This document shows, piece by piece, positions 1 through 64,000 of a DNA stretch of 64,000 nucleotides (positions are counted from its first letter, which is position 1; the number at the start of each line of letters is the position of its first letter). The stretch is from Octopus vulgaris (lineage: Eukaryota). Below the pieces are notes generated by a model that saw only the letters and a list, made by a program, of their open reading frames with translations, was not told the DNA's origin and ran no database searches. A program made the translations under genes and the position numbers. The stretch covers positions 46,314,001-46,378,000 of the forward strand of contig OX597833.1 of assembly GCA_951406725.2 (NCBI GenBank), given 5' to 3'.

Positions 1-147
1 CTCTACCCTACTTTTCACTCTTTCTCTTTTCTTACGTCCAACTGCTTTCGTTCTTTCAAGAATAATTATTGTTGAAAGCACCTGCACGACATAATGCCAT
101 ATGCAAGGAAAAGGGGTTCTCTCTGTCTCTCGCTCTCTTTCACTTTG

Positions 148-405
148 TATGTATGTATGTATGTATGTATGTATGTATGTATGTATGTATGTATGTATGT
201 ATGTATGAATGTATGTATGTATGTATGTATGTATGTATGTATGTATGTATGTATGTATGTATGTATGTACGCCTGTATGTATGTATGTATGTATGCATGC
301 ATGTATGTATGTATGTGTGTATGTATGTATGTATGTATGTATGTACGCATGTATGTATGTATGTAAGTATGTATGTATGTATGTATGTATGTATGTATGT
401 ATGTA
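148..405. repeat. (TATG)n microsatellite
   Basis: Direct reading; it explains the MYVC/HTYI ORFs in the track. Representative of dozens of (TA)n, (TG)n, (AGAT)n and (ATAC)n tracts in the window. Confidence 0.98.
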
Positions 406-422
406 TCTATGTATCTTACATA

Positions 423-617
423 GGCGTAGGAGTGGCCGTGTGGTAAGTAGCTTGCTTACGAACCACATGGTACCGGGTTCAGTCCCACTGCGTGGCACCT
501 TGGGTAAGTGTCTTCTGCTATAGCCTTGGGCTGACCAAAGCCTTCTGAGTGGATTTGGTAGACGGAAACTGAAAGAATCCCGTCGTATATATGTATATAT
601 ATATATATATATATGTG

Positions 618-659
<42 letters not shown>

Positions 660-777
660 TGTCCCCCCAACATCGCTTGACAACCGATGCTGGTGTGTTT
701 ACGTCCCCGTAACTAAAGGCGGTGGTCCAGCATGGCCAAAATCAAATGACTGACACAAGTAAAAGAGTAAAAGAGTA
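423..777 (+). mobile_element. tRNA-derived SINE, family A, internally deleted copy
   Basis: Head GGCGTAGGAGTGGCCGTGTGGTAAG with B-box-like GGTTCAGTCCC, central microsatellite, tail AAGTAAAAGAG; more than 12 related copies in the window. Confidence 0.9.
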
Positions 778-932
778 TAGGGAGAGATTACGAAAGAAAC
801 AAAAGTCGAAGACAGGTGGTGCACAAAACAAACAGATATATTAGTATAACGCTCAGGAATAGAAAAAGTCTTTTACGTTTCGAGCCTACGCTCTTCTACA
901 GAAAGGGACACAGAAAAAACAAGGAGAGAAAC
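778..932 (-). mobile_element. Short Penelope-like terminal-repeat relic carrying a minimal hammerhead
   Basis: Homologous to 17048-17230 and 57383-57584 (shared CGCTCAGGAA...ACGTTTCGAGC..GCTCTTC on +). Confidence 0.6.
870..905 (-). ncRNA. Minimal type I hammerhead ribozyme motif, core variant CUGUAGA
   Basis: - strand: cuuu-CUGUAGA-a-gagc-guag-gcuc-GAAA-cg-UA/aaag. Stem I cuuu/aaag, stem II gagc/gcuc, palindromic ACGU in place of stem III. Confidence 0.65.
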
Positions 933-967
933 ATATATATATAAGCATAGGTAGGTAGGTAGAAAGG

Positions 968-1061
<94 letters not shown>

Positions 1062-1308
1062 TGCACGCAAGCCTGTAGGAAAAAAACATACATTGCATAT
1101 GCGTGTATCCTTGTTTGTATATATTCATACAGCTATGTATGTGCGTGTGCGCTAGTGTGCATGTGTGTGCATGCTTAAGTGCGTATGAGTGTGTTTCTGT
1201 GTGCGTGTGTATATGTGCGTGCATTTTGCGCGGCGTGCTAACGATTCTGTGAGCTCACCGTTTTATATTTATATACATATGTATATGTATTATGTATATA
1301 TGTATATA

Positions 1309-1356
<48 letters not shown>

Positions 1357-1416
1357 CAAGTACCCGATTTCTCCCAAGAATGCTTATTATTTTTATTGTT
1401 GTTGTTGTTATATTAA

Positions 1417-1812
1417 GTCGGCGAGCTGGCGGAATCTTTAGCACGCAGGACGAAATGCTTAGCGGTATTTCGTCTGCCGCTACGTTCTGAGTTCAAATTC
1501 CACCGAGGTCGACTTTACCTTTCATCCTTTAGGGGTCGATTAAATAAGTACCAGTTACGCACTGGGGTCGATATAATCGACTTAATCCGTTTTTCTGTCC
1601 TTGTTTGTCCTCTCTGTGTTTAGTTCCTTTTGGGTAGTAAAGAAATAGGTATTTCGCCCGTCGCTGCGTTCTGAGTTCAAATTCCACCAAGGTTGACTTT
1701 TTCTTTCATCCTTTCGGGGTCGATAAATTAAGTACCAGTTGAGTTCTGGGGTCGATGTAATCGACTACCTCTCCCCCAAATTTCAGACCTTGAGCCTTTA
1801 GTAGGAAGGATT
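1417..1812 (+). mobile_element. SINE family B (dimeric)
   Basis: GGCGAGCTGGC head, GAGTTCAAATTCC B-box-like motif, core GTCGACTTT..CTTTCATCCTTT.GGGGTCGAT..AAGTACCAG resembling the MetaSINE central domain; core is repeated. Confidence 0.88.
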
Positions 1813-2029
1813 AATATCACTATATATATATACATATATACATTGTGGTTGCCCCCTCGTTATCGAGTATGGCCATTGTACGAAGATTAATCAATGTTGT
1901 TATCGTGCAATGCCTGTGCAATAAGATTTTTTTAAAGTGAGGAAAGGTGTGCACAGAGTCAATCCTACTCACTAAGCAACAGCAGCCATAATCCGAAAAG
2001 AAGAACAAGTCAACATCATCGGTAACCAC

Positions 2030-2394
2030 TGAGCCGCAGGTTTTATGTCGGAGTTATCCCAGTTACCTGAGTTACCTTCTCCTAGAAGGATGCCCTAGCA
2101 AAAGCTAGGAGTCCTTCACTCCCAATGGTTTAACCGCGCGATCGGGTATTCAGTCCGATTATTTCTATGTCTCCGCGCATGATACTTCCTTAAGACATTT
2201 ATTGGATGGCCGTTGACTCTCAAGAGTTCCTCCGCCCTTTGACGGGTTTTGTTTTTCATCCCGAAGGGTGTCCAATAAACACCCTTCTCACCAAGCAAGC
2301 TTGGTGGGGTTGCCGGTTTAGTCACCGACGACCCGACCATGCAACAGGTTGTACTGGGTTACATGTTACCAGTAGCACTCGAAATTGACCTGAC
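2030..2394 (-). mobile_element. GC-richer repeat fragment, possibly a LINE UTR
   Basis: Compositionally distinct block between TA-rich tracts with short hairpins (GGGTGTCCAATAAACACCC, CCAAGCAAGCTTGG); no recognisable ORF. Class and strand are guesses. Confidence 0.3.
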
Positions 2395-2398
2395 ATAT

Positions 2399-2461
<63 letters not shown>

Positions 2462-2462
<1 letters not shown>

Positions 2463-2862
2463 TAATAAATAAATAAAACATATGCATATATACATACATA
2501 TATGTACGTACCTACCAAAAAAACGTCGAACACAATGAGAAACGAAAACATAAACACAAAACCAAGGAAATGGACATTTTTCTTAAACAACGAAAAAATA
2601 GAGTACAGGACATACAAAACAAGGAAAATTTCCCTTCTTCAGTCACCTTTGTTTCATATACTCCACGTTTCGAAGGTCAAGGCGATACATGACTTCAATG
2701 AAACTTTCCTTCCCGCGAAAATCAAATTAAATAAAATTTGAGATTTTTTTGGCGGAGGGGTAAAAATGGTAACAAAAACAGGACAGTAACGACAGTACAA
2801 AATATAAACAGTAAAAGACAGGACACGGAGAATAACAGTAACACGAACAAGAAGGGCTGTTA
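2462..2862 (-). mobile_element. Non-autonomous repeat carrying a rearranged hammerhead (family R, copy 1)
   Basis: Homologous to 60956-61445, 56525-56885, 32655-32822 and 60185-60460; flanked by (TA)n. Confidence 0.8.
2630..2704 (-). ncRNA. Candidate non-circularly permuted hammerhead ribozyme, intact core
   Basis: - strand: guuucau-ugaagu-caug-UA/ucgccuu-ga-ccuuc-GAAA-cgug-gaguau-augaaac-a-aagguga-CUGAAGA-aggg. Predicted cleavage after GUA, between 2686 and 2685. Confidence 0.7.
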
Positions 2863-2886
2863 AAAAAAAAAATATATATATATTTA

Positions 2887-3387
2887 CTAGCAGTATCGCT
2901 CGGCGTTGCTCGGGTTTGTAAGGGAAATAACTATATAAGCATTTTTAGAGAGTTACTTCCCTTATAGATGCCAATTCGGGCTTTCTTAGCCATTTCTGTT
3001 TTGGTGTCTTCAAGCCATGAAGTCGTTGTTCTAAAAGAACGCTGATCTCCTTGACAACGCTTTACGACGTTGATTTCCTTACACTCCCTTCCCCACAGCT
3101 TCACGAGGGAGGGAAGAAGAGGGAGAAGCAAAGAGGTGCAAGTGTGACCATGGACGCCAACTCCGCCGCCATCGACACACGAAAAATTATGCATTAAAAT
3201 GGAATAAAAAATGATGTTAAATTATTTTTAAAATCGTAGACTTATCGTAGACGCACGCTAATACTCAGACGGGCTCGATATGAATCACGACTATAAGATA
3301 CCCGAATTTGGTTAAACTGCACCGCAAAATGTGGGAGTAGTTAGGAATCTAAATCGAAGGGGACAGACACTCACACAACTACAGTTT

Positions 3388-3395
<8 letters not shown>
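2887..3395 (-). mobile_element. Non-autonomous Helitron
   Basis: - strand ends in a CCCGAGCAACGCCGAGCG hairpin followed by CTAG|T; same family as 19366-19761. Confidence 0.8.
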
Positions 3396-3449
<54 letters not shown>

Positions 3450-4367
3450 TATAAATAATAATAAGCTCAAGCTTATAAGTGTTCACTGTATATTGGATAT
3501 AGAAAATAGTCTAATATTGGGGCATTTAAGTCCTGGACGGAAAAGCATTATAGACTTCGTTATTTTCAATATTCCTATTTTTGATGCTCGACTAGTTTAT
3601 TTCGCCCTTTTTTTTTTTTTGTAGGAAGTGAGACCCTGCATCCGGTGCCACCTGGAGGTATATACGAACTTTTAGTCTGAAGTTCAAGTAAATAACTAAG
3701 CTCATTGCCTGTTGAAGTTATTCATTACCTCGTCAATCAGTTAATGTAAAAATAAGATGGCGTAAAATATATTCTATTCTCGAGCAGGAAGTTAATATTC
3801 ATAAGAAAAGAACTGAATAAATAAATAACAAAATACCGGAACATATGACTTAATGAGTTTAGTTTTGTCCTTCGACGGTCTGAATATAAATCTACTACTA
3901 TAGTTTTACTATTTTCTCACCCTTATGGTTTGGATAAAGGAAGTACCAAAGGTACATACGGGTATTTTTACAATCGATAGTGAATATCTTATTACAAATT
4001 TTTTGTCCTCACAGCAAGGTGAAAAATCAATATTTATGAGACCACGTGTGTGCGTGTGTGTGTGGGGGACTATGGATTTACAGAATCAGTGAAGCGTCTG
4101 AGAAAAAGCATATAGCACGTGGTATTTCATTATGAGTCCTTACACTTTCTGAGTTTAAATTCGAATAGGGCCGACTTAGCCTTTGATTCCTCCGGGATCT
4201 ATAAAATAAAGTAATAATCAAAAACTACAGTGGGTTTAATCTATTATACTCAACTCTCCAAGTTAAAATGTGTGACTTAGTACCATTTGAGTCTACCTAT
4301 TGAGTAGTACCTATTGAGTCTACCATAGTACCTATGGTAGGTTCAATATTTATGTGGCAGCATAAAT

Positions 4368-4500
4368 GAAGGTGTATGGCCTACTGGTTACGATGTTGTT
4401 GTTCACGATCACAAGATCACGGTTTCAATTACCGGTACTGAGCGCAAAACACTTCATTGCACGTTGCTCCCTTTCACTCAAGCGTAAATGAGTAACCCTG
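4368..4500 (+). mobile_element. Diverged SINE family C fragment
   Basis: Matches 14217-14460 and 22570-22815 (GAGC..AAAACACTTCATT.CACGTTGCTCC...AAATGAGTAAC). Confidence 0.65.
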
Positions 4501-4895
4501 ACGCCCTGTTGAGGGTGAGTTATTAGTGGTGTGGCGGTTGATGATATCGGTCACTCATGCGCCATGGAAACCGAGTAGGCGGCCTTATTACCCCAAGGGC
4601 TTGAGACAGTAATGTCAAGAGTTTTATGATGGTGATGATATGTGCTTGTGGCTTGGGGGAGTTCTTCCGGTAAGCTGCAGAGTTTGCGGCCCTGTTTCAA
4701 TTCCCTATTGAAGCCAATTATCCATCTCTTGTTTGTGATAATGTTCTTTTTTAAAGACATAAATTTCACTTGACATTTTGCTATCTCCCTCCAACTTTAG
4801 CATGTTTGTTTTTGTGAGTAAAAAAAAAATAATAAAACAATCTTGGGCACATATCTTCTACTATACCCTCAGGACGACCAATGCCTTGTAAGTTT

Positions 4896-5091
4896 CAGTG
4901 GTTATCAACCATTTTGATATCCGGGTCAGACCCAAAATCTGGATTTTTTAGGGGACCGTGCCAAAAAAAGTAAAACACAAATCAGTTAAAGGAAAACTTA
5001 TTTTCATAAAGGGAGGTCATTAGGGACCTTAGCATTTTTTCCGGCATGCTAAATGATTCTGCCAGCTCACCGGCTTCCGCAGGACCTAAAA
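4896..5091. mobile_element. hAT-like MITE left part, abutting the mariner
   Basis: Starts with CAGTGGTTATCAACC, a hAT/Charlie-like terminus. Confidence 0.4.
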
Positions 5092-5093
5092 TA

Positions 5094-6362
5094 TCAGGTC
5101 ATCCCATAAGTTCTGTCCGAATTTTGGATAAAGAAAACAAGTGATCAAATGTTATATTTAATTGCAATTTAATCATCAATGTACTTTCCCTGATAATTTT
5201 ATAACTTCCATCTATTTACAAGCTTTTTAATCCCATCAATGTAAAACTCTTTTGGTTTCAAAGCGAAGAACTCTGAAATGTCAGTTTCGACTTTCTTCTG
5301 GCTTGTGAAAGTTATGTCCCCCAAATGATTCTGTAAACTACGAAACAAATGGTAGTCTGAAGGAGCATGGTCGGGAGAATAAGGTGGATGAGGAATTTTT
5401 CCCAACCAAGCTCTTCGATCTTCTGTCATATGATCTTTGCAATGTGGGGTAACGCATTGTCCTGATGAAACGTCACTCCTTTTGGATTTACTAAAGCGGG
5501 TCTTTTTTTCTTCAAAGCTTGGCTCAAACGCTCTAATTGCTGACAGTAGACTTGAGCATTGATTGTTGCATTAGAAGTGAATTACTCCTTTGCAATTCCA
5601 CCAGATATAGAGAAGAACCTTTTTCCCATGAAGTTCCCTTTTCAGTAGTGGTTGAGCTTTTTCCTTTTTACCAAGCGACTGTTTACTACGTTTAACATTT
5701 CGATAGAAGATCCATTTTTCGTCACCAGTCACAAGTCTATCCAAAAAGGGTGAAATGAGTTCGCGAGGATGGAGAGAAGAGCAGATGTCAACTCGGGATT
5801 TGCGGTTGCTTTCGGAAAATTCATGAGGCACCCATTTTCCAAGTTTTGCAAACTTTCCATGTTGTTGAAGATGACAATGAACAGTTGTATGGTTTGAACT
5901 AAGCTTTATTGCCAATTCTTCAACTGATAATGCAGGATTTTCTTCAAGTAATGCTTCAAGGAGCTTATCATCAAACTCAACTGGACGTCCAGCTCGGTCT
6001 TCATCTCCAAGACTGAAATCTTTACTTCTGAATTTTGCAAACCATCTTTTGTAAGTTCTTTCATTCAAGCATTCTTTCCCATAAATTGAGTGTATGTTTC
6101 GAGTCGCTTCGACTGTAGAGTTTTCTTTTTTGTACTCATAAAGCATTATGTGCCTCAAATGCTCTTTGGATACTTCCATATTAGAAGGGGTTTTTATGAA
6201 AGGACTTTTGATTCTATTATTCTGTAAGATAATATTTAATTAGTTTAAATGTACACAAATGCATCAAAATAATTTTTAATTCCATTAGACATTCTAAAAT
6301 ACTATTAAATTTCATTCATTTTTAAAAAGGTAAACTCGGACAGAACTAATGGGATGGCCTGA
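5094..6362 (-). mobile_element. Full-length mariner transposon (about 1.27 kb)
   Basis: TIRs TCAGGTCATCCCATAAGTTCTGTCCGA and TCGGACAGAACTAATGGGATGGCCTGA; TA target duplication at 5092-5093 and 6363-6364. Confidence 0.95.
5170..6179 (-). pseudogene. Mariner D,D34D-type transposase, disrupted
   Basis: HTH N-terminus, WVPHEF, VTGDEKW, HQDNA and YSPDHAPSDY motifs; in-frame stop at 5571-5573 and downstream frameshifts. Confidence 0.95.
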
Positions 6363-6930
6363 TAGTAAAGAAAGAAAATGATGCTAAAATTATAAGCTGG
6401 AAGCATAGCTTGTCTTTGATCTGTGTCTGTAACATCATCAAATTTTGAAAGTTAGGATTTTGCAGTCCGGGATCAAGAAATGTGTACAAAGTATCAAACA
6501 GACAAAAAACGATGCTGGAAGCTTTAAACTCCTAAGTTGTGGATCAAAATGTCTGTTAAATCACATTTCTGTGGAACATATTATATATGCAATCAGTAAC
6601 TCCTAAAAAGGTACAGCTTTCCAATATGGCATCAGTCCCCAAACTATTTTTGCTCTACGGACTGATTTCATGCGAGACAGTTTTCCCATGAACAAGGGAT
6701 CACGTGTATAACAAGACACAACAAAGTTCATAATATATAAGGCCAATTATTGGTTTCAAATTTTGGCACCAGGCAACCGTTTTCTCAGGAACGCCAAGAG
6801 TAAAAGATGTCTTATGTGACACATTCTACCAGTATACGAAGTTTGAAAGTGTTTAGTTACAAAAAATTATTTTTTAAATCTGTCGGTCAAAAGGTAAAGA
6901 TCCGCCGTTAGTTTCGCTTCAACATCCAAA

Positions 6931-7058
6931 TTTCATTTGTGTCAAAAAATTTTCGTTACTTTGAAACCGCGACCTGTTCACTGATAAAACTTGGGGAAGC
7001 TTTGTCAGTGAACAGGTCGCGGTTTCAAAGTGACGAACATATTTTAAAACAAATGAAG
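6931..7058. repeat. Inverted repeat (about 55-60 bp arms, short loop)
   Basis: TTCGTTACTTTGAAACCGCGACCTGTTCACTGATAAA versus TTTGTCAGTGAACAGGTCGCGGTTTCAAAGTGACGAA. Confidence 0.9.
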
Positions 7059-7061
7059 TTT

Positions 7062-7309
7062 AAATGTTGATGGTTTCCTGCGAGAGAAGGAGTTCAAAAC
7101 TCAAACCGATGCTGAAAGTGCGTTCAAAGAGTTCATCAGCTCCAGAACTCCATATTTTTAAGTTACCGGAATAAACAAACTTGTAACTCGTTGGCAATGT
7201 GTTGATTGTAATGGTACTTACTTTGAGGAATAAAATTTCCGCATTGTTGAAATATGTTGAGATGAACTTCATGTTTCAAAACGTTGCTTATATTTTACTC
7301 AGCCTGATA
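7062..7309 (+). mobile_element. Mariner 3' fragment
   Basis: Translates DGFLREKEFKTQTDAESAFKEFISSRTP..GINKLVTRWQ..CVDCNGTYFEE*, then a TIR-like end CAGCCTGATA. Confidence 0.85.
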
Positions 7310-7311
7310 CG

Positions 7312-7363
<52 letters not shown>

Positions 7364-7625
7364 GAGAGAGAGAGAGAGAGATGTGGGAGAGGTGAGATAG
7401 ATAAATTTACATACACAAACTCATATACATAAACACAAATGCATATACATACATATATATATATATACACACATATGCAAACACACACTCAAACGTGTGT
7501 GTATATCCGTCTGTCGGTATGTGAGCATGTATGTTTGCACCTATATAAGTGTATGTTTATAGATGGATGTGACTATATAAATGAGTATAAGTGTCTCTAA
7601 GACCGTTTGTTTGTAGGTGTCTGTG

Positions 7626-7676
<51 letters not shown>

Positions 7677-7749
7677 GTCTATGTCTGTCAGTGAGTGTCT
7701 ATGGGCATATCCGCTGTGTACAAAATGTATGTGTACGTCTGAACGAACA

Positions 7750-7797
<48 letters not shown>

Positions 7798-8385
7798 TGT
7801 GTGCACAAGAGAGATAGAGACAGACAGACAGAAAAGAGGAGAGATAGTGAGAATGAGAGTGAGTATAACAGAATGGTATTGCTGTGATAAATAAGATTTG
7901 GACGTTAATAGAGATTAAAAAGAAAGGAATGGGTCAGATTTAGGGCGGATTCTGATGGAAAATAAAAACGTAACACAAGGTTGATATACGCTAAAGAATA
8001 GAATATAGCCAGGTGTGTTTCTTTCGGATACATTATCGGAGTAGTAGTGGTGGTGGGTGTAGTTTTGGTATGGGAAGTGGCGGCGGCGGTGGCGGTGGCG
8101 GTGGCGGTGGTGGTAGGGGAGGCGGTGGGGACGGTGATGCTATTTTGGTGATGGCCTATGTGGTTGATGGGTGTGGAGGTAGGTACCCGTGAAGGCGATT
8201 AGGGCCCGTCCACGGAGGCGGTTACTTCACACACAGACATACACACACACATACGCACACGCACACACATACACACAGGCGCGCACGCACACATACACAC
8301 ATCATAAATGCACACACACACACATACAGGTAGAGCTGTGAACAAAATCACTCAGTTTCTATAGATAATTAGTTCTAAAGAAAGC

Positions 8386-8505
<120 letters not shown>

Positions 8506-9354
8506 ATATATATGCACACACATACATATATATGTATATGTGAATGTATGTATATGTGTATATATGTTTGGATGCATATATGCATGTGTGCGTGAGTGTG
8601 TGTATGTGTGTGTGGGTGGGTGGGTTTATGGATGGGTGGGTGTAAAAGGTATGCAAATGAGCCAGTGTTGTTACATTGTGTCGATTGTAATCATTTCCTC
8701 TAATAGAACAGATGGTACAAAAGAGACGAAGATAGACTCTGAGACAGAAAGCGAGAGAGACAGACAGACAGACCGACAGACAGACAGACAGAAGGACAGA
8801 CAGACAGAAGGTGAGAGAGAGAAAGAGAGAGAGAGAGAGAGCAGGACGAATGGAGAACGGTTGGTAAACTATACCAGAACATTGAAATTAACTGCTATCT
8901 AATAAGGCAGAAAATGGCCGAATAAAGAAAAGAGGAGACGGGGTTTAGGGTAGGGTCTGCATATAGCGGCCGTCGTGGTGTCGGTGGTGTCGGTGGTGGT
9001 GGTGGTGGTGGTGGTGGTGGTGTGTTATGATCGTCCTTCTGTCTGTATAAATATTCTAGAGTATTCATCAAAGGTGTTGTGGGGTTAAAGATACACGACA
9101 ATGCGGGTTAGAGTAAGGGGTTTAGAATGATACTCGGATAAAATCAGAGGGATAAGGTAAGGGTTAAGGTGAGGGTTAAGGTTAGGGATTTGATCTGTGC
9201 GTGTGTGTGCGTGTGTGTGAGTGTGCGTGCGCGCGTGTGTGTGTGTGAGTGTGTGTGTATGTATGCATATATATATATATATATATATATACACACGCAC
9301 ATTCATACCTATATATATATATACTTATACATATATATACTATATATGTATATA

Positions 9355-9445
<91 letters not shown>

Positions 9446-9459
9446 TATATATATATCAC

Positions 9460-9540
<81 letters not shown>

Positions 9541-10074
9541 GATTCAACAATACGGAAGTGAAATCAAAAGAGAGCCTAGACGGTGGCAATGTTTGTAAGA
9601 GGTTGGGGACGTGGTGTAGGCTAAGGGTTGGGAATTTTTTTTCTAAAAAATAAAAACAAATAAAAGCAGGCTTTCCAAAAACACTACACCTCGAAAACGT
9701 TGCATGAAAGAATAAAAGACTTCAAATTGAATAGCCGAATATGTCATTTTGTAAAACGCCATATCCGCCCTTGAAAGGAAACGAAGAGGAAAATCGGGAA
9801 AAAAAAGGGGTCTGGGGAGAAAATGAAGTAAGACGAAAAGAAAATAGGGTTGGTTGGTTGGGTGGTTGGGAGGGGGGGGGGAGAAGAAGCTGCTCTATTA
9901 GTTTTCCGCGTGTATTTTGTATATAATATGGAGCAAACTATGAGCCCATGAGTTCTATCGTTGCTAGACACCGTATACGTATGTATACGTATATGTACGT
10001 GTGCATATATATACATATGCATGCGTGTGTGTGTATATATATGCATGTATATATATATATATATATTTATATAC

Positions 10075-10108
<34 letters not shown>

Positions 10109-10124
10109 TTATATACATACATAC

Positions 10125-10157
<33 letters not shown>

Positions 10158-10166
10158 CATACATAC

Positions 10167-10245
<79 letters not shown>

Positions 10246-11103
10246 CATATATATATATATACATACATATATATATATATTGTATATCTATACATACACA
10301 CACGCACGCACGCACACATACAGATACACACGCACACACATATACACACACATCCATTCGTAAATTAGTTGATTTATTAGAGATAAACCACGAAGCCAAA
10401 AAGTTTCATACAAAAAAAAAGGAAAGGAACAAAGACGAAAGGAGGGAATAAAGAATAGAGAAAAGAACCCTTAAAATGTCCGACTTTGAGGAAAACTAAT
10501 CAATCAACGGAATTTAAATATGGGGTGTGAACCCTACTCTTACCTAAAAGGAAACGGCTTTTGAACGCCGAATAGATTGAAGTTTTCCGTTGATTTTAAG
10601 GATAAAACAGCTTGTTGGTGGAGCAAACTTCCACCCCGGCTGTTCCTCATACAAACAAACACACATATGCACACGTGAATATTTATGTATATCTATACAT
10701 ATACTTCCAGTATCATCATTTTACTTTTCATATATTTTTATCTATTTATACAGTTGTTTTTCATCATTACTCGCCTCCACACACCAAGAATTACACACTC
10801 CTTCCCCTATGACTATCCTGATAAAAGAATACTTCCTATACATGCACACATTATCCTCCCTCCTCCTCCCTACCCGGCCCCTAAACCCTTTCCCCTTTTT
10901 TCCAACCACTTTTTTTCTCGTTCTTTTTATTTTTCACACCAACTTCCTCATTATTTAATCTTTTCTGGTGAAGGACTAACATCCAAAACGTCAAGACACT
11001 GTTCGTCATAAGTGTTAAACTAAAACAACATTTTAAAAATCTTTTCCCTCTTGTGTTGTCATATTTTTATACTCATTGGCGAATATATATTAAATTACAT
11101 ATA

Positions 11104-11138
<35 letters not shown>

Positions 11139-11181
11139 CAAATGAAAGACAGAAGATGGAATATACGAGAATATATTATTA

Positions 11182-11284
11182 ATCACAACAATTGTTTCGA
11201 TACATCTAGCATCGACTCCTCTTGTGGGACATACAAAAACTGGTACAGGAGTATCCGATTGTGCAGAGTATCTCATCGGGTGAT
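11182..11284 (-). ncRNA. Type I hammerhead ribozyme motif with long stem II
   Basis: - strand: aucac-CCGAUGA-gauac...guauc-GAAA-caauug-UU/gugau. Stem I 5 bp; stem II 5 bp extended by further helices (acuccu/aggagu); palindromic ACAAUUGU stem III. Sits in a ~300 bp insert (11137-11436) between TA tracts. Confidence 0.7.
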
Positions 11285-11435
11285 AAATAACTAAAAAAAA
11301 TCTGTTAAAATGACAGTTCCATAATGCAACTCTTCGTTTTGCAGAGAGAAAAAACAGCCAGACGGAGGAAAATTCTTCATATATATAGAAGATCCAAAAA
11401 TCAAATTGTAGAAGACACTTAATCCAGCGAGAAAA

Positions 11436-11562
<127 letters not shown>

Positions 11563-11859
11563 TTTATATATATATCCACACTCACACATTCATTCTTAGA
11601 TTGATTTCTTCAAAATTATTATTATTATTATTTATTTTTGTAACGAATTGGTACAATCGATGGAACTGATTGAACATTATTAGAATTTGGGAGAAAAAAA
11701 AGAAAATTATTCAACATAAGTAAATGAATGAATTGTGAAATTTTTAGGTCGCTGAGGATTTGAACCCTGAAAGTAGAGAGCCGACACCGAGTGTTATAGT
11801 ACATTTAATCCATTGTAGCTCTGTCTCAGTCACTTCTTGCATGTCTTAATTTATATATC

Positions 11860-12030
11860 TTCTTAATTTTGGCACAAGACCATCACTTTTGAGAGAGCGA
11901 ATAGTCGATTTCATCAACCACACAGTTCAACTGGTGTTCATATTATCAACCACGATAAAAATGAAAAGCTAAGTCACATCGGCGGGATTTGAACTCAGAA
12001 CGTAAAACGCCAAAAGAAATACCGCTAAGC
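11860..12030 (-). mobile_element. Diverged SINE family B
   Basis: GGCGGGATTTGAACTCAGAACGTAAA...AAATACCGCTAAGCA on +. Confidence 0.7.
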
Positions 12031-12855
12031 ATATGGCAGTGTCGGATATGGCCGGGTGGCCCTTACACAACTTACATGTCCTACATGAGAGAGGCATGGG
12101 AAATGGTGGGATACAAGAACTCAAGCGGCACTGAAGATAATGCTGGATATATTGATGGATATATCGATGAGTTGGAGGTGAAAAAGCCTCGTTAGGGGGT
12201 TTGAAACCTCATCTTATTGCATTATTTGTAGTGGTTTATAACCTCAATTGTGTGTTTAAAAAAAACATGTTATGTAAGAAGCTTTAGTGCCTCCTTTTTG
12301 TAAGAGGTTTGAAACCTCATATTGATTAAAAAAAAAAGAAAATATGTTTTCGAGAAAAATCCAAATCGGCGGGTGTTGGGTTTCGTCTCTCATTTATTCA
12401 TTTTATTTTATTTTCATTCATTAATGTGTTTGACCAGCCCGCAGCTACTCTGTATACTGCCTTTTATGGCAAATAAAATGAAATAAGCACACCTCAATGT
12501 TTCAGTTTTACAATGACAAATACTTTGAATTTAGTCGATGTCACGTGCATGTGCTGTACAGGTAACATAAAAATTCTGTTACGTTTGTTTCGATGTTATG
12601 AAATAAAATATGTTTGGTGCTGCAGCCTGATTGATTTATGCCGCTTAATGATTAATGTCTCGTGTCACTTTTGGCTGCACTAAATGCTTACTTTATACGT
12701 GCATAGAGAATTCGAGATGCACGTATGTGCTAAATCATAACCATAAATCCAAACTCTCTGCATCCATTAGTCTGGGAACTTGGCAGCTCAGTGATAACGT
12801 TGTCTCCACATTTATTGACGAAAAAAGACACACACACATATACACACACACACAA

Positions 12856-12937
<82 letters not shown>

Positions 12938-13574
12938 TACAAATTTTCTATGTGTACCCTGTCGATGACTTATTGACTTATACAATATATACGCGCATTC
13001 GCTTACACGTGTTTACACGCACGTGCATATAAGCAATCATGTGTGTGTGTGTATGCGTGTGTTTGTATACATAAACATACGCATATATATATATATATAT
13101 ATATATACTTCTATACATACATACATACATACATACATACATACATACATACATACATACGTACGTACGTACATTTATCCATGCACATTTACATACATAA
13201 CATTGACACTTATATACGCTGTTGGCTCTCGTTTACAATGAAGACACAGCGGGAAGACACGCGGAAAAACAACCCGGAATACTAAATTTTTACCTGAGTG
13301 AGAAAGGGTCTTGACAATTGCTTCAAACTATGAAAGAACCAGCATTTGTCACTATTCTGACACCAGCAGTCAAATAGATGGTAGATATTTACTTAAATTT
13401 CTGTCAAAATCTCAACCAATTCAATGACATCTGTATATATGCATGTATATGTATGTGCGTTTGTGTATATATTTATATACACATCTAAATGTATATATGT
13501 GTGTGCGTATACGTACACATATATATATGTATACACATATGTATATACATATGTATATGTATATACGTGTGTGT

Positions 13575-13625
<51 letters not shown>

Positions 13626-13642
13626 CATATATATATATATAT

Positions 13643-13742
<100 letters not shown>

Positions 13743-13876
13743 AACGACTTTGTCCTCTGTTTCCGTGATTCTGTCTTTATTGTTCGTGGAACCTGACATA
13801 ATCGTTCATGTCAACTGGGAAATAATTCATGATTTTGTACAGGAAAATGAGAGAAAGAAAGAAAGAAAGAAAGAAA

Positions 13877-13909
<33 letters not shown>

Positions 13910-14216
13910 GAAGGAAGGAAGGACCGGAACGGAAGATGATGAATTAGAGCCCACCTCAAGAACGAATGTCAAAGGTATTGTTGGGAATACCTTACGCTAT
14001 TTCAATTTCACTATTAATGACGTGACCATCACGCAATCTAGGTAGAGCAGCCGATTTTATATGAGGGGAGATTCGACTGAATGAAATTGTATTACAACCA
14101 ACAAATTACCACCACCACCATCACCATCATAGCCATCACCACTACCACCACAACTATTGCCGTCTTCATCGTTATCATCGTCGTCGTTAATGGCTTCCAC
14201 CTTATCAGTTACCTCA

Positions 14217-14460
14217 GTGGAGGCGCGTGGCTTAGTGGTTAAGGTGTTGGACTCATGATCGTAAGATTGTGGTGTCGATTCCTGGACCGGGCGAGGCGTT
14301 GCGTTTTTGACCAAAATAATTTATTTCAAGTTGTTCCAGTCCACTCAGCCGGCAAAAATGAGTAATCTTGTGACAGACTGGCGTCCCTTCCAGGCGAAGA
14401 ATACAAATGCCATAGAAATCAGGAAACCGACCCCTATAAGTCGGTAGGACTCCAGAAGGA
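14217..14460 (+). mobile_element. tRNA-derived SINE family C
   Basis: GTGGAGGCGCGTGGCTTAGTGGTTAAGG A-box-like and GTCGATTCC B-box-like motifs. Confidence 0.85.
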
Positions 14461-14544
14461 AACTTTACCATCATTTGCATCAGCAACGTTCTTCTTCTCT
14501 CCGCTTGAAACACGCGATATAGTCAGTCCCTCGTCTTCAATATT

Positions 14545-15104
14545 TGAGGATTTTCTACTCTAGGCACAACGCGCGAAATCTTTGGGCAGTGGGCCAGTCG
14601 ATTAGATCGACCTCAGTATGCAACTGGTACTTAATTCTTCGACCCCGAAAGCATGAAAGGCAAAGTTGACCTCGGCGGGATTTGAACGTAAAGACAGACC
14701 AAATACCTATTTCTTTACTACCCACCAGGGGCTAAACACAGAGGGGACAAACAGGGACAGACAAACGGATTATGTCGATTATATCGACCCCAGTGCGTAA
14801 CTGGTACATATTTAATCGACCCTAAAAAGATGAAAGGCAAAGTCGACCTCGACGGAATTTGAACTCAGAACGTAACGGCAGACGAAATACCTATTTCTTT
14901 ACTACCTACAAGAGGCTAAACTCACAGAGGGGACAAACAAGGACAGACAAACGGATTAAGCGTAACTGGTACTTATTTAATCGATCCCGAAAGGATGAAA
15001 GGCAAAGTCGACCTCGGCGGAATTTGAACTCAGAACGTAGCGGCAGATGAAATACCGCTAAGCATTTCGCCCGGCGTGCTAACGTTTCTGCCAGCTCGCC
15101 GCCT
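14545..15104 (-). mobile_element. SINE family B trimer
   Basis: Three tandem cores (GATGAAAGGCAAAGTCGACCTCGGCGGAATTTGAAC on +); head at 15104. Confidence 0.9.
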
Positions 15105-15239
15105 TGATTTTCTTCAATGCTGGATTGCTGCTTATATGTTATAACCAGTAATATAAGAGGGCTCTACTATACTAATTTTTTGTTCTCCATCTTCCTCCTG
15201 CACTTACTCCTGTCCCTGCCTCTTCAGAAGAATTCTTTT

Positions 15240-15608
15240 ATTCTTTTACTTGTTTCAGTCATCTGACTACAGCCATGCTGGAGCACCGCCTTAATGGGTT
15301 TTTAGTCGAAGAAATCGACCCCAAGACTTATTCTTTGTAAGCCTAGCACTTATTCAATCGGTTTATTTTGTCAAACCGCTAAGTTACAGGTACGTAAACA
15401 CACCAACATCGGTTGTCAAGCGATGGTGGGGGAAGACAAACACAGACACACTCACACATAAATATATAAATTTATATATACGACGGGCTTCTTTCAGTTT
15501 CCGTCTACCAAATCCACTTACAAGGCTTTGGTTGGCCCGAGGCTATAGTAAAAGACACTTGCCCAAGGTGCCACGCAGTGGAACCCAGAATCTTCTTACT
15601 ACACAGCC
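15240..15608 (-). mobile_element. SINE family A, 5' truncated
   Basis: Reverse-complement match to family A. Confidence 0.88.
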
Positions 15609-15891
15609 GCATGACATGATAAAGGGAAGACGTTGTAAATAGAGTTTGCTATTTTACAGTCGCAATCAAAATGGGAAAGCCATACAATTCCAACCAAAAA
15701 GCTTCAAGTGAATTAATCACATATTTTGGTGTGTGTGCACGTGTGTATGAGCGTGTGTGTGTGCGTGTGTGTATGTGTATGTATGTGTGGAGGGGCGTAT
15801 GTGTGCGCGAGGGAGAGAGGGTATTTTCTGTGTGTATGTGTGATGTGTTAGCATCTGCGTGCACACATGTATATATGTGTATGTGTATACG

Positions 15892-15970
<79 letters not shown>

Positions 15971-15988
15971 TGCACACACACACATATA

Positions 15989-16099
15989 CGAGGGGTGTAT
16001 GAAAAGTCTTGAGCATAAAAAAAACAAGACTTCTGATGGATGTACAAGACTTCAAAGCTCAAAGGCCTTAAAGGGTCAAAACGTTTCATACACCCATCG
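15989..16099. mobile_element. 111-bp mariner-type MITE
   Basis: TA|CGAGGGGTGTATGAAA...TTTCATACACCCATCG|TA. Confidence 0.8.
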
Positions 16100-16105
16100 T
16101 ATATT

Positions 16106-16227
16106 GGCGCCGGCGTGGCAGTGTGGTAAGAAGCTTGCTTCCCAATAACATGGTTCGGGTGTTCAGTCCCACTACGTGGCACTTTGTTAATAGACTTGGT
16201 AGCCGCAAAATGAAAGAAGCCCGTCGT
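16106..16227 (+). mobile_element. SINE family A 5' fragment
   Basis: GGCGTGGCAGTGTGGTAAGAAGCTTGCTT...GAAAGAAGCCCGTCG. Confidence 0.8.
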
Positions 16228-16251
16228 AAGTAGGTATGTGTGCGCGTGGAC

Positions 16252-16294
<43 letters not shown>

Positions 16295-16296
16295 GG

Positions 16297-17033
16297 TAAG
16301 ATCCAAGGATCAAGATATAAGAAAATAGCAAGCTTCGAGTAATCCGTAGAAGGTATAAAACCCAACTTTCGGGAACTATAGTGATTTATTGACGTAGACG
16401 GTCGTAAAGTTTTCCCCGTATCGAAGCTCGATAAGCTGAAAAAAATTGTTTTATAGCTTACGGTTAGCAGCAGGGGTTGCTGTATATGCGAATAAAAATC
16501 CAAAATTGGGGAATGGGGCAAACAGACTCCAAACCTCGGAAGTAGTAATTATCCCAGGTACTACTCGGTCGAGTCAAAGATACCTTAATCAAAAGAAGTT
16601 TACATTATCGTCAAGGGATATCATGTTGACTGGCAGGGGATTCGATTTTCAGCTCCTGCTAGTTAACATTAGATCCCTTGACAATATTAACTTCTTTTGA
16701 TGAAGGTATCTTTAGCCCAACAAGTAGCTAGCGGATAATTACTCGTTTGGATAATTACTACTTCCGAGATTCTACTATCTATGAAGTATATGTAGCCTGG
16801 ATTTTATCAACTCCATTCCCTAATTTTGGGGTTTTATTCGCACACACAACAAACCCTGCTGCTAACTGAAAGCCATAAAACAATTTTTTTCAGCTTATCG
16901 CTGAATGGATATGGGAGAAGATTTACAACCTTCTACGTCAACAAACCACTATTGTTCCTGAAAGTTGTTTTCTATACAGTCTATGGACTGCTCGAAGCTT
17001 ACTACCGACCTACACATTGATCCTTGGATCTTA
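16297..17033. mobile_element. Foldback-type palindromic element (about 735 bp)
   Basis: Termini TAAGATCCAAGGATCAA and TTGATCCTTGGATCTTA; imperfect complementarity runs to a central loop near 16645. Confidence 0.88.
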
Positions 17034-17047
17034 TATATATATATATA

Positions 17048-17230
17048 GTTAATCCAAACATGAAAACACAATGAGAAAACACAACAACGCGAGGACGTGG
17101 AACAAATATAGTATTATTGGACACTCAGGAAAGAAGGAGGGTTTAACGTTTCGAGCGGAGCTCTTCCCCAGAAACATAGGAAAAGGAAAGATCCAAAGAA
17201 GGGAAAACAGAGGAAAAAAATCGCCAATGG
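17048..17230 (-). mobile_element. Penelope-like terminal-repeat relic with mutated minimal hammerhead (17141-17175)
   Basis: - strand: guuu-CUGGGGA-a-gagc-ucc-gcuc-GAAA-cg-UU/aaac; homologous to 57383-57584. Confidence 0.65.
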
Positions 17231-17235
17231 AACAT

Positions 17236-17834
17236 AAATTCAATGTCACTTTCAGCATCAAATAACTGTTCCGTTTGTTCCTCCGTAAACATGTCAGCAT
17301 CATTGTAGTGTAAATCTCCGTCATCGTCAGATTCATAGTCAACATCAGAAGATTCACTTTCATTTATCTCATCTTTCCATACAACGTCATCCTGAGTATC
17401 ATCCAGTGCAGACGATATACAACATTCGATAAAACTTTTCGCAATAATCTGGGGATCAAGTTCATTCCATGCATACACGATCCATTTGCATATCAAAGTC
17501 AGGTCGGGAGCGAGAAATATGTTTGTAAATATGTTTGCAAATTGTTTTTGTTACATGTTATACTGTGTTCTGAATACTTTTATTTTAATAAATGTTGCTT
17601 ACTACAAGTTATGGATAATTCTTTTATGACTTCATTGCTTTCAGGCTTAGCTTAAGGTATTTTCGCGCCCGACACCACAAAATGCGTCTGAATAAACATT
17701 GCCGGACAGCAAATAGAGACTCGGACATTGCTTAGAAAATAATTTTCATTTTTAACCCCGTATATAGTACGCTCTAGGGATTTTGAATTTAAAATTTTAG
17801 GGAAAAAATGCGGATTATAGTCGAGGACTTACGG
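17236..17834 (-). mobile_element. pogo/Tigger-like deletion derivative
   Basis: C-terminal DDE_1-like peptide WIVYAWNELDPQIIAKSFIECCISSALDDTQDDVVW plus acidic tail (17240-17496); TIR-like TA|CCGTAAGTCCTCGACTATAATCCGCA at the right end. Confidence 0.8.
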
Positions 17835-18507
17835 TATTTACACTAGATTCAATGTCGACTTGTATGCTGGAATATACAGTATCTAAAGATTATCCTCGTC
17901 ACAGACTTTCTGCTGTGGTTTTGGCAAAGCCACTTAAATTTCTATGGTGCGGTCCACTTATCTTTATGGTTTCTATGATCACACAATTTCGGTTCTACAG
18001 TGATTGCAGCAGAGCAACTCGCTATGATCTTTTAGGTTTATTATCTTTAGATTTATAAGTGGTAGGCGTGAATTTTATCGAGGTCTTTCAGCAAGGCGTG
18101 TAACTGTCTACTGAAAAGTGAAGTATGAAAGTCTAATTTTTTCCTTTCGTTCTTTTTTATTTTTTGTAATTGTTGTTATCTTTTTTTTTTTTGGTCTTTT
18201 AACATTTCTTTGTAACTGGGGATGAGCAATAGAAGAAAGGCTAAGTTTGAGATGAACCAAGATGAGACTTCAATTTAAAGCTGAAGCGATTTCATTTCAC
18301 TTCACTTCACTTATGATCCTCTTAATACTTTTCGAAAAGGGCATGGATCACACTAACTCATCTTCTCATAAATAATCATTTTACACACACACACACACAC
18401 ACACATGTATATACATGCATACATATATACATACATACTTATCTATATATATATATATGTGTGTGTGTATGTATGTATATATATATGTGTGTGTGTGTGT
18501 ATGTATA

Positions 18508-18848
18508 GCGACGACCCTGCCTGCCACGCTGGCTCCGGCTGAGAGTACCCGGTATGGGTCCCTATCCAGGGTTACGGAAAAGAGACAACCTTTAAAGAAA
18601 ACCCAGAGTGTTCAACTCGACACTATTCCGGCAGCTCCTGCAACCAAACTGGTGTCAAACGTAATGCTCTGCACTCCTTTGGACTACGCCAGCAAGGTCA
18701 GGAGAGGAATCCTGACGATTGGGCTACCCAGGATTTTCTTACATCTAGCCCAGGCCTGCGCAAAACTGGAGAGGACATGAAATGTAAAAACCAGACTGGA
18801 TTAGTTTATGCGCAACTCCATTGCCTCCCGAGACAAAATGATGCCAAC

Positions 18849-18850
<2 letters not shown>
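18508..18850 (+). mobile_element. Probable LINE (RTE-like) 5' region fragment
   Basis: GC-richer block between microsatellites, recalled as resembling RTE-clade 5' UTRs; not verifiable here. Confidence 0.35.
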
Positions 18851-18917
<67 letters not shown>

Positions 18918-19040
18918 ATAGAGAGAGAGAGGGGGGGGGGGGAGAAAGAGAAAAGAACGTAAATTTCAAACGCAGTGTAGCTGTGAAAACAGCTGAAAGG
19001 TTAGATAGTTTACCCTTATAAGAGAGAATACCCAATCATT

Positions 19041-19365
19041 CAGCTGTGTTCACGGCTATACTGCGTTCGAAATTTGCTTTCTTGTCTGGAGAATATCAAA
19101 CACATTCGACGCTTCCAAAGCTTTTTATTATAATGTTGTCACATTCCAAAAGCTATTATTATTTGATGGTAATTGTTGTCAGCAGGCCGTTTCACTTAAC
19201 GGTAGAGTACTCATTTGTTATGTGAGGAGTTCGAGTCCAGTATCCGTCTGTTGGCAACATCTGTTGGTAAAATCCCCAATTTTTCTGCTGTTTTGAAGGC
19301 TATACTGCGTTCGAAATTTGCTTTTTTGTCTATAAAATACCAAACACGTTCGATGCTTCCAAACA
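19041..19365 (+). repeat. Diverged local tandem duplication
   Basis: GGCTATACTGCGTTCGAAATTTGCTTT...CAAACAC.TTCGA.GCTTCCAAA occurs at about 19054 and 19298. Confidence 0.85.
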
Positions 19366-19761
19366 TCTTTATATATGAAAGTGAGGTTGTATGCTGTCTG
19401 TCCCCTTCGATTTAGATTCCTAACTACTCCCACATTTTGCGGTGCAGTTTAACCAAATTCGGGTATCTTATAGTCGTGATTCATATCGAGCCCGTCTGAG
19501 TATTAGCGCGCGTCTACGATGAGTCTACGATTTTAAAAATAATTTACCATCATTTTTTCCACTTTAATGCATATTGTTTTAAATATAAGGGAAGTAACTC
19601 TCTAAAAATGTCTACGATGAGTCAACGATTTAAAAAAAATTTACCATAATTTGTTTTCCATTTTTAATGCATTTTTTGCTATTTTTTGGCTATAACTCTC
19701 TAAAAATGCTTATATAGTTATTTCCCTTACAAACCCGAGCAACGCCGGGCGATACTGCTAG
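19366..19761 (+). mobile_element. Non-autonomous Helitron
   Basis: A|TC start, CCCGAGCAACGCCGGG subterminal hairpin, CTAG|T end, no TSD. Confidence 0.88.
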
Positions 19762-19885
19762 TTTTTTTATAAAATGTTGTTCCATCCCAATATATATAAT
19801 GAAGACAGAAAATAGAGAAATATCGATAAACAACAATTGACTTACATTAATTATTATTTATTAATGCAATGCAAATAGACTGCAT

Positions 19886-20001
19886 CCCATCTAACAGCTG
19901 TTTCTGCTTCCAATGCTGTGTGGTGTTGCCATTGATATGCTAAAAATATTTATCATATTTGGTAATGAAACCGATCTGAAACACGGAGCTTCATCAGAGT
20001 G
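19886..20001 (-). ncRNA. Degenerate type I hammerhead motif with long stem II
   Basis: - strand: cacu-CUGAUGA-a-gcucc...(long hairpin)...ggaagc-a-GAAA-cagcug-UU/agaug. Palindromic ACAGCUGU stem III; stem I needs a bulge. Confidence 0.5.
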
Positions 20002-20107
20002 AAGAATAAATAAAGAAGAAGAAAATAGAGAACAAGGGAAAAGTTGAATATGATTGTAATCATACCATTTGTGTGTGCGGCGTCCCCAAAGTCCATCCCC
20101 TCCTCAC

Positions 20108-20364
20108 CGTGGTGGGGACGCTGGCGCAACGGGTAGTGTCAGAGCTATGCCGTCGGGAACTTCGCTTCCTGGTAGGGCCACCCAAGGCGCATTGGTCTGA
20201 CACCGAGTGGTATTAGGGCCACAACCCGGCAGACGGGGGGCTCTGGTGAAAATCCTCGAAGTGTCTGCTTCGGCAACCGGCGGCTCCTCGGTCGTTCTGT
20301 CCCTGCGTCTGCGGACAATCTGCGGCAAAGAGGATATCTCCACATGCGGGATTGTTGGGGACCG
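20108..20364 (-). CDS. Candidate internal exon, unknown Pro/Arg-rich peptide
   Basis: GC-rich 257 nt; acceptor cttcttctatttcacaag, donor cg|gtgagg; one frame open (RSPTIPHVEISSLPQIVRRRRDRTTEEPP...APASPP). No homology recognised. Confidence 0.3.
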
Positions 20365-20643
20365 CTTGTGAAATAGAAGAAGCCGACAGAAGACATAATC
20401 CAATGTCTACAATAAGTCTTATTTTATGGTGTATTTTGGGAGTTATTTGGCTGCTATATTTAGCAGGCCACACCACCTCCTTCTTACTCCATCGCTCTCT
20501 CTCGTGGGGAACTTGTAATCGTTCTTGTTCTTGTTTTTGTTGGTTAGTAGTAGTGGTGATGGTGGTGGTGCTGCTGCTGCTACTACTGCTGCTGCTGCTG
20601 CTGTTGGGTGATGGAAGAAAAAGTTTGTGATTTATTTATTTGA

Positions 20644-20692
<49 letters not shown>

Positions 20693-20785
20693 TATATATA
20701 TTTCAGAAGAAAAGGTGAGTGAAACAGTGTGGGTGGCAAGAAGCAGTAAAGGGAGACTCCTCAGACGTACATGCACGTGCGCGCA

Positions 20786-20822
<37 letters not shown>

Positions 20823-20870
20823 TACTATACTATGTGAGATAGATAGATAGATATGTATGTATGCCAGTAC

Positions 20871-20907
<37 letters not shown>

Positions 20908-21343
20908 CATATATATATACATATATATACATATATATATATACACATATATATATACACACATATATATATATATACACACACACATATATATGCATAT
21001 GCATGAATCTATGTCGATATGTACGTCTTCATGTATGTTTAAAATATAAATTTACTGATCACCATCTCTAGGTCTAACATATTTGCCACCCTAATCACCA
21101 GATTAACGTTTCACATCAGTGATTTCATTTATCATCACCACTTTATAGATATATGTCTTATCATTCCATCTGTGTAATAATATGTATACACACGCTTGTG
21201 CGTGTGTGTGTGTATGTCTGTATTTGTATATATACATGTTATGTGTGTGAGTGTGTGTGTGTGTATATGTGTATGAGTCTGTATAATTGTGATTAGATTT
21301 GTGAGTGTATATATGTGGGTGTGTATGCACGTGCATAAATATA

Positions 21344-21389
<46 letters not shown>

Positions 21390-21550
21390 TAAACATACAT
21401 GGATATGTAGCTATCTACACATCCTCATCACACACACTATGTGTTTGTGTGTATGTTTGAGTATACATGTACGTAATGTATGTATGCATACAGATATACA
21501 TGCATGTATATATGCATGTGAATATATATATATAGATATATGTATGTGTG

Positions 21551-21664
<114 letters not shown>

Positions 21665-21683
21665 TGTATGTATATATATGTAC

Positions 21684-21744
<61 letters not shown>

Positions 21745-21919
21745 TATGTATGTGTATGTGTCTATGTGCGTATCTGTGTGTGCCTGGGCGTTACTGTTCA
21801 CAAACCGGAGTGAAAGTACTCAATACCCCTGATAGTTTATACTCATTTTTTCATTTGTTTTTGTTTTTTTGTTGTTGATGCAGTTGTCTCTTACACATGA
21901 TATTCTACGTTGTCTAGCT

Positions 21920-22153
21920 CAGCGCTTTTTTCAGACTGTGGGTTCCGACTCCTCAGTGAATCGCGAGATTAACAAAACAAAATGGGTCGCGACGAAAAAG
22001 GAGGAAAGATAAAAAAAAAAAAAAAAAAGAAACGCAAATGGGGAGCAAATTGCAGAATATAAACCAGCGTTCTTCAAACTGTGGGTCGCGACTCTTCAGT
22101 GGGTCGCAAAATATATAAAACGGGTCGCGACAAAAAAAGTTGGCAAAACGTTG
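21920..22153. mobile_element. Two small hAT/Charlie-like MITE units
   Basis: CAGCG.T.TTCA.ACTGTGGGT..CGACTC.TCAGTG..TCGC...GGGTCGCGAC repeated at about 21920 and 22065. Confidence 0.6.
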
Positions 22154-22569
22154 GTCTAGCTGGCTCATTCGACAGAATTAGTTGCATACGATAAACTGAC
22201 AATTTGTAACGCTATATTAGTTAGGAGGAAAAAAGCTGACGAAACAATTGGAACTAATTATTCGGACAAGTACGATTAGCTGGTACCATTATATAGGAGT
22301 GAAAGGTAGTAAATAGGTAGTGGCTAGAGCAAAACTAACCACCTTCCGCCTTTCTCTTTCTTTCTTTCTTTCTTTCTTTCTTTTTTTCTTTCTTTCTTTC
22401 TTTCTTTCTCTTCCCCCTCTTTCTCCTTATCTCTCTTTTATAATTTTTCTGCTGATCTGTGGCTAAAGTTTTGTATTTATTTTGATGCCAAACGGATGGC
22501 AAGCTAATTCTGAGATCCCGCCAACGTGACAACTAATCGTTTAACTAGTTGTATAAAAATAAATAAATG

Positions 22570-22815
22570 CGCCCTTTTCAAAGCCTAGCCAGGCTCATGG
22601 GCCCGGTTTCCCGGTTTCTGTAGCGTATGTGCTCCCCAGCTGGACGGGACGCCAGTCCATCGCAGCGTTACTCATTTTTGCCAGCTGAGTGGACTGGAGC
22701 AACGTGAAATGAAGTGTTTTGCTCAAGAACACAACGCGTCGCCCGGTCCAAGAATCGAAACCACAATCTTACGATCATGGTATTGACACCCTGACCACTA
22801 AGCCACACACCTCCA
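22570..22815 (-). mobile_element. SINE family C
   Basis: Reverse-complement match to 14217-14460. Confidence 0.85.
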
Positions 22816-23096
22816 CAAACTAGTATGCTTCCGTCCATTGACTGAGCAAATAACTTGTCTGTTTTCTCATGAAATTTGTCTTCGTGTCTTGAACCACTAG
22901 CTCGATATCGTGGAAACTGGTGTGTCAGACATCTTGAATCAGCCAAAATATATGCACGCACGTACAAGTGTGTGTGTGGTTGTATGATGGGTGCAGTAGG
23001 TAAGAGTGTGGGGGGGGTGTACGTGTTGCTACATACAAGTGCATGTGTATGTGTACACATTGATAACTAGATTGGTAGACTGACAGAAAGACAATG

Positions 23097-23172
<76 letters not shown>

Positions 23173-23174
<2 letters not shown>

Positions 23175-23543
23175 GCGGCGAACTGGCAGAAACGTTAGCA
23201 CGCCGGGCGAGATGCTTAGCGGACTTTGCCTTTCATCCTTTCGGAGTCGACTAAATAAGTACCAGTTACGCACTGGTGTCGATATAATCGACTTAATCCG
23301 TTTGTCTGTCCTTGTTTTTCCTCTCTGTGTGTTTAGCCCCTTGTTGGTAGTAAAGAAATAGGTATTTCGTTTGCCGTTACGGTCTAAGTTCAAATTCCGC
23401 CGTGGTCGACTTTGTCTTTCATCCTTTCGGGGTCGATAAATTAAGTAGCAGTTCCGCACTGGGGTCGATGCAATTGACTTAATCCGTTTGTCTGTCTTTG
23501 TTTGTCCCCTCTGTTTAGCCCCTTGTGGGTAATAAAGAAATAA
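23173..23543 (+). mobile_element. SINE family B dimer inside an (AGAT)n tract
   Basis: Head GGCGGCGAACTGGCAG, two cores, GATA repeats on both sides. Confidence 0.88.
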
Positions 23544-23598
23544 GATAGATAGATAGATAGATAGATAGATACATACATACATACATACAGACATACAT

Positions 23599-23633
<35 letters not shown>

Positions 23634-24046
23634 TGGACAGATACGTAATCAGACAGATAGGTAAGACAGACAGACAGACAGACACACAAAGAAAGTGAGA
23701 GAGCGAGAGAAATATGAGTACACATGGTTCAATCTTTGCTAATGACATGCACTGAAAAGAAAATTCCAATAAGACTGACTTCTGCTATATATTTTGCATC
23801 GTACACTTAATTTAGATACTTATCCGAAAGGAACGCCAATGCGCAAAATATTACAAACCGTTCTCATTTTACTCTCTCTCTCTCTATCTCTATCTATCTA
23901 TCTTGCTATTTACCTCTCTCTCTCTCCTTCTCTCTCCCTCTTGCTCTCTGTTTCTCACTCTCTCTCTCACTCTCTCTCTCTCACTCTCTCTCTCTCTCAC
24001 TCTCTCTCTTTCTGTTCTTTCGTTCGCCATCTTCCTTCGTTTCTAT

Positions 24047-24375
<329 letters not shown>

Positions 24376-24473
24376 TGTCTGTCACTTTTTATAGTTATTC
24401 TCTCTTTTTATCTCTCTATCTCTTTCTCCTTGTTACTCTCTTCTTCTTCTTCTTCTTCGTTTTCTTTTCTCTC

Positions 24474-24540
<67 letters not shown>

Positions 24541-24864
24541 TCTGATTTATCTATCAACATGAAAACGAAATCTTTCATGGACTCTGCTTTCCTGGAATCT
24601 TTGCAATCCAAAGCACAAAAACAAAAATAAAGAAGGAAAGGTGGAGGAAAAAACTAAATCTACAAAGAAAACAATAACAATAGCCACAATAAAAACACAA
24701 ACCTCCAAGGGAACCCCTACGACTGTTACTCAATCTGCTAGAAATAACAGTTAAATCTTCTTACAATTATGCTCTACTCTCTTAAAAAAAATGGAATGCC
24801 TTTCATCTTAGGCATGCTCAGCTGGGACCAATCTGTAAACAACTACCACAACAAAACCAACACC

Positions 24865-25094
<230 letters not shown>

Positions 25095-25427
25095 ACTGAC
25101 TTAATAAAGACATTTTACATTGGTTCAATGTCCCCAGATATATTGGCGAGGAAGAATTTGATTGTTTGACGTTTATTCCTTTCGTAGCGTGATATAAATT
25201 ACACTCGGAAATTATGGGTCGGTTTCCGCTAACTGGGAGTTTACTTATTTCAATACTTGCGGGACCCATTATACCATTTAACGATTTATTTAGACTAGAT
25301 AGATATAGGCTTAGGTTTCTGTAAGGAAGAGATTATAGAGAACCCATTCATTTGGTCCTTGGGGGGGTATTTTTGTTGATTGTTCTTTCATTTGATGAAA
25401 TATCAACGATATTTACGCGTCTGCCAA

Positions 25428-26088
25428 AGGAGGCGAACTGGCAGAATCGTTAGCACGCCTGGCGATAATGCTGAGCGGTATTTCGTCTGCCGCTACGTTC
25501 TGAGTTCAAATTCCGCCGAGGTCGACTTTGCTTTTCATCCTTTTGGAGTCGATTAAATAAGTACCAGTTACGCACTGGGTCGATATAATCGACTTAATCC
25601 GCTTGTCTGTCCTTGTTTGTCCCCTCTGTGTTTAGCCCCTTGTAGGTAGTAAAGAAATAGATATTTACGCGTCTTCCAAAGGAGGCGAACTGGCAGAATC
25701 GTTAGCACGCCGGGCGAAATACTGAGCGGTATTTCGTCTGCCGCTACGTTCTAAGTTCAAATTCCGCCGAGGTCGACTTCGCTTTTCATCCTTTCGGAGT
25801 CGATTAAATAAGTACCAGTTACGCACTGGGTCGATATAATCGACTTAATTCGTTTATCTGTCCTTGTTTGTCCTCTCTGTGTTTAGCCCCTTGTGGGTAG
25901 TAAAGAAATAGGTATTTCGTCTGTCTTTACGTTCTGAGTTCAATTTCCGCCGAGGTCAACTTTGCTTTCATCTTTTTGGGGTCGATAATTAAGTACCATT
26001 TGCGTACTGTCGTCGATCTAATCGACTGACACCCCACCCTACCCACCCCCAAAATTCGGGCCTTGTTCCTAGAGTAGGAAAGGATATT
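25428..26088 (+). mobile_element. SINE family B tandem array
   Basis: Two near-identical ~250 bp units, each preceded by GATATTTACGCGTCT.CCAAAGGAGGCG, then a third core. Confidence 0.9.
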
Positions 26089-26089
26089 A

Positions 26090-26454
26090 TTCTATCGACT
26101 CAGAAAAGAAGATGGGAAAAGTCGACCTCGGCGGAATTTTAACTCAGAAGGTAAAGGCATGAAATGACGCAAAACATTTTTGACTGGCGTATTAACAATT
26201 TTGCCAGCTCGCCACCCTCCCTCCCACTAGTTGTCATAACTAGTGTAAAATTTTACCACAAGGGTAGCTTTGGGGTAGGTGGGAATGAGTTAATTGCATC
26301 GACCCTAGTGTTCAACTAGTACTTATTTTATCGACCCCGAAAGGATGAAAGGCAAAGTCAACCTCAGCGGAATTTGAACTCAGAACGTAACGGCAGACGA
26401 AATCCGGCTACGCATTTCGCCCGGCGTGCTAACGATTCTGCCAGCTCGCCGCCT
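26090..26454 (-). mobile_element. Two SINE family B copies
   Basis: Heads at about 26215 and 26454 (CCAGCTCGCC on +). Confidence 0.82.
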
Positions 26455-26464
26455 TACACTAATA

Positions 26465-26752
26465 GGAGCACTCCGTCGGTTACGACGGCGAGGGTCCTAG
26501 CTAATCAACGGAACAGCTTGCTCGTGAAATTAACTGAGCAATCCACAGACACGTGTACCCCTAACGGAGTTCTCAGGGAGATTCAGCGTAACACAGAGTG
26601 TGACAAACCGGCCCTCATTTTTGCCAGCTGGGTAGACTGGAGCAAAGTGAAATAAAGTGTCTTGCTCAAGGACACAACGCGTCGCTGGGAATTGAGCTCA
26701 CGACCTTACAATCGTGAGCCGAATGCCCTAACCACTACGCCACGCGCCTCCA
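26465..26752 (-). mobile_element. Chimeric SINE (family C-like head with family D tail)
   Basis: Tail matches 26792-26960; head matches family C; flanked by the direct repeat CTTACACTAATAG. Confidence 0.8.
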
Positions 26753-26785
26753 CCTTACACTAATAGTAGTAATAACAACAGGTAT

Positions 26786-27174
26786 GGAATGGAAGCACTC
26801 CGTCGGTTACGACGACGAGGGTTCCGGTTGATCCGAATCAACGGAACAGCCTGCTCGTGAAATTAACGTGTAAGTGGCTGAGCACTCCACAGACACGTGT
26901 ACCCTTAACGTAGTTCTCGAGGATATTCAGCGTGACACAGAGAGTGACAAGGCCGGCCCTTTGAAATACAGGTACAACAGAAACAGGAAGTAAGAGCGAG
27001 AGAAAGTTGTGGTGAAAGAGTACAGCAGGGATCACCACCATCCCCTGCCGGAGCCTCGTGGAGCTTTAGGTGTTTTCGCTCAATAAACACTCACAACGCC
27101 CGGTCTGGGAATCGAAACCGCGATCCTATGACCGCGAGTCTGCTGCCCTAACCACTGGGCCATTGCGCCTCCAC
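26786..27174 (-). mobile_element. tRNA-derived SINE family D with 12-bp TSD
   Basis: Head GTGGAGGCGCAATGGCCCAGTGGTTAGGG; TSD AACAACAGGTAT at 26774-26785 and 27175-27186. Confidence 0.92.
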
Positions 27175-28095
27175 AACAACAGGTATAATGACTACGATAC
27201 AATCTATAACTTTCAAAATAATTAGTTCTTTATATATTTCCTTCAGACAAAATATAACTTGAGAAATTAAATATATAAAATATAAAATTGAACATTTTAG
27301 GGGAAACTGTAAGAAGGACGCAATGATATCATATTTTCGTCTTTTTAGTATTTTAATTTTTTTTGTAAATTTTTGCTGTTTTCATTTTCCGTGTTTTTAC
27401 TTTTTTTTTTTTTTTTTGTTTTTTTTGGGTTGGAGGTATGTTTTTGTTTTCCGGTTTTTGTTGTTAATATTTTTTAGTTTTATTTATTTATTTATCTCGT
27501 GCATGTTTCTTTTCTGCTTCACTTTCCGGTTAGCATCCGTAAGTCTATGAGATTTATTTAAACGTCCCCACCTCTAATCAAATCTATTTTACTACGCAGC
27601 AATGTAAGAGGCAAAAAAAAAAACAAAAAAAAAAAACAGGAGAGAAAGCAAGGAAAAGAAAAAAAGAATGAAAAAAAAAAGAAATAAAGATAGAAAGAAA
27701 GAAAACGTAAGGAAGGAAATAAAGGTACAAAGGAAGGAAAATGAAGTCATCCAGGTAATTCGGTGCAATTGATTCCAATTGACATCTGAAAAGTTTGTTA
27801 TTTTCCCGGCAAGTTGCAGTTGCATTCGCAACACAAAATAAATAGACAAATAATGATACGTTTGTTTGTTTCTTGTTTTTTTTTTCTTCCTTACTGTGTT
27901 TTTTTTTTGTTTTCTTTTTTTTTTTCTTTCCGACTATGCACAAGGTTAAAAGTGTAAAATGAGATTACAACAAGGGTGTGGTAGGGAAGAGAAGAGAAAA
28001 AGAAAGACTAAAGACTAAAAGACTAAAAGACTAAAGACACAGAGATGCAGTCGACTGAATGAAACAAAGAGTACATTAATTCACTGGTTGTGGGA

Positions 28096-28320
28096 ATCAT
28101 CATCATCATCATCATCATCTTCTTCTTTTTCTTCTTTTTCTTCTTCTTCTTCTTCTTCTTCTTCTTCTTCTTCTTCTTCTTCTTCTTCTTCTTCTTCTTC
28201 TTCTTCTTCTTCGTCTTCTTCTTCTTCGTCGTCGTCGTCGTCGTCGTCATCGTTGTCATCATCGTCGTCGTTATTGTTGCTGTTGTTATTGTTGTTGTTG
28301 TTGTTGTCATTATTATTATT
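28096..28320. repeat. Compound (ATC)(TTC)(GTC)(GTT) microsatellite
   Basis: Direct reading. Confidence 0.97.
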
Positions 28321-28731
28321 AAGGCAACGAACTAGCATAAACGTCAGCACACCGGGTGGCTGGGTGGCTGGACAATCGGACGGTCGGACCGACGGACGGA
28401 CGGACGGACGGACAAACTGACGAATGGATGGATGGATGGATGGATTGACGGACGGACAAACGGACAGATGAACGGACGGACGGACGGACGGTCGGACGTA
28501 TGGGCAGACCTCGCAGCTGTGTGATTTCGTGTTTGATTTCACTGCACATCACTTTGATCAAGCGTTTTCTACCACGGTATCCGATCGACCTAAGATGTGT
28601 ATAAGGAATTTGACGGAATGAAAGCCCAGTGGACAGAGTGTGCAAGTGTTCGTGGCTGATAAACATAAACCATCGTCACTAATTCTTTAGGTACCTTTAG
28701 TAGAGTGCGCTATATCTGATAAATTATGTTG

Positions 28732-28850
28732 CAAGCATTCTCACCAAGCATTTTCACCAAGTCTCACCGAATCTCTAGGTACAAGCATTCTCACCAAGTC
28801 TCACCAAGTCTCTAGGTGCAAGCATTCTCACCAAGTCTCACCAGGTCTCT
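28732..28850 (+). repeat. Minisatellite, about 38 bp x3
   Basis: CAAGCATTCTCACCAAGTCTCACCAAGTCTCTAGGT.. units. Confidence 0.9.
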
Positions 28851-29650
28851 TTTCTCATTCCAGCCAATCTGAGGCCCTAAAAATTATTATGTCCTTTGCT
28901 CATTTTCCTCAGACTAATCCATGGAAAAAGCAAAAACAAAAGTACTTTGTGCCAATCAACTGCTCTTTACAATAATTTATTCTAATTTACGCACAAAGCT
29001 AGTAATTTTGAAATGGGACTTAGCCGATTATTTCGGCCCCAGTACTTAACAGGCGCTCTAAAAATAGAGTACGCCGTTGGGATAAAACACAGAATTGGCC
29101 TCAATGGAATTCGAAATCAGAACGCAAAGAGTCGGCAACGACGCTCTAGTAATTCTGCTAGCTTACCAGCCGTTGTCGATTTTACAATGCTGCTAAGGCT
29201 AAACCTATGTTGAAATGCCTCCATAGCTTACTCTGCTGTCTGAAACAAAAATGAAATTGTCCATTTTAACTAACCATCTTAATTCAATTTAGAAGTCACT
29301 CTTAGTATTTTAAAATTATCTGCCCTTTTCCTTCAGGGTCGCTAGCAATCATCTCTAAAATGTTGTCTTCCTTCTTTTTCTACTAAAGAACATTGCAAGA
29401 AATTAAGACTCTGTCGTGAAGGACATTTAGTACACAACCTGTCGAGTTTATAAATGTAGGAGTGTGCATGCGCGCGCATGCGTGTACCTGTTAACGAATG
29501 GATAGAATGTACTCGAGCTGGATCAAACTCAAAATGTTGTGGGTATCTATATATGTGTGTATGTAATTAATAAATCATAGGGTAGGAAAAAAAATTAGAG
29601 AAATTCTTTGCTACCAGCGAGAAGAAAAAACTAGTCAATAGACTATATAT

Positions 29651-29910
29651 CATTCATATAAAAATACAGTGTACATTTAAACACATAAGAGATGGCCATA
29701 ACAGGACATCTGACTCGCTAGAAAGAGTAGTTAAACTACAAACCACTAATTAGTTGAAATTTCGAAAGGGAATGAAAAATAAACATTTATTTTTCTCGAA
29801 ATTACAACTAATTAGTGGTTTGTAGTTTAACTACTCTTTCTAGCGAGTCAGATGTCCTGTTATGGCCATCTCTTATGTGTTTAAATGTACAATGTATTTT
29901 TATATGTATG
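29651..29910. repeat. Near-perfect inverted repeat, 115-bp arms with 30-bp spacer
   Basis: 29651-29765 is the reverse complement of 29796-29910 with about 3 mismatches. Confidence 0.95.
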
Positions 29911-30750
29911 TGTGTAGATAGACAGACAAACAGACACACATGCTTGCATACATACATGCATGTGTGTATGCATGCATAGCCGAACAAATATACATACGCA
30001 TCACCAGTTCCAAATATACAGAGAAGCGGAGTGGTTCAACTATAATTTATGCTGGCCGTTAATTTTATTGATCTTGAAAGAATGAAAGGTGAAGTCAAAG
30101 ACGAAAGTGCTGACATATGCCAACATATAATATAAACAGTCACAATTAATTATGCCAAGACATTGCATCCGGTGCCCTACTGTTTATGCTACGACAGTAT
30201 CCTTCACAATTTATTGAGATAAAATTAGGATAATTATAAAAGATATATGAATTAAAAGCTGAGCTGTGACTCAAGTGAGTAGACCTGTTGGCTTGCATCA
30301 CGCCTCCGCTAATTATTTAAGGTGCCTTTGTAGGCGGGAGCAGACATAGACATCCTTTAGGCCCTGTCACATTTGGTCCATCGGAATATCAAAGATGTGG
30401 CTGCTGGAGGAAGCAGAGAGGGATGCGCCAGTAGTTGGCTGATACTTATTTGTAGGTGGATAGACTGGAGAAATTTGAAATGGTGTAACTCGCTCAAAGT
30501 GTCACAATGCATCGCCCGGTCCAGAAATCGAACGCACAACCTCACGATCGTGAGGCCGATATCCTGATCGCAAGAACATACGCCTTTTAAGTGAATTAAA
30601 ACAAAATAATATGTGAGAAGATTAAAAAAAATGAAGACGCGCGAATCCACACTCGTAAACACGCATATACATACACACATGTACTCACGCCGATATGTGT
30701 GTGTGAGAGAGAGAAAGAGTGTGTTTCTTTGAGTGTGAGTTCATGTTCGG

Positions 30751-30809
<59 letters not shown>

Positions 30810-31055
30810 TGTATGTGTGTGTGTGTGTATATTTACGTCTCTTCATTTTTCATTATCCCTTCTTTTTATATAGGTTATATCAGAAGGAGAGAAACAGCAA
30901 AAGTATCAAGGATAGGGACAGTATCGGGAAGCATAGAGCCTTGTCTTGTAGTCATCTTTGCAGTATAGTAGAGCAGACGATAAGCACGAAAGGGATATGC
31001 AACGACATGTGGTCAGATGGGGATTAGGGTCTGGATGAATGTGCAGCTGCTGCTG

Positions 31056-31430
31056 TTGCTGTTGCTGTTGAGCGAAGCGGTCTTCGTCCCAGTAGTGGGA
31101 GAAGTCCGAAAAGTGGTCCTTTGCTATTTGTAAGACCCGCAGAAGAGAAAGCAGGTCAACCCCCGACACCGAGAGCATCGACGGATGGATGAATGCGCAT
31201 CCAGGCTCAGCGGTTGTGTAGGAAGTCGGGGACAAGAAGCAGGAAGAAAGAGTGAGAGAAAGTTGGGGCGAAAGAGTACAACAGGGGTCGCCACCCCACC
31301 CTGCCGGAGCATCGTGGAGATTTAGGTGTTTTCGCTCAATAAACACACACAACGCCCGGTCTGGGAATCGAAACCGCGATCCTTCGACCGCGAGTCCGCT
31401 GCCCTAACCACTGGGCCATTGCACCTCCAC
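31056..31430 (-). mobile_element. SINE with family D head, different 3' half and 14-bp TSD
   Basis: TSD TGCAGCTGCTGCTG at 31042-31055 and 31431-31444; (CAACAG)n tail. Confidence 0.9.
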
Positions 31431-31974
31431 TGCAGCTGCTGCTGACTCATCACCACCTCACTGAAGACCCCAAAGCTATCCTGAAGCTATCTATATCTCA
31501 TTGTGAGAGGGGAAAGTTAATCACTCAGATGGTGGTGTATGTTGAAAGGCCCAGTTTCTACACCTATTCAAGCATGAACTACTTATGGACATTCTACGCT
31601 AAAATTGTTGAGAAAGCAGAGGCGAAAAATAGAAGACAACAGATACAGCAACAACAAAAACTGGCCCCAGAAACCAATCTTTCCATACCCTCCCCGGTCG
31701 CAACTCGCAAGATTTCGGAAGAAATTGTTTCGCCATCACTGGTAGACGCCAGTGACCGGAGTGAACACAGTAAAGGTGAAGGGTTCTTTCTTCAAGCAAA
31801 GGGCCGGACAGGGACTAAAAGCTGTTGCCCCAACTCTGATTATTGACTTGCAACAATGACGAATGGAGAGGGATGCAAAATTGTGGGATCCAAAAAGTAA
31901 AATAAGGGTCCACTAATGACTATCCGAGGATTGCATCTGTAGAGGTATGAAGACCACACACACACACACACAAA

Positions 31975-32013
<39 letters not shown>

Positions 32014-32295
32014 ACAAGAACATATGCATACACTGACGTATTTACATATATGTGTGTGGGTCTATATTAAAATCCTGCTTTCCTACTTTGTGTGATGTAA
32101 TCATCAATCCTCCATTCGCCTGCTCTCATATTTGCTAGACATGGCTGTCAGAGAATAAATTAATTTAAATAAATAACGACATTAAATAAATAACGACACA
32201 TGTACTGTAAAGCACAACTACCTCTCTCTCTCTCTCTCTCTCTCTCACTGTTCCTTTCTCTCTTTCTGTCTATGTGTGTATATATATATATATAT

Positions 32296-32352
<57 letters not shown>

Positions 32353-32403
32353 AATAATAAATATATTATATATATATAATATTTATTATTTATTATATAT
32401 ATG

Positions 32404-32440
<37 letters not shown>

Positions 32441-32501
32441 AATAATAAATATTATATATATATAATATATTATATATATATAATATTTATTATTTATTAT
32501 A

Positions 32502-32541
<40 letters not shown>

Positions 32542-32559
32542 ACATATATATAATAAATG

Positions 32560-32822
<263 letters not shown>

Positions 32823-32853
32823 TATATATATATATGTATGTATGTATATATGT

Positions 32854-32975
<122 letters not shown>

Positions 32976-33172
32976 TATGGCGAGAGAGATAGGGTCAAAG
33001 ATGGAGAAAGTATAAATAAGATACACAATGTCTACTGATCCCGGAAGCATAAGTGTCGGAAGTAAAATAGGCAGCCCAAAGCTAGGGGAAGAATTGGGAG
33101 CGATTGAGTGCCAAGAATGATAGGGAGAGCAGGCGGGAGAGACAGACAGACAGACAACAGAGATAGACAGAC

Positions 33173-33209
<37 letters not shown>

Positions 33210-33423
33210 AAGAGATAGATTGAAATAGGGACGGCTACATAAATGGTTATCATAAATGTAACCCAGTACACTTACCAAGTAAATTGACTGTTCCACCATT
33301 GAGACCTGTCACACGCACTTTTACAAATGTACGTACGTTTACTTTTACATTCCGAAACAAATTTTCACAGATTCTTCAATGCAGGTCTGTGCTTTTCGTT
33401 TGTCAGATTGTTTATTGCTTGAG

Positions 33424-33458
<35 letters not shown>

Positions 33459-33539
33459 CTATGTGCGTGCGTGCTTATATGCAAATATGTATGTACATAT
33501 GAGTGTGTGTGTATATATATATATGCATGTATATATGCA

Positions 33540-33612
<73 letters not shown>

Positions 33613-33689
33613 ATATGTGAGTGTGTGTGTGAATAAATTGTCTTCTAGATCACGCATTTATGAAAATAACACTGAAATCTCATTTTAAC

Positions 33690-34290
33690 AGATATGTTTA
33701 CTAAAATTACAAAATATCTTGAAATACTAAAGAGTAAATTTATTCAATAAAATCGCCATTCGCTTCAACCACGGCCTCCAGACGACTTTGAAATCTCCAG
33801 CATCTCTTCTGGACGGTCTCCTTGCTGCCATAATCTTTGCTTCAGTCTATTTTGGGTGTTACAAGGAGTTTTGTTGGTCTCCCGCTCAACTGCGCCTCAC
33901 ACATAATAATCAAGGCGGTTGCAGTCTGAGGACTTAAGTGACCAGATGTTTGGGGTGATGTGGTCGCAGAAATTGTCTGACAGCCAAGACTGGGTTCTTC
34001 TGTTTGAGTGGTATGGTGCATATTCCTCTTGCCAGATATAGGGTCTTTCAGCAACCACCCTCTTGACGCAAGGCAGCACTACTTCCTCCAGGCACTTGAT
34101 GTAGGCCTCCGTGTTGAGTCTGAGGCCGTATGGGAAGATGAATAGAGGTATAACGTCGCCATAACTACTGATCAGTCTAAACACCATGATGTTGACTGGA
34201 TGTTTGATTTTTATCACTCTTGGTACATGTTTTGGGGACATAGCAAGCCAACGCTTGTTCTATGTGTTTACCATCTGATCCTAGCAGAAA
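33690..34290 (-). pseudogene. DD37D (maT-type) Tc1/mariner transposase fragment
   Basis: KHPVNIMVF...PYIWQEEYAPYH...WSLKSSDCNRLDYYV; 37 residues between the degenerate second and the third catalytic positions. Confidence 0.85.
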
Positions 34291-34734
34291 TTTTGTCACA
34301 CATGTTCTTCTCACAATTGGTCCACTTGAGTTTACAGGGGAAAACCATTACCCAAAGTACCGGATTGTTTGATCGCATTTCTCGAATCACGTGGTTAGGG
34401 AGCAAACTTCTTTATCAAACCGCTCTGCACCAATGTCCATGAGAATTTAAAAGATAAGCTGCTCACAATTGGGACCCCATTGATGATAGATTTGTCTGGT
34501 CAGGGTTGATTTGAAGCTAAACATCAACATTATCTTCCTCAGAAATATCGTCAATAACAAAGCATCTACAAGACCGCTCGACCTAGTTATGCATTGCAGA
34601 CAAATCTCCTCAGTGTATAACCTGGCTGTTTTAGAAAAGAAGGACACGTCGGATAAAGCAGTTCTAAGTTCACTAATTCTATGAAAAAGACTTTATTGTC
34701 ATGTTTGCAATACATACCAATACTTACATCTAAA

Positions 34735-34873
34735 GCAGAAGTTTTAGCGGGACCCTTAAAATACTATTGTGGACCCCGAGTTTACTATTTTGTTGCGTGG
34801 ATACCCATCCTTAACTCCAAAATCTTATATGGATCCTCATGGGGGCGCATATGGACCCTGGTTCGGAACCACT
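34735..34873. mobile_element. Possible hAT-like MITE
   Basis: Ends GGTTCGGAACCACTG with internal GGACCC motifs. Confidence 0.4.
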
Positions 34874-34991
34874 GAGAATCCTTCAAGTCAGTGTTTCAAT
34901 ATGATTGCAATAATAACGAAAACAAGTAAAAGAGAAAAACAGAAAAAGATAAGCCTATCTAGCGCTCACGTTATATATACATATATACTCC

Positions 34992-35051
<60 letters not shown>

Positions 35052-35054
<3 letters not shown>

Positions 35055-35211
35055 CGTGACTGTGTGGTAAGAAGCTTACTTCCCAACCACGTGGTTCTGG
35101 GTTTAGTCCCATTGCGTGGCACCTTGGGCAAGTGTCTTTGTCTTATAGCCTCGGGCCGACTCAAAGCCTTGTAAATGTATTTGGTAGACGGAAACTGAAA
35201 GAAGACTGTCG

Positions 35212-35243
<32 letters not shown>

Positions 35244-35462
35244 TGTATGTATGTATGTGTATGTTTGTCTTTGTGTCTGTGTTACCCCCCCATCCTCACC
35301 ATTCCGTAACTTGGCGATTCGGCCAAAGTTTCCGATAGAATAAGTACTAGGCTTTATAAAAATAAGTCCAGGGATCGATTTGTTTCGCTAAAGCACGGTC
35401 AAGACGGTGCTCCAGTATGGCCTCAGTAAACCAAAAAAAAAATAACTGAAACGGTGAAAAGA
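35052..35462 (+). mobile_element. SINE family A
   Basis: Match to family A head, core and tail. Confidence 0.87.
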
Positions 35463-35984
35463 ATATCTTTCACTCGAGTGTCAGGTGTGTGACTCAGCTA
35501 TTCGAATGGCAGTTTGACCTCAAACATTTTTTCCTTCCCTCTCCATGTTCCAATGATCAATAATACGTCATCACCGTTCAATCTGACACGATCAAATAAT
35601 ACCCCCACCCCACCACTAACCCCACCACCTCCACCTCCACCACCACCACCACCATTTTATATTTAAGAATTTACTTTAAGATTCCTTAAAAATTCTTTCA
35701 ATGGAATGTGTCCTGTGTTGGGTCCCGTACATCGTTGCTGTTGTTGGTGGTGGTGTGGTTGTTTGTTGTAGTTGCTTGCTTGCTGTCGTGTTGCCCATGT
35801 TCAACCCTGATCGAGAAAAAAATACTTATGATCAAAGACATTCCAGCCATGACCGTCACATTCATACTTCAAACTTTGCATATTTTCTGCTTTGCTTTTG
35901 TTTTGTAATTTTTATTGCTCTGTCTCTAAATGACAGACTTAACTGCTATTTGTAGCAGATCGAGCGACCACATAGAAACTCTCC

Positions 35985-36143
<159 letters not shown>

Positions 36144-36562
36144 CTCGTTGTTGTTTTGCTGTTGTTGCTCTTGTTATTGTTGTTTTTTGTTGGTCAGCCC
36201 TGATTGAATATAATTACGACCCAAGGCAATCCAGTTGCGACCATCACGTTTTTTCCCCTATATACAGGCAATCCAGTACCACATTCTATCACATGATATT
36301 TTTTCCAAGACAAAAGTTATGTAATTTGTAGGAGATGTAGCTGCTATTTTTTGCAAGCCGGCCACATAAGGACTCTCACATAAGGACTCTCGTGTTGGCT
36401 AGTCATGTGCTACTGTTGTTATTGTAATAGTCTTTTTGTTTTTTGTAATGTTTGCTTTTTTTATTAGTTTTTTTTTAAATCTGAAACCGCAACGAAGACT
36501 TGACCGTTCGATATATTTGCACTGCTTGTCCTGTCCTTCTTCGCATTCTGCCTGTCTGTTTG

Positions 36563-36678
<116 letters not shown>

Positions 36679-36694
36679 ACTATGTCTATCTATA

Positions 36695-36752
<58 letters not shown>

Positions 36753-36753
36753 A

Positions 36754-36835
<82 letters not shown>

Positions 36836-37063
36836 CTCTATCTAACGATCTATCTATCTACCTATCTATCTCTCTATCTATCAATCTACCCCCACCTTTC
36901 TTCCCGCCCTTTCTTTTAGCTAAAAGGAGAGGTCATTTAAGTAAAGGTCAATCGTTATTCGTAACTCTACCAACTTTCTTCTTTCTCTTCCTCCCTTTCT
37001 TTGGTTGCAACGTAAAAGGTTTTTTTAAATCGATAACGTTATTCCGTCATTCGTCTTTCCAAG

Positions 37064-37132
37064 GACCCTGCACTGTACTGACGAGGGCAGCGCGTGGCCT
37101 ACAGGTGGTGGTGGTCGTCGTGGAATTTACAG
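37064..37132 (+). other. Candidate 69-nt exon
   Basis: Acceptor cattcgtctttccaag, donor cag|gtaagg, GC-rich, length divisible by 3; two frames open, no product recognised. Confidence 0.3.
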
Positions 37133-37491
37133 GTAAGGATCGTCATCTTCCCTCCTCCCCTTTCGTCTTCCGCCCATAGTGTAAAACCATTACATAAATC
37201 ATTACTTTGTAAGGTCAATGAGGTTGGTGACGCTGTTGTTGTTATTGTTGGTGGTGGTGGTGGTGGTGACGACGATGGTGGTGTTAATGATGGTGGTGAT
37301 GGTGATGGTGATGGTGACGGCTGTGTTGATGGTAGTGATAATCATGAAGTTTTGTTTGTTTATCCCCCGCAAACTCAGCATCGTCCGAGCAAAGTTATGA
37401 TCAAAAGAATTCCAACCGTGACCATCCTGTCTTTTTTTTCTTTTTTACAATATCCAAGGGAATCTACAGATACATTTTAGCCAATGTGATC

Positions 37492-37554
<63 letters not shown>

Positions 37555-38111
37555 AGAAATTAAAAAAGGTGGTATGGGGATTCCTCTGCAATTTCTAGCC
37601 GGTCAGACGACCATGTAAGGTCTCCAAGGGTGTCAGTGATAAGCGATGAGGGTGGTTGTGGTGGTAGTGGTGACAGATGTGGTAGCGGCGGCGGCAACGG
37701 CGTTGACGGTTGTAGTGAAGATGGCGATGATAGTGGTGGTAGTATAGAAGTGGTGGTGGTGGTGGTGGTTATGGCGGCGGCGGCGGTGGCGGTGGTGGTG
37801 ATGGAGGTGGATTTGGTGGTGGTGGTGGTGGTGGTGATGGTGGTGATAGTGGTGGTGATGGTGGCGGTGAGGGCGGCGTACGAACTACGGAAGTTCCTTG
37901 TGACGTCAGTGACATACAAACCAAACTAAATCAAACCCAAAGTGTACTGATGTGGACAATGATTGAACCGGAACCACGTAGTCCTGCTGCTGCTGTTGTT
38001 GTTGTTTTTAATGACACAAAATGTCGTTCATCTTTGAAACATTGTACCAACACATATATAGGCGAGATGAGTGAGAAAGTAGAGATTTAATGAGAGCGAG
38101 AGGAGAAATTA

Positions 38112-38196
<85 letters not shown>

Positions 38197-38549
38197 GTCA
38201 AAGACAGAGACAGACAGAAAGTGAAAGTAGGGAGAAAAGGAGGAGGAAGAAGAAGAAGAAGAAGAAGAAGAAGAAGAAGAAGAAAAAGAAAAAGAAGAAG
38301 AAGAAGAAGAAGAAGAAGAAGAAGAAGAAGAAGAAGAAGAAGAAGAAGAAGAAGAAGAAGAAGAAGAAGAAGGGGAGGAGGAGGGAAAAATCCGGTGAGA
38401 AACATTCTGAGGGAAAAGGGTTAAAAAGAACGAGAGAGAGACGTTAGGGGAGAGAGAGATAGAAAGAGTGATAGGGGCCATGAAGAGGGAGACGACAAAA
38501 CAACTCACAACGAACCCCAATAACCGTGTGAATCATTCTTACGCAAAAA

Positions 38550-38592
<43 letters not shown>

Positions 38593-39269
38593 AAATTCGT
38601 AGAGAGAAAGAAAGAGAATGAGTGGAAGAGTGAATGAGCGTGTTTGGAAGTATGGTATGTTTAATCGTATCTGAAATGACTCGAGGTGATGTTTAATGAT
38701 TTACGGGCAGATAAAATATTTACAACAAGCAAGACAAATTTATTTTGTAGAGGTGAAAAAAAAAAAAGCCACAGCGAAAAAACAAAAACTAAAACTACGA
38801 CTTCTTGAAAAATACCGAACGTTAATGTTATAAGCTAAATGTTCAAAGTTTAATGCTCTAAAGTAAACCTTTCTGTTGACACCAGAGATAAGGGGTTTTA
38901 TTAATCCTTTTCGTTAAGTCTTACAGATAATAGATAGAAAGGACGAAAGTGGCAACGTCGCCAAAATTGGTCTTCATTAAATATTGTAAGGTCGATGCTA
39001 ATATAATGTACTTAATTAAGAGAAGCTTAATGTAATGAAATTTAATTCTATTAAAATTTCAAGTCAGATTAAAATAATTAATTAAACTGACTTGGCTCAC
39101 TACATTGTTAGTATCGATCTTACCATCAGGTTTTCTACTTCAGTACATCATTAAATATGGCGAGCAGTATCAGTGGAAATTCGACTGTTATTTTTAAAAT
39201 TATAGGATTGTTAGAAGTTCATGGAAATTGGAAAAAAACGAACTTTTTCTTTTTTGTATTCGTATTTCC

Positions 39270-39478
39270 TTTGAAACCTAAGCTCCACGCGGTCCCGGCA
39301 GAAGGTGATGGCGAACTTCTGCTGACTCTTTCGCCACAACTTTCTCTCACTCTTTCCTCCTGCCTCTTGCAGTTCACCTGCGACGGACCGGCGTCCCGTC
39401 TAGGTGGGAAACCTATACGCCAAGGAAACCGGGAAACCGGCCCTAAATAAGCCAGGCATAGCCCGAGAAGGAACAAAC
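39270..39478 (+). mobile_element. Chimeric SINE (family D middle with family C-like 3' end)
   Basis: AAGCTCCACG...CCACAACTTTCTCTCACTC followed by GAAACCGGGAAACCGG.CC. Confidence 0.7.
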
Positions 39479-39671
39479 GAATTCTTTTGAAGCGTTTGAT
39501 TCTAGGGATGTCATATTGTCACCACAGCTTTCTACAATTTCAGAGTAGCCTGTCTCTCTTCCAGTTAGCAAACAGTTATGTGGTTCATTGTAAAACAAAA
39601 TACCAACACCAATATCTTTATGTTCGGCAACAGAATCAACCAGAGCAAGTAAGACCGAGAGCTCTGAGAAG

Positions 39672-39672
<1 letters not shown>

Positions 39673-39742
<70 letters not shown>

Positions 39743-39900
39743 TGATGATAATGATGATGATAATAATGATGATAATAATGATGATAATAATGATAATAAT
39801 AATGATGATAATAATGATGATAATAATGATGATAATAATGATGATAATAATGATGATAATAATAATGATAATAATAATGATAATAATAATGATAATAATA

Positions 39901-39963
<63 letters not shown>
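39673..39963. repeat. (AAT)n/(GAT)n microsatellite
   Basis: Direct reading. Confidence 0.98.
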
Positions 39964-39965
<2 letters not shown>

Positions 39966-40081
39966 AAATGAACGAACTATTGAGTTTGGTTTAATGGCCT
40001 ACCAATGTATACTATGCATTTCTTTGCCCTAGGAGTCGGGAAGACACTCGGCAGAAGAAAAAAAAAGTAATAATAATAATG

Positions 40082-40120
<39 letters not shown>

Positions 40121-40177
40121 TAATAATAATAATAAAAATAATAATTATTATTATTATTATTCTGCTCAATCAGCAAA

Positions 40178-40661
40178 TATTCTGTTCAATTGGTATAAAA
40201 GATGGGCTACAGCAAATACTCTGCTCAATACCACAGATTTGCTTGTCAGTTGTTTGACCTTAACCAGTTGAGCATGTCTCTTAGTGGCTGACGATATGTG
40301 CATCTCTGATCACGAGCAGAAGTAGTGGGGGAGCATCATAGCCATGTGTTGAGAGGGATTCTTTGGGGTTTTAATAATTCACCTATGGAAACATGGGTGG
40401 TTCTTTCAACATTCTTAAACAACCCTTATTCAGGGACCTTTTGAGCGGGATGGGCTACTCAACCTGAAGAAAATTCTAACTGAGCCCCACCTGCAAGGTC
40501 ATGTGCTGTTTATCTTGATATGAGATCACCATGTCGCGCACATATGGTTGTGATGCATGTGCCTGGTGTACCCTTATCAGACGGGTAGTCATGATGGGTA
40601 TATTGGGCTTCGTATATTTTACCCCAGTGTCACTTTGATGGCATGAACTGCTCTCTCACTC

Positions 40662-40711
<50 letters not shown>

Positions 40712-40722
40712 TAATAATAATA
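40178..40722 (+). mobile_element. Probable 3' end of a non-LTR retrotransposon with (AAT)n tail
   Basis: About 480 bp of non-simple sequence ending CTCTCTCACTC(AAT)n and lying between AAT arrays. R4/Dong elements target TAA repeats, but the clade is not established here. Confidence 0.5.
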
Positions 40723-40724
40723 AT

Positions 40725-41090
40725 TTTCTTTACTACCCACAAGGGGCTAAACACAGAGGGGACAAACAAGGACAGACAAACGGATTAAGTCGATTACATC
40801 GACCCCAGTGCGTAACTGGTACTTAATTTATCGACCCTGAAAGGATGAAAGGCAAAATCGACCTCGGCGGAATTTGAACTCAGAACGTAACCACAGACGA
40901 AATACGGCAACGCATTTCGCCCCTTTCTACTAAAGGCACAATGCCTGGAATTTGTGGGAGGGGATAGTCGATTACATTGACCACCCCCACCCCCAAGCAC
41001 TTCACTGCTACTTAATTTATCGATCCCGAAAGGAATAAAGGCAAGGTCGTCCACGGCGGAATTTGAACTCAGAACGTTAAGATGGACGAA
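40725..41090 (-). mobile_element. SINE family B dimer
   Basis: Two cores in reverse orientation. Confidence 0.87.
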
Positions 41091-41104
41091 ATAATAATAA
41101 TAAT

Positions 41105-41176
<72 letters not shown>

Positions 41177-41357
41177 TATATAATAATAATAATAAGCGCC
41201 GAAAATACCTCTAAAATTAAATTCTAAACTATAGATTCTAAAAAACATCAATAATTAAGTAAAAAAAATAACTAAAAATATCATTAAAACTAACCTCTGT
41301 CTTAATCGCAAACATTGAGCTTGTTTATCCTCGAACAAAGGCAAGACTTTCAACGGA

Positions 41358-41444
<87 letters not shown>

Positions 41445-41804
41445 ACTTCTCAGATCTTTTCGAGTGCGTTCGTGCTTTCATTTCAAACTAGAATTAAAAC
41501 ATTCAGCCGAACCAGTATTTTTTAAAATTCATTTAGCATCATGTTCCACTAATCTATTTCTTGCTCATGCAATCTTTAAATCTTTTTCATTCAAAGAATT
41601 TATAGTGACTTCATTGTTGTCTGTTGAGATAATAAAGTATTCGTTTCGTTTCTCGTTTTGTGTTTTTGCATAGACGCTAGCAATTTGCTGACAGCGGCGG
41701 TTAGTGAGTTATAGTATAGTTTATTATTCAGAAAAAGAATGTAGTCGAAATACTATTCACTCGTTAAGTACAACAAATACCAGCTTATAAAAAAAGACAC
41801 GTAA

Positions 41805-42418
41805 TCGGCGAGCTGGCAGAAACGTTAGCACGCCGGGTGAAATGCTTAGCAGTATTTCGTCTGTCTTTACGTTCTGAGTTCAAATTCTACTGAGGTTGAC
41901 TTTGCCTTTCATCTTTTCGGGGTCGATAAATTAAGTACCAGTTACGCACTGGAGTCGATGTTATCGTCTTAATCCGCTTGTCTGTCCTTGTTTGTTCCCT
42001 CTGTGTTTAGCCCCTTGTGGGCAATAAAGAAATAAGAAACGTCAGCACGCCGGGCGAAATTCTTCGCGGTATTTCGTCTGCCGTTACATTCTGAGTACGA
42101 ATTCTGCCGAGGTCGACTTTGCCTTTCATCCTTTCGGGGTCGATAAATTAAGTATCAATTACGCACTGGGGTCGATATAATCGACTTGATCTGTTTGTCT
42201 GTCCTTGTTTGTCCTCTCTGTGTTTAGCCCCTTGTGGGTAGTAAAGAAATAGGTATTTCGTCTGTCTTTACGTTCTGAGTTCAAATTCTACCGAGGTTGA
42301 CTTTGCCTTTCATCTTTTCGAGGTCGATAATTTAAGTACCAGTTGCGTATTGGGGTCGGTGTAATCCACTGGCCCCCTCACCAAAACTTTCGGGCCTTGT
42401 GCCTGGAGTAGAAAAGAA
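41805..42418 (+). mobile_element. SINE family B trimer
   Basis: Head at about 41805 and three cores. Confidence 0.9.
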
Positions 42419-42471
42419 AAGAATATCATAGCAAGTGAAAATTTTCGAGGGTTAAATGAAAGCTAATGTAT

Positions 42472-42811
42472 TCATAGGATTGCGGTTTCGATTCCCAGAC
42501 CGGGCGTTGTGAGTGTTTATTGAGTGAAAACACCTAAAGTTCCACGAGGCTCCGGCAGGGGATGGTGGCGAACCCTGCTGTACTCTTTCACCACAACTTT
42601 CTCTCACTTTTTCCTCCTGATTCTGTTGTGCCTGTTATTCAAAGGGCCAGCCTTCTCACACTGTGTCACACTGAATATCCCCGAGAACAACGTTAATGGT
42701 ACACGTGTCTGTGGAGTGCTCAGCCACTTGCATGTTAATTTCACGGGCAGGTTGTTCCGTTGATCGGATCAACTGGAACCCTGGTCGTCGTAAGCGACGG
42801 AGTGCCAACAA
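42472..42811 (+). mobile_element. SINE family D, 5' truncated
   Basis: Reverse-complement match to 26786-27135. Confidence 0.88.
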
Positions 42812-42984
42812 ATGTATTTAATATTGTGAATCACCAACAATATTTTAATCAATTAAAATATTTAAAAGAACAGTCATCAATGTTAAGATAATTCATAGTT
42901 AATTGACAAGCGAGGTAGGGAGTGAAAAAAAGAAAGAAAGAAAGAAAGAAAGAAAGATGGAAAGAAAGAAAGAAGGAAAAAGGA

Positions 42985-43016
<32 letters not shown>

Positions 43017-43615
43017 GAGAAAGAAAGAGAGAGAGAAAGAAAGAAAGAAAAAGACAAAGAGAATTTGAAGAGGTTACGCGTGTTTTACAACTGAAGAATG
43101 GAGTGCACTGGGTTTACATTCTTGTAATTCTCTCGCAGCTACGTTCTCCAATATATGTGTGTGAGGATGTTTATGTGTGCATGTGTGTATGTGTGTGCGG
43201 GAGAGAGGAGAGAGAGAGAGAGAGGGAGAGAGAGAGAAACAGACAGACTAACAGAGACAGAGAGAGAGACATCCCTCTGACTCTAATTTCACCTAATCAG
43301 TAACGAATATCTTCCTATGCAATTTGATGTCTACTTTAAAATCTTGGCAGATTCTCTATAGAATCTAGAGAAATGTTAAGGGTTCATTGGCTGAGCAAGC
43401 GGTATAGAATTCTGCAGATTATGCGATTACATACAAACCTTAATGTATGTAATTGGCTATTTTCAGCCAATCAAATCGTTTCCTCTAGATACGTTCGTTT
43501 GACTTAAAAAGCGTCAATTAATGTCTTGTAAAATTCATTCAACAGTAGAGATCATCGCAGCAGCCGGATGACCCCACGTATCCCGGACTAGGACTATCTG
43601 TCTGTGTCTCTTTCC

Positions 43616-44134
<519 letters not shown>

Positions 44135-44254
44135 TATCTATCTTTGTCTCTTTCTTTTTTTCTCTTTCGTTCACTCCCATCATGCTGTCACACATCAGGT
44201 TGAGCGGTGAAAGATTGCAAGTTAGTTTATATTGCCTGAGAAATATCGTCTGTT

Positions 44255-44705
44255 CTTTTATTCTGTTACTTGTTTCAGCCATTAGGCTGCGGCCATGCTG
44301 CAGCACAACTTTGAAGAATTTTATTCGAACGAATCAACTCCAGTACTTATTTTTAAGTCTGGTACTTATTCTATTGGTTACGGGGACGTAAACACACCAA
44401 CACCGGTTGTAAAGCGGTGGTGAAGGACAAACTCAGGTACAAAGATATATACATACATACATACATACATACATACATACATACATACATACATACATAC
44501 ATACATACATAACATACATACATACATGTGAGTGTGCGTGTGTGCGTGTGTGTATGTGCGTGTGTGGCTGTGTAGTAAGAAGTTTGCTTACCAGCCACAG
44601 GGTCCCGGATTCAGTCCCACCGTTGTGGCACCTTGGGCAACTGTCTTCTACTATAGTTTTGGGCTGACGAAAGCTTTGTCAATGGATTTCGGAGACGGAA
44701 ACAGA
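44255..44705. mobile_element. SINE family A fragments in opposite orientations
   Basis: Tail on - (44255-44440) and head on + (44563-44705). Confidence 0.75.
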
Positions 44706-45092
44706 AGGAGCCCACCATTTAGATAAATTCTAACAGTATAACCAGAATTTAGATAAATTCTCGCACTTTAATGTTCTTAACAATCAAACCAACCTCTCTG
44801 TCTGTATATCTACCCTCTTTATAATGTTAGCAATTATCATGGAAATAAGTATATGTATTGATGGAAAACCTCTATGAATGGCTGAAGATTGCTCAACATT
44901 TTAAAACTGATGTAATACTTACAATGTTTAATAAAATGATGTAGCGTGAAACGATCGTACCAAATTTCCGAAGATATTCTTGTTGCTTACTTTGATTATA
45001 ATCACCCCATGGATTTATATGGATAACACCGTACAAAATTCTGGTGCATCTGACTTGAGTACCATATTCATTTGAATCTAAACTTTGCTGAA

Positions 45093-45165
<73 letters not shown>

Positions 45166-45650
45166 TACGGGCACATAAGATGCCTGCCTACCTGCTAGAA
45201 AGAAGAGTTCAAACCCTCAGCTAAACCACCAGTAACACTGATAAAATTCAACTGAAAGCAACAGTAATCGGGCGAACAGATTAAGAATTTAGACATACCA
45301 TCATAGCTAAATCCTATATAGTTTGGCATTTGGATACACTTGTGTCATGATTTCGAGTCCTGGCGGAAAAACATTAAATCTTCTCGGTAATAGTTTACCA
45401 AGTGAAAAAATCCAACTCGTCACGTTCAAGTCTGCCAACGTTCTGAATTGCTTTGCGCCATAATCTTGCTCGTAGACGCTTCGTGTGCCCTTACGATAAA
45501 TATTAATTTTAATTTTGTAGCTATCTAACGCTATTTAAAGCCTGCAATTACCTATAATATTGTTGTTATTACCAATTACCACGGATAATAATAACAATAA
45601 TAATATCTATATAAATATTTGCATTTGAATATTTACTCCTTATTAATATA

Positions 45651-46021
45651 CAAGGTAATTCAAATGTCTCCATACATAGGAAAGATTTATTTTTTTTATA
45701 GGAATCAGTTTATAAAATCCCCTGATCTGCCCCCCCCCCCCTTGATTTCTAATTTAAGGGGCATTTGAAAGGTATGGTTTATCGCGGAAAGATAAAAAAA
45801 CATAAATTATTTGAAGGAATGCATCACCAACTCCTTTGCATACGTATCACCAGATGTACTATTACGAGTTGACAATGACTGGGATAAACGTACTGCAATG
45901 TCTATTCAAACCAGCGGTAACCATATAGAGCCTGCTAAATAAAAGAAAACCCTTTTCTTATAAACTGTTTCTTATAAAAAGATAAATTGTTCCTATGTAT
46001 GGCGACTTTTGAATCACCCTG
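45651..46021 (+). mobile_element. Tc1/mariner internal-deletion derivative
   Basis: TA|CAAGGTAATTCAAATGTCTCCATACATAGGAA...TTCCTATGTATGGCGACTTTTGAATCACCCTG|TA; residual SPDL..LDF...GHLKGMVY motif. Confidence 0.82.
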
Positions 46022-46820
46022 TATTTACCCTGAAGCTGTTCAGAACGAGGTGTTCCAGTATGGTCGTGGTCCAATGAATGAAGCCAGTAAAAGAATAAAT
46101 GATAATCGAAAACATGTCTAAAACTAAGCCTGAACCTCAGCTGCCACAAATTAAATCTGTTTCTCTTTGAACCGACTTTCCTCAGAGACTTAAAAGAAAA
46201 AAAGAAGACAATTTTTTTTTTAAGTAAGTGTTTTTGATGCTTCTATTGCAAATATAAATTAAAGCATTCTGCCAAACCTGGATTTTAACTTATTTTAGCA
46301 TCAACATCAACTAATTCTTTTCTCACTGCAGTCTTTCAATTTTTTCAAAGAAATTTTTACATTTGTGATGACTTTCATTATCGTCTCTTGAGAAAGTGTG
46401 TAGGTTTCGTATTTCATTTTTCGTTTTTTCGTTTTTCGTTTTTTTTGCATAGATGTTAGTAATTCGCTGACATTGGTAGTGAATTTTCATTGTGTAATGT
46501 ATTCTTTAGAGAGGATGTAGACAAAATATTCGAATTTAGAAACATTTATTTCTAAAACAGAGGGAATTGACTGTCTGGTAAATTATCAATTATATTCAGT
46601 CTCCTTTTGTTATTTTTACACATAGATGTGTTTTGTTAATACAGAACAAAAATAAAAGAACAAGCAGGAAACAGGCCGGCAATAACTATTTATAAAACAG
46701 TTTAAATATGTTGTCTGAGAGTCTGGGGTTGAGAAAACATTTGCTTTTTCTTTTTGCATGATGGAGATGGAAGTCTCGATATTTTTTTTCACATTTATAA
46801 AATGATGTTGAAATTCTTTT

Positions 46821-46879
<59 letters not shown>

Positions 46880-47229
46880 TTTGTGTGTGTGTGTATGAAT
46901 GTATGTATGTATATATGTATGTATGAGAATGTGTCTCAGCATGTCTACAGTCTATGAAGCAGTCTATAAGACCTCCATAAAAATAAACGTTTACATTACT
47001 TTTAGAGTGCATTCCATAAAGCTCTTGTTGTTGTTGTTGTTGTTGTTAGTGGTGGTGGTGGTGGTGGTGCTGCTGCTGCTGCTGCTGCTGCTACTTCGAC
47101 TGTTCTTGCTATTAACGCTGTTGTTATTTTATAGATTTATAAATAATTTGTGTATTTTGTGAGTTTGGATAAGTTCGTATGAGGTGGAAGGAGTCGAGGA
47201 ATTTGAAGTACCGTAGCCTGCTCCTTCAC

Positions 47230-47286
47230 CTGAGAGAGATGGGGGAGGGAGATAAATTAGAATTCATCTGGATCTGTTTTACTTAC
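47230..47286 (-). other. Candidate 57-nt intron
   Basis: gtaagt...ttctaat (branch-like)...ctccctcccccatctctctcag; next exon would begin at 47229. Confidence 0.5.
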
Positions 47287-47409
47287 TTGCCGGTTCCCTG
47301 CGGTACAGGCAGGGCCTTGGGGACGACTCCCACCTGTCTATGACTTCCATGTGTTTTAACACCCAGTGCTGTGAAGGAATCGTACCCAAGGCCCTGCACC
47401 ACTGCGAAC
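47287..47409 (-). CDS. Candidate 123-nt exon of an unknown gene
   Basis: Acceptor ttttccttgttcacag, donor gtaagt, GC-rich. Two frames open: FAVVQGLGYDSFTALGVKTHGSHRQVGVVPKALPVPQGTG or SQWCRALGTIPSQHWVLKHMEVIDRWESSPRPCLYRREPA. Coding status unproven. Confidence 0.5.
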
Positions 47410-47434
47410 CTGTGAACAAGGAAAATGTATGCAT

Positions 47435-47945
47435 TGAGTATGTGCGGTCGATAGTGTTTACAACACTAGCGCTGCTTTTAATTCATATTTGAATTTATTC
47501 TTACGTAAGCAGCAGCATCGTGGCACACCAGTAAATGGTTTGTAAGCTATTTTCATGTAGTCATAGACTGGTGATTTAATTCGCCTTCAGTTCAATTCAG
47601 GTATGTGAGTATGTGTTAGTATGTGTGGTTGATAATGTTTACAACATTGGCGCTGCTTCTAATTTATAATTGAATCTAATCCTACATATGCATCATTGCG
47701 CCATGCCAGCAAATGGTTCTTACGTTATCTATATAAATATAGTCATAGACTGGCGATTCAGTTCAGCCTCAGTTCAATTCAGGTTTGTGAGTATGTGTTA
47801 GTATGTGTGGTCGATAACGTTTACAACAATAGCTCTGCTTCAAATTCATAACCAGATTTAATCCTACATGTGTATCACTATGGTATACCAGCAAATGGTT
47901 TTTTACACTATCTATATATATAGTCTTAGAATGGCGATTCAGTTT
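47435..47945 (+). repeat. Diverged tandem repeat, about 170-180 bp x3
   Basis: Units start TGAGTATGTG at 47435, 47606 and 47788; share TTTACAACA..GC.CTGCTT and TAGTC.TAGA.TGG.GATT. Confidence 0.9.
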
Positions 47946-48518
47946 ACCCCCACTCGGCTAACCACCTCTCCTGAAATTGCAAACCTTGTCCCAAAATTTG
48001 AAAGGATTAATTGAACGTCGAGTTTTGTACACGTTTAATCCTGCTATCGAAATCAATTAAAGACCGAATCGTAAGGGTAACGAACAACCATATATCTGAA
48101 TGATAAGAAGTAGCAATAGACTCAGCTGCATGGTTTTCGATGCTATATCACCGGTCTCTAGCCAAGGTTAAAATACAGTCTCCAACAGTTTCACATAGCC
48201 GTCTCAATTGATTCCCACATCTTGTTCAAAGATGTGGGAATCAACACCGGCGTGCAGACGCAGTCTGAATGCTCTCTGTGTCCATGTCACTCTTACAGCA
48301 TTTACAGTGTTCAGGAGGCATTCAGCAGCAGTCATATTATGCGGCGTGAATCATCATGATAAAGGCAACTCTTTACCAAAATTCAGACGACTTCTAGTCC
48401 TGCATGTCAGCCAACTGTTTCTCAACTACCACTTTAATCTTTATGTTCTCCAATACATCAAGCTGCTCTTGAAAAAAAGAAACTCAAAAGACGTCGAATT
48501 TAGCTTGAATATACTGTA

Positions 48519-48881
48519 TCTCTCTATATATAAACGGCAAAATGTCTGTGTGTGTATCCTATATAAAAATCCACAATTTTTCAGTTAGAGGGCTCGCACT
48601 TTCTATGGGCATTTAAAACCGTCCAAGGGTGGTCGTGCACATCTTTACATTTCTCCAAAACCCCGCAAAGCCATTAAAAAATCAATAGAAGTGACTTTTT
48701 TGTGAATTTTCTATCCAAAACCCAATCAAAATGCCCAAAACTTGATATGCCAATTGAATGCCAGCTAGCTGTATATGATTGGTCGGAGATTTGGACAGTA
48801 CTCGCGTGTATGTGCGCTCGCACGCAGCTGTATGTGCATGCACTAGCATTATGACCTGGCGTTGCCGGGTCATAGTGCTAG
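48519..48881 (+). mobile_element. Non-autonomous Helitron, second family
   Basis: A|TCTCTCTATATATAAA start; hairpin TATGACCTGGCGTTGCCGGGTCATAG; CTAG|T end. Confidence 0.85.
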
Positions 48882-49902
48882 TATATAATATAACATGAAT
48901 ACTGAACATATAGTTTATATATGATCAAAGTAATCGCACTTCTCAGAGGTGTTCCTTGCTGGATATAATACATTGGAATGAGGTACCTCAGCAACTACTC
49001 CTAAAATGCTTAACAACCACTAGAAGGGAAAATACAAGTAGGTGCTTGTGGATGTGGCATAATGAAGGAGATCTTTATGTTTATCTTATGAAATTCGGGC
49101 ATGTTACTAGCGTTAGTTCCCGTTCCAATCACGGTTTTCTTTTAAGACAATTTACTTTCACATTTTTTACGATCGTAAACATTCGGCTGCACGTTAATCA
49201 GAATCGATTAAAAACATAACGATCATTATTAAAAGTCTCGAGTAAGCTTGAAATACCGCTCTAGAACATCTAGGTTATGGAAATAAGGGGTTATTTATAA
49301 ATCTGATGAACTTAAGAAAACCTGAACTTATTGTCATCGTATTCAAGGACTCACGTATATTGAAATGTTCCCACGGAACAAAGAAATTGTCCTTTTCATG
49401 TTTCTTTGAAATTAACATATATTAAATGATTCTTTATCTTCTCTTTGATAGAGCGCTGCAAGCAATTATAGCGAAGATTCCTTTGTTAACATCGTTAACG
49501 ACAGCAGAAACGTGTCTTCCTTCCCGATTGCTTTCTCTCTTGTCGTCTTTATTGTTGTGTTGCTTTCTTTCTAGAGTAGTCCCTTGACTATCGCGGGTAT
49601 TACGTTCCAAAACCTCCCGTGATAGGTGAAAATCCACGAAATAGAAACAGTACTGTAGTGTATATATTTTTTTATCATTTTTACAATTTGTATATTTTTA
49701 TTCTATTATAAATGCAAAACAACACCACACACTCGCCTCCCGAATTTCATTTTCCAAACAGTATGTGTGATTGTTTGCTAATCTACGGTACACTACATAT
49801 TTTCTTTTAATATTCTCATTTTCTCCCTCTTTCTCTCTCTCTCTCACGCACTCACACACACACGCGCACATGCACAGACACAGGACACATACACACACAC
49901 AA

Positions 49903-49986
<84 letters not shown>

Positions 49987-50046
49987 GTTTTATCTCTAAT
50001 TTAATATAATATAATATTTTGTTATAAAATTGGATTCAATCCTAAA

Positions 50047-50087
<41 letters not shown>

Positions 50088-50093
<6 letters not shown>

Positions 50094-50290
50094 GAAATGA
50101 GGTACTCAGAAAATCGGATGGTTTATATTTACAGTAATTTATTTGTATATTACATTTTTTATACATCATATAACTTAGATCATGTATTAGCGCTTTCTCC
50201 CATTCTAGTGGGGTTTTCAAATCAAACTAAGTTCCTGTGTGAGGAATTTTGACCATTTTATAGTGGTATTGAGTTTGTAGTGGTGGGGAG
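50088..50290 (-). mobile_element. TA-embedded repeat with degenerate hammerhead-like motif (50186-50223)
   Basis: - strand: gau-UUGAAAA-cccca-cuagaa-uggga-GAAA-gcgc-UA/aua; inverted homologue at 59951-60092. Confidence 0.4.
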
Positions 50291-50384
50291 GATATATATA
50301 TATATATATATATATGCAGGGTTGAACAAAATAATTGAAGCACCTTAAAATTTCAAACAAATTAATTTTAATATGAGGTACCAC

Positions 50385-51130
50385 GGCTTTTAACACCTGA
50401 TCAAAAGCGCACCAGGCTGATCACTTCAGAGGCAAATCTGACGCAGATCTAACTGGTTTCCTTGAGCATTTTCTAAAGCAGGATAAGTGTTGGGTTCATT
50501 ACTTTGAACCAGAGAGAAATAGGCAATCCATGCAGAAGAAACGCCCCTCCTCACCTGCTCCAAAGAAGTCCAAGGTTGTTTCATCTGCTGAGAAGGTGAT
50601 GGGCTCGATCTTTTGGGATGCAAAAGGCATTGGGTTTATTAAGTATCTTCAAAAGGAACATACTATCAATGGAGAGTACTATGCCAACATGCCGAGGCAG
50701 TTACGAAAAGCTACCAAGTCCAAATGCCCAGGGAACCTGATGTAAAGGGTCCCTGTGTCATCAGGACAAGCTCCAGTACACAAGTCCTTCGTTTCAATGA
50801 CTGCTGTACGTGACTGTGGCTTTGAACTGGTTGATTACTCTCCCCATTTTCCTGTTTTGGCTCCATCTGACTACAATATATTCTCCCAAAATTTAAAAAA
50901 AAAAACGCTCGGTTGGAAAACAGTAGCGCACTGATGATGATCTCATATCTGCTGTTAATAACTTTTTTGCGGAACAGGATGAAAGCTTCTTCACCGATGG
51001 GATCAAAGCATGCAACACCGATGGAAGAAGCGTATGGACTACCAGGGGTTTATGCTTAAAAATAAACCTCATTTGATCACATTCCATGATGGTCTCTTAG
51101 TCAGCCTATGAACTCTTCAGCGGACCCTCG
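50385..51130 (+). pseudogene. Mariner transposase 3' relic with right TIR
   Basis: LTPDQKRTR, KVMGSIFWDAKGI, TINGEYYAN, HQD and LAPSDY motifs with stops and frameshifts; ends TTCAGCGGACCCTCG|TA. Confidence 0.9.
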
Positions 51131-51529
51131 TATGTTCTTTGAGACCGATGTAAAGTAGGATAAATCGACTGAAGTTGAGGTTTATTTTTCGCAATAATTT
51201 CTTTTAAAATAAACCGATGTAAAATGGAAAAAGACGTAACTGAACACAGCATAAGTTGAGTATACCTATATATGTGTGTATTTGTATTTGTATACCCCCC
51301 CCACACACATGTATGTATGTATGTATGTATGTATGTATGTATGTATGTATGTATGTATGTATGTATGTATGCATGCACGTATGTATGCATGCACGTATGT
51401 ATACGTGCATAATATATAATATAATCCTATGTTTGTATGTATGTATGTATGTATGCATGCATGTATGTATGCATGCATGTATGTATGCATGCATGTATGT
51501 ATGCGTACATAATATATAATATAATCCTA

Positions 51530-52145
51530 TCTACTACAGGCATAAGGCCTGAGAATTTTTAAAGACGGAGTACCAGTCGATTATATGGACATCTGTGCTC
51601 GACTGGTACTTCTTTTATCGATCCCGAAAGGATGAAAGGCAAAGTCGACCTCGGCGGAATTTGAAGTCAGAACGTAACGGCAGATGAAATACCTATTTCT
51701 TTACTACCCACAAGGGGCTAAACACAGAGAGGACAAACAAGGACAGACAAACGGATTAAGTCGATTATATCGACCCCAGCGCGTTGCTGGTACTTAATTT
51801 ATAGACCCCGAAAAGACGAAAGGCAAAGTCGACCTCGGTGGAATTTGAACTCGAAACGTAACGGCAGATAAAATACCGCTAAGCAATTTTCCCGGCGTGC
51901 TAACGATTCTGCCAGCTCCGCTTTATAATATAATCTTTTCTACTCTAGGCACAAGGCCCGAAATTTGGGGGAGGAGACCAGTCGATTAAATCGACCTTAG
52001 TACGCAGCTGGTACTTAATTTATCAACCCCGAAAGGATGAAAGGCAAAGTCAACCTCGGCGGAATTTGAACTCAGAACGTAAAAACAGACGAAATGCCAC
52101 TAAGCAGTAAACCCGGCGTGCAAACAATTCTGTCAGCTCCGCCTT
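51530..52145 (-). mobile_element. SINE family B cluster
   Basis: Three cores, two heads. Confidence 0.88.
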
Positions 52146-52726
52146 ATAATATAATGCAAGATTGCTAGATTCCACCAAACAAATCTTCAAAGAAGTACTA
52201 TTATTTAATAATTACAAACTCTAATGGTTGCTAGAGCGTGAAGGTGAACGAACTTACACTAGACTAGTCAGGTGAGAGAATTAGATTGAGAGTAAAGTAA
52301 CCGGTGAAAAGATTGCACTGGTTAGTTTCAGTTATTAAATGCAGGACTAGCTCGGCATTCGTTATAACAACAAGTCCCTTGTGATCCTACAAAGGAGCGT
52401 TGTGATGCAACAAAGTTGCTCGATCAGTAAGAAATAGGACCTAAGTAACCTTTATATCATACACTATCGCCTTGAAAGAAAGGAAGGCACTTTGAATAAT
52501 ATAGTCTTAGCTATATTATGTACACCTGAAAAATAGATAGACCTTTTTCATTTTCAGAGCAAACCTAGGGCTATACAACACAAGAGAGAAGGAGTCTCTA
52601 CATGGTTTTTCGACCTACAAGAAACAGCAGTCAAATTTCCCTGAAATCCCACCCTACTTTCTTTAAAAAGTTCTATTTATGAAAATGAAGATGAGTTCGT
52701 TCATAACAATATTTATTTTATTCTTT

Positions 52727-52877
52727 TATTCTTTTATTTCTTTCAGTCATTTGACTGCGGCCATGCTGGAGCACCGCCTTATGTCGAAGAAATCGACTCC
52801 AGGTTTTATTCCTTGCAAGCCTAGTACTTATTCTATCGGATCTCTTTTGCCGAACCGCTAGGTTACGGGGACATCAG

Positions 52878-52921
<44 letters not shown>

Positions 52922-53302
52922 GACGGGCTTCTTTCAGTTTCTGTCTACCAAATCCACTCACAAGGCTTTGGTCGATCTGAGGCTATAGTAGAAGACACTT
53001 GCCCAAGGTGCCATGTGGTTGGTAAGCAAGCTACTTACCACACAGTCACTCCTGCGCCTATGTACAATGTCTTTCTTTCATGTTTTATATTATTCTAATT
53101 TCAGTCATTAGACTGCAGCCATGCTGGGGTATGGTTTGAAGGGTTTTAGTCAAACGAATGAACCCCAGGACTTACTTCTTTTTCAAAAGCCTGGTACTTA
53201 CTGCATCGGTTTTGTCTATTGCAAACCGCTAAATTACTGGGACATAAACAAACCAAGAGCGGTTGTTACGCGCTGATGGGAGACTAATCACAAAGACACA
53301 CG

Positions 53303-53343
<41 letters not shown>

Positions 53344-53503
53344 TTGACAGGCTTCTTTCAATTTCCGTCTAAGAAATCTGTTCACAAGGCATTGGCTGCT
53401 CCCAGGGCTATAGTTGAAGACATTTGCCCACGACGTCACGCGGTGGAACTGAACCCGGAACCCTGTGTTTGGAAAGTAAACTTCTTACCACGTAGCCACT
53501 CCA
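52727..53503 (-). mobile_element. Two tandem SINE family A copies
   Basis: 52727-53059 and a more diverged copy at 53095-53503. Confidence 0.85.
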
Positions 53504-53842
53504 GCATTTCTAAGTCTCCTCAATTCCTGCTGCATTTATTTTATTTAATTTTATTTATTTATTTCTCTTTGTCTGCAAGGGAAATTTGATTCCAAAAACT
53601 GTTCATGAAATCATGTCACGAAATATAATTTTTTTTTATCATTCCTGATTTCTTGGCATAACTTGAAATTTTTGCGTGTATCTTTTGTCTTTAGTCTTTA
53701 GGAGTCGACTCCTTTCTCCAAGACAAAAAAAAAGTGGGGTCAACAAACTTACGATCTTGTCTTTAAAATAATATTTCTGTTTTCTTCTCAAAAACGGAAT
53801 GAAGGAAGTACCAATAAAAACCAATTCAGTATGTTGTAGTAA

Positions 53843-53878
<36 letters not shown>

Positions 53879-53893
53879 ACGCAGTTGATGGTG

Positions 53894-53939
<46 letters not shown>

Positions 53940-55895
53940 AGTAGTAGTTGGTGGTGGTGGTGGGGAGGAGGTGGTGATGGTTTGTGGATAGTAGTAGTAG
54001 TAGTAGTAGTAGTAGCAGCAGCAGCAACAGTAGTGAGGGTGCTGATGATGCTAGTGATGGTGACGGTGGTGGTGGTGGTGGTGGTGGTGGTAGTCGTAGT
54101 AGTGATGATTTGAATTTAAAATTGAGAAAGCGAGTGAGAAAGAGAGAGAGAGAGAGAAAGAGAGGGGAGAAGAGGAGAGGGGGGAGAGAGAGAGAGGGGG
54201 TAACGAAGAGCGTTACATAGTTATTTAGTATCACATTCTAAGTGACTGAGTTACTATAACCTGTTCCAAGCACAGAAGAATTACGAGCATGCGAGGGAGG
54301 CTCTACTTGACTGAGCAGAAATTGCTAGCATGTGGTGGTGGTGGTGGTGGTGGGTATCTACCCGAATGAGCTGCTCTGTAAGCACAGCAACCTCTAACTG
54401 ACAGAACGACTCAGTTAGCGGAGAGCCTCTGCCTGGCCGTGCAGCTGAATGGCCGATCTAGTGGAGACGAGGCTCTGCCTGGCCGAGGTAACAATGGAGC
54501 TTCTACGTCTTGGACCAGCCAGATAGAAATAGCAGATAAATGTTCCTCAAATTACACTCTCGTGTCTTAAGAACATTATCTTTTGTTTTCTTCGTGTTAC
54601 AGCACCGTTTTGAAGAATTTTTAGTCAAACAATACGACCCCAGTACTAATGTTTTTTTTTAAAGATTCGTACTTATTCTATCAGTCCCCGTTGCTAAACC
54701 ACCTGGACAAAATGTTTAGCGCTATTTCCTCCGTCTTTAAGATCTGAGTTCAGATTTTGCCGAAGTCTTTAAAATTAGTTTGTACAATTAATATCATCGG
54801 TTCAATTCTCTGCTGAATATCACGTATAAAAAAAAATTTCTTCAAGTCAAAGTCTTTATTATTAATGGTCTTCTCCACAATTGTTTTACGAGTGTTCCGT
54901 CTGCTAAAATCAACCATTTATTAATTATATAAACAATTAAGAGAAAACCATTGTATTGTTTCAGTTTCATTTTTTTTATTTTCTTATTAGCCATTTTGTA
55001 TACCTAAACCGAAAGATCATCCAACTTTAATTATTATACTTCTGCTGCTGATCAAGGATGAATTTGAGATTAAAAGGAAGTCTTCTTTATCTGTTATCTT
55101 CCAAGCGAGCTTCATAACCACCCAACCATGCCTCTCGCCACTTTTTAGATTTTATTGTTGATTCTTAAAATAACTGACGGTATGGTATTCTAAGTCAATA
55201 ACTGACAGCATTGTATCCTAATGACAAAGCAATAAGAGCAAGGTCTCTGCGGGCACTCGATCTGCTTAAAATAATCTGTAACCAAAATTCCCTTGCGGTC
55301 TTAAGAAGAAAAAAATGCGGGGAATGAGGAGGAGGCACATATTAGATAATATAATCTTAGATACATATGGTCTACCAAAAGAATTGTAAGGGGAATATGT
55401 CACAGCTTGAATACCATTGTTCATAGAACTGCTTGATTAAACTGACCTCGGCTGAAAAACGGAAACAGCAGCAAGGGCAGCAGGAGTAGTAAACTCAGTT
55501 AAGCGGAAAAAAGCTCCCATGTTCCACAGTTTAAAGTCAATTCCATAAATACCTGACCGAACAAGTTATTCTTAGTTAAGGTTAATCAAAAAATAACTCG
55601 GTCTCTATTAATACTTCTTTGGTGACAATTACAAATTGCTGTTTAGTATATACAATTACAAATTTGTGTTCGGTATTTGGTGCAGTAATGATGATAACGA
55701 TAATGATATTATTGTACGTGGCGGTAAAATTTGTTATAGTGATGGTGGTGGTGGTGAGAGTGGTAGATGGTAACAATGTACGAATGTGATTCAGTGGGTG
55801 TAGGTTTCGTGATCAGCTAAGCATAACGCAGATGGTATGCAACTTCAGTGCTCTAAACTCTCTGAAGTGTCATCGTATCAAATTTGTGTCTATCA

Positions 55896-56033
<138 letters not shown>

Positions 56034-56089
56034 CTCGCATATATAGTATGTATATGTATATGTATATGTATGTATATATATATACATAC

Positions 56090-56434
56090 ACCGCCTTTAG
56101 TCGAGCAGATGGACCCCGGGACTTATTCTTTGTAAGCCCAGTACTTATTCTATCGGTCTCTTTTGCCGAACCGCTAAGTGACGGGGACATAAACACACCA
56201 GCATCGGTTGTCAAGCAATGCTAGGGGGACAAACACAGACACACAAACATATACACACACATACATATATACGACAGGCTTCTTTCAGTTTCCGTCTACC
56301 AAATCCACTCACAAGGCATTGGTCGGCCCGGGGCTATAGCAGAAGACACTTGCCCAAGATGCCACGCAGTGGGACTGAACCCGGAACCATGTGGTTGGTA
56401 AGCAAGCTACTTACCACACAGCCACTCCTGCGCC
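56090..56434 (-). mobile_element. SINE family A
   Basis: Close match to 43722-44134. Confidence 0.9.
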
Positions 56435-56459
56435 TATACATATACATATACAGATATAC

Positions 56460-56524
<65 letters not shown>

Positions 56525-56530
<6 letters not shown>

Positions 56531-56885
56531 TATATGCATACGTATATGTGCATGCATACATCTGTACATATATATATGCATATGTGGGCACAGGACGTCA
56601 CGAAACGTGTACAACAAAAATATACGAAGCACAAGTACATGAACTATTCTTTCGAACAACGAAAGACACAAATGGAAAACAAAAACAAACAACATAAAAA
56701 ACGACCCTTCATCAGTTGTTGGCTGCTTTCCTAGTCTCGTATTTCAAGCATTTAACAACAATATACGCTTTCGATAAAACAGTTCCTTCCGCAAAGCAAA
56801 TTAAATCAAATTGGGGATTTTGCGGAGGGTCTAAATTTGTAGCACAAACAGGACAATAAAAACAAATAGGAAGGACTGCTAAGCC
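56525..56885 (-). mobile_element. Family R copy 2
   Basis: Inverted homologue of 60185-60460; shares hairpin and core motifs with 2462-2862. Confidence 0.8.
56704..56782 (-). ncRNA. Candidate non-circularly permuted hammerhead ribozyme, intact core
   Basis: - strand: cuguuuu-aucgaaag-cgua-UA/uuguug-uuaaau-gcuu-GAAA-uacg-agacuagg-aaagcag-c-caacaa-CUGAUGA-a-gggu. Predicted cleavage after AUA, between 56762 and 56761. Confidence 0.72.
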
Positions 56886-56892
56886 TAAACGA

Positions 56893-57280
56893 ATGGCTGT
56901 GTGGTAAGTAGCTTGCTTGCCAATCACATGGTTTCGAGTTCAGTCCCACTGCGTGGATATCTTGAGCAAGTGTCTTCTACTATAGCCGCAGGCCGACCAA
57001 AGCCATGTGAATGGATTTGGTAGACGGAAACTGAGAGAAGCCCGTCGTATTCAAATATGTGTATGTATTTAGTGTGTGTCTGTGTTTGTCCCCCTGCCAT
57101 CGCTTGACAACCGATGCTGGTGCGTTTATGTCCCCGTCACTTAGCAGTTCGGCAAAAGAGACGGATAGCATAAGTACCAGGCTTACAAATAATAAGTCCT
57201 GGGTGGATTTCTTCGACTATAAACGCTTTAAGGTTGTGCTCCAGCATGGCCGCAGTCAAAATGACTTAAACAAGTAAAGT
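56893..57280 (+). mobile_element. SINE family A
   Basis: Head TGGCTGTGTGGTAAGTAG through tail AACAAGTAAA. Confidence 0.88.
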
Positions 57281-57382
57281 TATAAAAAAATAAAAGTATA
57301 TATAAACATGTTTAATAGAAATATTATACTGCTTGTATTATACTTCTATGTTTAATAGAAATATTATACTGCTTGTTTATAA

Positions 57383-57583
57383 AGTTAATCCAAACAAGAA
57401 AACAAAAAGACAGCAACACAAGGATGTGGAACAAATAAAGTATTATTGGACGCTCAGGAAAGAAGGGAAGAAGGAGGGTTTGACGTTTCGAGCGGAGCTC
57501 TTCGTCGGAAACATAGGAGAAAGAAAGATCCCGAGACGGGAGGACAGGAAATAAATTGCAGGTAGTATTCACGAGGTCACATA

Positions 57584-57584
<1 letters not shown>
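57383..57584 (-). mobile_element. Penelope-like terminal-repeat relic
   Basis: Homologous to 17048-17230; abuts (TA)n. Confidence 0.65.
57478..57512 (-). ncRNA. Minimal type I hammerhead ribozyme motif, core CCGACGA
   Basis: - strand: guuu-CCGACGA-a-gagc-ucc-gcuc-GAAA-cg-UC/aaac; predicted GUC cleavage between 57482 and 57481. Confidence 0.72.
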
Positions 57585-57651
<67 letters not shown>

Positions 57652-58277
57652 CACACACACATATATATATATATTTATTTAAAGGGCTAAAAACCACTAT
57701 GTGGTCAGCCATATGCTATATATATATATACATATGTACATACACACACACACACACACATATATATATTCACGCGCACACATGCACACACACAAACACG
57801 CACACACACACGCACAGATATATACACATAGACATATACACATACGCACAAACAAGCATATACATACAATGTACAGGACGTGTGTACGAAATGTGGATGA
57901 GATGTATAGAATGTACGTGTCTTTGTTAAGAGTTGTAGAGACACACATACATACATACATACAGATAGGCCGAGAGACAGTGCGTGTGTGTCCATGAGTG
58001 TACCTGCGTGTCAGTGCGAATGTGTGAGCGCGTGAATGGAAAGGAGGATGTCCACGTCAGTGGCTTCGTAATCTGTCGAACATAAACAAAAGAACAATTT
58101 TACACTGAATAAACCCCAAGTATGCTATATGTGCCCGATGTTTTATCTAAATCATTTCAAGGACGGTTGAATTCCTAAACATGTCTGATCATCCGTCACT
58201 CACAACCACAACCACACAGACGCACATACACATACACACACACGCGCATGCACACACACACACACACACACAGACTT

Positions 58278-58344
<67 letters not shown>

Positions 58345-58945
58345 TACTCTTTTACTTGCTTCAGTCATTTGACTGCGGCCATGCTGGAGCACCGCCTTTA
58401 ATCGAGCAACTCGACCCCGGGATTTATTCTTTTGTAAGCCCAGTACTTATTCTATCGGTCTCTTTTGCCGAACCGCTAAGTGACGGGGACGTAAACACAC
58501 CAGCATCGGTTGTCAAGCAATGCTAGGGGGACAAACACAGACACACAAACACACACATACGACGGGCTTCTTTCAGTTTCCGTCTACTAAATCCACTCAC
58601 AAGGTTTTGGTCGGCCCGAGGCTATAGTAGAAGACACTTGCCCAAGGTGCCATGCAGTGAGACTCTGGCACCCTGTCGGCTACAACGGCGTGGGTTCAAG
58701 CTGATCCGATCAACGGGACAGCCTGCTCGTTAAATTATCGTGCAAGTGGCTGAGTGCTCCGCAGACACGCGTACCATTAACGTAGTTCTCAAGAGGACAA
58801 GGCCGGCCATTTGAAATAGAGGTACAACTCATTTTTTACCAGCTGAGTGGACTGGAGCAACGTGAAATAAAGTGTCTTGCTCAAGGACGCAACGCGTCGT
58901 CGGGAATTAAACGGATGACTTTATAATCATGAGGTGAATACACCA
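58345..58945 (-). mobile_element. SINE family A (58345-58663) abutting a chimeric C/D SINE (58665-58945)
   Basis: Matches to family A and to 26465-26752. Confidence 0.82.
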
Positions 58946-58994
58946 ATTCAGTCAACTTCACGCATGCGCTTACACACGTGCGTGAGTGTGTGTG

Positions 58995-59027
<33 letters not shown>

Positions 59028-59659
59028 CTTGCGTGAGTGTACGCTTCTATTATTTTGCTTAACTAGTCATTGGCCGTATTGGCTTTCTTTTGCCAAAGCA
59101 CTAAGTTACAGGGACGTAAACAAACCAACGCCAGTTGTTAAGTTGGGAGAAGAATAAAGAGAGATACGTACACACATACACACACACATATGTACACACA
59201 CATATAGTGAAATAAATGGATGGATAGGTAGATATATGAATACACACACACGCTCATTCACACACACACATATAGTGAAATGGATGGATAGATAGATATG
59301 TAAGTACACACTCTCCCTCTCACTCTCTCTCTCTCTCTCTCTCACACACATACACACACACACACGCACACATGAACACACATATGTACGGTGCATCTTG
59401 CGTCGGTTTTGACGACGAGCATTTATAGTTCGGCCATTCAACTCCTTGCTCATTAAACTTACATGGATGTGACTGAGTTCTCCATAATTATGTCAAGTTC
59501 TTCTGGAGGTAATCTTCAGGCAAACTAGCCTTTAATACAGTATGTGATATCACTGTTCCTTTGATTACAGTTACAATCTATTTGACGGGCTTCGACAGAT
59601 TCTATCTGCCGGATCTTGTTCGGATTGGGTTAATCCAACATTATGGTAAAAGACTGACA

Positions 59660-59803
59660 AAATTTGCCCGCCTCTCAGATTCACACATTTCCTGCAGCGG
59701 TTCTTCAATTTTTCTAAGCCCTGTACAAGAACTCGAAAGGTTGGGCCTCCAACCAGGCCTTTCGCAACACCCTTAAAGCCGGGGAATTTTCAGCACCACC
59801 TCG
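59660..59803 (-). mobile_element. Mariner deletion relic
   Basis: TA|CGAGGTGGTGCTGAAAA TIR-like start followed by AWLEAQP...GLEKLKNRCRKCVNLRG. Confidence 0.7.
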
Positions 59804-59875
59804 TATATTCATTGTGATGTTTAGCATGACCGCAGGCTGCCAAGTATGGAAGAATAAAGGTATTATAAAATTAAA

Positions 59876-59934
<59 letters not shown>

Positions 59935-60122
59935 AATATATATGTATATATCACTGGATTGGGAGAAAGCGCTAATAATCCGAATGATATGATCTGAATG
60001 ATATGATAGATATATATATGTAAAAAATGTAATATATAAATAAATATCTATAAATATGAACCATCCGATCTGATTACCTCATTTTTTCTAATATATAATA
60101 CCTGTACATCATCTCCAAACCT

Positions 60123-60184
<62 letters not shown>

Positions 60185-60188
<4 letters not shown>

Positions 60189-60354
60189 GCTCGAAATACA
60201 AGACTAGAAAAACAGCCAGCAATTAATGAAGGGTCGTTCTTTATGTTGCTTGTTTTGTTTTCCATTTGTATCTTTCGTTGTCCAGTTCATGTTCCATGTA
60301 CTCGTCCTTCGTATTTTTTCTTGTACACGTTTCGTGACGTGCTGTGCCCACCTA

Positions 60355-60405
<51 letters not shown>

Positions 60406-60460
60406 GTATAGATGTGTGTACGTATACGTATGCATATATGCATACATATATATATTATTT
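60185..60460 (+). mobile_element. Family R copy, 5' truncated, core mutated (UUAAUGA)
   Basis: aaau-gcuc-GAAA-uaca-agacuag-aaaaacag-ccagcaa-UUAAUGA-a-gggu directly after a TA tract. Confidence 0.75.
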
Positions 60461-60524
60461 ATATTACATTATATATATATATATCAGATTATAATTATTA
60501 TTGCTGAGCACACATACCACATCG

Positions 60525-60708
60525 GAGAGAATGTTTAGCGGCATATCGTTCGTCTTTACATTCTGACTTCAAATTTCTCCGAGGTTGACTTTGCCTTTCA
60601 TCCTTTCAGGGTCGATAAAATAAGTACCACTTAAGCACTTGGGCCGATGCATTCGACTTAGCCCCTCACCCCAAATTCCAGGCCTTCTGCCTACAACAGA
60701 AAGGGTTA
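60525..60708 (+). mobile_element. SINE family B
   Basis: Single core. Confidence 0.8.
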
Positions 60709-60921
60709 TTACTTTCTTTTACACGTTTCAGTCATTTGACTGCGGCCATGCTGGAGCACCACCATAAAGGGTTTTAGTCGAGGAATTCGACCCCAAGACT
60801 TATTCTTTATAAGCCTAGCAATTATTCTATTGGTCTTTTGCCGAACCGCTAAATTACGGAGACTTAAACACACCAACATCGGTTGTCAAGCAATGGGATG
60901 GGGAGAAATACACACTCATAA

Positions 60922-60955
<34 letters not shown>

Positions 60956-60968
<13 letters not shown>

Positions 60969-61026
60969 TGTATGCATATATACATACATATATGTACATA
61001 CTTACATCTACATGTATATATACATG

Positions 61027-61078
<52 letters not shown>

Positions 61079-61445
61079 TACAGGACACCACAAATAAACG
61101 TGGAACACAACGAGAGACGAGAACATAAAATCAAACAAGGAAACAGAGTACAGGACAAACAATACAAGGAAAATTCCCCTTCATCAGCTGTCCCTGGTTC
61201 GACTCAAAGTGTGTTTCGAAGGTAAGGACAGAGCAGAGTCGAAGCAGTCCTTCCTGCAAAAGTACTTAAATAAAATTCTTTTGCAGAGGGGTAAAACAAG
61301 TGACAAAAACAGGACGTAAAAGCAATACAAATGAAGAAAAAAACAATACAAATGAAGAAAAAACAGTACAATAAATATAACAGGACAGGAAACAGACAAT
61401 AAGGGCTTTTTTTGCCTGGACGGTGGAAAAATTAGTTAGAACGCT
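60956..61445 (-). mobile_element. Family R copy 3
   Basis: Closest to 2462-2862, including the ATAAATAAATAAAA..TATGCATATATACATACATATATGTAC end. Confidence 0.8.
61176..61243 (-). ncRNA. Rearranged hammerhead motif with non-canonical cleavage triplet (GCU)
   Basis: - strand: uucgacuc-ug-CU/cuguccuu-ac-cuuc-GAAA-ca-cacuuu-gagucgaa-cc-agggacag-CUGAUGA-a-gggg. Confidence 0.62.
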
Positions 61446-61639
61446 TTATATATATACACACACACACACACACACGATGGGCTTCTTTCAGTTTCTGTCT
61501 GCCAAATCCACTCACAAGGCTTAAATCAGCTCGAGGTTATAGTAAAAGACACGTGCCGAAGATGCCACGCAGTGGGACTGAAACAGGAACCATGTGGTTG
61601 GGAAGCAAGTTCCTTACCAAACAGCCATGTCCTAACTTC

Positions 61640-61709
<70 letters not shown>

Positions 61710-61965
61710 TGTGTGTGTATGTAAGTGTGTGTGTGTGTAAGTGTGTCTGTGTGTAAGTGTGTCTGTGTGTAAGTGTGTCTGTGTGTAAGTGTATCTGTGT
61801 GTGTAAGTGTGTATGTGTATGTGTGTGTGTGCGTGTGTGTGTATGTGTATGTCTGTGTGTGTGTAAGTGTTTGTGTGTGTGTACATGCAGACACACACAT
61901 ATGTATATACATGCCTGAAAAGTTTACATGTACCTATAATAGCTGTAACTGTCACATCTAAGTGA

Positions 61966-62053
<88 letters not shown>

Positions 62054-62554
62054 AAGAAAGGAATGACTGCGAAATGGAAGCCAGAAAGTGACTCGACATG
62101 AAGTTGCCTGGGGGTGAGGAAATTAAGTCCAATGCGATCAGCCAGTTTCATTGCATAATTCAAATTAAGTGGCAAACTTGTTGGCAGACGATAGCTATCA
62201 GAATGCGGCGTATCCCCATGGGATTTTAGCACCCATATCGGGAAAGTCACCGAGTACATCACTTGCCAAAACCGTTAGGTTGAAATGGGGCAGTATAAGT
62301 ACACACACACACACACACACATACACACACACACAAATACACACGCACACGCATGCACACATATACACACAAATACACACACAACAAATAGACACGAGCA
62401 CACGTACAAACTCACACAGAAACATGCTTACATAAAGTACTTTAGTCTTAAAAATACATGCATTATTATATACGCATATGTGCGTGTATGTATGTGTGTG
62501 TATCTGTATGTATGTATGTATGTATGTATGTATGTATGTATGTATGTATGTATG

Positions 62555-62620
<66 letters not shown>

Positions 62621-63596
62621 TGTATGTATGTATGTAGGTAGGTAGGTAGGTAGGTATACATATGTATACATATGTGTGTGCATCACAGTCATATTTTCAA
62701 TATATCATTCCAAGCTACTTTATCTTTATGCGTGGGTGAGTGTTTGTGCGTGTGTATATGTGTGTTTGTGTTTGTGTGCATATGTGCATGTATGTACGTA
62801 TGTATGTATGTATTTCTTTAAAAGGAGAATAGCTTAGATATGATATACTGAAAATACGAATCTTGTTAGGATTTAATCTTTTCTATTAGAAAGTTTTTCG
62901 TATCTGCCTATCAGACCCTTGTAGTTAGTTTTGGGAATAATAAAGTTCCCGAATTTATTTATCAACTTTTCTTAGCTATCTCAGCCCCATCTTCAGGATT
63001 TGGAGTGATGATGTGTTCAGTACTTTCTCTTTTGATAGCGGACGGTTTTTGTTCATGCTAATTTTGCAGGCAAAATTTGACCGTTGGAGCATTAGAGTTC
63101 CACGTTATCAGATTTGTATGTCCTCTTGCTTTTAATTATTTAAAGTCTTCCTGTATGTATCCAGTTCTACAGTTCTACTGCGTGGTAGCATTTATCCTGA
63201 CAGGAATCGTTAAGAGGCGGAAGTGGAATTCAAAGTGTTGAAATTGTTTGCCAATAGCAGACTCCATCATTTTTGAAGTGCAGTAAGTAAGACAGACGAA
63301 ACGATAGCTAATGGAATCAGAAGTTAGGATGCCCTTTTCCGAAATGGGACGCATTTGTATCATGTAGAGCGATAGAAACATATCAGGTGAGAGAGTGAGG
63401 AAGACAGAGAATGGGGAATATAAATGAAGTAAGGGATATTATCAGGCCTGATAAACTAGTTGATGAAGAGGCGACAAGAACTTCCACACACTTCGCCTGT
63501 AAGTGCGCCTGGAGAGAAAGACTTATGGATTTGGAAAGAAATATTTTAGTTGGAAAATTACTCAAAATGTGCAATGGTTAAGAAGCCAGATATACA

Positions 63597-63727
<131 letters not shown>

Positions 63728-63831
63728 CACACTCATATTTCGAGTTCTGTTTTTCCTGTTTGCATCAGCAAACCCCTCACTCTCTGTCTCTCTGTCTCTC
63801 TCTTTCTCTCTCTCTTTCTTTCTCTCTCTCT

Positions 63832-63891
<60 letters not shown>

Positions 63892-64000
63892 GCGCGTGTG
63901 TGTGTGTGTGTGTATTTATTTAAATACAAATGTCTTATGTTATAACAAAAACAATTTTACATTTAATTGAAGGATAACTCAATACATTTGGTAGAGTACA

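Follow-up and report, generated by a model that had tools for sequence, protein, structure and literature searches.

A high-copy repeat of Octopus vulgaris carries a hammerhead motif in type-SGC order, with a core probably opened at the A9/G10.1 link

Six permutations of the hammerhead ribozyme have been published, with unbroken blocks in the accessible accounts, and the text available from Eckert (2023; PMC10085705) assumes that the link within a block is never interrupted beyond one or two bases. Perreault (2011), in the accessible part, reports core insertions of one or two bases only. Type SGC, a non-circular block order, is placed by the accessible text of PMC10085705 in metatranscriptomes only, where HRIMA-1 and its variant are described as 61–65-nt motifs and are assigned to no known organism's genome. 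An insertion at the link between A9 and G10.1 is tolerated by the CChMVd (+) hammerhead, in which A10 occupies this place (PMC3705267, available text). In animals, the accessible descriptions of non-LTR retrozymes (PMC7229834; 10.64898/2026.07.22.740005) give type I hammerheads in units of mostly 170–400 nt, and those of the pseudo-LTRs of Penelope-like elements (PLEs; PMC4209133) give minimal type I hammerheads of classical order with almost no stem III, proposed to work as dimers. In the literature covered, in which subscription journals are thinly represented, we found no SGC-order hammerhead in an animal, no core opened by a junction, and no test of a hammerhead with a helix inserted at A9/G10.1. 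Nor was the element described here found in that literature, where the supplement of Eckert was searched by term only, and the repeat may already have a name.

The window analysed here, a 64-kb stretch of the 2.8-Gb, microsatellite-rich Octopus vulgaris genome, contains on its minus strand (2760–2631) a hammerhead motif with all letters present (Table 1). Read 5′ to 3′ on that strand, CAUG-U-A (2691–2686) is followed by UCGCCUU, a GA linker and CCUUC-GAAA-CGUG (2676–2664), and then by AAGGUGA-CUGAAGA (2649–2636) and AGGGA-AAUUUUCCUU. The first-pass annotation had drawn a rearranged hammerhead at this place, and we found its parts as drawn on the minus strand: stem III of caug (2691–2688) with cgug (2667–2664), the GUA triplet (2688–2686), a 7-bp stem I of UCGCCUU (2685–2679) with AAGGUGA (2649–2643), including one G-U pair, and the core CUGAAGA (2642–2636), with the GAAA block at 2671–2668. 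The rearrangement was borne out as well: the blocks follow in the order cleavage site, GAAA, CUGANGA, which is type SGC in the nomenclature of Eckert (2023). The hammerhead core (C3-U4-G5-A6-N7-G8-A9, G12-A13-A14, A15.1-U16.1 and H17) is complete in the window copy, so that the term “intact” holds for the core letters and not for the whole copy, which is 5′-truncated at about 2863 and deviates from the family at 2645, 2631, 2658 and 2751. Across 20 aligned rows the core is constant and the stems are variable; the U16.1 column is invariant in 20/20 MAFFT rows, CUGANGA and GAAA being search anchors. No hammerhead was present in the best 150 of 263 Rfam matches at E ≤ 1, as would be expected given the permuted block order, and the matches listed are microsatellite-driven miRNA noise only. 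Just as in HRIMA-1 and its variant (PMC10085705, accessible text), the S-G-C order and all the core letters are combined with a short linker between stems I and II (about 1–5 nt across the copies) and with a helix joining the far sides of these stems. This helix, J, occupies the position where the type-SGC ribozymes, as described in that text, place the stem I–II interaction.

Table 1. Positions of the ribozyme elements, repeat copies and other dispersed repeats in the window
Feature	Position	Strand	Evidence or remark
Proposed helix X, 5′ strand CCCCU; partner, the purines directly after A9	2756..2760	-	G-C to U-A in 6/20 rows
Proposed hairpin H, CCGC...GCGG with U-rich loop, stacked directly between X and stem II	2713..2755	-	Two-sided changes in 3/4 bp, 90% of cells paired
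Proposed stem II, 5′ strand G10.1-AAGG, from upstream	2708..2712	-	99% of cells paired, two-sided changes in 3/5 pairs
Proposed helix J, 5′ strand GUUUCAU (stem I–II link)	2698..2704	-	6.4 Watson-Crick pairs with own partner vs. 4.8 permuted, 0/2000 permutations
Stem III, 5′ strand CAUG, with U16.1 (2687) and A17 (2686)	2686..2691	-	Letters, alignment, 5′-end pile-up
Predicted cut	between 2686 and 2685	-	After H17
Stem I, 5′ strand UCGCCUU	2679..2685	-	88/90 cells Watson-Crick vs. 63 permuted
Proposed stem II, 3′ strand CCUUC, with C11.1 at 2672 and a 2-nt linker to stem I	2672..2676	-	Covariation
G12-A13-A14-A15.1 and stem III, 3′ strand CGUG	2664..2671	-	57/72 cells Watson-Crick vs. 34.5 permuted
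Proposed helix J, 3′ strand AUGAAAC	2651..2657	-	Own-partner test
Stem I, 3′ strand AAGGUGA (family: AAGGCGA), and core C3–A9 CUGAAGA	2636..2649	-	Letters, alignment, close copies
Proposed helix X, 3′ strand AGGGA (AGGGG in 26/28 close copies)	2631..2635	-	
3′ hairpin AAGGGA-AAUU-UUCCUU, overlapping A9 and helix X	2621..2636	-	Can form, no covariation
Subfamily A copy, 5′-truncated, 3′ end into (AT)n tract	2441..2863	-	88% to natural long copy L007 over 464 nt
Subfamily C-type copy; preceded by (AT)n, starts a few bases past the predicted cut	32590..32826	-	
Decayed copy of subfamily C, with U for C11.1 and an altered upstream stem II strand	56484..56901	-	
Subfamily C copy with decayed core; preceded by (AT)n, starts a few bases past the predicted cut	60184..60404	+	
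Subfamily B copy, core damaged: C at U16.1 (61233), stem III pair broken	60931..61447	-	
Dispersed repeat family	1408-1766, 41810-42372, 51573-51933		85-89% identity
Dispersed repeat family	417-642, 43915-44140		85-89% identity
Dispersed repeat family	14738-14960, 23292-23514		85-89% identity

The pattern GAAA...CUGANGAAGG gave 9,875 exact matches in the genome vs. 55 for the reversed control, thus indicating that the motif is not due to chance. Stems I and III passed in 42/90 pattern loci as compared to 1/95 metagenome and 0/120 viral hits; the latter two sets were considered as possible family members and rejected as chance-like (44/64 parts were covered by the viral scan). Each of three window copies, used as query in DNA searches, gave about 40 scored matches from 2,290–3,607 first-look candidates, and the 93 copies among the matches listed fall into many subfamilies; 133 candidates carrying the upstream part of the structure were grouped into 24 clusters. 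The repeat unit is about 790 nt long (794–811 in four subfamily A loci, 765–892 in most other tandems), no ORF was found inside it, and in long copies the sequence passes, on the upstream side, into another unit's 3′ end. Five copies of the repeat lie in the window, the one at 61.2 kb being probably dead, to judge from its core letters. Assembled sequencing-run contigs from four organisms cover parts of the unit, which indicates that relatives carry the family. The repeat resembles the animal non-LTR retrozymes, as presented in the accessible parts of PMC7229834 and 10.64898/2026.07.22.740005, in its non-coding tandem unit with one hammerhead each, its thousands of dispersed copies and its link to PLEs. 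It differs from them in the longer unit, in copies that are mostly truncated or 1–1.3 units long, so that the tandems are mostly partial, and in a ribozyme of SGC order rather than type I, which type I descriptors would miss.

Near the unit start and in a 45-nt tail, a motif resembling a 5′ splice site, GTAAG(A/T) or GTGAGT, is kept (at about 1085–1095 in L007 and at 30 other places, also in L137 and L156); no matching 3′ splice site was identified for it. PLEs keep an intron in their terminal repeat. The window also holds other dispersed, SINE-like repeat families.

To assess the fold, pairs were counted in 106/133 copies and 18/24 representatives with the registers fixed by core anchors, while the unparsed 27 candidates and six representatives were dropped; the anchors of the script fixed U16.1, H17, G10.1 and the inner three X pairs, whose invariance in that count is therefore not evidence. 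In the 18 representatives, stems I and III scored above all 5000 partner permutations, and each of stems I and III, upstream stem II, X, H and J did better than partner permutation (p about 2e-4). Depending on the subfamily, GAAA is preceded by CCUUC, UGCUC or CGUUC, while AGGG follows the core throughout. The variable five bases are matched by a strand some 40 nt 5′ of GAAA (GAAGG/CCUUC, GAGCA/UGCUC, GAACG/CGUUC), giving three Watson-Crick versions of an upstream stem II with a sixth pair in one lineage. Furthermore, the AGGG(G/UC) that follows the core has its match in a second strand upstream, CCCCU or GACCCU, and the covarying hairpin H lies between both upstream strands, no spare base being left at any junction. 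In a 20-row MAFFT alignment that was not fitted to the fold, X, H and upstream stem II together are paired in 91.9% of cells with two-sided changes in 8/15 pairs, a result reached in 0/500 shuffles and compared to 38–55% for slid registers. The closing pair of stem II is G-C in 20/20 rows with the upstream strand; the contiguous alternative, a possible one, is G-U-rich. The duplex energies in typical copies are −5.7 for upstream stem II and −8.5 for X vs. −3.1 for a local stem II. The covariation reflects few events, the stem II changes falling in clade C, its sister lineage D and one B lineage of a flanking-sequence tree, and the shuffle tests ignore relatedness; likewise, the genome-wide counts of 1,041 for GAGCA..UGCUC vs. 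10 for GAAGG..UGCUC mostly reflect subfamily descent, not independent covariation.

Taken together, these data point to a perfect four-way junction, likely formed by X, H, upstream stem II and the core at the A9/G10.1 link, and we consider it probable that the upstream stem II is part of the active fold. The suspicion voiced in the first-pass annotation that stem II is not formed as drawn was thus the right lead, as the covariation favours the upstream strand. In the type-SGC ribozymes of PMC10085705 (accessible text), CUGAnGA is contiguous with the stem II strand; in the octopus repeat, by the covariation, block C would be interrupted, the strand lying 70 nt upstream with X and H in addition. 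The CChMVd insertion likewise amounts to one nucleotide in the available text of PMC3705267, whereas that of the octopus motif would be a two-helix arm together with both chain ends. Hairpin H varies in length and keeps a UUUUAUUU-like loop in all subfamilies (window 2713–2755), a possible site of protein binding or tertiary contact. Among other arrangements considered, an extension of H by pairing of the X 5′ strand with the stem II 5′ strand showed no covariation, nor did pairing of the 3′ U-rich tract with the 5′ strand of II or the 3′ strands of X, I or J. Pseudoknot-free folding was rejected as a judge of the fold, for it misses stems I, III, II and X.

If the RNA is cut, the copies may bear traces of it at their 5′ ends. 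A pattern lying roughly 130 nt 3′ of the predicted cut (3,566 matches) served as the sampling anchor; 90 loci were taken from among the first 100 matches listed, every one on contig C1, and yielded 95 distinct copies of A/B/E-type only, whose 5′ ends were mapped against 15 natural references, 13 copies extending past the interval examined. In this sample 27/95 copies start 0 to +28 from the predicted scissile bond, at points scattered over 28 nt rather than at one base. Starts in [0,+29] occur in 27/76 copies at risk, compared to 1/49 in [-30,-1] (p=4e-6) and 3/79 in [+30,+59] (p=3e-7). None of the 27 cut-site starters (0/27) has the upstream ribozyme part within 200 nt, and the window copies at 32.8 and 60.2 kb also begin just past the cut. 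Head-to-head inverted copies form long palindromes (L010, L018, L035/L039, L282, L299), and several inverted pieces begin within about 10 nt of the predicted cut. An edge at the predicted bond is as expected if cleaved RNA is reverse-transcribed; on the simplest reading of the pile-up, many templates ended at the scissile bond and a few bases were lost at integration, which suggests that the RNA is cut in the living animal. That the repeat belongs to a self-cleaving lineage we regard as very probable.

The insertions of the repeat bear the marks of PLEs, which the accessible part of Craig et al. lists as 5′ truncation, partial tandems, inverted 5′ pieces, a short tail and microsatellite targets. 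Among the 95 copies, a microsatellite flanks the 3′ end in 85, an inverted piece stands at the 5′ end in 13 (two inverted pairs contribute twice, once from each side), and 17 run on past the usual 3′ end by a tail of about 45 nt. The repeat is thus probably mobilised by Penelope, as far as its insertion pattern tells. In six of 320 loci the unit is adjoined by PLE fragments, and direct or near-direct junctions with 5′-truncated fragments of several PLE families are seen there (L137:900-1800, L020:82-2059, L257, L290, L063, L016); this adjacency fits template jumping, but shared (AT)n targets could also give it.

The ribozyme itself has features in common with the PLE pseudo-LTR hammerheads of PMC4209133 (accessible text), namely an extra unpaired base 5′ of stem II and, as in subfamily C, a GAGC/GCUC stem II, along with tandem, inverted and tailed insertions. 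The octopus motif differs from them in a 4–5-bp stem III, with which it can fold as a monomer. Classical-order cores in the sampled loci carry an extra base at A9/G10.1 in 13/15 cases, and their commonest stub has the GAGC/GCUC stem II of subfamily C. The extra base and the shared stem II suggest that the hammerhead of the repeat descended from a PLE hammerhead, a descent we infer from the letters of both. Classical minimal stubs (core, extra A, GAGC/GCUC or GGGC/GCUC) are common in the genome (L062, L074, L017, L164, L313, L093), and a second type of classical stub has a longer stem II (L237, L258, L094).

The chief rival of the upstream stem II is a local one. The repeat would then be a plain type-SGC hammerhead with a switch, whose active stem II forms with a bulged A followed by GGGG paired with CUUC, and the upstream X, H and II would be a selected off-state undone by a protein or another RNA. 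Counting G-U, this local register with the bulged A pairs in 77/79 cells (97.5%), shows one two-sided change and is reached in 1/500 shuffles, and an extra A before G10.1 is normal among the PLE-type hammerheads of the genome. Yet just 31/72 of its cells are Watson-Crick, which is not above the permuted level (p=0.15), its position 2 is G-U in 106/106 copies, and it would require the melting of two stronger helices that are transcribed earlier; moreover, helix J is placed after the upstream strand, and SGC ribozymes have it after stem II. We therefore regard the local stem II as unlikely. A switch of another kind had been proposed in the first-pass annotation, where the hairpin AAGGGA-AAUU-UUCCUU immediately 3′ of the core, or a mispairing of CCUUC with GAAGG of the core, might control cleavage. 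The hairpin is indeed there, reaching slightly beyond the range first given, and a similar sequence follows the 61.2-kb copy as stated, though the core of that copy is damaged. In the window copy its probability is about 0.95 in a pseudoknot-free fold and it is predicted to be 0.9 kcal/mol more stable than helix X; it can form in most A/B-type copies at about −4 kcal/mol, and UUCCUU is kept in 8/10 A/B-group representatives. However, the strand it sequesters is probably not stem II, none of its six pairs (0/6) shows a two-sided change, 409/500 shuffles reach its pairing, and subfamilies C, D and E have it in weak form or not at all. Helix X is favoured over it in 18/18 representatives, with a margin of about 2.8 kcal/mol in typical A/B copies and a larger one elsewhere (nested part only). 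The hairpin wins in the window copy because of a G-to-A change at 2631, present in 2/28 close copies, which makes the hairpin stronger and X weaker. When the downstream U-rich tract was compared with four strands, an own-partner preference was seen with none of them, and the mispair fails in C and D, two of its positions being broken where the strand before GAAA is UGCUC. The absence of two-sided change, the loss to X and the rarity of the 2631 change indicate that the hairpin is a plausible misfold and not a switch of the family; in the window copy it is plausibly a sign of decay, and by the predicted energies it may lower the activity of this copy alone. A selected off-switch made of the hairpin or the mispair is, in our estimate, very improbable.

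Two further alternatives concern the cut and the element rather than stem II. The structure could be derived from a hammerhead and no longer cut, the 5′ peak being due to stalling of the reverse transcriptase or to a nuclease at a tight knot; the spread of the ends over 28 nt inside the knotted region would agree with this, and catalysis is a prediction from sequence. But the edge at the predicted bond is sharp (27 vs. 1), no 5′-end peak was found among the 95 copies at hairpin H or at the 3′ border of the structure (3/79), and the core letters are all kept across divergent subfamilies while the stems covary, so we give this explanation hardly any credence and retain the cleaving one. Alternatively, the unit could be the terminal repeat (pLTR) of an undiscovered autonomous Penelope-like or Naiad element, which would leave the ribozyme fold unchanged. 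The PLE-type hallmarks of insertion speak for it, as does a unit fragment just before a PLE ORF1 fragment (L290), and Naiads are reported without hammerheads, in the accessible text, by classical descriptors that would be blind to the SGC order. Against it, what the long copies reach on their upstream side is another unit's 3′ end and not an ORF, so that the unit lacks the autonomous PLE layout of an RT and GIY-YIG ORF between pseudo-LTRs, and an intact 781-aa PLE of the genome has a different terminal repeat. Neither 50 GIY-YIG loci (20 of them extended to 9 kb) nor 8 extended chimeric loci yielded an autonomous element that has the unit for its terminal repeat, and 0/8 of the chimeric loci show the unit repeatedly at the own 3′ end of a PLE. 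We hold this origin to be distinctly improbable and keep to a non-coding unit moved by a helper. A young two-ORF PLE was noted on two contigs (L151:906-4587, L152, L153; contigs C16, C17). Intact 781-aa RT/GIY-YIG frames of this element are numerous, and it also has an upstream ORF and a terminal region rich in repeats. No SGC motif was found near it, and no classical hammerhead was found at its ends by a simple regex.

Most likely, then, though with some reservation, we are dealing with a tandem repeat that is non-coding and present in high copy number, of which the locus is one slightly decayed example. Its SGC hammerhead has a core that is predicted to be opened at A9/G10.1, and its RNA is likely to cut itself. 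From 5′ to 3′ the proposed fold would run X5′, H, II5′, J5′, III5′-UH, I5′, II3′-GAAA-III3′, J3′, I3′-CUGANGA and X3′. The chain would leave the core at A9 into helix X and re-enter it at G10.1 from the foot of H, such that X, H, stem II and the core make up the four-way junction with no unpaired base, and J would tie stem I to stem II. Cleavage would release a unit-length RNA from tandem transcripts. A Penelope-type reverse transcriptase, the putative helper enzyme, would prime near a fixed 3′ end and copy the cleaved RNA up to its new 5′ end, giving the short copies, while uncut or re-ligated RNA would be copied through the cut site into long copies of 1–1.3 units. The 3′ hairpin would be a side fold, favoured here by the rare G-to-A change at 2631.

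On balance we favour, with moderate confidence, the broader view that an active hammerhead, distinct in layout from the six published permutations, is present in the genome in about ten thousand copies, is opened at A9/G10.1, serves a new class of retrozyme, has its cut recorded in the 5′ ends of the copies and escapes the standard descriptors. Until now, as far as the accessible text of the sources goes, the non-circular permutations came from two metagenome sequences and from uncultured RNA replicons, in neither case with a host or a biological setting; here such a permutation occurs in an animal genome, in many subfamilies and with a footprint of cleavage in the genomic copies. Should stem II indeed be formed with the upstream strand, the unbroken blocks assumed for the six permutations would not hold, and surveys of retroelement ribozymes by descriptors would overlook such cases. 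The fold would hold both cleavage products by four helices (X, II, J and III), which may favour re-ligation to circles. If our view is true, other Penelope-type repeats considered “ribozyme-free” may carry such ribozymes.

Follow-up and report, generated by a model that had tools for sequence, protein, structure and literature searches.

The motif and its carriers in the window

Five copies of a hammerhead-like RNA motif lie in the window, the whole 64,000-nucleotide stretch of Octopus vulgaris DNA analysed here, and two of them are cut off on the 5' side just after the predicted cleavage site. The carrier repeats and the strands of copy 1 are listed in Table 1. In copy 1, stem III pairs 56767-56763 with 56742-56738 and stem I pairs 56761-56756 with 56721-56716. 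This copy is damaged in strand b, with A-U replacing G-C at 10.1/11.1 and one additional G-G mismatch. The predicted cuts, at 56762/56761 in copy 1 and 2686/2685 in copy 2, lie exactly where the first-pass annotation had placed them. Relatives of copy 3 have a GUU triplet at the position where that copy carries C for U16.1. Copy 1 is flanked by a short interspersed repeat that has nothing to do with the ribozyme and is frequent in the window (copies at 56900-57200, 56319-56427, 44019-44127, 430-538 and elsewhere). The window also holds a 222-codon frame on the minus strand (5571-6239) that resembles a mariner-type transposase fragment.

Table 1. Motif copies, strands of copy 1 and carrier repeats in the window
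Feature	Position	Strand	Remark
Motif copy 1	56831-56703	-	all strands named by the first-pass annotation found
Motif copy 2	2760-2631	-	intact, all helices present
Motif copy 3	61291-61176	-	U16.1 changed to C (61233)
Copy 1, strand a (GACCCU)	56826-56831	-	5' partner of the strand following CUGAUGA; pairs with 56708-56703
Copy 1, hairpin	56789-56825	-	between strands a and b; four-way junction arm
Copy 1, strand b	56784-56788	-	5' strand of stem II in its displaced position; source of position 10.1
Copy 1, strand d	56776-56782	-	5' half of helix d, which links stems I and II at their distal ends; pairs with 56729-56723
Copy 1, cleavage block	56756-56767	-	stem III strand, U16.1 (56763), A17 (56762), stem I strand
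Copy 1, GAAA block	56738-56750	-	stem II 3' strand, GAAA (56745-56742), stem III strand
Copy 1, strand d'	56723-56729	-	3' half of the I-II helix
Copy 1, 3' block	56703-56721	-	stem I strand, CUGAUGA (56715-56709), strand a'
Carrier, subfamily 1	56568-56901	-	5'-truncated, non-coding; about 91% to nearest relatives
Carrier, subfamily 2	2439-2863	-	96-97% to relatives
Carrier, subfamily 3	60943-61443	-	holds motif copy 3
Carrier	32548-32826	-	5' end few bases past predicted cut site (~32824); abuts (TA)n
Carrier	60184-60426	+	5' end few bases past predicted cut site (~60185); CUGAUGA decayed

A hammerhead core in scrambled order

The motif is a real hammerhead-type motif with a scrambled strand order. 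The first-pass annotation had described a non-circular order of the hammerhead segments recurring at three minus-strand sites, and both observations hold, with every named strand recovered. The blocks follow one another as cleavage site (S), GAAA (G) and CUGANGA (C), that is, S-G-C. As it had also described, CUGANGA and GAAA are kept and an NUH triplet stands between stems III and I in copies 1 and 2; copy 3 has lost U16.1. The motif thus has a hammerhead core, with CUGANGA, GAAA and an NUH adjoining stems I and III. Stems I and III with an upstream NUH cleavage block are formed in 122 of 172 distinct GAAA..CUGANGA matches, taken from fetched loci in a set rich in close relatives, compared with 1.2% of shuffled controls. 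Core columns are 95-100% constant with N7 free, a figure made partly circular by row selection, and the NUH triplet is kept in 103 of 111 parsed copies. A three-way junction in which A9 is joined to 10.1 directly or through 1-2 bases is absent, the strand after A9 pairing instead with strand a. Standard models miss the motif, as had been anticipated: six loci gave no Rfam match at gathering score, and among the best 150 of 358 weak matches in a scan of the window there were only microsatellite-driven hits to miRNA models and no hammerhead.

A displaced stem II strand and a four-way junction

From its 5' end onward the motif runs through a, hairpin, b, d, III, N17, I, b', GAAA, III', d', I', CUGANGA and a'. 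Strand b', before GAAA, pairs with b, which lies directly 3' of the hairpin, and strand a', after CUGANGA, pairs with a, directly 5' of it. The stem II strand has therefore moved upstream, and a four-way junction enters the catalytic core. The true start of the motif is about 50 nt further 5' than the first-pass annotation had drawn it, which adds the hairpin and its closing helix.

Covariation, expected of a real motif in that annotation, is present in MAFFT alignments of 19 rows from the window superfamily and 17 from a second superfamily. Across five helices (a, hairpin, b, III and I) of the window superfamily, 92.5% of cells are paired and 19 of 26 pairs change on both sides. None of 500 shuffles reaches this level, and slid controls give 38-45%. 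In the second superfamily 83.3% of cells are paired and 22 of 36 pairs show two-sided change. These figures are not probabilities, because most rows were chosen for model fit (15/19 and 9/17) and the rows are related. A single MAFFT alignment across all superfamilies misaligned the upstream strands and was left out of the counts. Within the window-superfamily alignment (A3, 19 rows), the strand a helix is 89.5% paired; the hairpin is 93.7% paired with two-sided change in four of five pairs, and it appears in the minimum free energy (MFE) fold too. The b/b' pairs differ between copies and include GAAGG/CCUUC, GAGCA/UGCUC, GGCUG/CAGCC and GACAC/GUGUC.

Among 17 family representatives, with the upstream b partner placed by a fitted parser, pairing of this partner is 0.96 within families and 0.50 between them. 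The combined score of a, hairpin and b is at least 14/16 in 70% of the 122 matches and in 0.2% of shuffles. Strand b opens with a G opposite C11.1 in 108 of 111 parsed copies (the search itself fixed C11.1) and thereby provides the canonical G10.1. The G10.1-C11.1 pair is accordingly formed through the upstream strand, as G-C in 15 of 19 and 16 of 17 rows and as A-U in copy 1. Junction-proximal a/a' pairs are frequently mismatched. Most MFE folds do not stand out (z -0.4 to -3.1); folding of this kind is nested and cannot represent pseudoknots.

The first-pass annotation had instead proposed a stem II of 3-4 bp, rich in G-U, formed by the strands after CUGANGA and before GAAA. Such a helix would make the motif a plain type-SGC hammerhead, with the upstream helices as accessories or an off state. 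Weak stems II are known (PMC3088659), and an extra base at 9/10.1 is normal in hammerheads of Penelope-like elements (PLEs) (PMC4209133) and in SGC-3. A register that skips one A pairs 77.9% of cells in the window superfamily and beats 496 of 500 shuffles. However, these pairs are mostly G-U and a slide by -3 does equally well (76.8%), while the direct register gives 56.8% and the second superfamily 25.9%. Pairing in this helix has no within-family advantage (0.46 against 0.47 among the 17 representatives), and the plain arrangement is regarded as highly improbable.

A helix joining stems I and II

Helix d links the distal ends of stems I and II. It begins 0-3 bases past b, stops 0-2 bases short of I' and can be recognised from the sequence in all families. 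Its register shifts in alignment A3, for which reason it was left out of the column counts. The first-pass annotation had recognised this pairing and read it as a distal extension of stem III; the pairing stands, and its role is that of a stem I-II contact. According to Eckert et al. (2023, PMC10085705), the stem I-II pseudoknot of SGC-3 occupies the same position and is required for activity.

Strand b and the cut are separated by a nearly constant distance (22-27 nt in 109 of 111 copies). A kink-turn consists of a canonical stem, a 3-nt bulge, tandem G-A/A-G pairs and a further helix. The standard pattern occurs between III and d in 26 of 111 copies, including most copies of two other superfamilies, and only one window-superfamily copy has the strict pattern.

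These features bear on whether the same wiring could be active only as a dimer, two RNAs exchanging their flanking strands, namely b and the strand with stem I and CUGANGA. In favour of this, helices d and III together form a single long hairpin, and its loop has to pair with the sequences on either side; partial tandem copies exist (L015, L016, L079), and minimal PLE hammerheads act as dimers (PMC4209133). Against this, stem III is stable, non-palindromic and 5 bp long. The near-constant distance, and the kink-turn pattern found in two superfamilies where the chain has to bend, are both compatible with a single molecule folding back on itself. Strict dependence on dimers is thus considered very unlikely, and a folded-back monomer is preferred.

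The carrier repeats

The first-pass annotation had attributed the motif to a mobile family, and the carriers are indeed dispersed, 5'-truncated, high-copy genomic repeats. Genome-wide, the pattern CGAAA-N20-34-CUGANGA has 46,198 matches, compared with 11,768 for the reversed control, and the motif recurs in tens of thousands of mobile-repeat copies. The carriers are non-coding Penelope-like units of ~800 nt, with a fixed 3' end that runs into (TA)n and variable 5' truncation. Partial tandems resembling pLTRs (the three loci above), inverted partial copies (L020, L024, L027, L060, L073) and (TA)n flanks complete a PLE-like layout, the one described for Penelope-like elements (PMC8557442). Subfamilies 2 and 3 are 96-98% alike. 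No ORF was found in the window families, which accordingly lack the N-terminal GIY-YIG and C-terminal reverse transcriptase (RT) of a Naiad ORF.

The second large non-coding superfamily (L141, L162, L296-L325) folds in the same way, with 14-15 bp in its a/a' helix and the standard kink-turn pattern, and a single 17-mer from it has 1,958 matches. Ordinary minimal type I hammerheads occur in another repeat family (L005, minus strand, 236; L045, plus strand, 2304), with an extra A before stem II.

A link to Naiad elements

The same fold lies 3' of decayed Naiad RT genes in the octopus genome. An intact motif is found about 1.4 kb 3' of the Naiad RT motif at 3 of 13 loci, with a damaged one at a fourth, and an intact motif is placed likewise at 4 of 16 further Naiad remnant loci. 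A Naiad-type 14-mer has 554 matches in the genome versus 14. None of the candidates scored (150 of 2,367 and 49 of 10,314) gave an intact Naiad ORF; the frames among them are broken throughout. Near one Naiad remnant (L124, around 5560-5740, plus strand) there is a near-perfect palindrome of about 150 bases. The short non-coding repeats are likely to be Naiad-derived.

Naiads have been stated to lack canonical hammerheads, with 'HHR_half_core' marked in eight families (Craig et al. 2021, PMC8557442). The published consensi (Craig 2021 File S5) were inspected by eye over the last ~400 nt of 47 of 54, a range that would miss motifs further upstream. Within it, ten of the 47 3' ends have their blocks in S-G-C order and a b strand upstream that partners b': Bfor, 3_Chem, Amil, Aacu, Anas, 2_Movir, Plae, EuTe, Obim and Ovul. 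Three corals among these are near duplicates, as are the two octopuses, whose consensi (Naiad_Ovul and Naiad_Obim) terminate in the fold described here. The a-hairpin part lies beyond the excerpt in Plae and EuTe, and stem I is weak in Bfor. Naiads Esco and Ptep have S-G-C blocks with a different periphery. Six nematode Naiads (Naiad-1/2/3_Nbra, Hcon, Hpol and Asuum) show full hammerhead cores ordered C-S-G, with a long extra helix beside block C; type CSG was previously known from two metagenomic sequences. The remaining 29 of the 47 ends have other motifs or none in the part covered.

Within the same excerpts, the 3' ends of Naiad-1_Movir, Mgal, Bpla, Mphi, Scon and Mmer look similar to twister ribozymes, and Naiads may therefore swap self-cleaving classes. 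Another structured 3' motif, a candidate for a different ribozyme, is common to Naiad_CGi, Sglo, Olur, Tgra, Pmar, 1_Chem and 2_Chem.

The sole young and intact PLE seen (L116-L119, e.g. G000:C3:61673500-61681000) is a near-identical family with TA flanks, a long upstream frame and a 753-aa frame ordered RT, Cys-rich linker and GIY-YIG-like end, presumably Neptune-like. At its 3' end the fold is absent and there is no clear hammerhead. With its C-terminal endonuclease, this PLE is an unproven candidate for the mobiliser.

The 5' ends of truncated copies

The position of 5' ends was sampled with 17-19-base anchors 3' of the motif, giving 186 copies from four families among the first matches listed. 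Of 135 copies reaching +15, 41 start at +1 to +15 past the predicted bond, where about 6% would be expected (20/67, 11/28, 4/19 and 6/21 by sample). Against an upstream background of 0.38% per base the binomial p is about 1e-18, and against the downstream rate about 1e-14. Only 7 of 94 copies start in the 48 bases upstream of the bond, with zero in the two larger samples, where no start falls between -51 and +1 (set A) or between -48 and +1 (set B). The starts look like separate insertions because flanks differ and several subfamilies contribute; truncated master copies could nevertheless inflate the count. Only 4 of 53 Naiad-type copies start near the site, in a search whose anchor masks starts beyond +7.

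Because many truncated copies start immediately past the predicted cut, the motif likely cuts itself in the cell, and the pile is likely to be a footprint of cleavage in vivo. The same distribution could also arise if a hammerhead-derived fold bound protein or loaded RT without cutting, the pile then marking RT stalls or an internal start site. This would agree with 94 of 135 copies extending through the site, with ends that peak at +5 to +9 and not at +1, and with a core opened at A9. However, unrelated families have all retained the catalytic residues, the G10.1-C11.1 pair and adherence to the NUH rule, and the left edge of the pile coincides with the predicted bond in the two larger samples. 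Moreover, an RT running 3' to 5' would by then have opened every core helix, which argues against a stall. A non-cutting fold therefore has little probability, and self-cleavage is the favoured explanation.

Proposed mechanism

The motif is best described as an S-G-C hammerhead core with a four-way junction at the 3' end of Naiad elements and of short non-coding Penelope-like repeats, which probably cleaves itself after N17 as a monomer. In this model the chain would exit the core right after A9; PLE hammerheads can accommodate an extra base at that site. Strands a/a' together with the hairpin would position b so that its G meets C11.1. Helix d would link stems I and II, with a kink-turn providing the return bend in two of the three superfamilies. 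This tie and bend could therefore allow a monomer to fold.

The ribozyme would be complete only once a', the last strand, has been transcribed. In read-through or tandem transcripts, cleavage would detach the element RNA from the sequence upstream of it. Such a releasing cut agrees with the model proposed for PLE hammerheads (PMC4209133). Both products would remain paired through four helices (a, b, d and III); this pairing might promote rejoining and account for read-through copies. The RT would halt near the nick in about 30% of events and otherwise copy uncut or rejoined RNA.

Comparison with known systems

Type SGC ribozymes (HRIMA-1 and SGC variants) have been validated in vitro and, in the available part of Eckert et al. 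(2023, PMC10085705), come from metatranscriptomes only (583 sequences), with none in genomes of known organisms. The octopus motif shares with them the S-G-C order, the full core, the short linker between stem I and the stem II 3' strand, and a Watson-Crick helix that connects stems I and II at their distal ends. In SGC-3, however, the stem II strand comes right after CUGAUGA plus one base, whereas the octopus strand lies upstream of the cleavage block. Stem I, CUGANGA and the stem II strand are not contiguous in the octopus motif, so that block C is broken. Unlike the metatranscriptomic SGC ribozymes, it is a high-copy animal genomic repeat. The octopus motif is thus hammerhead-like with SGC order, yet set apart from type SGC by its broken block C and the absence of a three-way junction. 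The first-pass annotation had mentioned non-circular hammerheads in a few other animal repeats, which the literature did not bear out: Eckert et al., in the part available, report none in eukaryote genomes, and a search outside subscription journals found nothing on the octopus wiring or on non-circular hammerheads in Naiads or animal repeats. Nor did the literature examined contain a tested hammerhead with a helix exiting at A9.

The wider reading is that Naiads of ctenophores, cnidarians, acanthocephalans, crustaceans and cephalopods, with their derivatives, carry an active hammerhead of undescribed wiring, that nematode Naiads carry CSG, and that the 5' ends record cleavage of PLE templates in the germ line. 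This seems likely, with somewhat less assurance than self-cleavage itself. If true, the wiring is not among the six block orders considered possible. It would then overturn the published view that hammerheads are missing from Naiads, and non-circular permutations would reach beyond metatranscriptomes, to tens of thousands of loci in animal genomes. The wiring breaks the assumption that stem II must come after CUGANGA, on which hammerhead descriptors, in the sources available, are based. In the accessible text, Cervera and de la Pena note no in vivo evidence on the role of PLE ribozymes; a pile of 5' ends at the predicted bond would be such an in vivo signal, and makes this long-open function testable.

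As in the Naiad PLEs (PMC8557442), the carriers have (TA)n targets, 5' truncation, and partial tandem and inverted copies. Unlike them, the window families have no ORF; what they have in common with Naiads is the fold and not any detectable coding sequence. PLE hammerheads (PMC4209133) resemble the octopus motif in their pLTR/3' end location, conserved G10.1-C11.1, insertion site at 9/10.1 and high family diversity. They are circular C-G-S, with a vestigial palindromic stem III, and are dimer-dependent and slow, whereas the octopus stem III is full and a whole helix exits at 9/10.1. Non-LTR retrozymes (Li et al. 2026, 10.64898/2026.07.22.740005) are likewise non-coding, ribozyme-bearing, PLE-derived repeats. 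They consist of tandem units, each with a type I hammerhead, whereas the octopus repeats are mostly dispersed, truncated monomers, most copies being single, and carry a non-circular motif of order S-G-C.
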